Source: Nanobdellota archaeon
GTDB lineage: Archaea; Nanobdellota; Nanobdellia; Nanobdellales; Nanobdellaceae
Direction of reading: 5' to 3'
Length of the DNA: 32,000 nucleotides
Assembly (NCBI GenBank): GCA_042850255.1
Contig: AP031373.1
Span: forward strand, 150,001 to 182,000
The notes beneath the pieces were generated by a model. The model had not been told where the DNA came from. It made no database searches and saw only the letters and a list, made by a program, of their open reading frames with translations. Positions 1-32,000 of the stretch are shown piece after piece. Positions within the stretch are counted from its first letter, which is position 1. Each line of letters starts with the position of its first letter. Made by a program: the position numbers and the translations under genes.

Positions 1-1291
1 TTTCTCCATTTTCTATTGCTTCTCTTAATTGTTCTGAATCCAAAGGTCTAGTAGGTCTTATAGCTTCATGAGCTCCACCTTCTCCCCATGATCTACCAAC
101 AAATAATTCTTCTCCAAATTTTTCAGAAATATAATCTTTTGCTATAGAGATTCCTAATGGAGATATTCTAGTAGAATCTGTTCTATGATATGTAATTAAT
201 GCAGATTCGAATAATTCTTGTAATATTTGCATTATTCTATCTACCCCTATTTTTAATACCATATTTGCATCTTGTAAAATTGTACTAGTTATATAGGGAG
301 GTAATGGATCTATTTTTTCTTCTACCTCTTTATATTCTAAAACCTGTATTTCTTTATCTTTTAAATTTTTTATTATTTTATTTATTGTTCTTCTATCCTT
401 TGCATCAGTATCTATTACTAATTTCCTATCATCTTCTAATATCAATTCTAAAATATATGATCTTGATCTATTTCTTTCAATAAATCTATCAATTATCCAA
501 CCTAAAACAGGAGTTTGAACTCTTCCAGCAGATAACCAATTTTTATTAAAATATTTTTGGACTATTTGGGATAAACTAAATCCTAACCATCTATCTTCTA
601 TTCTTCTAACAACTTGTGATTTTACTAAATTTAAATCTATATCCCTTAAATTTTGTAAAGCATTTAATATTGCAGTTTTTGTTACTTCATGAAATTCTGC
701 TCTTTTTATATTTCTATTAAATGGGTATAAAACTAAATATAATGAATATGCAATCATTTCACCTTCTGTATCAGGATCTGTTCCTATTATTACCTGGTCT
801 ACTTCTTGTGCTAATTCTTGTAAAGCTTTAATCCTATTTATAGAATCGTCTATATTTGTAGAACCACAATATGGACATTTTCCATCTTTATATTCAGTAA
901 ATTGAGCTCCACAATTCAAACATTTTTTTATAGTATTATAATATGGATAAAAATCTTGTTCTTTTCTTTCTATACCAAATAAACCTATTGGATCTGTAGT
1001 TAATTCTAATATATGACCTTTGGAGGCGGTAATAATTAAATGAGCATTACCTAACGATACTTCATATATTTTTATTCCATTTATATTTCTTATAGAAGGT
1101 CTACCAAAAAATGATGATATAGTTCTAGCCTTATTAGGAGATTCAACTATAAATAATATAACTTTCATTAATTCTTGTACACTTTTTTCAATTTTTCCAG
1201 TTTTAATATCTTTCACTATTTCCCTTTCTTCTTCAATTTCTTTTTTTATTTTTTCTATATCTATTTCTGAAAAATTCTTAAAAATATACAT
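1..1291 (-). CDS. rgy: Reverse gyrase topoisomerase-IA (C-terminal) module as a stand-alone gene; start is in the window and the ORF runs off the left edge
   Basis: Not in the ORF track because it is open at the window edge. My minus-strand translation from ATG 1291..1289 gives MYIFKNFSEIDIEK...ILFIVESPNKARTISSFFGRP (Toprim), a CLNCGAQF..CPYCGS zinc ribbon, GTDPDTEGE, AEFHEVTK, GRVQTPVLGW and ITYHRTDSTRIS (active-site Tyr motif). The frame looks open to position 1. Confidence 0.85.
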   Translation of the reverse strand, partial: MYIFKNFSEIDIEKIKKEIEEEREIVKDIKTGKIEKSVQELMKVILFIVESPNKARTISSFFGRPSIRNINGIKIYEVSLGNAHLIITASKGHILELTTDPIGLFGIERKEQDFYPYYNTIKKCLNCGAQFTEYKDGKCPYCGSTNIDDSINRIKALQELAQEVDQVIIGTDPDTEGEMIAYSLYLVLYPFNRNIKRAEFHEVTKTAILNALQNLRDIDLNLVKSQVVRRIEDRWLGFSLSQIVQKYFNKNWLSAGRVQTPVLGWIIDRFIERNRSRSYILELILEDDRKLVIDTDAKDRRTINKIIKNLKDKEIQVLEYKEVEEKIDPLPPYITSTILQDANMVLKIGVDRIMQILQELFESALITYHRTDSTRISPLGISIAKDYISEKFGEELFVGRSWGEGGAHEAIRPTRPLDSEQLREAIENGE

Positions 1292-1569
1292 TATAATTGA
1301 GCCAAAGATACAGATACTATTTCAGAATTACTTACCCCTTCTATGCTATTTATTTTTTCTAATAATTCTTCTTCACTAAATTCTTGATCTGGATATAAAA
1401 ATTTTATTAATAAAGCATTTAATCCAAATGCAATAGGTTGTATTTCATGAGATAAATATTGACCTCCAAATTCTTTTATTTTTTCCTTAGCTTTTTCATT
1501 TATATTTTCTAAATTTACATCTACATCGTTTGGGGATATTTTTAATGTTATAACAACATATCTTGCCAT
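1291..1569 (-). CDS. ef1b: Translation elongation factor aEF-1 beta
   Basis: 92 aa with the typical aEF-1beta size and pattern (VVITLKISP.DVDV..., EIQPIAFGL.AL, SIEGVSNSEIVSVS). Its stop overlaps the reverse-gyrase start (TAATG). Confidence 0.85.
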   Translation of the reverse strand: MARYVVITLKISPNDVDVNLENINEKAKEKIKEFGGQYLSHEIQPIAFGLNALLIKFLYPDQEFSEEELLEKINSIEGVSNSEIVSVSLAQL

Positions 1570-1570
1570 T

Positions 1571-1744
1571 TTATGGTCCTATAAATCCACAGTTTGGGCA
1601 TTTCCATTCTAAGCCTAGAGATTTTTCTCTATTATTTCTTATTATAACACCTTGTCCACAATTTGGACATATAAATTTTACTATAGTATCTCCCACCATT
1701 AACTTCCTTAATGTATTTGTTCTTTCAATTTCATTTATATCCAT
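1571..1744 (-). CDS. Small Zn-ribbon protein (57 aa), of the type usually found next to aEF-1beta in archaea
   Basis: My translation is MDINEIERTNTLRKLMVGDTIVKFICPNCGQGVIIRNNREKSLGLEWKCPNCGFIGP*, with two CPNC knuckles. It is too short for the ORF track. The plus-strand ORF 1563..1757 listed there is its antisense shadow. Confidence 0.7.
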   Translation of the reverse strand: MDINEIERTNTLRKLMVGDTIVKFICPNCGQGVIIRNNREKSLGLEWKCPNCGFIGP

Positions 1745-1768
1745 TAAATATTCATAATTAATTACCTT

Positions 1769-2677
1769 TTAAATCTTTTGTATAGATAGAAGTAATAAAT
1801 TTTTATTGTTATTATATATATTAACTTTATCTGAAATTTCTAGATTATATTTAATAATATAATTTTTGATATTATTAATTATCTTTTCGTATTTTTCTTC
1901 TTTATTGTATAATAATAAAAATAATTTTCCATTGTTTTTTAGAATCTTATCAGAATGATAAAAAATATATTTATCTTTTATATTTATTTTTTGATCCTTT
2001 TTTATCCTAAAAGTAAATATTTTATCTATAGATTTTTCTTTAAACTTCAAATCCAACCATTCTATATCAATTCTCCTAAAATATATTATATCTTTAACTA
2101 AAGCTTTTTCAGAATTCTTTTCTATATCATTTAATATATTATTATCTTTGTTTATACAATATATTTTTCCTTTTACTTTTTCTTTTATATTTTCAAATTT
2201 TTCTATGAAATCTGAATATTCAATTATTTCTCTTTTTCTCCAAAAAATTGTAGGGATATTTTTTAATATCAATCCTTCTTCTATACTAAAAGATCCATCA
2301 TCCATTAAATTTATTATTTCTTCATTTTCTTTTATATTAGAATAATACAAAATTTTACTAACAACTGTGGTTTTTATTTTTCCTAGTTTTTTTATTTCAT
2401 ATCCTCTATTATATAAATTACTTATTAGAAATTTCTCATATTTATTATTTTCCTTATAATATATATTATCTATAGTTCTAGATAAATATAATAATTTTAA
2501 TCTTTCATAAAAATTCGAATTAAAGAATATAAATACTTTATTATTTTTTTCTACTTTCTTATATTCAATATATCTATTTAATATATTGTTTATTTCATTT
2601 AAAGTAATATTTTCCAATCCTTTATCGGTAGTACATAATGTATTATAAATATCTTCCATAATATATAATAATGACAT
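1769..2677 (-). CDS. Hypothetical protein, K/N/I-rich
   Basis: Long ORF of 302 aa with no motif I can name confidently. The real start may be the internal Met at 2659 (MEDIYNTL), because the 2677 start overlaps the divergent ORF at 2671. Confidence 0.55.
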   Translation of the reverse strand: MSLLYIMEDIYNTLCTTDKGLENITLNEINNILNRYIEYKKVEKNNKVFIFFNSNFYERLKLLYLSRTIDNIYYKENNKYEKFLISNLYNRGYEIKKLGKIKTTVVSKILYYSNIKENEEIINLMDDGSFSIEEGLILKNIPTIFWRKREIIEYSDFIEKFENIKEKVKGKIYCINKDNNILNDIEKNSEKALVKDIIYFRRIDIEWLDLKFKEKSIDKIFTFRIKKDQKINIKDKYIFYHSDKILKNNGKLFLLLYNKEEKYEKIINNIKNYIIKYNLEISDKVNIYNNNKNLLLLSIQKI

Positions 2678-3015
2678 ACATTAATTATATTATCTCTATT
2701 ATAATATTACTATTAACATTTTCATTATCTATAATCACAAAAAAATATATAAAAGAGGATATAAGGAAATATAAAAAAATATTATCGTATTTTTCTATAT
2801 TTTTTCTTTTATTAATAATACCATTTAATTATATAATATCTTTATTCTTACTTTTTTATATATTATTATATTATAAGTATAATCAAAAATTATTTCTTAT
2901 TTTTGAATCATCTTTTATCATATATTCTTCTTATTATATTAATATTTTTACAATCTCTCAAACAATCTTATTTATAATAATATCTACCTTTATATATTAC
3001 AAGGAATTTAAATAA
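2671..3015 (+). CDS. Possible small polytopic membrane protein
   Basis: 114 aa made almost entirely of I/L/F/Y/S, with 3-4 hydrophobic segments. A stop-free run of this length is unlikely by chance in such AT-rich DNA, but there is no homology signal and the 5' end overlaps the neighbouring divergent gene. Confidence 0.4.
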   Translation: MTYINYIISIIILLLTFSLSIITKKYIKEDIRKYKKILSYFSIFFLLLIIPFNYIISLFLLFYILLYYKYNQKLFLIFESSFIIYSSYYINIFTISQTILFIIISTFIYYKEFK

Positions 3016-3019
3016 AAAT

Positions 3020-3625
3020 ATGGATATTAAAGATGTTATAAAAAATAGAAGAAGTATAAGAAAATATTTAGATGAAGATGTTCCATATGAAGATATAATA
3101 GAAATTATAAGTTATGGAATATTAGCACCAATTGCTGGAAATATTTCTCATTATTATTTTATTATAGTAAAGGATCCTGAAAAAATAGAAAAAATATCAA
3201 ATGCGTCTGGACAAGAATTTATAAAGAATGCAAATACATTATTAATAATTATATCTGATGACAAAAAAATGGAATCTTTATATGGAGAAAAAGGAAAAGT
3301 ATATGCTATACAGGATACTTCTGCAATAATAGAAAATATATTATTAGTAGCTACAGATAAAAATATTGGAACATGCTGGATTGGTAGTTTTGATGAAGAT
3401 AAAGTAAAAGAAATATTAGAAGTACCTAAGGATAAAAATGTTCATGCAATAATTACTTTAGGATATCCTAATGAAAATTTAAAACAAACTAGTAGGCCCA
3501 GTTTATATGATATAATATTTTTTGAAAAGTGGGGTAATAAATCATATAAACCACAATTTTATCCATTAATGAGAAATATAAAAGGAATAATTGATTATTT
3601 AAGAAAAAGTTTTGAAAAATTTTAA
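3020..3625 (+). CDS. Nitroreductase-family flavoprotein
   Basis: N-terminal IKNRRSIRKY signature, followed by APIAGN, IQDTSAIIENILLVA and GTCWIG, all typical of the nitroreductase fold. Confidence 0.8.
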   Translation: MDIKDVIKNRRSIRKYLDEDVPYEDIIEIISYGILAPIAGNISHYYFIIVKDPEKIEKISNASGQEFIKNANTLLIIISDDKKMESLYGEKGKVYAIQDTSAIIENILLVATDKNIGTCWIGSFDEDKVKEILEVPKDKNVHAIITLGYPNENLKQTSRPSLYDIIFFEKWGNKSYKPQFYPLMRNIKGIIDYLRKSFEKF

Positions 3626-4455
3626 ATTAATTTTTTCTCTGTCAAAGATACTTGTGCAGGTTTTAATTTTGGTAATATATTTTCTATCAATTGATCTATA
3701 AATTTAGCCAAAGCTGGAGCATATAACCATACAGCAACATCCATAGAAGATATTATTTCTCTTTCATCAAATAACATCATCAATATTTCCTCAGAATCTA
3801 CAGTAACAACTCTACCTCTAAAGTCTCCTGCATCATATATTTCTACTACATTCATTAACTCTTGTACATATTTTGCATTTTCGTCGCTTATAGGAGTTAT
3901 AACCCTTACTGGTATTTGTCTTTCTTTTAATTCGTAAAATATAGGTTTTAAAACTATAGCATTCCGTACGAAAGTTAATTCTGTAGTAACAATATTTACT
4001 TGTTTCTCTGCTTCTTTTAACATTGATTCTAAATGACTAATTATATTTTGTTGACCTCTAAGAGCACCGGATTTCTCAGATATATCTATTGCAGCAGATC
4101 CAGATTTATGCAAAGCATCTAATTCTTGTATTAAATCTGAACCTTTTAATTTCTCCAATTCACTCATTTTTCTAGTTATACTTTCTTCATATTTTTTCTT
4201 TACTCTTTCTACTACTTCATTAGGAGGAATAGCCATGTATTTTATTGGTTTTCCTAGTTTCATGATTACAAATCCTTTCTTTTCTAAAGATTCTAAAACA
4301 TCATATGCTCTAGACCTTGGAATATCAGCAATATCTGCTAATTCTCCAGCAGTTGCTACACCTTTTGACAATAGAGCTAACCAAATACGTGCTTCATAAG
4401 TATTTAAATTAAAAGCAGATTTTATTTTATTTACTAACTCCTCACTAACAGCCAT
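3622..4455 (-). CDS. TrmB-family transcriptional regulator
   Basis: N-terminal winged helix YEARIWLALLSKGVATAGELADIADIPRSRAYDVLESLEKKGFV, then a coiled coil and a C-terminal domain, which is the TrmB architecture. Confidence 0.8.
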   Translation of the reverse strand: MAVSEELVNKIKSAFNLNTYEARIWLALLSKGVATAGELADIADIPRSRAYDVLESLEKKGFVIMKLGKPIKYMAIPPNEVVERVKKKYEESITRKMSELEKLKGSDLIQELDALHKSGSAAIDISEKSGALRGQQNIISHLESMLKEAEKQVNIVTTELTFVRNAIVLKPIFYELKERQIPVRVITPISDENAKYVQELMNVVEIYDAGDFRGRVVTVDSEEILMMLFDEREIISSMDVAVWLYAPALAKFIDQLIENILPKLKPAQVSLTEKKLI

Positions 4456-4488
4456 ATAAATATTATAAATGCAAAAGTTTAAAAAGAA

Positions 4489-6183
4489 CTACCCTCTCTG
4501 GTTTTCATATAGGTTTTCTAATCTAGTTAATGTATCTGATTCCTCAGGAGATTTATCAGGTCTTAACCTTATAAATCTTGGAAATCTCAATGCATAACCA
4601 GAAGAATATTTGGGACTTTTCTGTATCTCATCATATAATACTTCTATAACTATTTTTGGTTTAATTTTTACATATTTTCCTTCTTGGGATTCAATTAAAG
4701 GTTTTAACATTTCCGTCATTTCTTCAAAAGTTACGTCATCTGGAGATTCTTTCTTTTCTTTAAATCCACTTCCAACTTCACCAACTTCCAAAAATCTACC
4801 AGTTTCTTCATCTCTTATAGCAATAACAAAAGATGTCAACCATCCACTTCTTTTACCTTCTCCCCACTCTGCACCTACTATTACTACATCTAACGATTCT
4901 TTAACAGGTTTTAGTTTTACCATATAACCAACCCTTCTTCCAGGATGATATGGAGCATCTAATTTCTTAAACATGACCCCTTCTAAACCATTTCTTATCG
5001 CCTCTTCAAAGAACTTTTGAGCTTCTTCATCAGATCCAGTAACAATATTCTCTGCTAAAGATAATTTACCTGGAGTTTGTTTTACAATAGATTCTAATAT
5101 TTTTCTTCTATCTTTAAATGGAGTATTTAATAGAGATTTTCCGTCATAATATACTATGTCAAATAATCTTACTTCAACGGGTATTTCTTTTACCATTTTT
5201 TCTATATCATATTTTCTTTTTATTCTTTGGGATATTCTTTGAAATGGTAAGTATTTTTTATTTTCTTTATCATAACCTACTATTTCTCCTTCTACTAAAA
5301 AATCTTTATCTTGAGGTAGACATTCTTTAACATATTGTACTACATCTGGAAATTGTTTAGTTACATTTTCTAATCTTCTAGTCCATAATATAATATTATC
5401 ACCTTTTTTATGTATTTGTACTCTAAACCCATCATATTTATATTCTACTTCTGCAGGCCTTCCAACAATATCTAAAGCTTCCTTAGCACTTTCTGCCTTT
5501 ATTGCCAACATAACCCTTATAGGGCTTCCTAATATTGGTTCTAATTTAAATACTATATCTTTTCCATTTTCCAGTATTTTTCTTACTAACTCTCCAAAAT
5601 CATTTAATATTGAATAGGACATTTCTACATTCTCTGATGGTAGTCCAAAAGCTTTTGCTATTGCTTCAATTATTATACCTTCCCCAACCCCTATTTTTAG
5701 ATCTTCTAATGCCAATCTTGCAATATATCTAGCCTCAACTGGAGAAGAAGAAACAAATAAATTTGCTAAATATCTTATTTTTTTATCTTGTGCTCCTTCT
5801 CCTTCTAATTCTCCAATTAATCTAAAGGTATTATATACATCCTTTACTGTTAATTTTTTAACAAATATTGTCTTTTGCTTTCTTTCACTTACTAATTTTT
5901 CTGCTACAATACCCAAATCGCCAGTTTTAACAAATAAATCTTCTATATAACTTTTATCATACCCTGTAGCAATTGATAAAGCTCTGATTGTAAATTTTTC
6001 ACCCACTCCTATTTCTTTATCTTCCCAAGGATAAAATATTGTACCTTGAATTAACATAAATGTCTCTTTTAGAGAATCTTTATCTATTTCTTTTATAAAT
6101 CTGGCAAGAATATCAGTTTTAGTAGTTTTTTCAGATACAGATTCCAATCTTTTAAAAGTTTGAGCTAATTTTTCAAATTCCAT
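4489..6183 (-). CDS. lig: ATP-dependent DNA ligase
   Basis: 564 aa with the adenylation motif EYKYDGFRVQIH (KxDG) plus EGEIV, EGVMFK and LKPV..LDVVIVGAEWGEGKR, the ligase motifs in canonical order. Confidence 0.95.
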   Translation of the reverse strand: MEFEKLAQTFKRLESVSEKTTKTDILARFIKEIDKDSLKETFMLIQGTIFYPWEDKEIGVGEKFTIRALSIATGYDKSYIEDLFVKTGDLGIVAEKLVSERKQKTIFVKKLTVKDVYNTFRLIGELEGEGAQDKKIRYLANLFVSSSPVEARYIARLALEDLKIGVGEGIIIEAIAKAFGLPSENVEMSYSILNDFGELVRKILENGKDIVFKLEPILGSPIRVMLAIKAESAKEALDIVGRPAEVEYKYDGFRVQIHKKGDNIILWTRRLENVTKQFPDVVQYVKECLPQDKDFLVEGEIVGYDKENKKYLPFQRISQRIKRKYDIEKMVKEIPVEVRLFDIVYYDGKSLLNTPFKDRRKILESIVKQTPGKLSLAENIVTGSDEEAQKFFEEAIRNGLEGVMFKKLDAPYHPGRRVGYMVKLKPVKESLDVVIVGAEWGEGKRSGWLTSFVIAIRDEETGRFLEVGEVGSGFKEKKESPDDVTFEEMTEMLKPLIESQEGKYVKIKPKIVIEVLYDEIQKSPKYSSGYALRFPRFIRLRPDKSPEESDTLTRLENLYENQRG

Positions 6184-6213
6184 AAAAAATAATTATGAAA
6201 AATAAATAAAAAT

Positions 6214-7302
6214 TTATAACAATAAGGTTTCTATTCCTAAGTTTGCATCCTTTACAAATTTACCAGTTTCCATTTCTTCTTTCCATTTTGATAACACATA
6301 TGGACTCTTGACTCCAGAAATTATAACTGTAGCTTTTATTCTTCCTTTCATTGAATCATCAATTCTTGCTCCCAATATAGTTAATGAATCTTCACCTAAA
6401 TATTTTCTTACATATTCTGCTACTTCATTTACTTCTTGTAAGCTCATATCTGGACCTCCAGTTACATGTATTAAAGCTCCTGTAGCACCTTCATAATTTA
6501 CATCTAATAATGGTAATTCCATTGCTCTCTTGGCTGCCATTTTGGCTCTTTCTTCTCCATCAGCAACACCAATGCCTACTATAGAAGCCCCTCCTCCTAT
6601 TCCTAATACAGTTTTTACATCTGCAAAATCTAAATTAATATATGAAGGTGTTGCAATTGTTTCTACTAATCCTTTTATCATCTGTCCTATAACATTATTC
6701 GCATATCCAAATGCTTGGGAAACTGGTAGATTACCTGCATATTGCAATATTTTATTATTATCTATTAATATAACATTATCTGCGTATTTTCTTAACTGTG
6801 CTAATCCTTCTTCTGCTTTTTCTCTTCTTACCAATCCTTCAGATGCGAAAGGTAATGTAGCTACTGCTACTACTAATGGTACTCCAGCTTCTTTTGCAAT
6901 TTGACAAACCACAGGAGCACCACCAGTACCTGTTCCTCCTCCTAATCCTAATGTAACCCAAACCATGTCTGCACCTTCTACCAATTTTCTTAAATCACTT
7001 TGAGATGCTCTAGCAGCTTCTAAACCTTTAGAAGGTAATCCTCCAGCACCTAAACCTTTTGTTACATCTTTTCCTAGCAATATTTTCTTATGAGCTTTAA
7101 CAATCTTTAAATGAGCATAATCTGTATTTGCAGCAATAACTTCTGCACCTTTTATATCCATTTTATATAACCAATCTGCCATATTAGAACCTGCTCCTCC
7201 TACTCCAACTATCTTTATTGTTGGTACCAATTTAAATTCCTCTCCTGGATTTACTCCTATTATTTCCTCTTGCTCACTTTTATTATAAATTTCTTCTGCC
7301 AT
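6214..7302 (-). CDS. ftsZ: Cell division GTPase FtsZ
   Basis: GVGGAGSNM, the tubulin signature GLGGGTGTGGAPV and NTDYAHL, with typical length. Confidence 0.95.
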   Translation of the reverse strand: MAEEIYNKSEQEEIIGVNPGEEFKLVPTIKIVGVGGAGSNMADWLYKMDIKGAEVIAANTDYAHLKIVKAHKKILLGKDVTKGLGAGGLPSKGLEAARASQSDLRKLVEGADMVWVTLGLGGGTGTGGAPVVCQIAKEAGVPLVVAVATLPFASEGLVRREKAEEGLAQLRKYADNVILIDNNKILQYAGNLPVSQAFGYANNVIGQMIKGLVETIATPSYINLDFADVKTVLGIGGGASIVGIGVADGEERAKMAAKRAMELPLLDVNYEGATGALIHVTGGPDMSLQEVNEVAEYVRKYLGEDSLTILGARIDDSMKGRIKATVIISGVKSPYVLSKWKEEMETGKFVKDANLGIETLLL

Positions 7303-7588
7303 AGTATAGTATAAACTTTTTTATATTAAAAATATTTTTCTAATATAATAATACAAATTAAAGTTATTTAATATTTATTTAGTATTCTAAGATAGGTTTT
7401 AACGGAAAATAAAGAAAATTCTATTTATATATTTAATTATAAGGAAATATAGAAGGAATAAAAAATGAAGTTAAGATAATCATTAAAGAAAATATTAATA
7501 AATATTACTAATAACTACTATAATATAGATATAATTATGATAATCATAAACGAATATATTTATAAATTTTTCTAATAATATTACTATT

Positions 7589-7885
7589 ATGAAGTCAGAA
7601 ACTGCTGTTGGAATTGGAATGCTATTGCCTGCTTTATTAATATTGGCAACATTAGTAACTACAACAAATTATCTAGTAAAAGATATACAACAAATGAACG
7701 GAGGATTAATTACATATGCAAATTGTGCACAAAATATGATGAATTACGCTTTCCTAGGGCAAGTATATAATTTTACTCAATGCTATCTACAACAAGTAAA
7801 TCAGACGCAATTAAATTGTTACTATAATTCTACAAATATTGTTTGTAATGTAAATGGAACTTCTTATGTGTATCCATTAAACTAA
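7589..7885 (+). CDS. Small secreted or membrane-anchored Cys/Asn-rich protein, same style as the 16.7-20.0 kb cluster
   Basis: 98 aa. The N-terminus MKSETAVGIGMLLPALLILATLV is a single hydrophobic helix. The remainder has 4 Cys and 4 N-x-S/T sequons (NFT, NQT, NST, NGT). It is preceded by a 286-bp AT-rich spacer. Confidence 0.6.
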   Translation: MKSETAVGIGMLLPALLILATLVTTTNYLVKDIQQMNGGLITYANCAQNMMNYAFLGQVYNFTQCYLQQVNQTQLNCYYNSTNIVCNVNGTSYVYPLN

Positions 7886-7910
7886 AAAAATTTTTTATTA
7901 AAATTTTTTA

Positions 7911-9182
7911 ATGAAATATGCAAAATTAAAAACAAAGGATAGCAAAATATTTGAAGGAATTTTAGTAAATGAAACAAACGAATTTATAATCTTAAAATTA
8001 AAAAATGGATACAATATTGGAATAAAAATTGAGGATGTAGAAGAAATAGAAAAAAAAGATGTAGAAGAAACTAAAGAAGAAAAAATTATTGAAATTCCTA
8101 AAAGAAAAGAAAAAATATCAATAATAGCAACTGGTGGAACAATATTATCCAAAATAGATTATAGAACTGGAGGTGTACATATGCTAACAAAACCTGAAGA
8201 ATTAATAGATCTTGTTCCAGATTTATTAGATTATGTAGAAATAAAAAATATAGAAAGACCTTTTTCTATTGCTTCAGAAGATATGATACCAGATAATTGG
8301 ATAGAAATTGGAAAAATTGCTGTAAAATTATTAAAAGATGACATAAATGGTATAACAATATTGCATGGTACAGATACTATGCATTATACATCTTCTGCAT
8401 TATCTTTTATTATAAGAAATCTAAATAAACCGATCAGTCTAACTGGATCTCAGAGATCCTCAGATAGACCTTCTTCAGATGCGTTTTTAAATTTATTATC
8501 TTCTGCAATATATGATAATTCTAAAATAGCAGAAGTAGCAATAGTAATGCATGGTTCTAGTTCAGATAATTTTTCATATGCACATAGAGGAACAAAAGTT
8601 AGAAAAATGCATACAGAAAGAAGAGACGCTTTTCAATCTATAAATGATTTACCATTAGCAAAAATATATCCATTAGAAAAAAATATAGAAATAATAAATA
8701 AAAATTATAGAAAAAGAAATAATGAAGAACCATATTTAGATGATAAAATAAATAAAAAAGTAGCATTAGTAAAAACATATCCAGGGTCTGATCCAGATGT
8801 AATAAAATATTATGTAGATAAAGAATATAAAGGAATTGTAATTGAAGGAACAGGATTTGGGCATGTTCCTACAAATCCTACAGATATAAAATATTCATGG
8901 ATAGAAAATATAAAATATGGAATAGAAAAAGGCACAATATTTGTTATGACATCTCAAACAATATATGGAAGAACAAATCAATTTGTATATAGTAATGCTA
9001 GATTACTGTATAATTTAGGAGTAATATATGCAGAGGATATGACTCCAGAAACTGCTTATGTAAAACTAATGTATGTATTAGGACATACTGAAAATTATGA
9101 AGAAGTTAAAAAAATGTTCTTAACTAATATAGCTGGAGAAATAAATAATAGAAGTTTATACGAATTTTTTAATGAACAATAG
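7911..9182 (+). CDS. gatD: Glu-tRNA(Gln) amidotransferase subunit D (asparaginase-like)
   Basis: Small N-terminal barrel domain followed by an asparaginase core (SIIATGGTI, HGTDTM, GTGFGH). Size and layout match GatD. Confidence 0.9.
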   Translation: MKYAKLKTKDSKIFEGILVNETNEFIILKLKNGYNIGIKIEDVEEIEKKDVEETKEEKIIEIPKRKEKISIIATGGTILSKIDYRTGGVHMLTKPEELIDLVPDLLDYVEIKNIERPFSIASEDMIPDNWIEIGKIAVKLLKDDINGITILHGTDTMHYTSSALSFIIRNLNKPISLTGSQRSSDRPSSDAFLNLLSSAIYDNSKIAEVAIVMHGSSSDNFSYAHRGTKVRKMHTERRDAFQSINDLPLAKIYPLEKNIEIINKNYRKRNNEEPYLDDKINKKVALVKTYPGSDPDVIKYYVDKEYKGIVIEGTGFGHVPTNPTDIKYSWIENIKYGIEKGTIFVMTSQTIYGRTNQFVYSNARLLYNLGVIYAEDMTPETAYVKLMYVLGHTENYEEVKKMFLTNIAGEINNRSLYEFFNEQ

Positions 9183-9498
9183 ACCCTTCTTTTATATCTT
9201 TATCAACAGTTAATAAAGATATATTTCCATTATTATCCTCTGCTGCTAATAACATTCCTTGAGATTCTATTCCTCTAAATATTTTAGGTTGTAAGTTATA
9301 AACTATTATAATTTTCTTGTTTAACAATTCCTCTTTTTTATACCAATTTTTTATACCTGAAACAATTTGCCTTATTTCCCCACCTACATCTACTTTTAAT
9401 ATATATAATTTATCTGCATTTGGATGATCTTGTACGTCAATTATTTTTCCTACCCTTAATTCTATTTTCTTAAAATCTTCAATAGAGATATATTCCAT
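9169..9498 (-). CDS. Stand-alone tRNA-binding (Trbp111/EMAP-type OB) domain protein
   Basis: FKKIELRVGKIIDVQDHPNADKLYILKVDVGGEIRQIVSGI matches the tRNA-binding OB domain found at MetRS C-termini and in CsaA/Trbp111. The 3' end overlaps gatD convergently by 14 nt. Confidence 0.8.
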   Translation of the reverse strand: MEYISIEDFKKIELRVGKIIDVQDHPNADKLYILKVDVGGEIRQIVSGIKNWYKKEELLNKKIIIVYNLQPKIFRGIESQGMLLAAEDNNGNISLLTVDKDIKEGSIVH

Positions 9499-9527
9499 TT
9501 AAATTTATTTCTAAAATTTATTTATAA

Positions 9528-10469
9528 ATGGATAAAGTTAAGGATATAAAAATAAATAAGGAAATGAAACTAAAGGATTTATTAGAGGAATTTAAATATA
9601 TAGGAGGATTTCAAGCACAGGAACTTTATAGAGCATATGAAATATTAAAAGAGATGATAAATGATAAAGGTATAATAAAAGTATTAAGTTTTCCTGCAGA
9701 TATAATTGCTACAGGTACAAGGGGGTTAATAAAAGATATTATAAAAAATAAGTTATTTGATATAGTAATAACTACTACTGGAACATTGGACCATGACATT
9801 GCTAAATTGACAAAAGACTATTATTTAGGATATTTTGATTCTGATGATGTAAAGTTAAGAGAAGAAGGAATATTAAGATTAGGAAATATTTATATACCAG
9901 ATGAAAATTACGGAATTGCAATTGAAGATACTTTAAAACCAATACTAAATGATATATTTAAAGAATTAAAAGAAAAAGGTAAGAAAAATATTGGAACTTA
10001 TGAATTAATATGGGAAATTGGAAAAAGATTAGAAAAATACGATAAAAAAGAGGAAAGTATAATATATTGGAGTTATAAAAATAGTATACCAATAATAGTT
10101 CCAGGAATAACTGATGGAGCAGTTGGGACACAAATATTAATGAAAGAATATGATTATCCAGATATACAGGTATCAGTATGGGAAGATGAAAAATTCTTAG
10201 CTAGTAAATTCTTTGGAGAAAAGAAAGTAGGAGCATTAATATTAGGAGGAGGTATATCAAAACATCATACAATCTGGTGGGCACAATTTTCTGGAGGGTT
10301 GGAATATGCAATATATATATCTTCAGCAAATGAGTTAGATGGAAGTTTATCCGGAGCAAAAACAAAAGAAGCAATAACTTGGAAGAAAATAAGAAAAAAT
10401 GCTAAACATGTAAATGTTTGGGGAGATATAACTATAATTTTACCACTACTAATGTTCGACTTTTTATGA
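9528..10469 (+). CDS. dys: Deoxyhypusine synthase
   Basis: 313 aa with ITTTGTLDHDI, ITDGAVG, LGGGISKHH and the overall DHS length. Confidence 0.85.
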   Translation: MDKVKDIKINKEMKLKDLLEEFKYIGGFQAQELYRAYEILKEMINDKGIIKVLSFPADIIATGTRGLIKDIIKNKLFDIVITTTGTLDHDIAKLTKDYYLGYFDSDDVKLREEGILRLGNIYIPDENYGIAIEDTLKPILNDIFKELKEKGKKNIGTYELIWEIGKRLEKYDKKEESIIYWSYKNSIPIIVPGITDGAVGTQILMKEYDYPDIQVSVWEDEKFLASKFFGEKKVGALILGGGISKHHTIWWAQFSGGLEYAIYISSANELDGSLSGAKTKEAITWKKIRKNAKHVNVWGDITIILPLLMFDFL

Positions 10470-10498
10470 ATTTAAATCTTTTTTAAATATATATTTTA

Positions 10499-11050
10499 AT
10501 GGAAGAACCAAAGTTTGATAAAAATAACGTAATTTTAATAGTATGGGATGTACAAAAAATGTTGGTAGAAAATATTTTTAATAAGGAAGAATTTTTGAAT
10601 GGATTAAATAGAACCATAGAATTTTGTAGAAAAAATAATATACCAGTATTATTTACAAAAATAACGCCATATCCAAAAGGATTTGAACCAAAGATATATA
10701 CAAAAATGAGATGGAGAGGAGAATTTAAGCCTGAAATGTTAGAATTATATATAAAACCTGATGAAAATGATATAATAATAAATAAAAATACATGGAGTTT
10801 ATTTGTAGGAACAAATGTAGAACTATTATTGAGAAATTCTGGAAGAAATATATTATTATTTACTGGAATAGCAACAGAAGTTGGTGTAGAAACTTCTGCA
10901 AGACATGCTTATGCATTAGGATTTACTCCAATAATAGTAGAAGACGCTGTATCCTCTAGTGATAAAGAAGGACATTTAAGATCTTTAGAAAATATGAAAA
11001 AATTCTTCTTAGTAATAAAATCTAGTGAATTAGAAAAATATATAATCTGA
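10499..11050 (+). CDS. Isochorismatase/cysteine-hydrolase-fold protein
   Basis: LIVWDVQ (Asp), INKNTWSLF (Lys) and GIATEVGVETSARHA. The last motif has Gly where the family nucleophile Cys normally sits. Confidence 0.75.
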   Translation: MEEPKFDKNNVILIVWDVQKMLVENIFNKEEFLNGLNRTIEFCRKNNIPVLFTKITPYPKGFEPKIYTKMRWRGEFKPEMLELYIKPDENDIIINKNTWSLFVGTNVELLLRNSGRNILLFTGIATEVGVETSARHAYALGFTPIIVEDAVSSSDKEGHLRSLENMKKFFLVIKSSELEKYII

Positions 11051-11098
11051 TTACCCTCTTTTCATCATTTTTCAGGCGACATCGATCTCTTCATATAT
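11045..11098 (-). ncRNA. Candidate C/D-box sRNA with variant terminal boxes
   Basis: The minus strand reads ATGAAGA-(12 nt GATCGATGTCGC)-CTGA-AAA-ATGATGA-(12 nt AAAGAGGGTAAT)-CAGA. The two 12-nt spacers are canonical. The outer C and D boxes each deviate by one base. The 3' end overlaps the stop codon of the isochorismatase-like gene. Confidence 0.5.
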
Positions 11099-11185
11099 TT
11101 TTTATAAAATTTAATATTAATATTTATTTTGTCGCACCTCCTAATCAATGAGGGAATCCGAGTATGAAGCTGGTGATACCGCGGT

Positions 11186-11383
11186 TTATCTTAATCTAGT
11201 TAATTTTTCATATTTATTATATTCTCCAATTAATTCATTAAGTATAGTTCTGATATCTCTAAATTCTTTAACTTCGATTTTAACGTTTCCTTTTTTAATT
11301 CCTTTTTCTTCTCCTTCTATTGCCTTTTCTAATTCTTTAGTTAAACTCTTCATTTTATTTAATATATGTTCTGGATCTTCCAT
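11186..11383 (-). CDS. Hypothetical small K/E-rich protein
   Basis: 65-aa ORF, helical and charged, with no recognisable motif. The plus-strand ORF 11148..11423 is its shadow. Confidence 0.4.
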   Translation of the reverse strand: MEDPEHILNKMKSLTKELEKAIEGEEKGIKKGNVKIEVKEFRDIRTILNELIGEYNKYEKLTRLR

Positions 11384-11461
11384 GGATTATATTTTAATTT
11401 TTGGATTATATAAATTTTTATAATAAAATATTAAGATTATATTTTCGATTTTATAGTATGA

Positions 11462-11782
11462 TTATCTTATATATTTTATTTTTTCATTTTCTAAAACTTG
11501 TAACTCTTGTATTTCTTTCCCCATTTCATTATATAAATTTATTATTTCTTTTAAATCTATAGCATCATTTCTTATTAATTTTCTTTCCTCATTCATATCC
11601 TTTTGTGCATTTTTAGGATGTTTTATTATATCATTTAATGGTTTTTCTTCCTTTTTAACTAAATTCAACTCATCTTTTATCTTTTTAACAAAATCTTCTG
11701 CCTTTTTCTCTAAATCTTGTAATAACTTTAATTGTCTTAGTTCTATATTTAATTCATTTGATAATTGATTTGGAGCACTCAT
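11462..11782 (-). CDS. Hypothetical coiled-coil protein
   Basis: 106 aa with a heptad-like K/E/L pattern and no family assignment. Confidence 0.45.
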   Translation of the reverse strand: MSAPNQLSNELNIELRQLKLLQDLEKKAEDFVKKIKDELNLVKKEEKPLNDIIKHPKNAQKDMNEERKLIRNDAIDLKEIINLYNEMGKEIQELQVLENEKIKYIR

Positions 11783-11903
11783 AATAAAATATACAACTAT
11801 CTCATATATAAATTTAAAGAAAATTTCATTTATATTTATTTAATAGTATAATTTTATATAATATTTTTATTTCTTTTATTAATTTAAATTATATTTCTTA
11901 TAA

Positions 11904-12635
11904 CTATAACCAAAAACCTTTTATTTTTCCTTTTTGCCAATCATATAATATTATCCTAGAAACTTTTTTTACCCAATCTTTATCTTTTATGTTATATCTT
12001 TCTTTTAATTTAATGAATAAATCTTTTAAATTATTTATTTCTATATTATAAGCTTCTTCAAAAGGTTTCTTACCTATATGTTTATATAGATATATTACAG
12101 ACTTTTGGGGGAATTGTAATTTTTCTACCCTTATAGCTCCTAAAATTGATAACAAATATTCATTTTTTGGTAAAACTATTCCTGGAGAATCTATTAGATA
12201 AAACTTTCTTGATAATTTTATAATCTGTAATCCTCTAGTAAATCCAGGAATAGGAGATGTTCTAGCTCTTTTTCTTCCTACTAGCAAATTTATTATAGAA
12301 GATTTTCCAGTATTTGGATATCCAAATAATCCTATATATGCTTTTTCTTTATCCTTTCCTAATTCTTTTATTATTTTTCTTAACTTTCTACTTCCTTTTC
12401 TATTTTTTGATGATACATAAACTGTTGGATATTCATTATTAAATTCTTCCATTACTATTTCTATAAAATCTTCTGTTACCAGATCAGATTTGTTTAAAAC
12501 AAGTATTAGATGCTTATTTCTTTCTTTTATATATTTTTCTATAGATCTAATCCTACATGCCTTTGGAAATCTAGAATCTAAAACTTCAAGGAGTATATCA
12601 GATCTTTCTATAAGATCTTTTATTCTAATATTCAT
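11904..12635 (-). CDS. Circularly permuted GTPase (YlqF/YawG-type ribosome-biogenesis GTPase)
   Basis: G4 (LNKSDL) comes before G1 (GYPNTGKSS), which comes before G3 (DSPG). This permuted order defines the cpGTPase class. Confidence 0.8.
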   Translation of the reverse strand: MNIRIKDLIERSDILLEVLDSRFPKACRIRSIEKYIKERNKHLILVLNKSDLVTEDFIEIVMEEFNNEYPTVYVSSKNRKGSRKLRKIIKELGKDKEKAYIGLFGYPNTGKSSIINLLVGRKRARTSPIPGFTRGLQIIKLSRKFYLIDSPGIVLPKNEYLLSILGAIRVEKLQFPQKSVIYLYKHIGKKPFEEAYNIEINNLKDLFIKLKERYNIKDKDWVKKVSRIILYDWQKGKIKGFWL

Positions 12636-12721
12636 AGTATAGTATTAAAATAAGTTAAAATTAAATTTTTTATTGTGAATATATGTTAAAGATTTATAAG
12701 TTAAATAAATAATAATATTAT

Positions 12722-12919
12722 ATGGCAGCAAGAAGAGGAAAAACATTAAAAGAAATTTTATTAGAATTATTAAAAAATCCAATGACAATTGAAGAATTAG
12801 TTAAAGCAGTTAAATCAAAAAGACCAAGAACAAGAGTGAGAGTTATTAAGGCCTTAGTATCTAGATTAGTAAAAGAAGGTTCTTTAAAGAAGATGGGAGA
12901 CAAAATACAAAAAGCCTAA
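12722..12919 (+). CDS. Small basic winged-helix-like protein
   Basis: 65 aa, K/R-rich (MAARRGKTLKEILLELLKNPMTIEELVKAV...VSRLVKEGSLKK). Codon GC is higher than in the surrounding spacers. The family is not identified. Confidence 0.55.
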   Translation: MAARRGKTLKEILLELLKNPMTIEELVKAVKSKRPRTRVRVIKALVSRLVKEGSLKKMGDKIQKA

Positions 12920-12975
12920 ATCAGTTTTTAATTTTTCTTCATTTTTATCTGAAGAACCGATGTTCATCATATAAA
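12917..12975 (-). ncRNA. Candidate C/D-box sRNA
   Basis: The minus strand reads ATGATGA-(12 nt ACATCGGTTCTT)-CAGA-TAAAA-ATGAAGA-(11 nt AAAATTAAAAA)-CTGA. The outer C and D boxes are canonical and the inner C'/D' boxes are one-base variants. Confidence 0.6.
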
Positions 12976-12976
12976 A

Positions 12977-12984
12977 TTATATTT
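12977..12984 (+). promoter_or_regulatory. Putative TATA box for tRNA-Ala (TTATATTT, -30..-23 relative to the mature 5' end)
   Basis: The same octamer lies at exactly the same distance upstream of tRNA-Gly (15107..15114). The AT-rich background weakens the call. Confidence 0.45.
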
Positions 12985-13006
12985 TTCTTATTAATATAAA
13001 AATATA

Positions 13007-13078
13007 GGGCCCGTAGTCTAGTCGTAGGATGTCGGCCTGGCTAGCCGGAGATCCCGGGTTCAAATCCCGGCGGGTCCA
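13007..13078 (+). tRNA. tRNA-Ala (anticodon GGC)
   Basis: Hand-folded cloverleaf: acceptor GGGCCCG/CGGGTCC with the G3:U70 Ala identity pair, anticodon stem TCGGC/GCCGG, loop CTGGCTA, T-arm CCGGG-TTCAAAT-CCCGG, discriminator A. No CCA is encoded. Confidence 0.9.
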
Positions 13079-14281
13079 CTAATTTAGACTTCTATTTAAA
13101 ATCAAATTAGCGATTATTAAATAATCTCTTAGCTCTCTAGTTATTAAGAAATTTTTTCTAACATGTTCTTTTCCATTTTCTCCCAATTTTTCTCTTATTT
13201 CCTTATTTTTTAGTAAATACATTATATAATGAGCTGCTTCCTCTGGAGTATTTACTAAATATCCAGTCACATTATTAATTACTTGTAAAGGTATTCCACC
13301 AGTATTTCCACCAATTACAGGTTTTTCTTTCCATAAAGCTTCACTAATAGTTAATCCAAATCCTTCCTTTATAGATTTTTGAAGAACTACTGTAGCACTT
13401 CTCTGAAATGCATTGACTTCCAAATAACTATTAGGAGGCAACATTAATAATTTTATATCTTTATCATCACCTGCTACTTTAACAGTTTCTTCATATACTA
13501 CTTCACTTTCAGGATCATCAGAAGCTGGACTACCTAAATAAACTAATTGAACATCATAACTTGACTTTACTATTTTATAAGCTTTTATAACTCCTATAGG
13601 ATCCTTTGCCCTGTCAAATCTAGATACTTGTAATATTATTGGCCTTTCTGGATTTACATCATATCTATATAATATTCTTCTTATAGTTATTTCTGGTATT
13701 TCTTTATTTCTAGGACTCAGAGGATCTATAGATGGTGGGACAATATATTGAGGTTTGTTTATATCATCCCTACCAAATATTTGAGATGATACTATTATAC
13801 TATCATATTGTTCTACATATTTCTTTAAAAAACTCCAAACAGGTTGATAAGGATTTGAAATATCTATATGACATCTCCATATCCACTTACCACCTTTTTT
13901 AAATTTTATTAAACCTAAAGGTTGAGGATCGTGAACAAATATTATATCATAATCTAGATCTAATTCTTCCCCATTTATTTCTTGCCATCTATTGTATATT
14001 TGAAAAGCATCCTTTGGTAAATTTCCAAAACCATTTTGCAAAGAATTATGAAAAGACTTTGTTACAGTAAAGAATTCTTTATCTCCTCTAATAATTTTCC
14101 AATCAGTTTCTATACCAAGTTCCTTCATCAATGGAACTATCCTATTTAATATTGTAGCAACTCCTCCACCACTTGGAGTAGAATTTATATGAAGTATAGA
14201 TACTCCATTCAATTTCTCCGCTATTTTTATAATATTATCTAATTCCTCTTCCCCTATTATACTTTCGTATTTTTCTATCAT
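13079..14281 (-). CDS. treT: Trehalose glycosyltransferring synthase (TreT-type GT4 glycosyltransferase)
   Basis: HINSTPSGGGVATILNRIVPLMKELGIETDWKII.G...FF.VTKSFHNSLQ, HDPQP, WRCHID, PPSIDPLS, QVSRFD and EGFGLTISEALWKEKPVIG are collinear with archaeal TreT as I remember it. The stop codon directly abuts the tRNA-Ala 3' end. Confidence 0.8.
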   Translation of the reverse strand: MIEKYESIIGEEELDNIIKIAEKLNGVSILHINSTPSGGGVATILNRIVPLMKELGIETDWKIIRGDKEFFTVTKSFHNSLQNGFGNLPKDAFQIYNRWQEINGEELDLDYDIIFVHDPQPLGLIKFKKGGKWIWRCHIDISNPYQPVWSFLKKYVEQYDSIIVSSQIFGRDDINKPQYIVPPSIDPLSPRNKEIPEITIRRILYRYDVNPERPIILQVSRFDRAKDPIGVIKAYKIVKSSYDVQLVYLGSPASDDPESEVVYEETVKVAGDDKDIKLLMLPPNSYLEVNAFQRSATVVLQKSIKEGFGLTISEALWKEKPVIGGNTGGIPLQVINNVTGYLVNTPEEAAHYIMYLLKNKEIREKLGENGKEHVRKNFLITRELRDYLIIANLILNRSLN

Positions 14282-14958
14282 GAAAATATTAATTCTTCTA
14301 TTCTTTTTATTATTTCCTGCCTTAATTTCTCTCCATCATCATAAATTATTGGATCTATAGAAGATAAAGAATCTGACAGAGTCCTTAAACCATAGTTTTC
14401 CTCTATCCATAAAGAAAAATCATTTTTTGTAGTTTCTCCCATTAATCTTCTAAATATAAAATGATAAATTATAGAATTTATAGATATTACTGAAATATTA
14501 TCTATTAATTCTCCTAAATCTTTTGCTATCTTATCATTTTTAAATATAAATGGAGTACAAGAAATAAAAATAAATGGTTTAGATGCTTTTTCATCAATTT
14601 TATTTTCTTCTAATATTTTTATTATATCATTTCTAATATTTTCTATATTTTTAGGTTCTCTTCCATCTAATTTAGATAATTTTTTAGATAATTCTATATC
14701 ATGTAATTCTTCTTTTACCCATAAAGCGAAATCATTATGTAATTCTCCAGGAACTGTATAATTTATAAATAATTGATGAAAAACATGGTAAAATATAGAT
14801 AATTTATCTACTTTCTTTATTCCCTCAATTAATTGGTTTACATCATATGCCTTTATATTTGTATATTTAGGGATATAGTATGAACTTAGAAATTCAAAGG
14901 GTTTTTGTGCTGGTTTGTCTAATAATTCTTTATCAATCATGGAAAATTTCTTATACAA
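14278..14958 (-). CDS. Hypothetical protein with an internal two-fold repeat, ATGA-coupled to treT
   Basis: The repeats are SIFYHVFHQLF...NDFALWVKEE...LSKLD and SIIYHFIFRRL...NDFSLWIEEN...LSSID. There is a 4-nt overlap with the treT start. Confidence 0.65.
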   Translation of the reverse strand: MYKKFSMIDKELLDKPAQKPFEFLSSYYIPKYTNIKAYDVNQLIEGIKKVDKLSIFYHVFHQLFINYTVPGELHNDFALWVKEELHDIELSKKLSKLDGREPKNIENIRNDIIKILEENKIDEKASKPFIFISCTPFIFKNDKIAKDLGELIDNISVISINSIIYHFIFRRLMGETTKNDFSLWIEENYGLRTLSDSLSSIDPIIYDDGEKLRQEIIKRIEELIFS

Positions 14959-15106
14959 AAAATTTAAATCATTTCGTTATATTTTGATAAATCTTATCAT
15001 TATATCAATAAATAATGTAGTATAATATTAAAAAAATAAATTAAATTAGTATTTGTTATAATGCTATAATTATTAAATATGATAACATTCAAATAAATTT
15101 AAGTTT

Positions 15107-15114
15107 TTATATTT
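15107..15114 (+). promoter_or_regulatory. Putative TATA box for tRNA-Gly (TTATATTT, -30..-23)
   Basis: Identical octamer and identical spacing to the tRNA-Ala upstream region. Confidence 0.45.
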
Positions 15115-15136
15115 ATATTATAGATATTATTCTATA

Positions 15137-15207
15137 GCACCCGTCGTCTAGTGGTAGGATGCGGGCCTTCCAAGCCCGCGGCCCGGGTTCAAATCCCGGC
15201 GGGTGCA
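15137..15207 (+). tRNA. tRNA-Gly (anticodon UCC)
   Basis: Acceptor GCACCCG/CGGGTGC, D-arm GTCT-AGTGGTA-GGAT, anticodon stem CGGGC/GCCCG, loop CTTCCAA, T-arm CCGGG-TTCAAAT-CCCGG, discriminator A. No CCA is encoded. Confidence 0.9.
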
Positions 15208-15411
15208 TCTAAAATATCTAAGATATATATGTAAATACTGTTTGTTCTATAGGCTGATATTATGTATATATAACTATGAATGTATTAAGTTATAAGAATA
15301 CTCTGATAGACTATCTTATGATGGATAAAAAATAAGATTAAAAGAATATTAAGATGTTTTATCAAAAATCTAAATAACAATTTATTAATATTGAAATTCT
15401 TATTTAGGAAT

Positions 15412-16713
15412 ATGGATATTATAGTTGGAAGGTCTTTAGATGATTTAGAAAAATATGGTTATTTAGGATCTATTTACATTGGAAAAGAATATATAAAAAT
15501 GGAAAATGCCATATCATTAGCAAATAAAGTATATTTAGATGTTAACTTGCCACATTTAATATTAATTGCTGGAAAAAGAGGACAAGGAAAAAGTTATACA
15601 TTGGCTTCTATGTTTGAAAGTTTATCATTATTGGAAAAAGATTTATTAGAAAATTTTTCAGGATTGATATTTGATACTATGGGTATATTTTGGACAATGA
15701 AGTTTCCAAATTATAGAGATGCAGAATTATTGGAAAAATGGGATTTAAAACCTCAATCTGTTCAAAATGCTAGAATATTAGTACCTAGAGGATTAATAGA
15801 TGAATATAGAAAAATAAATATACCTATAGATGATGTTTTTGAATTAAATCCTGCAGATTTATCTGGAATAGAATGGGCTCTAACATTTAATTTAGATCCT
15901 TCCTCAACAATCGCATTATATATACAAAGAATAATAAAGAAGATGAAAGAAAATTCCAATGGGTATTCTATACAGGATATAATAGATTATACTCAAAAAT
16001 TAAATATTGATAATAAAATAAAAAATGCTATAATAACATATTTTGATAGTGCAGATAGTTGGGGTTTATTTTCTGAAAAAGCAGAAACAATTAGAAATTT
16101 AATAAAACCTGGGTATATAAATATTCTAGATGTTTCATTATATACTGCAATAACTGGTGGATGGTCTATAAAAAATTTAGTTATAGGATTAGTAGCTAAA
16201 AAAATATTTTATCAAAGATTATTATATAGAAAGGTCGAAGAACTAGAAGAAATATATATTTCAAAAGAATTAGGTAATAGAAAGTTTCCATTAATTTGGA
16301 TGGCAATAGATGAAGCACATGAAGCATTGCCAAATGATTCTATAACTCCAGCAACAGAACCTTTAATACAAATAATAAGAGAAGGAAGACAGCCTGGAAT
16401 AACATTAGTATTAGCAACTCAGCAACCTGGAAAAATGCATACAGATGTTATAACACAAAGTGATGTTGTAATTTCCCATAGAGTAACTGCAGAAAAGGAT
16501 TTAAAATCTTTAAATGAGATAATGAAAAATTTTACTGCACAAGATATAGATATTTATATGAATGAAAATTTACCAAAAAGAAAAGGAGCCGCATTAATTT
16601 TAGATGATAAATCTGAAAAAATATATCCTGTACAAATGAAACCTAGATTTTCTTGGCATGGGGGTGCAGATCCTACTTTAATTAGAAAGAGATTATGGTT
16701 AGAATCCAAGTAA
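15412..16713 (+). CDS. HerA/DUF87-like P-loop ATPase (FtsK-HerA superfamily)
   Basis: Walker A is AGKRGQGKS and Walker B is LIWMAIDEAHE. Also present are REGRQPGITLVLATQQPG, ISHRV and a C-terminal KPRFSWHGG. The track starts at TTG 15391. I prefer ATG 15412, which has TTTATTAA about 30 nt upstream. No transmembrane segment is present. Confidence 0.85.
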   Translation: MDIIVGRSLDDLEKYGYLGSIYIGKEYIKMENAISLANKVYLDVNLPHLILIAGKRGQGKSYTLASMFESLSLLEKDLLENFSGLIFDTMGIFWTMKFPNYRDAELLEKWDLKPQSVQNARILVPRGLIDEYRKINIPIDDVFELNPADLSGIEWALTFNLDPSSTIALYIQRIIKKMKENSNGYSIQDIIDYTQKLNIDNKIKNAIITYFDSADSWGLFSEKAETIRNLIKPGYINILDVSLYTAITGGWSIKNLVIGLVAKKIFYQRLLYRKVEELEEIYISKELGNRKFPLIWMAIDEAHEALPNDSITPATEPLIQIIREGRQPGITLVLATQQPGKMHTDVITQSDVVISHRVTAEKDLKSLNEIMKNFTAQDIDIYMNENLPKRKGAALILDDKSEKIYPVQMKPRFSWHGGADPTLIRKRLWLESK

Positions 16714-18737
16714 AAGAAGTAGAAGGTGTAATTGCAATTGTTATATTTATTTCATTTTTAACATTTTATTTAGCAATGTATAGAAGTTATATAACAAATA
16801 GAATAGATAATTTTAATCAATTAAATTATTATAATACATACTTAAATCAAATATTAAATAATATAGAAGCTCAATATTATTTATTATCATTAAATATTAC
16901 CATACCAATTTCTATGTATTATCAATGTTCATTAGGTTCTCCAATATATGTTAACTTGCTGGGATATAATGCTTATAATGATTTTTGCACAAATTTTCCA
17001 ATATTTTATCCTTTAAATATATCTTTTTTAACCAATTATTCTGGAGTTTTAAATGATACAAATAATACATATTTAGATCCAAATATTGGTTTATATTTTT
17101 ATTTAAATATAACAAATTTAACTATTAATAATAATCAACCACAATATGTTCTAATAAATATTTCAAATCCTACAAACAATAATATAGGACCTATAAATTT
17201 ATTTATAACTTCTCCAGTAATTTTTTATTGGCTACAAAATGGAAATAATTTATCAGTAAATAAATATAATACGTTTTCAGTCCAATTTTGTTATGAAAAT
17301 GGAAATTTTAACTGTAATAGTAATAATAATGGAGCTTATGGGATTTGGTTAAGTGATATGTACATTCCAGCAAATAGCTACATAGTATTAAATATTTCAC
17401 CTTCTTCAAATAATAATGATGCAATAAATGGAAATAATATATTTGCATATTATAACAATAGTCAAATAGATTCTATCTTTGGTCAAACAAATTTGAATAT
17501 AAATTATATAAATCCTGGATATTATTTAATAATATTCAACGCTTCTACAATATCAAATAATGGATATATACAATTTGGGAATTGCAATATAAATATACCA
17601 AATACTATCGGTTTTAATTATAATTTTGCTTATCTTTGTTATCTAAATCAATCTACAAATTCTATAATTATAAATAATATTGATTTAAACTATATAGTAA
17701 TATTATACTATTATAGCATAGTACCAGAAATTAATGTTATTTATCAACCAAATATAACTTCAACTTTTAATTTTATTATAGGACCAAATTTAACCTATAA
17801 TTTTTCTCAATATAATGATCTAGGATATAATAGTAATAGTATATATAATAGTCACATAGAATATAATGAAAACTTAATTACATCATCTGGCTTTTATTAT
17901 TCATCTCTCAATTTTAGCAACATTTATAATAATTATATTTTATTTAGTTCTTTGTATACTTCCCAAAACGAACCTTATTATTTAAATTCTAATTATATAG
18001 TAAATGATTCTCTAGCATTATTGTATTTATATTCTAACAATTATTTATCTATTAAAAAAATATTATTTTCCAATACATATTGGTTTATTATAAATACAGA
18101 AAAATATTATGATTCTACGAATATGATTTATTGGAATACAAATTTACCTACTTATGGATTTCAAGGATATTATTACATTAACTTTTATGATATACCATTA
18201 TCTCTTCAATTTTCTCTATTAAATAACTATTCTTTTTATCCATATGAAAATGGAATACTAATTTCTAATGGTGTAAGCAATTATGCTATTTTATTTACAA
18301 ATTATAATCCTATTATAAATTTAACAGATGATAATGGAGAATGCTTAGAAACAGGTCAAGGATGTATGCTAAATTTGACATTACTAAATAATTATCAATA
18401 TGAAAATTATTATTTATATTTTTATTATAATCGAAGAATAATAGACTATAGTACTGCAGAATATCTATCATTTTCTACACAAATCCCAATATTAAAAATA
18501 AATTATATAGAACCAATTAATGTAATAAATATTAATAATTTGATTTCTATATCTTCAAATTACCCAAATATTTATTTTTACTTTAAAAATCTAAATATTA
18601 CAATATATAATGGAACTGTTTATCAAGGAAATATAGTAAACAATTATGAATATTCTCAACAATATAATGTATATATATTAAATAATACAGTTGTAAATAC
18701 TTTATATAAGGATAAAATGATAATATATATAAAATGA
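16695..18737 (+). CDS. Large N-terminally anchored Asn/Tyr/Ile-rich putative surface glycoprotein
   Basis: 680 aa. The N-terminus MVRIQVKEVEG-VIAIVIFISFLTFYLAMY is followed by an ectodomain with about 24 N-x-S/T sequons (hand count) and 8 Cys in four local pairs. The start overlaps the ATPase stop by 19 nt. Confidence 0.75.
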   Translation: MVRIQVKEVEGVIAIVIFISFLTFYLAMYRSYITNRIDNFNQLNYYNTYLNQILNNIEAQYYLLSLNITIPISMYYQCSLGSPIYVNLLGYNAYNDFCTNFPIFYPLNISFLTNYSGVLNDTNNTYLDPNIGLYFYLNITNLTINNNQPQYVLINISNPTNNNIGPINLFITSPVIFYWLQNGNNLSVNKYNTFSVQFCYENGNFNCNSNNNGAYGIWLSDMYIPANSYIVLNISPSSNNNDAINGNNIFAYYNNSQIDSIFGQTNLNINYINPGYYLIIFNASTISNNGYIQFGNCNINIPNTIGFNYNFAYLCYLNQSTNSIIINNIDLNYIVILYYYSIVPEINVIYQPNITSTFNFIIGPNLTYNFSQYNDLGYNSNSIYNSHIEYNENLITSSGFYYSSLNFSNIYNNYILFSSLYTSQNEPYYLNSNYIVNDSLALLYLYSNNYLSIKKILFSNTYWFIINTEKYYDSTNMIYWNTNLPTYGFQGYYYINFYDIPLSLQFSLLNNYSFYPYENGILISNGVSNYAILFTNYNPIINLTDDNGECLETGQGCMLNLTLLNNYQYENYYLYFYYNRRIIDYSTAEYLSFSTQIPILKINYIEPINVININNLISISSNYPNIYFYFKNLNITIYNGTVYQGNIVNNYEYSQQYNVYILNNTVVNTLYKDKMIIYIK

Positions 18738-19054
18738 GAAACTGGATAATACTTGTAGAACTGGCATTTTCAATAATTTTATTATCTTTTTTCTTTTTAT
18801 ATAATTATTATTTTAAATTTCCAAATCAAAATATACAAAATTATGATCCAAAAATATTAGAAAGTTTAAATTCTTCTTGTAATAATAATTTGTATATTTA
18901 TGAAATAATAAATCTAACAAATAATAATATTACAATATGCTATTTTGGAAAAAGTGTGAATTATACATATATACAAAACCTACAACCTGTATTTGAATAT
19001 TTATATGCAGGGCAAAATAGTTATAACCCTTATATATTAATAATATTCTCATGA
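18734..19054 (+). CDS. Small N-terminally anchored Asn/Tyr-rich protein
   Basis: 106 aa with MRNWIILVELAFSIILLSFFFL, then 4 sequons and 2 Cys. ATGA overlaps at both ends. Confidence 0.65.
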   Translation: MRNWIILVELAFSIILLSFFFLYNYYFKFPNQNIQNYDPKILESLNSSCNNNLYIYEIINLTNNNITICYFGKSVNYTYIQNLQPVFEYLYAGQNSYNPYILIIFS

Positions 19055-19491
19055 AATCACAATATATATTATTAGCAACCATATTTATAATAGTTATTTT
19101 ATCTGTTTTGACATATTATAATATAAGACCAATAAATAATATTAATGAAAATTTAATAGGAAATAATTTTGAAGAAGAAATAAAATATATATACAAAAAT
19201 TTTGGATACAATTATATAGGAAATTATACATTATATTTTGAAAATTATACTAGTTCTATAAATTATAATTTCTCTTTTATATGTATATCTTCATATAATT
19301 TATCTTTACCACAATGCAATGGAAATAATGTAGATTGTTGTTATTATTTTTCAGGATATTTTAATGTAAATCCTTCTATATTAAAATATTGCAATGAAAA
19401 CTTTATATTATATAATCCTCCAAACTGGATATGTTTTTGCTATAACATAAATAGATCTAATGAATATTATACAAACTTCTTCTGTATTTAA
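19051..19491 (+). CDS. Small N-terminally anchored Cys-rich, Asn/Tyr-rich protein
   Basis: 146 aa with MKSQYILLATIFIIVILSVL, then 5 sequons and 8 Cys concentrated in the C-terminal half. ATGA-coupled to the upstream ORF. Confidence 0.65.
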   Translation: MKSQYILLATIFIIVILSVLTYYNIRPINNINENLIGNNFEEEIKYIYKNFGYNYIGNYTLYFENYTSSINYNFSFICISSYNLSLPQCNGNNVDCCYYFSGYFNVNPSILKYCNENFILYNPPNWICFCYNINRSNEYYTNFFCI

Positions 19492-19958
19492 CATTGGTAT
19501 ATATAATAACCATTTTCTGTTTTATTTAATATTAAACAAATACTATTACCATATATTGTGTAGTTATTTGATGTAATTGAAAAAGGGATAGTATTCATTG
19601 TAAAATTGTATAAATAATAATTATAGGATAATTGGGTAATATTCAAGTTAATATAAGAAGGTAAAGTTAAAGAATAATTTATTGGAGAATAATATATACT
19701 TTCTATTTCTCCTGGAAATATATATATTGTTAATCCATTTGGTATATCTTCCTGAAATTTATAAGTACAAGAATAACAGGATCCTATAAGATCTATTTGA
19801 TAATTTAAATCTGTCAATAAATTAACAGTATATTTTAAGTTTATTTGAGCTTGTTGATTAGAGATAGTTATATGTACATAGTATAATAGTATGGATAAAA
19901 CAGCTAAAGCAAAAGATGTATATATTAAAAACTCAACCCATAAACTAATACCTTTCAT
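19488..19958 (-). CDS. Prepilin-like N-terminally anchored Asn/Tyr-rich protein
   Basis: 156 aa. MKG-ISLWVEFLIYTSFALAVLSILL resembles a class III signal peptide (K-G, then a hydrophobic run with Glu). It has 5 sequons and 4 Cys. Its start is ATGA-coupled to the rps19e stop, and its stop overlaps the converging ORF's stop (TTAA). Confidence 0.65.
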   Translation of the reverse strand: MKGISLWVEFLIYTSFALAVLSILLYYVHITISNQQAQINLKYTVNLLTDLNYQIDLIGSCYSCTYKFQEDIPNGLTIYIFPGEIESIYYSPINYSLTLPSYINLNITQLSYNYYLYNFTMNTIPFSITSNNYTIYGNSICLILNKTENGYYIYQC

Positions 19959-20464
19959 GTAACACTTTTAACATAATCTAATAAATTTTTATCTTCTTTT
20001 GATAGTTCCTCATACATATCCTTTGCCAATTTATCCATTATACTTTTTCCATTATTAGTAACTATTCTACCCCTCTTTCTTCCTTCAGTAATTTTCATTA
20101 CTAGTCCTGCTTGTTCTAATTGTTGTAATATTAATCTAACTATTTTTCCATATCCTTTAACAAATTTTCCAGGTTCCATACCTCTTTTTCTTAATCCACC
20201 ATATTTTTTTCTCAATCTTGAAACACCAATTGGTCCTTTCAAATATACTTGCCTTAAAATTGATGCTGCCCTATAATACCACCAACCTGGTTCTCCGTTA
20301 TAATCTACATCAGGGGGAAAGTCCGGATTTCTTTCTCTATCTGGTCCTGTCCTAATAAAAAAAGCCCAACTAGGTGGTTTTATCATTTCTTTATAGTTCT
20401 CAAATAAATATTTTGCTAATCTTTCAACATATTTATTCCCAGGTATATCTCTGACTGTAACCAT
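19955..20464 (-). CDS. rps19e: Ribosomal protein eS19 (S19e)
   Basis: VRDIPGNKYVERLAKYL, WWYYRAASILRQVY, GVSRLRKKYGG and ILQQLEQAGLV. The track start at 20473 is a TTG, and the first ATG is at 20464 (MVTVRD). Confidence 0.9.
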   Translation of the reverse strand: MVTVRDIPGNKYVERLAKYLFENYKEMIKPPSWAFFIRTGPDRERNPDFPPDVDYNGEPGWWYYRAASILRQVYLKGPIGVSRLRKKYGGLRKRGMEPGKFVKGYGKIVRLILQQLEQAGLVMKITEGRKRGRIVTNNGKSIMDKLAKDMYEELSKEDKNLLDYVKSVT

Positions 20465-20507
20465 ATTATGCAATATTTATAAAACATTTTTAAAATATAT
20501 GTAATTT

Positions 20508-20726
20508 ATGAATCATACTAAATTTGTTGATTCTGCTGGAAGATTTGGAGCCAGGTATGGTAAGGGTATAAGAGAAAATTTGATAGAAATCGAAAAGAAA
20601 TATAGAAATAAAAGATTAAAATGTCCATATTGTAATTATATTGCTGTTAAAAGAGTAGCGTTTGGCATATGGTATTGTGAACATTGTGGCAAAAAATTTA
20701 CTGGAAAAGCATATAGCATACAATGA
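20508..20726 (+). CDS. rpl37ae: Ribosomal protein eL43 (L37Ae)
   Basis: RFGARYGKGIR followed by a CPYC...CEHC zinc ribbon, 72 aa. Confidence 0.9.
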   Translation: MNHTKFVDSAGRFGARYGKGIRENLIEIEKKYRNKRLKCPYCNYIAVKRVAFGIWYCEHCGKKFTGKAYSIQ

Positions 20727-20863
20727 CAAAATATATATGTATTAATTGTAAAAGAGTTATAGATCATGAAACTGCATTAAAAAGAGTTAAATGTCCATAT
20801 TGTGGATCTAAAATATTAGTAAAATTGAGACCAGAAACTGTTAAAAAAGTAAAAGCTATATGA
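20723..20863 (+). CDS. rpoP: RNA polymerase subunit P (Rpo12/RpoP)
   Basis: My translation is MTKYICINCKRVIDHETALKRVKCPYCGSKILVKLRPETVKKVKAI* (46 aa), which has the CxxC...CxxC + ILxKxRP pattern of RpoP. Too short for the ORF track. ATGA overlaps on both sides. Confidence 0.8.
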   Translation: MTKYICINCKRVIDHETALKRVKCPYCGSKILVKLRPETVKKVKAI

Positions 20864-21060
20864 AGGTAATAATAAAAGATTTAGATAAAGATTTCATAGA
20901 ATCTATAAAATTTTTAGAAAGGGAAGAAAAGATAAAAATAGAAGGGGATAAAATTATTATAGAAAAAGATGAAGAATCAAAACTAAGAGCCCAATTAAAT
21001 TTAATATTTAGGTTATTAAAAATAAATGATAATCTTATCAGACTATTGTCCAATTTGTAA
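20860..21060 (+). CDS. Possible minimal Pcc1-like KEOPS subunit
   Basis: IKIEGDKIIIEKDEESKLRAQLNLIFRLLKI resembles the Pcc1 core (LxxEGxxLxxxIxAxDxxxLRAxxNSxLRxxKV). Its position after rpl37ae-rpoP fits a common archaeal neighbourhood. It is shorter than typical Pcc1. Confidence 0.45.
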   Translation: MKVIIKDLDKDFIESIKFLEREEKIKIEGDKIIIEKDEESKLRAQLNLIFRLLKINDNLIRLLSNL

Positions 21061-21514
21061 TTCAAAGAATATTGAAATAGAAAATATAGAATATGATTTT
21101 CCAAAAATAGGGAAATCAATATTATATGTATTTAAATGTAAAGATTGCGGATATAAGACATCTGAAATAATTCCTTTAGAAGAAAAACAACCTGTAAAAA
21201 TAGAAATAAAAATAGATAATCAAGAAAAATTTAAAATGATAATACTAAAGTCTCCTTATGCAAAATTAATATTAAAAGAAATAGATTTGGAGATTTTACC
21301 AGGTATAGAATCTAAATTTGAAATAAAAGCTTTAGATGATTTAATAACAAATATTAAAGAAAAATTAGAATCCATGAAACCTTTATTTATTGATGAAAAA
21401 GACAAATATGATAAATTAATCGAAAAAATAAATTATTTAGAAGATGTTTTAAAAAATAAAAAAGAATTAACTATAATAATAGAAGATGAAAAAGGTTATT
21501 CAATGATTTACTAA
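21026..21514 (+). CDS. ZPR1-type C4 zinc-finger protein
   Basis: CPICNS...(F)KCKDCGYKTSEIIP followed by a beta-rich domain, as in archaeal single-module ZPR1 homologs. Confidence 0.7.
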   Translation: MIILSDYCPICNSKNIEIENIEYDFPKIGKSILYVFKCKDCGYKTSEIIPLEEKQPVKIEIKIDNQEKFKMIILKSPYAKLILKEIDLEILPGIESKFEIKALDDLITNIKEKLESMKPLFIDEKDKYDKLIEKINYLEDVLKNKKELTIIIEDEKGYSMIY

Positions 21515-21939
21515 ATTTTTTGTTCTTCCCCTTCTTTTATTTCTTCAACAGATGACATTTGATGACCTCTCCAGACCTTTACATATGGCGGAGTTGCAAT
21601 TATCCAATCTTTATTTACTGCTACAATATCCCCTCCTATAGCATCTACTACCGATTTTAATCTAGATACAACCCTTTTTATTTCTACTATATCTTTTCCA
21701 ACATTTAAATTACTTAGATCTACAAATACTATATAATTTCTCTCTCTTAAACAATCTACTACCGCCTTTACTTCTGACGGATCTTTTAACCTAAATACTC
21801 TTACATAAATTTTTACTTCCTCAGCTTTTTGAGTTGGAACTACTTCTACATATTGATCAGTATCCTCATTCTTTTTACCTTGGAACAATCCTTTAAATGA
21901 TACCATATATCTATATATTCTATCAGTATTTTTATACAT
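21511..21939 (-). CDS. sepF: SepF-like cell-division protein (FtsZ anchor)
   Basis: 142 aa. The core YVRVFRLKDPSEVKAVVDCLRERNYIVFVDLSNL...VVSRLKSVVDAIGGDIVAVNKDWIIATPPYVKV matches the SepF/DUF552 pattern. Confidence 0.65.
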   Translation of the reverse strand: MYKNTDRIYRYMVSFKGLFQGKKNEDTDQYVEVVPTQKAEEVKIYVRVFRLKDPSEVKAVVDCLRERNYIVFVDLSNLNVGKDIVEIKRVVSRLKSVVDAIGGDIVAVNKDWIIATPPYVKVWRGHQMSSVEEIKEGEEQKI

Positions 21940-21981
21940 TTAGTTATTATTTTTGTTTATCTTATTGATTATCAATAAAAA

Positions 21982-22338
21982 TTATTTAGATTGTAAATTG
22001 GATTTTTTTAATAAATCTTCTAATTCTTTTGCAAGGGAATTTAATTTATCTCTATATAAATCTGATTGTTTCTTCAAACTTTCAGATTTTATTTTAAATA
22101 CTTCTTTTTCTTCATTTAATCTATCTATTAATTCCTTTTTATCTTTTTCTACTAATACGTTACCTACTAATAAATATACCTTTTGTCCTTCACTTAAATT
22201 ATTCAATTCTTTTAATGCGTTTTCTATTTCATCCAAATCTTGTAATATTTTTGATCTTTGTGCTTCTACAAGTAAATATGCTTGTCTCATCTTTTCATAT
22301 TCTTCATATTTTCTTTCCAATTCTTCTTCACTAACCAT
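21982..22338 (-). CDS. pfdB: Prefoldin beta subunit
   Basis: 118 aa with coiled coil, hairpin (KVYLLVGNVLVEKDK) and coiled coil. The plus-strand ORF 21953..22351 is its shadow. Confidence 0.85.
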   Translation of the reverse strand: MVSEEELERKYEEYEKMRQAYLLVEAQRSKILQDLDEIENALKELNNLSEGQKVYLLVGNVLVEKDKKELIDRLNEEKEVFKIKSESLKKQSDLYRDKLNSLAKELEDLLKKSNLQSK

Positions 22339-22367
22339 TTTTATAATTTAATTATAATATTTTTAAA

Positions 22368-24080
22368 TTATTTATGCATGAAGATTAAATGATCATTTTC
22401 TCTTTTAAAGAATCCATATCTTATTCCATGCAATATTTCTCCATCATTTGTTAATTCAAATACATATTTTTCACATATGCCATTTATTTTTCCATCAGGT
22501 TCCCATATTTTTACATTAACTTTATATTCTTCAGGAACCCATTGAACAATTTTTGCATTTAAACTTTTTGCATCTTCATAACTATTTGATAAATATTCTG
22601 CAACTACATAATTTTCCTTTATATCAATTATAGATATATTGAATCCTTCCATTAATCTTATATATTTATTATTTATATCAGATTTTTCTATATATATAAT
22701 ATTCGAATTTATTTTGAATTCTCTATAACCTAAATCTACTTCTGGATGATTCTTTATTTTTATTTCCTTTGGTAATTCTATATCATCTATTATAACTTTT
22801 ACAGGATTTTTTAATATAAAGAACCTTTTAGCCTTTTTATCATATATTTCTCTATTATATGTATAAATTTTCTCCCAATTTATTATTACATCCACAGGAT
22901 TTGGACCTATTTCTATTATATATTTTTTAATAGCTTCATTACTTATACCTCTTCTTCTTAATCCCCTTAAAGTTGGTAAAAATGGATCATCCCATCCAGA
23001 TATTTTACCTTCTGAAATCAATTTCCTTATTTCAGATTTATGTAAAGGCATATCTTTAACTAATAGTGCTCCATAATTTATTATATTAGGATATTCCCAT
23101 CCAAAATAATCATATATATACTTTTGTTTATATGCATTCACTTCATGTTCTTTCATTCTTAATATATGAGTTACCCCCATTAAATGATCATCAATAGATA
23201 CAGAAAAATTATATGTAGGCCATAACCAGTATTTCTCTATATAATTTTCCCCATATTTGTTTAATAAATATGGATGAGGATTTCTTTTAGGATTAACTAT
23301 CCTAAATGCTATCCAATCTCTAACAGATGGATTTGGATAATTTAAATCAGTTTTTATTCTTATTACTGCTTGACCTTCATCATAGTATCCATTTAACATT
23401 TTATCAAATTGTTCCAAATTCCATGAAATATCCTTTTCCCTATATTCGGTAGGAATACCTTGCATTCTATATTTTGATATAACTTCTGGAGGAGATAGAT
23501 CTATATATGCAAATCCTTTTTCTAACAATTCTTTAATATATTTATAATATATATCTAATCTTTCAGATTGAATATAAAATTCATCAACCTTATCATCTAT
23601 TAACCATTCTACATCTTCTTTTATAGGATTATAAACATTTGGATCAGGTTTTTTTACTTTTGGATCTGTATCTTCTATCCTTAATATAAATTTTCCCTTA
23701 TACATTTTAGCATATTCATAATTTAATATAATTGCTCTAGCATGACCTATATGTAAATATCCAGAAGGGTTAGGAGCAAATCTTGTTTTTACTTTACCTT
23801 CTATAGCATTCTTTAAAGGAGGTAAACCTATCCTTTCTTCTTTTTTCTTTTCTTCTAATAATTCAGGATATTCCTTTTTTAATATTTCATATGCCTCTTG
23901 TTGAGAAATATTATTTAGTTTATCTATGATCTCCTTTACTTTCGGTATTATTTCTTTTATATTTTTCTTTAAATCTGGATATTCATATACTATTTTAGAT
24001 ATTACAGAATTTAATTGTATATTTCCATATTTATATTTATTATAAATAGCCCATTTTCTTGCTATACTTTCAATATCCAT
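22368..24080 (-). CDS. gltX: Glutamyl-tRNA synthetase (archaeal/eukaryal type)
   Basis: RFAPNPSGYLHIGHARA (HIGH), a class I core and a 570-aa architecture. The presence of gatD implies a non-discriminating enzyme. Confidence 0.9.
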   Translation of the reverse strand: MDIESIARKWAIYNKYKYGNIQLNSVISKIVYEYPDLKKNIKEIIPKVKEIIDKLNNISQQEAYEILKKEYPELLEEKKKEERIGLPPLKNAIEGKVKTRFAPNPSGYLHIGHARAIILNYEYAKMYKGKFILRIEDTDPKVKKPDPNVYNPIKEDVEWLIDDKVDEFYIQSERLDIYYKYIKELLEKGFAYIDLSPPEVISKYRMQGIPTEYREKDISWNLEQFDKMLNGYYDEGQAVIRIKTDLNYPNPSVRDWIAFRIVNPKRNPHPYLLNKYGENYIEKYWLWPTYNFSVSIDDHLMGVTHILRMKEHEVNAYKQKYIYDYFGWEYPNIINYGALLVKDMPLHKSEIRKLISEGKISGWDDPFLPTLRGLRRRGISNEAIKKYIIEIGPNPVDVIINWEKIYTYNREIYDKKAKRFFILKNPVKVIIDDIELPKEIKIKNHPEVDLGYREFKINSNIIYIEKSDINNKYIRLMEGFNISIIDIKENYVVAEYLSNSYEDAKSLNAKIVQWVPEEYKVNVKIWEPDGKINGICEKYVFELTNDGEILHGIRYGFFKRENDHLIFMHK

Positions 24081-24081
24081 A

Positions 24082-24285
24082 TTAGAATACTTTAATTGCC
24101 CATTTGCCTTCTTTTATATTTAATTTTTTACTAAATTCGGATTTTTCTTGATTTACAATTATGATAAATCCTGAAAAATCATCAGATAAATCAGTAGATC
24201 CACAATATGGACATTTATTTACATCTTTATCAATTATTGCTTTACAATTTCTACAAACTTTTCTTTTTGGTTTTCTGTATGCCAT
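24082..24285 (-). CDS. spt4: Transcription elongation factor Spt4 (RpoE'')
   Basis: CRNC...CPYCGS zinc ribbon followed by DFSGFIIIV, 67 aa, immediately downstream of rpo7. Confidence 0.85.
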   Translation of the reverse strand: MAYRKPKRKVCRNCKAIIDKDVNKCPYCGSTDLSDDFSGFIIIVNQEKSEFSKKLNIKEGKWAIKVF

Positions 24286-24830
24286 TATTTTTTACTTTTA
24301 GCTTTTTGTTCTAGCCAATCCAATTTACCCAGTCCTGGTTGTTTCATTGTTAATGCAATTCTAACATTTGATACTCCTTTATAACTTACAGTTACAACTC
24401 TTGCTAAAACTATATCATTAACCTTTAATACTCTTTTACTATTTTTTCCTACTAATGCTTCTTTTCCAGATATTGATACCTCATCATCCATTATTTGAGA
24501 TATATGAACTAAACCATCAATTGGTCCTATATTAATAAATGCTCCAAAATCTGTTATGGATGAAACTATTCCATATGTAATTTCTGATAATATTGGTATA
24601 TATGATATTACTGTAAACTTTACTCTATAATAAACTCCTCCGTCTCCAAATATCATTATTCCTTCAGATATTTCTTCTATAGATTTAATTGTAACAATTA
24701 TACCATAATCTTTACTAGCACTTCCAACGTAATTATTAACTAAAGTTTTTTCTATCATTTCTTTAATATCTCCCTTTAATTCATTTGGAGGTATCCTAAC
24801 TATATCCGACAATTGTATTTCGTAAAACAT
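24285..24830 (-). CDS. rpoE: RNA polymerase subunit Rpo7 (E')
   Basis: N-terminal MFYEIQLSDIVRIPP plus a C-terminal S1 domain (GIVSSITDFGAFINIGPIDGLVHISQ). Confidence 0.9.
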   Translation of the reverse strand: MFYEIQLSDIVRIPPNELKGDIKEMIEKTLVNNYVGSASKDYGIIVTIKSIEEISEGIMIFGDGGVYYRVKFTVISYIPILSEITYGIVSSITDFGAFINIGPIDGLVHISQIMDDEVSISGKEALVGKNSKRVLKVNDIVLARVVTVSYKGVSNVRIALTMKQPGLGKLDWLEQKAKSKK

Positions 24831-24841
24831 TAATAAAATGA

Positions 24842-24861
24842 TTTTATAAACTTTTATAAAC
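24842..24861. promoter_or_regulatory. Tandem duplicated TATA element (TTTTATAAAC x2) in the rpo7/primase divergent spacer
   Basis: Perfect 10-nt tandem repeat. Each copy contains the palindromic TTTATAAA. The second copy lies 30 nt from the rpo7 ATG on the minus strand. Confidence 0.45.
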
Positions 24862-24899
24862 TTTCTTTAACTTTTATGTTTTTAACAGAATATTCATAA

Positions 24900-26288
24900 A
24901 TGGGTGTTATAAGAGAAAAATTAATAGAATTCTATAAAAAAAATAATGAAATTTTAGAAGATATTGTAAAGATATCTCAAAATAGAGAAGTAGGATATTT
25001 ATTAACTAATGGTTCTTTTGGACATAGACCTTCAAAGATTGAAACAAAAGAAGATATAATAGAATATTTAAAAAAAGGAGCTTTATCTTTTCATATATCA
25101 ATAGAAAGATGGGTAGATTTAAATATATTAGAAGATAAATCCTCTAAAAAAGAATTAAATGACTATAGATTAGGATGGGATTTTGTTATAGATATTGATG
25201 CTAAATCATTAGAATTATCAAAAATAACTGCTAGATTAATAATAGATTATTTAAAAAATAGAAATATTAAACCTATATATATTAAATATTCTGGTAATAA
25301 AGGATTTCATATAGCAATACCCTGGGAAATTTTTCCAGAAACCATTAATATAAACAAAAAGGATGAAATTGTTGAAGAAGAAACTAGGAAACTTTTTCCA
25401 GATTTGGCAAGAATATTAGCATTATATATTGCTGAAGAAATAAGAGAAAAATTAAAGAAAGTTATATTGTTGAAATTTAATGAAGAAGAAATAAAAAATT
25501 TTGGAGTAAATGATATAGAAAAATTTGATCCATATGAAATTATAGAAATAGATACTATTTTAATATCTACAAGACATTTAATAAGAAGTTTGTATTCTAT
25601 AAATGAAAAAACAGGTTATTTATCTATACCAATAAAAGAAAATTATATAGAAAAAATAATTCCAGAAGATGCTAGTTTAGATAATTATTCTTATGAAAAT
25701 ATACCATTTTTAACCGAAGATATTGATAGAAAAGAATCTAATGAATTTAAAGAATTTATATATTCATCATTATTATGGAAATTAAATAATGAAATTAAAA
25801 GTAAACAGATACAAAGATTAGCAGAGAAATATAAAAATCAAGAAGGAATTGAAGAAACTGAAAAAGATATAGAGGAAATAAAAAGGAAAAAAATTAATAT
25901 TGATGAAAATCTATTTCCTCCATGCATTAAAAATATACTTAACGGAAATATAGAAGATGGTAGAAAAAGAGCATTATTTATATTAATAAATTTTCTTGCG
26001 AATATAGGATGGGATTGGGAAAAAATAGAAAAATATATAAAAGAATGGAATGATAATTTAGATGAACCTTTGAGAGATAGATATTTAGAATATCAATTAG
26101 AATGGCATAAAAAAATATACAAAGAAAATAAAAAATATTTAACACCAAATTGTAATAATGAGATATATTATAAAGATATTGGAGTATGTAAACCTGATGA
26201 AATTTGTTCTTTAATTAAAAATCCTTTATCATATCCAATAAAAAAGATTAAAAATATAAAATCTTCTCAGGACTCTCAAAATAATTGA
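24900..26288 (+). CDS. pri: DNA primase, single-chain fusion of the PriS catalytic domain and a PriL-type Fe-S C-terminal domain
   Basis: The N-terminal half has WDFVIDIDA and SGNKGFHIAIPW (AEP primase motifs). The C-terminal part has FPPCIKNILNG..GRKRALFILINFL plus three more Cys (NCNN, GVCKPDEIC), which are PriL-CTD-like cluster ligands. Confidence 0.8.
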   Translation: MGVIREKLIEFYKKNNEILEDIVKISQNREVGYLLTNGSFGHRPSKIETKEDIIEYLKKGALSFHISIERWVDLNILEDKSSKKELNDYRLGWDFVIDIDAKSLELSKITARLIIDYLKNRNIKPIYIKYSGNKGFHIAIPWEIFPETININKKDEIVEEETRKLFPDLARILALYIAEEIREKLKKVILLKFNEEEIKNFGVNDIEKFDPYEIIEIDTILISTRHLIRSLYSINEKTGYLSIPIKENYIEKIIPEDASLDNYSYENIPFLTEDIDRKESNEFKEFIYSSLLWKLNNEIKSKQIQRLAEKYKNQEGIEETEKDIEEIKRKKINIDENLFPPCIKNILNGNIEDGRKRALFILINFLANIGWDWEKIEKYIKEWNDNLDEPLRDRYLEYQLEWHKKIYKENKKYLTPNCNNEIYYKDIGVCKPDEICSLIKNPLSYPIKKIKNIKSSQDSQNN

Positions 26289-26634
26289 TATAAAATTTTA
26301 ATTTTTCTATATTTTTTCTCAAATCCTCTACTTCTCTAACCTTAAAATATCTAAAGAATCTTTTTCTATCAATATCATTTATTATTATTCCTTCAGATTC
26401 CAATAAGCTTCTTAAATATTTATATAAAGAATTTCCCTTATTATCATTATCTGTTAGTATTATTACTTCTTTAAAATTCATAGATATATTTTCTAACCTT
26501 TTTATTTCATATATTGTATATATATTATTTAAACCCAATTCTCTTAAAACATCTTTATCCCTTTTTCCCTCAACTACAATAAAAGTATTTTCTTTATTTT
26601 TCATATATAATAAAAAACTTATAGCACCTTTCAT
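26248..26634 (-). CDS. Small Toprim-domain protein
   Basis: FIVVEGKRDKDVL and VIILTDNDNKGN (Toprim E and DxD motifs), 128 aa. The 3' end overlaps the primase gene convergently by 41 nt. Confidence 0.75.
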   Translation of the reverse strand: MKGAISFLLYMKNKENTFIVVEGKRDKDVLRELGLNNIYTIYEIKRLENISMNFKEVIILTDNDNKGNSLYKYLRSLLESEGIIINDIDRKRFFRYFKVREVEDLRKNIEKLKFYINYFESPEKILYF

Positions 26635-26704
26635 GATAATTTTTATATAATATAATATATTTTATAAGATTTTATTTTTAATTACAACAGTACTATATTT
26701 TAAT

Positions 26705-27190
26705 ATGCCTCCAAAGGAGAGAATAGTAGATGGAAAAACATTTACATATTCAGGATTAATTGACTTTGGAAAATTTTATAAATCAGCAAAGGAATATTGG
26801 GATGTTAAAGGTTTTGATTTTTTTGAAAATAAGCATGAAGAAAAGGTGAAGGATGATGGTTCTAGATCTATAAGTTTAGACTGGCATACAGAAAAAAAAG
26901 TTACAGATTATGTTACATACAGTTATGATATAAGTATAAATGCTGATAGTTTAAAAATATTAGATAATATGAAACAATATATAGAAAATTTAGTAATAAA
27001 AATAAATGGAGATTTAATTACAGATTATCAAAAATATTTTGGAGATAAACCTTTTAATATATTTTTGAGAGGATTATTTGAAAAATATTTATATGATAGT
27101 GAGTTAAAAGAACATAAGAAAAATGTAGGAAAAATTGCAGATGATTTTTTAAATTTAGCTAAAGACTTTACATCATCATTTAGACTATGA
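26705..27190 (+). CDS. Hypothetical protein, first of a possible tandem paralog pair
   Basis: 161 aa with no recognisable family. ATGA-coupled to the next ORF, with which it shares a weak collinear pattern. Confidence 0.6.
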   Translation: MPPKERIVDGKTFTYSGLIDFGKFYKSAKEYWDVKGFDFFENKHEEKVKDDGSRSISLDWHTEKKVTDYVTYSYDISINADSLKILDNMKQYIENLVIKINGDLITDYQKYFGDKPFNIFLRGLFEKYLYDSELKEHKKNVGKIADDFLNLAKDFTSSFRL

Positions 27191-27729
27191 GCTGGGAACA
27201 AATATATCAAACTAGGGTTAGATCTAAAATAAAATTTGTTCCTCAGGACTTTTATGAAAAATTCAAAAAATTTTTAGAAAGTAGAAAATGGGAAGGAGTT
27301 TTTAAAAAAGATAGATATGAAAAATATTATTATCATAAATTAACTCCTGAAGGATTAATGTTTGTAGAAGCTCAATGGGAAATGTACAAAAATTATTGGA
27401 AAGAAGAGCCAAAGATAGATTGGAAATTAGAAGTAACTATATTAATAAATGCGTATAGTATAAATACTTTAGTTGGAGATTTAGATATAAGTATAAAAAG
27501 TTCGCATAATGTTGAAGAATTTAAAGAACCGGATACTAGTAAATCCAAAGGAACTGAGAGTTTTTTATTATCTATAGGATTTAAAAATATTATGAAAAAT
27601 TTAGTATCAAATTTAGAAAAAGTAAGGGGAAAAAAGAAATTAATAGATATGTCTGGAAGAGACTTATATATAGAATCTGAAAATATAAAAAATTGGATAT
27701 TAGATTACTTTAAATTATATAAATATTAA
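27187..27729 (+). CDS. Hypothetical protein, second of a possible tandem paralog pair
   Basis: 180 aa. The pattern DF..(K)F.K.....G.F...(H/Y)EK....W....K...(I/V)(S/T)I.INA....GDL is shared with the upstream ORF. Confidence 0.6.
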   Translation: MSWEQIYQTRVRSKIKFVPQDFYEKFKKFLESRKWEGVFKKDRYEKYYYHKLTPEGLMFVEAQWEMYKNYWKEEPKIDWKLEVTILINAYSINTLVGDLDISIKSSHNVEEFKEPDTSKSKGTESFLLSIGFKNIMKNLVSNLEKVRGKKKLIDMSGRDLYIESENIKNWILDYFKLYKY

Positions 27730-28103
27730 ATATTAAAAATTTCTATATTTAATTCCTTAGCCTTATTTATTATTTGTTCTCTTTTTCTTTTACCTACAGT
27801 AGATGCTATTATTACTGCTTCTTTTTCCTTATCTACTTTTTCTAATTCTTCAACATTATAAACTATAACAGGTTTCTTTCCATTTGGTAATAATCCTTTT
27901 ACTTCTTTTGGAGATCCATAACCTACTTCCACCATTTTTGGCCTTCCTTTTAGTTTTTTCTTTATTTTGTTATGTATACCCTTTGGTCTTCTCCAAGAAT
28001 CTTTACTATTTCTTTGGGATATAGATCTCCACCAATATGGTCTTAAATAATCAGGCTTTTTCCTTTTTATTTTTTTCCTTAATTTTAATAATTTCTCCTT
28101 CAT
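27726..28103 (-). CDS. rpl32e: Ribosomal protein eL32 (L32e)
   Basis: WRRPKGIHNKIKKKLKG, VGYGSPKEV and TVGKRKR. Confidence 0.9.
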   Translation of the reverse strand: MKEKLLKLRKKIKRKKPDYLRPYWWRSISQRNSKDSWRRPKGIHNKIKKKLKGRPKMVEVGYGSPKEVKGLLPNGKKPVIVYNVEELEKVDKEKEAVIIASTVGKRKREQIINKAKELNIEIFNI

Positions 28104-28633
28104 GGTTTTTCAACGATATATATACCGTCTTGGAACTTTCTTAAATCCTTTTCCTTTGGCTTTACTGAATTTTCTATTAATCCTGCTAAATTTCCTAAAA
28201 CTTCTATATCATATCCTTCTAAGATTATTTCACTTTCATTTACATTTGCTTTTACCCCTTTTGGTATTTCTATTTCCTTTATATCTCTTCCGCCCATATA
28301 ATTTTCTATAACAATTTTATTTCCCTGTAATTTTATTTTTAATGGAAAATGAATAGAAACTCCTTTTAATTTGTATCTATATCCATTTACTACTCCATTT
28401 ATATCATTTTTTATATGAGAAATTATTGTATAAAAATCCTTTAATAATTTCTTAGATGGAAAGTATACCTTCAATGCCAATTTATTGTTTACTTTTTCAA
28501 CATATATATCTTTATTATTTATCTTTCTTTCCTTTTCTCCTTTAGGTCCCTTTATTTTTATTATATTTCCATTTATTTCTATATTTACATTATTAGGAAT
28601 ATCGATTTCTTCCATTACAATTGGAGGTCTCAT
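28100..28633 (-). CDS. rpl6: Ribosomal protein uL6
   Basis: Two-domain L6 pattern (IDIPNNVNIEINGNIIKIKGPKGE...), 177 aa. Confidence 0.9.
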   Translation of the reverse strand: MRPPIVMEEIDIPNNVNIEINGNIIKIKGPKGEKERKINNKDIYVEKVNNKLALKVYFPSKKLLKDFYTIISHIKNDINGVVNGYRYKLKGVSIHFPLKIKLQGNKIVIENYMGGRDIKEIEIPKGVKANVNESEIILEGYDIEVLGNLAGLIENSVKPKEKDLRKFQDGIYIVEKP

Positions 28634-28664
28634 CTTATTTTAGTATTGTCAAAAAAATTAAAAA

Positions 28665-29195
28665 TTATTCTTTTACAATATTGACTCCGAAATTATTCTT
28701 TAAATATTCGATAACTTCTTCCTTAGTAGTTCTATGTCTTTTTGGTATATCTGATTGTTTTATTCTTCTTATCATAACCCTATATCCAGGTCTTTTAACA
28801 GTCACTATTACATCCATTCCATATATACCAATCTCAGGATCATATTTCATACCAGGTATCCATACATACTCCTTTATCCCAAATCCAAAATTACCATATT
28901 GATCGAATTGAGATTCTTTTAATGTATTATTTACTGCTTTTAATAACCACTTTAATGTTTCTTCTGCTTCTTTTCCTCTTAATGTTAATTTTACTCCAAT
29001 TTCTAATCCAGGTCTTATTCCCCAAGCCTGTACTCTTTTCTTTGCTTTAGTTCTTACAGGTTTTTTATCTGGAAACATCTTTTTCAATAATCTTTCTGCT
29101 TTTTCTAATGGTTCACCAGGTTTTCCTACTCCTATATTAATAGTTAATTTATCTATTACAATTTTCCTCATAGGATTATTTTTATTTGAATTCAT
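28665..29195 (-). CDS. rpl5: Ribosomal protein uL5
   Basis: NPMRKIVIDKLTINIGVG, AWGIRPGLEIGVKLTLRG, 176 aa. Confidence 0.9.
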   Translation of the reverse strand: MNSNKNNPMRKIVIDKLTINIGVGKPGEPLEKAERLLKKMFPDKKPVRTKAKKRVQAWGIRPGLEIGVKLTLRGKEAEETLKWLLKAVNNTLKESQFDQYGNFGFGIKEYVWIPGMKYDPEIGIYGMDVIVTVKRPGYRVMIRRIKQSDIPKRHRTTKEEVIEYLKNNFGVNIVKE

Positions 29196-29923
29196 CTTAA
29201 TTTAATTAGAGGTTTATCTTCGCCTATTACAATAGAATAATCCCAGATTGTTTCTTCTTTATTATTATTATCTATATTTATATATTCTATAAACCTTGTA
29301 TGACCAAAAGGTTTCTTTATTATTTTTAATGATGATAGTTTTCCTATACTTCCAGCTTTAGCACCATAAAATATATATACTAAATTTCCTTCTTTCATCT
29401 TTATTATTTTTTCTATTTTATTTTCCTTTGTATTAAATAATATACTATCTCCAGTTTTTATATCTTTATCATCAACTACAAAATTTCTTCCATCTATTCC
29501 TGTTACCTGGATTTTTCCATCTTTTATTAACATTTTCTTATTTATTCTAATTATTTTATAATCTTTTTCTTCTTCTGGAATTTCTATTAATTTTAATTTT
29601 AAATTATTTGATATTATTACTCTATAATTTTTATTTAAATCTGGTAAAGATATAACATCAAATAATCCTACAGAATATCCCAGATCATTTATTTTTTTAT
29701 TATTAACTAAAACTTTTCCATTTTTCAACAAATATTTAACTTCTCTCTTTGTTTTTACAATATTTAAATAATCCCTTAACCATAAAAGAATTGGCATAGA
29801 ATATTCAAATTTATACCCTGTAGTACTTGGTCTTATAACCCAATAATATTTTTTTCTACTCACTGGCCAAGTTTTAGGTACTGCTAGTGATCTTAAGTGT
29901 CTTTTATTTGAAACATTAGCCAT
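29192..29923 (-). CDS. rps4e: Ribosomal protein eS4 (S4e)
   Basis: RHLRSLAVPKTWPVSRKK, S4 and KOW-like domains, 243 aa. Confidence 0.9.
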   Translation of the reverse strand: MANVSNKRHLRSLAVPKTWPVSRKKYYWVIRPSTTGYKFEYSMPILLWLRDYLNIVKTKREVKYLLKNGKVLVNNKKINDLGYSVGLFDVISLPDLNKNYRVIISNNLKLKLIEIPEEEKDYKIIRINKKMLIKDGKIQVTGIDGRNFVVDDKDIKTGDSILFNTKENKIEKIIKMKEGNLVYIFYGAKAGSIGKLSSLKIIKKPFGHTRFIEYINIDNNNKEETIWDYSIVIGEDKPLIKLR

Positions 29924-29961
29924 TTTATTTTAGATTTTAGAAATTATTTTAAAATTTATTT

Positions 29962-30474
29962 TTATTTAAGTTTCTTATTTATTTCCATTACTTTAGCCAG
30001 TTCATCATCTTTCACTGAGAAATTATTGATTATATCATTTAATTTTTCTTCAGGAATATTTTTACTCTTCATTTTCCTTTTAATAATTTCCAATCTTTTT
30101 TTATCTTTTAAATTTAATCTTAAAATCATAACTTTAGAGTAATGTATTGGTCTATATACTTCTTTTCCTCTTTTATTAGTAAATTTAACATTATCTATGT
30201 ATATTTTGTATCTTTTTCTATCTATGTATACGACAAATCCTTCAACATTTCTATATTTTCCCCTTAATACCTTAACATAATCCCCAACTCTTAATGGTAA
30301 AGAATTAATATTAATTATATTTTTTATATCTTTTGATAACATAGAAGAAATTATTTTACCTCTAATATGTAAAGGAGCATTAATTATATACTTCCTTTGT
30401 TTTTTTGGTTTTTTAGAACTATTCCAAGAAGGACTCCAATCTTTATAATTTATATTATTAATTTTTAATACCAT
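29962..30474 (-). CDS. rpl24: Ribosomal protein uL24 with a C-terminal K/E-rich extension
   Basis: KOW motif (LPLRVGDYVKVLRGKYRNVEGFV). At 170 aa it is roughly 45 aa longer than typical archaeal L24. Confidence 0.8.
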   Translation of the reverse strand: MVLKINNINYKDWSPSWNSSKKPKKQRKYIINAPLHIRGKIISSMLSKDIKNIININSLPLRVGDYVKVLRGKYRNVEGFVVYIDRKRYKIYIDNVKFTNKRGKEVYRPIHYSKVMILRLNLKDKKRLEIIKRKMKSKNIPEEKLNDIINNFSVKDDELAKVMEINKKLK

Positions 30475-30475
30475 T

Positions 30476-30880
30476 TTATACTATTATACTTGCTATTTTT
30501 CCAATTTCTGGCCACCTTTCTACAACTTCCCTTGCTACAGGTCCTCTTATAACAGTACCTGCTGGAGATCCTGTTTTTTCATCCTTAATTATAACACAAG
30601 CATTATCTTCAAATTTTATCCTAGTTCCATCTTTTCTTTTATATTCCTTTCTTTGTCTTATTATAACCGCTTTCATTACTTTTCCTATTAATGATAAATC
30701 CCCATCTATTATTGATACAGAAACTAAATCACCAACTCCAGCTTTTGCATATCTTCTCTTTATACCCTTATATCTAGATACAGAAACAACTTTTGCCAAC
30801 TTTGCCTTAGAATTATCAGCTACTTTTAATATTGTACCTACATTTATTCCCTTAGTTATACTTGCGCTAATTGGCTTCAT
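30476..30880 (-). CDS. rpl14: Ribosomal protein uL14
   Basis: LKVADNSKAK, AGVGDLVSVS, IKFEDNACVII and GPVAREV. Confidence 0.92.
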   Translation of the reverse strand: MKPISASITKGINVGTILKVADNSKAKLAKVVSVSRYKGIKRRYAKAGVGDLVSVSIIDGDLSLIGKVMKAVIIRQRKEYKRKDGTRIKFEDNACVIIKDEKTGSPAGTVIRGPVAREVVERWPEIGKIASIIV

Positions 30881-31212
30881 ATTTTATTAATTACAACAAA
30901 TTTTATTGTCTTTGATAAAGGCCTTGTTTCTCCAATCATTACTTTATCCCCTATATTAATATTTAAACATTTTGGAACATGAGCTTTTATTTTTGATTCC
31001 CTAGTTTCATATCTCTCATATTTAGGTAAATAGTAATACCTTGTAAACCTTACTAAAGCAACATTATGTTTTATTCTAACTACTTCTCCTTCAAATACAA
31101 ATCCTCTAATTCTAATTTCCCCATGCCATGGGCATTTTTTATCATTACATATATTTTCTGGAGGATTTATCCCTTCGATTCCTATATCTTTAACATAAGT
31201 CTTTTGTACCAT
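30877..31212 (-). CDS. rps17: Ribosomal protein uS17
   Basis: CNDKKCPWHGEIRIRG, YLPKYERYE and IGDKVMIGETRPLSKT. Confidence 0.9.
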   Translation of the reverse strand: MVQKTYVKDIGIEGINPPENICNDKKCPWHGEIRIRGFVFEGEVVRIKHNVALVRFTRYYYLPKYERYETRESKIKAHVPKCLNINIGDKVMIGETRPLSKTIKFVVINKI

Positions 31213-31249
31213 GTTTCATATAAATTATAAATAAATTTAAAAATAGTGA

Positions 31250-31308
31250 TAATTATGATGAAGGATCAACGATCTGATATAATGATGATTGATGGGCAAA
31301 ACTGATAT
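31250..31308 (+). ncRNA. C/D-box sRNA
   Basis: ATGATGA (31255..31261)-12 nt AGGATCAACGAT-CTGA (31274..31277)-TATA-ATGATGA (31282..31288)-13 nt TTGATGGGCAAAA-CTGA (31302..31305). All four boxes are canonical. Confidence 0.8.
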
Positions 31309-31325
31309 AAAATTTTAATAATTTA

Positions 31326-31438
31326 GTGGGCGGGCTTCCGTGCTTTCCCGGCTTTCGCCAGTACTCACACGGACGTGGGCCGGCTTGACTTCCGTGTTCG
31401 AAATGGGAACGGGTTTTTCCCGGCCACTTTGGCCGCCC
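31326..31438 (-). rRNA. rrf: 5S rRNA
   Basis: The minus strand reads GGGCGGCC...CCCGTTCCCATTTCGAACACGGAAGTCAAGCC...GTACTGG...GCCCGCCCAC. It has the conserved loop/helix segment (CCGAACACGGAAGTtAAGC-like) and a closing helix I. It is a GC-rich island in AT-rich DNA. The ends are good to +/- a few nt. Confidence 0.9.
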
Positions 31439-31466
31439 TTAATTTTTTCTTATTTATGAATATTTT

Positions 31467-31751
31467 TTAAATTTTTCTAATATTGAACCTTTTAACATTA
31501 CCGCAGTATAAACATTTATATATTATTCTTCCTTTTCTTATTCTTATTTGTAATGTTTTACCAATTATCCAGGGAGTATAACATCTTTTGCAAAATTTAT
31601 TTCTTAAATATTTTGGCAATCTTATTCTTGCTTTATTTTTTATTCTCCATAATATATAAATATATCTTCTAGCCAATTCTAAATTATCTATATTCTCCAG
31701 AGATTTTCTATATAATTCTTTTATCCTTTTTCTAGCTATTCTTTTATACAT
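31467..31751 (-). CDS. rnp4: RNase P protein component 4 (Rpp21/Rnp4)
   Basis: 94 aa with an N-terminal helical pair (RIARKRIKELY...ELARRYIYI) and the zinc ribbon CKRC...CLYCG, which is the Rpp21 layout. Confidence 0.8.
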   Translation of the reverse strand: MYKRIARKRIKELYRKSLENIDNLELARRYIYILWRIKNKARIRLPKYLRNKFCKRCYTPWIIGKTLQIRIRKGRIIYKCLYCGNVKRFNIRKI

Positions 31752-32000
31752 AAATCTTTATATCTTTTTCTTCATTTTTATCCAAATTTTTTACATATAT
31801 TATTATATTATCCTCAGAAGAGGAATTTACTTTAGGAATTAATATCTCTACTTTTTCTTTTCTATATTTATCTATCGGTATAACTACTGGGGAAATTAAA
31901 TTATAATACATTCTAAATTTTAAAGCGGCATATTGATCTTTAAAGTTTATATATTTGGTTCCTACTTCAAATTTTCTAATATATGGAGAATGATTTTTTA
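31744..32000 (-). CDS. Hypothetical protein, C-terminal fragment (runs off the right edge)
   Basis: My translation is ...KNHSPYIRKFEVGTKYINFKDQYAALKFRMYYNLISPVVIPIDKYRKEKVEILIPKVNSSSEDNIIIYVKNLDKNEEKDIKIYV*. Its stop overlaps the rnp4 start by 8 nt. Not in the ORF track. Confidence 0.55.
   Translation of the reverse strand, partial: KNHSPYIRKFEVGTKYINFKDQYAALKFRMYYNLISPVVIPIDKYRKEKVEILIPKVNSSSEDNIIIYVKNLDKNEEKDIKIYV

Follow-up and report, generated by a model that had tools for sequence, protein, structure and literature searches.

The four surface proteins encoded behind a HerA-like ATPase in the Nanobdellota archaeon YN1 (D1–D4, Table 1) seem, on balance, to be a fast-evolving type IV filament surface set specific to Nanopusillaceae, comprising an adhesin and minor-pilin-like proteins, and the ATPase is most likely not their dedicated motor. 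The locus was analysed within a 32,000-nucleotide stretch of YN1 DNA, referred to here as the window. A first-pass annotation of this stretch had described the five open reading frames, the ATPase motifs, the gene overlaps, the cysteine counts (8, 2, 8 and 4 in D1, D2, D3 and D4) and the numbers of N-x-S/T sequons (24, 4, 5 and 5), all of which were reproduced. Its overall interpretation, an undescribed extracellular apparatus served by a dedicated HerA-type motor, is partly supported, with no support for the central motor inference.

Table 1. Features of the ATPase–D1–D4 locus, in positions of the window.
Feature	Position	Strand	Basis
HerA/FtsK-superfamily P-loop ATPase, 433 aa, soluble	15412..16713	+	Pfam DUF87 and HerA_C above cut-offs
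D1 (YN1_1890), 680 aa, large pilin-like adhesin candidate	16695..18737	+	Class III-type N-terminus, DUF2341, beta-rich domains
D1 N-terminus, candidate class III signal and hydrophobic helix	16695..16790	+	Conservation in 29 sequences
D1 DUF2341 domain, divergent, residues ~150–258	17142..17468	+	Profile search and Pfam on remote matches
D2, 106 aa, small N-anchored, minor-pilin-like candidate	18734..19054	+	Conserved N-terminus, cysteines, L088 homologue
D3 (YN1_1910), 146 aa, small N-anchored, 8 cysteines, minor-pilin-like candidate	19051..19491	+	
D4, 156 aa, small N-anchored, 4 cysteines, minor-pilin-like candidate	19488..19958	-	
Ribosomal protein S19e gene, outside the system	19955..20464	-	Pfam Ribosomal_S19e in orthologous loci

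The junctions, read directly from the sequence, are tight. The ATPase stop and the D1 start overlap by 19 nt, the D1/D2 and D2/D3 junctions are both ATGA, and D3 and D4 converge on stop codons that share TTAA. The ATG of D4 overlaps the S19e stop codon in another ATGA coupling, with D4 transcribed behind S19e. In the window, 19 of the 43 pairs of neighbouring genes overlap, as do 12 of the 27 pairs on the same strand. Since overlap is the default in the YN1 genome, the ATPase–D1–D2–D3 overlaps weigh little as evidence. As previously noted, genes for NurA, Mre11, Rad50, T2SSE and T2SSF are absent from the 32,000-nt window, which says no more than where the window happens to end. Prepilin peptidase genes are likewise missing from it, and neither they nor T2SSE and T2SSF genes lie in the few kb beyond its ends.

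D1–D4 are real genes, with orthologues in at least 10 Nanopusillaceae genomes, and their conservation is strongest in the cysteines and the N-terminal helices. The set occurs in Nanopusillaceae only, and homologues of D1 and D3 are restricted to this group. The plan originally proposed for the four partners holds: all are extracellular, cysteine-conserved proteins anchored in the membrane, each by one N-terminal hydrophobic helix. Charged residues account for 7–10% of D1–D4, versus about 30% in cytoplasmic neighbours, and Asn plus Tyr for 24–32%. Sequons are roughly 1.6-fold more frequent than in shuffled sequences (38 observed, about 24 expected), a density that is mostly a by-product of the Asn-rich composition.

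The prepilin-type N-terminus suggested in the first-pass annotation is plausible and clearest for D1. This protein begins with MVRIQVKEVEG, followed by VIAIVIFISFLTFYLAMY. In an alignment of 29 sequences, K7, E8, E10, G11 and I13–F18 are at least 90% conserved, giving K-E-x-E-G and then a hydrophobic stretch, and E-[G/A] followed by hydrophobic residues is found in 6 of 6 divergent orthologues. The conserved pattern makes a candidate class III (prepilin-type) signal with predicted cleavage plausible. Cysteines C78, C98, C199 and C207 are invariant in the same 29 sequences. In the AF2 model, a helix spanning residues 2–57 is followed by beta domains; the pLDDT is about 80 for residues 10–240 and about 88 for residues 600–680, with a poorly modelled middle.

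Profile homology indicates that D1 carries a divergent DUF2341 domain. In an exhaustive, library-wide search, the D1 profile reached remote proteins solely through positions ~150–270 (E 1.7e-13 to 1e-3). Pfam DUF2341 was present in 10 of 10 tested remote matches (E 4e-7 to 2e-33), at a position that overlaps the region hit by the D1 profile, and one of these also has a bacterial pilin N_methyl motif. The residue-level alignment keeps the signature FCY..C / G.iW..l.i.an / vdG..iF.vYdnF, in a domain of D1 that is too divergent for direct Pfam detection.

The three small proteins are conserved in a similar manner. D2 starts with M-R-[S/G/N]-W-I-I-L-V-E, in which Glu9 is invariant. Two of its cysteines are invariant as well, the motif G...P.ILI is conserved at its C-terminus, and it has no match in Pfam, NCBIfam or the PDB. 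In a 28-sequence alignment of D3, the start M-K-S-Q-Y-I-L is near-invariant in full-length members and eight cysteines are at least 90% conserved. The D3 AF2 model (pLDDT 89.5) shows a transmembrane helix at residues 2–25, helices at 33–51 and 53–69 and then a six-stranded sheet, the N-terminal helix being broken at residues 26–32 rather than continuous; it has no PDB fold match, and Foldseek gave no match to solved pilins. D4 contains an invariant S-L-[W/F]-[V/I]-E-F-L-I-Y, preceded by a variable residue (G/G/G/G/D/S), and four invariant cysteines. The putative –1 cleavage residue varies in all three (S/G/N in D2, S/N/T/A/V in D3 and G/D/S in D4). An invariant Glu lies inside the N-terminal helix of both D2 and D4, which is unusual for a passive anchor.

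Linkage to core genes of type IV pili (T4P) is seen in one relative, L088, in which the gene order is M48 peptidase, ATPase, D1 (541 aa), D2-like (92 aa), D3-like (130 aa), two T2SSF genes and one T2SSE gene. The 130-aa D3 homologue adjoins T2SSF. The T2SSF genes match ArlJ/FlaJ in two halves, one N-terminal and one C-terminal, as a split FlaJ/TadC platform, and the T2SSE gene matches FlaI with 407 bits, under the 550 cut-off. Together with the DUF2341 domain of D1, this arrangement argues against the initial view of an undescribed apparatus lacking a PilB/FlaI-type ATPase and a platform protein. ArlF/ArlG-like and DUF2341 genes also lie beside the block in other relatives, with ArlF/ArlG-like genes flanking it in L012, L010/L011 and L090. 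YN1 itself has the archaellum genes FlaBDEHIJF (PMC11420986), and type IV pilus genes have been reported from a related strain.

In archaeal T4P loci, Makarova et al. (2016) described the large proteins with DUF2341 as tip adhesins resembling PilY and the small class III ones as minor pilins, with components that have conserved cysteines and evolve very fast (PMC4858521). D1–D4 resemble such TFF loci (PMC4858521; subsystem 4A/system 1, bioRxiv 10.64898/2026.04.22.720090) in combining a large secreted DUF2341 protein with a prepilin-type N-terminus and several small N-anchored, cysteine-conserved proteins, all evolving very fast. However, the YN1 set stands apart from any T4P core gene, D2–D4 match no known pilin family and lack a consistent G/A at –1, no solved structure shares the fold of D3 and the DUF2341 domain escapes Pfam. 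One large adhesin with three or four small proteins is also the composition of the bacterial tip complexes of PilY1 with minor pilins (FimU, PilV/W/X) or of GspH/I/J/K, where low-abundance pilin-like proteins prime the filament and present the adhesin; sequence homology is confined to the DUF2341 domain, and the archaeal proteins differ in being glycosylated and disulfide-rich. The archaellum stator proteins ArlF and ArlG are likewise small (140–160 aa) and N-terminally anchored, but D2–D4 show no detectable similarity to them by NCBIfam or hhalign.

An unlikely alternative is that D1–D4 are ordinary Sec-inserted, signal-anchored surface glycoproteins that stay uncleaved and outside any filament, acting as an adhesin or envelope complex held in the membrane, for instance at the host-contact site, next to an unrelated ATPase. 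The variable –1 residue of D2–D4, the broken D3 helix and the location of the set in a window free of T4P core genes all fit such proteins, as does the finding that no Pfam or NCBIfam pilin model, and no pilin fold, matches D1–D4. On the other hand, D1 combines a conserved E-G/A site with a 56-residue helix and has a domain typical of pilus adhesins, conservation peaks in the N-terminal helices, which in D2 and D4 include the invariant Glu, and T2SSE and T2SSF adjoin the gene set in L088.

The ATPase, by its own sequence, is a member of the HerA/FtsK superfamily, as first assigned, and belongs to a distinct clade conserved across DPANN archaea. Its reading frame is open from 15391; the true start is the ATG at 15412, which matches a database protein (P0001, 100% identical) and orthologues beginning MDIIVGR or MNIIIGR. 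The motifs AGKRGQGKS, LIWMAIDEAHE, REGRQPGITLVLATQQPG and PRFSWHGG are present, and Pfam gives 41.1 bits for DUF87 (cut-off 23.2) and 24.1 bits for HerA_C (cut-off 22). The PDB matches are HerA proteins (E 1e-8 or weaker), over the C-terminal half only, and NCBIfam HerA equivalogs score 30–39 bits against cut-offs of 800–970. The protein shares with the HerA–NurA end-resection helicase the P-loop core, Walker A/B and conserved R/Q motifs. Unlike that helicase, it lacks a HAS-barrel N-domain, having some 50 residues before Walker A, and its clade is separate and confined to DPANN. No NurA, Mre11 or Rad50 gene neighbours it in the window or in related loci, so that it is not a canonical HerA. 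Its homologues suggest that it probably works as a hexameric translocase in a housekeeping process.

The distribution of this ATPase speaks against the dedicated motor. More than 3320 homologues were found in the database search, with at least 560 of 600 scanned genome stretches confirmed, and identity is 43–50% in Nanoarchaeota/Woesearchaeota and related groups. Hundreds of genomes without D1–D4 encode orthologues at this level of identity that keep the invariant motifs of the ATPase. Among about 80 genome loci, D1 lies downstream of the ATPase in those of Nanopusillaceae only, and the downstream genes of the roughly 70 loci outside this group are unlike D1–D4. Elsewhere, the neighbours include TYW2 methyltransferase, RFC, DnaG, RPA and FEN1, together with a membrane thioredoxin/SurA_N protein (21 loci in DPANN) and an HtpX-like M48 peptidase (15 loci). 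Of the linkage anticipated earlier, the part concerning nurA, mre11 and rad50 stands, none of them being a conserved partner, while an association with D1–D4 extends no further than Nanopusillaceae. The ATPase is most likely a conserved neighbour of D1–D4.

A rather improbable alternative is that the ATPase was recruited in Nanopusillaceae as a real component of D1–D4, either as an accessory motor (in extraction, quality control or secretion) or as a regulator of the pilus machine. A functional tie to D1 is possible because their junction, with a 4–28 nt overlap, is unbroken in four deep Nanopusillaceae lineages while both flanks vary; the block, in places with D2 and D3, remains intact, and in L012 the ATPase–D1 pair persists with D2 and D3 replaced. 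Overlapping coding sequences can, however, fix adjacency without a functional link. FtsK-like ATPases power the export of proteins by type VII and type IV secretion systems, and the YN1 protein has a weak NCBIfam match to EssC (E 4.5e-5). It has no membrane segment, the D1–D4 cluster encodes no polytopic channel, and the 2–3 cytoplasmic residues of D2–D4 offer a motor almost no grip. The envelope-protein factors at the 21 and 15 DPANN loci would fit recruitment; the remaining genes that recur next to the ATPase belong to DNA replication.

Two further proposals found no support. A domesticated viral module, with a packaging or assembly ATPase (STIV B204/PRD1 or inovirus pI/Zot type) and spike or coat proteins, is very improbable: the ATPase matches to STIV B204 (PDB, E 0.017–0.043, partial), Zot (19.7 bits, under the cut-off of 20.3) and PHROG terminase/FtsK-like families (Walker B region only) are weak, and the superficially similar layout of the inovirus morphogenesis block, an ATPase with a large single-helix protein and several small ones, is set against a vertically conserved chromosomal gene amid ribosomal, replication and division genes, D1–D4 without PHROG matches, D1 without a real BFVD match (TM-scores ~0.05–0.12) and no visible capsid, integrase or repeat boundaries. 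Least credible is a Ced/Ted-like nucleic-acid import conduit with a HerA/VirB4-like motor. The ATPase, of the same superfamily as CedB/VirB4 and with only a marginal Pfam TrwB_AAD_bind match (E 0.093), lacks a membrane anchor; a polytopic CedA-like protein and a VirB2-like two-helix pilin are missing, D1–D4 have single anchors and large ectodomains, and the DUF2341 domain of D1 indicates adhesion.

The favoured type IV filament set comes close to the adhesin or attachment fibre that was among the options first listed, without the dedicated HerA motor, which is unsupported. D1–D4 would first be processed by the prepilin peptidase that YN1 presumably needs for its archaellins. D1 would be the large adhesin, its prepilin-like N-terminus and ~56-residue helix inserting it into a filament or holding it in the membrane. 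Its outward-facing part would comprise the lectin-like DUF2341 domain and other beta-rich domains with glycans and disulfide bonds, and may serve adhesion to the host. D2, D3 and D4, as small N-anchored, disulfide-stabilised minor-pilin-like proteins, may act as minor pilins do for PilY1, displaying D1 in a complex that primes the filament or sits at its tip. Assembly would depend on a conventional FlaI/PilB-type ATPase and FlaJ/TadC platform encoded elsewhere in YN1, while the HerA-like ATPase may be co-transcribed with D1 in a compact genome, yet not be dedicated to D1–D4. The best reading is that D1–D4 belong to an already known kind of system, a type IV filament adhesin with its minor-pilin-like set, here in a lineage-specific form.

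The four proteins encoded beside the HerA/FtsK-superfamily ATPase (hereafter the ATPase), D1 to D4, are most likely a highly diverged type IV filament set made up of a DUF2341 adhesin and minor-pilin-like proteins, adjoining an uncharacterised ATPase that is widely conserved in DPANN archaea. The window segment (24% GC) belongs to the archaeal chromosome of YN1 ('Ca. Nanofervidus parviconus'), which lives as an ectosymbiont on Sulfurisphaera (PMC11420986). D1 is 100% identical to YN1_1890, and the ATPase also has a 100%-identical YN1 protein. All five ORFs proposed in the first-pass annotation were recovered by ORF calling at the same coordinates, the ATPase beginning at an ATG that matches the starts of its orthologues, and the motifs quoted for this ATPase are present in the sequence.

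Features of the window in order of position
Feature	Position	Strand	Remarks
N-anchored, charge-poor protein (MKSETAVGIGMLLPALLILA...)	7589..7885	+	98 aa; 4 Cys, 4 sequons
tRNA-Ala(GGC)	13007..13079	+	abuts end of trehalose synthase gene
TreT-like trehalose synthase and DUF5752 protein	13079..14958	-	4-nt mutual overlap
tRNA-Gly(TCC)	15137..15207	+	in 471-nt gap just upstream of ATPase
ATPase	15412..16713	+	433 aa; ATG start
D1	16695..18737	+	680 aa
D2	18734..19054	+	106 aa
D3	19051..19491	+	146 aa
D4	19488..19958	-	156 aa
S19e gene	19955..20464	-
Primase small- and large-subunit domain protein	24900..26288	+	462 aa; appears to be a fused PriS-PriL

Each of D1–D4 has a single N-terminal hydrophobic helix. 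Charged residues make up 7–10% of these proteins, versus about 30% in the cytoplasmic neighbours, and Asn plus Tyr account for 24–32%. All four are conserved genes: 10 or more Nanopusillaceae genomes have orthologues, in which the cysteines and particularly the N-terminal helices are best kept. A recount confirmed the numbers of cysteines (8, 2, 8 and 4 in D1, D2, D3 and D4) and of sequons (24, 4, 5 and 5). However, the sequon density, which had been read as a sign of glycosylation, is largely compositional, with 38 sequons observed versus about 24 expected on shuffling.

The junctions read from the sequence are also those originally described: a 19-nt overlap between the ATPase and D1, two ATGA junctions (D1–D2 and D2–D3) and a TTAA at the convergent stops of D3 and D4. 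These overlaps are weak grounds for the coupling deduced from them. Overlapping adjacent genes are usual in the window (19 of 43 pairs; 12 of 27 on the same strand), and the ATG of D4 overlaps the stop codon of the S19e gene, so that the same reasoning would make D4 'translationally coupled' to a ribosomal protein. Because overlaps are the norm and even D4 and S19e share one, overlap tells little of function in YN1. A further tight overlap with an unrelated gene occurs in two related-genome loci with a 57% identical ATPase (L086 and L087), where it is a radical-SAM (UPF0004) gene, not D1, that shares sequence with the end of the ATPase gene at its stop.

The identity of the set is clearest in D1, which shows sequence homology to DUF2341 (PF10102), a PilY-like adhesin domain. 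The D1 profile retrieves remote proteins only through positions ~150–270, with E-values down to 1.7e-13. All 10 remote matches that were scanned are Pfam DUF2341 proteins whose domain coordinates overlap the matched stretch, one of them also carrying a bacterial pilin N-methylation motif. It is this exhaustive profile search that makes the link convincing: an hhalign comparison of D1 with a single DUF2341 protein fell short of significance, and direct Pfam scans for DUF2341 in D1 gave nothing significant (E = 3.1 for one family member). Among 29 sequences, the D1 leader keeps K-E-x-E-G and then I-A-I-V-I-F with at least 90% conservation. Orthologues vary it as K-E-x-E-[G/A] before hydrophobic residues, and we take the leader to fit the FlaFind class III pattern. 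In the AlphaFold model of D1 (pLDDT ~80 over the first 240 residues), a single helix spanning residues 2–57 runs into a beta-strand, a layout that is, as modelled, a pilin-type arrangement.

In D2 and D4, position 9 is an invariant Glu, set in an N-terminal helix that is hydrophobic elsewhere and strongly conserved, and the D3 start, M-K-S-Q-Y-I-L, is near-invariant among full-length sequences. Of the class III-type N-termini suggested for two of the proteins, that of D1 is plausible in view of its conserved E-[G/A] leader. In D2–D4, the leader is only M-[K/R]-x, with a –1 residue that varies (S/N/G/T/D/A/V) and is not conserved as G/A. Pilin family models did not match D1–D4, nor did scans with Pfam, NCBIfam, PHROGs and PADLOC. 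Profile searches of the PDB with each of the four families gave nothing below E 0.09, and hhalign comparisons among D2, D3 and D4, or of D4 with an ArlF/G-like protein, returned trivial transmembrane-helix similarity only. Since the N-terminal helix is broken in the confident model of D3, which has no solved structural neighbour, D2–D4 may have novel folds or may simply be membrane anchors.

Large DUF2341 proteins of archaeal type IV pilus (T4P) loci have been read as PilY-like tip adhesins, accompanied by small class III proteins that are taken as minor pilins (PMC4858521). Such components combine conserved cysteines with extremely fast evolution (PMC4858521), and D1–D4 would be members of this class. 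As of Makarova et al. [quoted passage not shown]

A direct linkage to T4P core genes is seen in one relative, at locus L088, where the ATPase is 66% identical to that of the window. The gene order there is M48 peptidase, ATPase, D1 (541 aa), D2-like (92 aa) and D3-like (130 aa), followed immediately by two T2SSF genes and a T2SSE gene. The products of the T2SSF pair correspond to the two halves of FlaJ/ArlJ, N-terminal and C-terminal, and the T2SSE product is FlaI-like, with a score under the FlaI cut-off. T2SSE and TadC/FlaJ genes were not found in the window or its near flanks, nor T4P genes within a few kb past both window ends, and the set had been supposed to do without a PilB/FlaI-type ATPase and a platform protein. 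Given that both adjoin it in L088, and given the neighbouring genes of relatives, their absence probably reflects the limits of the window. YN1 makes archaella and encodes FlaBDEHIJF (PMC11420986), so a prepilin peptidase (PibD/FlaK) is expected and presumably exists in this organism. Relatives also have ArlF/ArlG-like genes, together with another DUF2341 protein of 462 aa, beside the ATPase–D1 block (L090, 3100..4943, minus strand; L010/L011, upstream of the ATPase; L012, 10588..11469, plus strand).

Sequence comparisons identify the ATPase as a genuine P-loop ATPase of the HerA/FtsK superfamily. Its Pfam matches are DUF87 (41.1 bits, cut-off 23.2) and HerA_C (24.1 bits, cut-off 22), and its best PDB sequence matches are HerA chains (E 1e-8 to 1e-3). 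The label of HerA-type ATPase therefore holds for the FtsK/HerA-type core, which is common to this protein and the HerA of HerA–NurA. However, it is not a canonical HerA. No Pfam match to the HAS-barrel was obtained at E ≤ 0.1, and only about 50 residues precede Walker A, which begins at about residue 54 of 433; the PDB and NCBIfam alignments begin at residue 160 or later. The NCBIfam scores stay far under the equivalog cut-offs (HerA_Thermprot, 30.6 vs 800 bits; helicase_HerA, 30.5 vs 970; HerA_antiphage_2, 39.3 vs 850). NurA, the operon partner of HerA, is not found in the window, and neither are Mre11 and Rad50. All three are also missing from the Pfam-annotated neighbourhoods of nine related loci and from the annotated recurrent neighbour clusters of about 80 loci, in agreement with the expectation that this clade is not linked to them. 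The best PADLOC match of the ATPase is mad8 (HerA) of the MADS defence system, over the full profile (E 3.9e-19). A defence-system reading was rejected, as no other defence gene lies near the ATPase.

The ATPase family comprises more than 3320 homologous proteins, with at least 560 of 600 scanned genome stretches confirmed. Members from Woesearchaeota, Pacearchaeota and other Nanoarchaeota show 43–50% identity. Some 80 columns never vary, among them the C-terminal W-H-G-G. The family is a conserved, uncharacterised DPANN clade, neither canonical HerA nor NurA-linked. When ORFs were called around the ATPase in 90 loci, D1 was found downstream only in Nanopusillaceae (the window, L001/L009, L003/L004, L006, L007, L011, L012, L088, L090 and L091). 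At about 70 further loci, the gene after the ATPase varies and is in no case a same-strand N-anchored protein. An exhaustive HMMER search over 1.84 billion representatives likewise restricts homologues of D1 and D3 to Nanopusillaceae. A constant linkage of this clade to D1–D4-like ORFs, the check initially proposed, is not seen. A widespread ATPase whose partners are restricted to one lineage is at odds with a dedicated motor and, together with the conventional T4P linkage in L088, argues against an undescribed HerA-powered surface or translocation apparatus.

Outside Nanopusillaceae, the recurrent neighbours of the ATPase are mixed in kind: a TYW2-type methyltransferase (24 loci), a membrane-anchored thioredoxin/SurA_N protein (21), an M48/HtpX-like peptidase (15), an RFC-like AAA+ protein (15), DnaG (12), RPA (8) and FEN1 (7). 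The thioredoxin/DsbA-like protein, often with SurA_N, is the commonest divergent neighbour, encoded on the opposite strand immediately upstream of the ATPase in L014, L038, L065 and about 20 other Woesearchaeota loci. The HtpX-like peptidase comes next and lies directly upstream of the ATPase in L012 and L088. This thioredoxin/HtpX neighbourhood may reflect function or shared genome ancestry. A general association of the ATPase with T2SSE was discarded, since tblastn places T2SSE within ~7 kb in 3–4 of 90 loci, roughly the level of chance; in L089, the gene right after the ATPase is cytoplasmic. In Nanopusillaceae, the surroundings of the ATPase look like a hotspot for accessory genes of pilins and archaella.

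The ATPase–D1 junction is unbroken in four deep Nanopusillaceae lineages, although the flanks and D2/D3 change. This constancy speaks for a functional tie between the ATPase and D1, which we nevertheless consider unlikely: it may mean only that the reading frames are locked by their overlap, with D1 on the ATPase promoter. Even less probable is a bolder proposal, in which the DPANN-wide ATPase would be a soluble envelope-biogenesis motor, not a DNA enzyme, hard-wired in Nanopusillaceae to a host-attachment DUF2341 adhesin/minor-pilin set. Such a type VII-secretion-like or extraction ATPase, working on secreted, disulfide-bonded surface proteins, would, if real, explain the unbroken junction, the recurrent membrane thioredoxin/SurA_N and HtpX-like neighbours and the absence of NurA.

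The Ced/Ted-like conduit suggested earlier fits poorly. Ced/Ted systems have a CedA-type polytopic protein, a VirB2-like pilin and a membrane-associated VirB4/HerA-like ATPase, whereas the cluster has no polytopic membrane protein, D1–D4 are single-anchor proteins with large ectodomains, and the ATPase has no membrane segment. A viral packaging and spike module finds no support, as the STIV B204/PRD1 P9 and inovirus pI/Zot modules have a close ATPase, viral-type capsid, spike or coat genes and a mobile context, while here STIV B204 matches the ATPase at E 0.017–0.043, Pfam Zot stays under its cut-off, D1 reaches TM-scores of ~0.12 or less against BFVD structures, and conserved housekeeping genes surround the cluster.

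Elsewhere in the window, the TreT-like/DUF5752 pair is not present at the equivalent position in Nanobdella aerobiophila and NZ13-N, and is therefore a lineage-specific insertion upstream of the ATPase. The 98-aa N-anchored protein is conserved in the related loci L001 and L003, has no family match and may also be of the surface or pilin-like kind.

Only a few DPANN symbionts are in culture, YN1 and N. aerobiophila among them, and D1–D4 may bear on how these two recognize and hold their hosts. Cryo-ET has revealed filaments and a cone-shaped attachment organelle, with genes assigned to neither (PMC11420986), and the D1–D4/ATPase cluster is not mentioned in the YN1, N. aerobiophila and YN4 papers. 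The cluster offers concrete T4P candidates, the DUF2341 adhesin YN1_1890 and three small partners including YN1_1910, which are conserved across Nanopusillaceae and quickly diverging, as would be expected for determinants of host specificity. In practice, they provide a short list of candidates for host attachment in a DPANN symbiont that can be grown, directly testable by proteomics or immunolabelling in existing co-cultures.

Follow-up and report, generated by a model that had tools for sequence, protein, structure and literature searches.

Among the proteins encoded in the 32,000-nucleotide (32-kb) stretch of nanoarchaeal DNA analyzed here (the window), one of 680 aa stands out by its composition, which raises the question of what it is, how it is held at the cell surface, and with which partners it acts. 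An original prediction, made from the sequence alone, had described it as a genuine gene for a large, anchored protein rich in glycosylation sequons. We revisited this open reading frame (ORF) through its composition, relatives, domains, and gene neighborhood.

16695–18737, + strand: gene of the predicted 680-aa surface protein (whole ORF including stop; based on ORF and translation, homologues, synteny, and dN/dS)

Composition, topology, and cysteine pattern

The protein starts with MVRIQVKEVEG and contains 18.8% N, 13.2% Y, 13.2% I, 1.5% K, and 2.4% E, compared to 2–13% N, 2–8% Y, 3–18% Ile, 8–22% K, and 4–17% E across 29 other window ORFs (members of the gene cluster being left out of this set). 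The extreme composition originally proposed, with N, Y, and I beyond the levels of other window proteins, was thus borne out for N and Y, which are enriched, and extends to a depletion in K and E, while Ile is unexceptional. The same N/Y-rich, K/E-poor composition was found in three small adjoining ORFs, which suggests that it is typical of extracellular proteins in an AT-rich thermoacidophile (GC ~24% for the source, a Nanopusillaceae archaeon) and not peculiar to the 680-aa protein. With K and R together at 2.2% of residues, this protein would be missed by trypsin-based proteomics.

A single hydrophobic segment was detected (KD19 maximum of 2.29 at residue 9, next best 1.29), so that, as first proposed, there is no second transmembrane segment, and the body of the protein is predicted to be extracellular on the basis of this lone N-terminal anchor. 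The approximate count of 24 N-x-S/T sequons proved exact, a modest excess over the 17.3 ± 3.4 expected from composition-preserving shuffles (P ~0.04). For 15 of these 24 positions, a sequon is also present in ≥86% of 28 relatives that are only ~55–60% identical to the window protein. Conserved sites include N155, N233, N353, and N560. An identity as S-layer protein was considered and rejected, as the protein has only an N-terminal anchor and no similarity to proposed nanoarchaeal S-layer proteins.

The eight cysteines (residues 78, 98, 199, 207, 297, 315, 550, and 557) do form the four local pairs initially noted. In the family alignment, C78/C98 and C199/C207 show no variation, and 91–94% of sequences retain C297/C315; the fourth pair, C550/C557, is unique to this genome, and relatives instead carry cysteines at the columns matching residues 411 and 527. 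The suggestion that these pairs reflect an internal duplication of a disulfide-bearing module did not hold: this fourth pair is unconserved, and all 15 profile pairs between six segments of the protein reached a probability of ≤3.8%.

A DUF2341 domain within a lineage-specific protein

Downstream of its N-terminal segment, the protein can be divided into four regions:

16866–17138, + strand: conserved domain 1 (aa 58–148), with invariant C78/C98 and kept sequons N67, N108, N120, and N123
17142–17471, + strand: DUF2341 (PF10102) domain (aa 150–259), with C199-x7-C207 in "FCYE..G.C" and the pattern "YGIW...IPAN...LNIS...NG..IF.YYN"
17472–18434, + strand: central, more variable beta-rich region (aa 260–580), in which indels cluster at hot spots; includes C297/C315 as well as C550/C557, the latter in this genome only
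18435–18734, + strand: conserved C-terminal domain (aa 581–680), of low entropy, with sequons N634, N639, and N663 kept

The alignment reaches its lowest entropy within domain 1, in the block FPIYYPLNISFLTNYSGVLNNTNNTYLDPN, and matches to this domain are limited to nanoarchaeal relatives. For the second region, the original prediction had noted a likeness to DUF2341 at the level of sequence pattern, and profile-based comparisons confirmed it on the same stretch. Taken alone, the window protein yielded no DUF2341 match in Pfam at E ≤ 10, and direct Pfam and NCBIfam scans of this single sequence returned nothing. One family member (P0055) scored 24.5 bits against Pfam DUF2341 over the aligned stretch, above the gathering cut-off of 23.4, and hhalign matched residues 150–259 of the family to DUF2341 with 98.6% probability (E 8.9e-16). 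When searched against 1.84 billion sequences, the family profile retrieved more than 20 proteins through their DUF2341 region, matching positions 150–260, and all 10 distant matches that were scanned bear Pfam DUF2341. Conversely, when 14 DUF2341 domains were combined into a local HMM, it recovered the window protein with an E-value of 2e-13. The motifs typical of DUF2341 (NPN...Q[VI]..., FC[YF]E..GEC, [IV]W[IV]K[IV]P.IPA.G, and A[VI].G..VF.FYDDF) have counterparts in the window protein (NISNPT, FCYENGNFNC, YGIWLSDMYIPANS, and AINGNNIFAYYNN), with order and spacing preserved, and the pair C199-x7-C207 is the conserved FCYE..G.C motif of DUF2341. The 680-aa protein therefore contains a DUF2341 domain at aa 150–259, which provides a domain assignment for a family listed as hypothetical in databases. 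Downstream of this domain, no homology was found to the ConA-like domain that trails DUF2341 in other archaeal proteins.

AlphaFold2 (AF2) models had a pLDDT of 53 at full length and 67 for aa 1–372, with low confidence across aa 372–597 and a pLDDT of ~80 for the predicted beta strands of aa 599–680; they place an N-terminal helix over residues 2–59, followed by beta structure. The Foldseek search that had been suggested as a check gave no significant PDB match for either model (none at E ≤ 1e-3, and none to a pilin), and neither the family profile nor the DUF2341 profile identified a relative with a solved structure among PDB sequences. The best local Foldseek hits of the N-terminal half-model were CBM6/CBM35 and PA14 jelly-rolls (probability 0.98–1.0, rmsd 3.3–4.2 Å over 84–92 columns), but with E-values of only 0.05–0.3 and 12–25% identity for a model of pLDDT 67. 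At the level of the model, this resemblance shows a beta-sandwich fold class, and neither homology nor sugar binding.

A prepilin-like N-terminus and three small pilin-like neighbors

The original prediction had missed three features of this locus: a pilin-like N-terminus, three small co-conserved pilin-like neighbors, and, in related lineages, a link to type IV pilus genes. The corresponding segments are as follows:

16695–16784, + strand: class III (prepilin)-like signal/anchor of the 680-aa protein, MVRIQVKEVE-G / VIAIVIFISFLTFYL, its sole hydrophobic segment
18734–19054, + strand: 106-aa pilin-like protein, MR[SGN] / W[IV]IL[VL]E..., two conserved Cys, N/Y-rich and K/E-poor
19051–19491, + strand: 146-aa pilin-like protein, MK[ST] / QYILLA..., eight Cys, same type of composition
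19488–19958, − strand: 156-aa pilin-like protein, M[KR][GS] / [IV]SLW[VI]EF..., four conserved Cys including CxxC, same type of composition

Archaeal prepilins carry a charged residue at −2 and G, A, or S at −1, followed by a hydrophobic H-domain (PMC4371748). The 680-aa family follows this rule, with E at −2, G/A at −1, and a hydrophobic H-domain (leader consensus KE[VI]E-[G/A] / [VIL]IAIVIF), and E-[G/A] followed by [VIL]IAI is kept in all Nanopusillaceae orthologues. Its N-terminus hence resembles a class III (prepilin) signal of Archaea, with putative cleavage. No prepilin peptidase gene is present in the 32-kb window, and Pfam pilin families gave no match at E ≤ 10 for the 680-aa protein, the three small proteins, or distant orthologues.

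The small proteins are co-conserved with the 680-aa gene and begin with [KR]-[G/S] and a hydrophobic N-terminus, and their sizes do not vary between genera: the first (dN/dS 0.08) has exactly 106 aa in 10 genomes, Nanoclepta among them, the second 146 aa in all examined genomes, and the third 156 aa in 10 genomes. In lineage L021, the first two have counterparts of 92 and 130 aa. The third gene is convergent with the second, overlapping it by 4 nt, and its Nanobdella aerobiophila orthologue is MJ1_0640; a homologue search with this protein gave only six sequences, not enough to build a structure model of any use. Two of the three proteins have a conserved helix Glu, and the third (146 aa) has a Gln at +1, which resembles EppA-type prepilin substrates (PMC4371748). 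Most orthologues, although not all, follow the prepilin rule; the exceptions at −1 (N in the 106-aa protein of this genome, D and T in Nanoclepta) count against a pilin reading. Direct Pfam and NCBIfam scans of the three proteins returned nothing.

Gene context in some related lineages also points toward pili. In L021, the module of ATPase, large, 92-aa, and 130-aa genes abuts two T2SSF (TadC-like) genes and one T2SSE (PilB/FlaI-like) gene, an adjacency seen in this lineage only, and in L104 and L020 archaellin-type (PF01917) genes lie within 1–3 kb of the module, along with another DUF2341 protein, of canonical type, that has an N-terminal transmembrane segment. Neither the 32-kb window nor, out to 7 kb, the Nanopusillus and Nanoclepta loci contain any pilus machinery gene. 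DUF2341 proteins have been found in archaeal type IV pilus loci and predicted to be tip adhesins (PMC4858521), and in M. maripaludis the epd pilus locus contains a DUF2341 gene in which transposon insertions abolish transformation (PMC10133366). Among family-profile matches, a bacterial DUF2341 protein of 3098 aa gave a pilin N-methylation match of 20.4 bits (E 4e-4), just under the Pfam cut-off of 21.2. Most archaeal DUF2341 proteins from this search had ordinary Sec-type signals and no pilin N-termini. The orthologous genes are not mentioned in the text of the Nanobdella cell-surface preprint.

Overall, we favor, with a probability of roughly 55%, a lineage-specific surface glycoprotein or adhesin that has minor-pilin-like partners in a type IV pilus-like system. 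A tentative alternative, clearly less likely, is a stand-alone type II (N-in/C-out) membrane-anchored receptor, adhesin, or S-layer-associated protein that keeps its helix uncleaved and never enters a filament, the small proteins being its membrane partners in a complex at the contact site. Such an arrangement would fit the imperfect −1 residues and missing pilin Pfam matches of the small proteins, the Nanopusillaceae loci without nearby pilus genes, the Sec-type signals of most archaeal DUF2341 proteins retrieved, and the small membrane area over which nanoarchaea contact their hosts (PMC4935971). It accounts less well for the exact conservation of E-[G/A] and hydrophobic residues at the helix start, the helix Glu shared by two small proteins, the TadC/TadC/PilB and archaellin-type genes adjoining the module in related lineages, and the ties between DUF2341 proteins and type IV pili in the literature.

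An upstream HerA-like ATPase

Immediately upstream of the 680-aa gene lies an ATPase gene:

15412–16713, + strand: HerA-like DUF87 ATPase, 433 aa from a conserved ATG (Pfam DUF87, E 3e-10)

The two genes overlap by 19 nt here and by 4–19 nt across lineages, and the ATPase is the immediate upstream neighbor of the large gene in every nanoarchaeal lineage found. It matches solved HerA structures (E 1e-8), and its family gives weak Zot, FtsK, and TrwB-like signals in Pfam. It falls far below the cut-offs for both true HerA and anti-phage HerA; against NCBIfam HerA models it scored 30–39 bits for cut-offs of 800–970 and so does not qualify as a HerA equivalog. Its neighborhood includes no NurA-like gene, and it has no membrane segment. 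Instead, this ATPase falls in a distinct ~435-aa family, ubiquitous in DPANN, with members 42–50% identical in thousands of other genomes. At 80 sampled DPANN metagenomic loci the family was accompanied by neither a DUF2341 protein nor a relative of the 680-aa protein; pilus genes were nearly absent, and the ORF downstream had a hydrophobic N-terminus in only 6 of 42 cases. The ATPase was thus rejected as a defining component of the system: based on these 80 loci and five individual ones, its link to the large gene is confined to hyperthermophilic Nanoarchaeota, and it is probably only a conserved neighbor.

These data also bear on an improbable reading that joins the ATPase to the 680-aa protein and its small membrane neighbors in a single dedicated machine. 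Driven by ATP and of the FtsK/HerA type, this machine would serve in assembly or translocation at the interface with the host and would not rely on ATPases of the PilB type. The gene overlap, the presence of the ATPase directly upstream even where the large protein has diverged near unrecognizability, and the Zot, FtsK, and TrwB-like signals would agree with it. However, the same ATPase family occurs without such a partner across the sampled DPANN loci, a downstream ORF with a hydrophobic N-terminus is infrequent, the ATPase lacks a membrane segment, and unrelated genes often overlap in this compact genome. A slightly more doubtful scenario still is that hyperthermophilic Nanoarchaeota recruited this HerA-like ATPase, universally conserved in DPANN, to power a pilin-like, DUF2341-tipped contact-site structure, for assembly or for DNA or nutrient translocation, distinct from PilB-driven filaments.

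Conservation and divergence

A total of 57 homologues of the 680-aa protein were identified, all in Nanopusillaceae or related Nanoarchaeota. A gene-by-gene comparison of the loci from 10 genomes showed the gene intact and syntenic in each, with neither the loss nor the frame disruption in close genomes that the original prediction had named as counter-evidence. Across seven close pairs among these 10 genomes, the median dN/dS was ~0.25, i.e., the gene is under purifying selection. As anticipated, it is a real and conserved gene rather than an artefact of AT bias, and it is fast-evolving. Although a GC of 20%, a very N/Y/I-rich sequence, and the lack of direct Pfam or NCBIfam matches for the single sequence could suggest a spurious or non-functional low-complexity ORF, the chance of this is negligible, and the idea is refuted by full-length orthologues in all related genomes, invariant cysteines, conserved sequons and blocks, a dN/dS of 0.25, and a recognizable domain.

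The 680-aa gene is the fastest-diverging of its neighborhood. Regional dN/dS reached mostly up to 0.3–1.0 in the center, compared to 0.1–0.25 at the ends in most comparisons, and peaks of entropy and indels were observed at aa 281–340, 381–420, and 521–560, as well as a 33-column insertion after aa 274 in relatives that the window protein lacks. This combination of top divergence, indel hot spots, and higher central dN/dS is as expected of a host-facing protein, and an excess of non-synonymous SNPs has been reported for surface proteins of Nanoarchaeota (PMC6142677).

Proposed role and relation to known systems

Under the favored pilus-associated reading, the 680-aa protein would combine a class III-like helix, a disulfide-bonded domain, a DUF2341 beta-sandwich, a fast-evolving center, and a C-terminal domain. 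Its N-terminal helix most likely takes it into the membrane, and a prepilin peptidase may trim it after Gly11. It is probably N-glycosylated at ~15 conserved sequons and stabilized by three conserved disulfides, which would suit ~80 °C and pH 3–4; N. acidilobi, whose cell surface is glycosylated, lives at 82 °C and pH 3.6 (PMC4935971). Joined by the three small proteins, it would make up an adhesin-bearing complex that primes or tips a type IV pilus-like filament. A PilB/FlaI-TadC machine encoded elsewhere in the genome would build this filament, and the DUF2341 and variable domains would touch the host cell surface. The 680-aa protein is thus a candidate for host attachment in a tiny parasitic archaeon from hot springs, of a general kind already known rather than a new system.

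This bears on how Nanoarchaeota recognize and hold specific hosts. In a previous survey of type IV pili in Archaea, no cognate pilins could be identified for one clade of nanoarchaeal pilus ATPases (PMC4858521). The present locus offers a concrete and conserved four-gene candidate set, i.e., one large DUF2341 protein with a fast-evolving center and three minor-pilin-like proteins, which is directly testable in the cultivated Nanopusillus-Acidilobus and Nanobdella-Metallosphaera co-cultures.

Several known systems share parts of this arrangement. The upstream neighbor has the DUF87/HerA core of HerA/FtsK-superfamily ATPases, but falls far below HerA cut-offs and has no NurA partner nearby. As in archaeal class III signal proteins (type IV pilins, archaellins, and FlaFind positives), the −2/−1 rule is followed by an H-domain of ~20 residues opening a long helix, and the proteins would be N-glycosylated and beta-rich; unlike these, the leaders of the small neighbors are extremely short (3 aa) with a variable −1 residue, Pfam pilin or archaellin matches are absent here, and cleavage is putative.

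In bacteria, minor-pilin priming or tip complexes carry a large adhesin, as in FimU-PilVWX-PilY1, and a related arrangement is GspH-I-J-K of the T2SS. Both they and the present cluster include three or four small pilin-like proteins and one large adhesin-bearing partner, and in both a helix Glu is found in the smaller subunits but is missing from the largest. However, the 680-aa protein matches neither PilY1 nor GspK in sequence or fold, and archaeal processing rules differ; the C-terminal beta-propeller of PilY1/PilC gave no Pfam match at E ≤ 10 in 32 family members and no Foldseek match. The resemblance to PilY1 is therefore functional and architectural only, and an equivalence to these tip complexes would be one of function, suggested by analogy.

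Finally, the DUF2341 proteins of archaeal pilus loci (arCOG03508 group, including M. maripaludis MMJJ_08210) differ from the 680-aa protein in that no similarity is detectable outside residues 150–259. The 680-aa family has its own N-terminal domain, variable center, and C-terminal domain, itself bears a pilin-like helix, is confined to hyperthermophilic Nanoarchaeota, and in this genome is not encoded beside pilus ATPase or platform genes. Within that stretch, however, the domains are homologous, sharing FCYE..G.C, W.K.P.IPA, and NG..VF.FYDDF, and both sides comprise large, secreted or anchored proteins whose genes accompany those of several small proteins with class III signals and which have a predicted role as pilus adhesins.

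A genuine, divergent gene in a cluster of putatively exported proteins

A search of 5.8 billion proteins recovered 57 homologues of the 680-aa protein; all belong to Nanopusillaceae or related Nanoarchaeota, Nanopusillus acidilobi and Nanobsidianus stetteri among them, and most were full length at 50–55% identity. The orthologue was intact in the loci of 10 out of 10 genomes, free of loss or frame disruption, and these homologues, along with conserved cysteines and sequons, uphold the original prediction that the ORF is a real gene rather than an AT-bias artefact. The comparisons of substitution rate and length that it had proposed yielded orthologues of 551–753 aa and a median dN/dS of 0.25 (pairwise NG86, seven close genome pairs), against 0.05–0.13 for neighbouring housekeeping genes. 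Central values (~aa 226–525) were mostly 0.3–1.0, while both ends displayed 0.1–0.25 in most comparisons. In every genome pair, the 680-aa gene had diverged further than any other gene nearby, with for instance 62% identity against 73–93% for its neighbours. The genes concerned are as follows, a caret marking the putative processing position:

15412–16713 (+), HerA-like DUF87 ATPase, overlapping the 680-aa gene by 19 nt
16695–18737 (+), ORF translated as the 680-aa protein; family motif KE[VI]E-[G/A] ^ [VIL]IAIVIF
18734–19054 (+), 106-aa protein; MR-[S/G/N] ^ W[IV]IL[VL]E, conserved Glu in the helix
19051–19491 (+), 146-aa protein; MK-[S/T] ^ QYILLA, Gln at +1 as in EppA substrates
19488–19958 (−), 156-aa protein; M[KR]-[G/S/D] ^ [IV]SLW[VI]EF, conserved Glu in the helix

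At GC ~24%, the AT-rich window, part of a 773-kb contig, includes archaeal housekeeping genes for S19e, L37ae, FtsZ, SepF, prefoldin, GluRS, ribosomal proteins, and 5S rRNA. Relative to the 29 window ORFs outside the cluster, the 680-aa protein was enriched in N (18.8%) and Y (13.2%) and depleted in K (1.5%) and E (2.4%), while its Ile level (13.2%) was ordinary, i.e., of the extreme N, Y, and I content originally proposed, only the first two stand out. The same composition recurs in the three small ORFs, which also have paired cysteines and a hydrophobic N-terminal segment; it is thus the mark of a small group of exported proteins rather than of the 680-aa protein alone. Such a K/E-poor, N/Y/S/T-rich make-up fits acid-exposed extracellular proteins of an AT-rich genome, and would also cause tryptic proteomics to miss the 680-aa protein.

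Elsewhere in the window, a 302-aa ORF (1769–2677, −; N 12.6%, K 15%) with a weak UPF0020/RMKL-like methyltransferase match sits in the most AT-rich kilobase (GC 16%). Two pairs of mirror ORFs (21953–22351, + versus 21982–22338, −; 20856–21119, − versus 20860–21060, +) were also found, with the long ones running antisense to the prefoldin gene and a small conserved ORF; these are most likely artefacts of AT-rich, stop-poor antisense frames, not genes. Genes for TreT (trehalose synthase) and DUF5752 (13079–14958, −), overlapping by 4 nt, lie between tRNA-Ala (13007–13079) and tRNA-Gly (15137–15207). A Nanopusillus locus (L002) instead encodes an ATPase_2/DUF4143 gene at this position, which thus represents a variable spot beside the conserved cluster.

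Anchor, sequons, and cysteines

The N-terminus is the sole hydrophobic segment of the 680-aa protein, so that hydrophobicity again points to one anchor and no second transmembrane segment. Translation likewise reproduced all four local cysteine pairs (78/98, 199/207, 297/315, and 550/557) and, for the ~24 sequons predicted, exactly 24 N-x-S/T sites. This excess is modest (17.3 ± 3.4 in composition-preserving shuffles, P ~0.04), and at 15 of the 24 positions a sequon was present in ≥86% of relatives. With an N-terminal anchor only and conserved sequons, the reading as an extracellular glycoprotein holds as a prediction.

In a 32-sequence family alignment, C78, C98, C199, and C207 were invariant and C297 and C315 were conserved at 91–94%, while C550 and C557 were found in the window genome alone, relatives carrying in their place cysteines aligned to residues 411 and 527. 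This long-range pair is thus swapped for a local C550-x6-C557 in the window protein. Half of the relatives also harbor an extra pair inside a 33-column insertion; the window protein, the shortest of the close family, lacks this often Cys-pair-bearing insertion after residue 274.

A divergent DUF2341 domain

As a single sequence, the 680-aa protein had no Pfam or NCBIfam match. The pattern-level DUF2341 resemblance noted earlier was nonetheless correct: a distant member, P0055, scored above the Pfam DUF2341 cut-off (24.5 versus 23.4 bits) in a region aligned to window residues ~213–255, and residues 150–259 matched 14 DUF2341 domains at 98.6% probability (E 8.9e-16, profile–profile comparison). 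An exhaustive HMMER search of 1.84 billion representatives with the family profile retrieved 36 proteins; non-family members aligned at profile positions ~150–260, and PF10102 was found in 10 of 10 scanned non-family matches. C199-x7-C207 corresponds to the conserved FCYE..GEC motif of the domain. Similarity to other DUF2341 proteins ends at residue ~259, with none detected downstream. The suggested internal duplication of a disulfide-bearing module finds no support, as all 15 pairwise profile comparisons between six segments were at ≤3.8% probability.

One retrieved bacterial protein (P0183, 3098 aa) combines PF10102 with a pilin N-methylation motif just under the Pfam cut-off (20.4 versus 21.2 bits, E 4e-4), a hint that bacteria may have DUF2341 repeats attached directly to an anchor resembling type IV pilins. 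About 10 of its stretches match the family's DUF2341 region.

AF2 models reached pLDDT 53 for the full protein and 67 for residues 1–372, both predicting a helix at residues 2–59 with beta-rich domains after it; pLDDT was ~80 over the C-terminal 80 residues, and residues 372–597 were unmodelled. The proposed Foldseek comparison gave nothing at E ≤ 1e-3 against the PDB and only local likeness to CBM6/CBM35/PA14-type jelly rolls (rmsd 3.3–4.2 Å, 84–92 columns, E 0.05–0.3), which would be compatible with a beta-sandwich fold and is not evidence of homology. Sequence-profile searches of the PDB found no solved structure with a recognisable DUF2341 sequence.

Gene neighbourhood and pilin-like N-termini

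Nanopusillus, Nanobsidianus, Nanoclepta, and two further, more divergent lineages share one gene order: DUF87 ATPase, big protein, 106, 146, 156 (reverse), S19e. The small proteins keep their lengths of 106, 146, and 156 aa from the window genome to Nanoclepta minutus, at only 32–40% identity. For archaeal pilins, a review gives the processing requirements as a charged residue at −2 followed by G/A/S at −1 (PMC4371748). The small proteins fit this rule well, though imperfectly. The family motif of the large protein stands at the start of its sole hydrophobic helix in all Nanopusillaceae orthologues. Pfam pilin families matched none of the four cluster proteins.

In MAG GCA_054017035.1 (L021), a module of ATPase, 541-aa homologue (E 8e-18 versus the family profile, 2.5e-14 versus DUF2341), 92-aa, and 130-aa genes directly adjoins two T2SSF (TadC-like) genes and one T2SSE (PilB/FlaI-like) gene. 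In GCA_038823625.1 (L104), the genes lying divergently upstream include one of archaellin type (PF01917, MKG^IASV...) and one for a second DUF2341 protein, which is canonical and has an N-terminal TM; in GCA_964573185.1 (L020), archaellin-type genes occur downstream together with the beginning of a DUF2341 protein of this kind. This second module, a PF01917 small protein plus an anchored canonical DUF2341 protein (L104, 5009–6852, −; L020, 10311–11764, +), is absent from the 32-kb window.

The start of the ATPase gene is most likely at 15412, judged from orthologues. Its family is very large and remarkably well conserved throughout DPANN (5085 matches, 42–50% identical); members are ~435 aa, of no known function, and score far under true-HerA cut-offs. 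No DUF2341 or family partner lay beside the ATPase at seven individual non-nanoarchaeal or deeper loci and 80 metagenomic loci. Within 7 kb of the ATPase, the latter included 0 T2SSE, 2 T2SSF, and 1 prepilin peptidase, and only 6 of 42 downstream ORFs displayed an N-terminal hydrophobic segment. The ATPase is therefore treated as a neighbour whose conservation beside the cluster is particular to hyperthermophilic Nanoarchaeota, and a functional link to the cluster is improbable. Compared with loci L006, L008, and L022–L103, the constant overlap between the ATPase gene and a DUF2341 surface-protein gene was a feature of hyperthermophilic Nanoarchaeota alone.

A candidate adhesin for host attachment

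The 680-aa protein is a divergent, lineage-restricted member of a group known from archaeal type IV pilus systems, the adhesin-like DUF2341 proteins. It would insert into the membrane via its N-terminal helix, in a Sec-independent or class III-type manner, with possible cleavage after Gly11, and may form three conserved disulfides. It would also be N-glycosylated at conserved sequons, consistent with the surface glycosylation detected by lectin in N. acidilobi, which grows at 82 °C and pH 3.6 (PMC4935971). Together with the three small pilin-like proteins, it could assemble into a complex that primes, or sits at the tip of, a type IV pilus-like filament, exposing the DUF2341 and variable domains for host binding. 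This makes it a concrete candidate for host attachment in Nanoarchaeota. Published work supports the pilus link of DUF2341 proteins: a 2016 census assigned them to type IV pilus loci of archaea, with a predicted role as tip adhesins, and noted that cognate pilins were unidentifiable for one nanoarchaeal pilus ATPase clade (PMC4858521); in M. maripaludis, the epd pilus locus contains the DUF2341 gene, which is required for pilus-dependent transformation (PMC10133366); and a 2026 preprint (10.64898/2026.04.22.720090) describes TFF systems of DPANN/Nanoarchaeota in which a PilY-like adhesin accompanies two platform genes.
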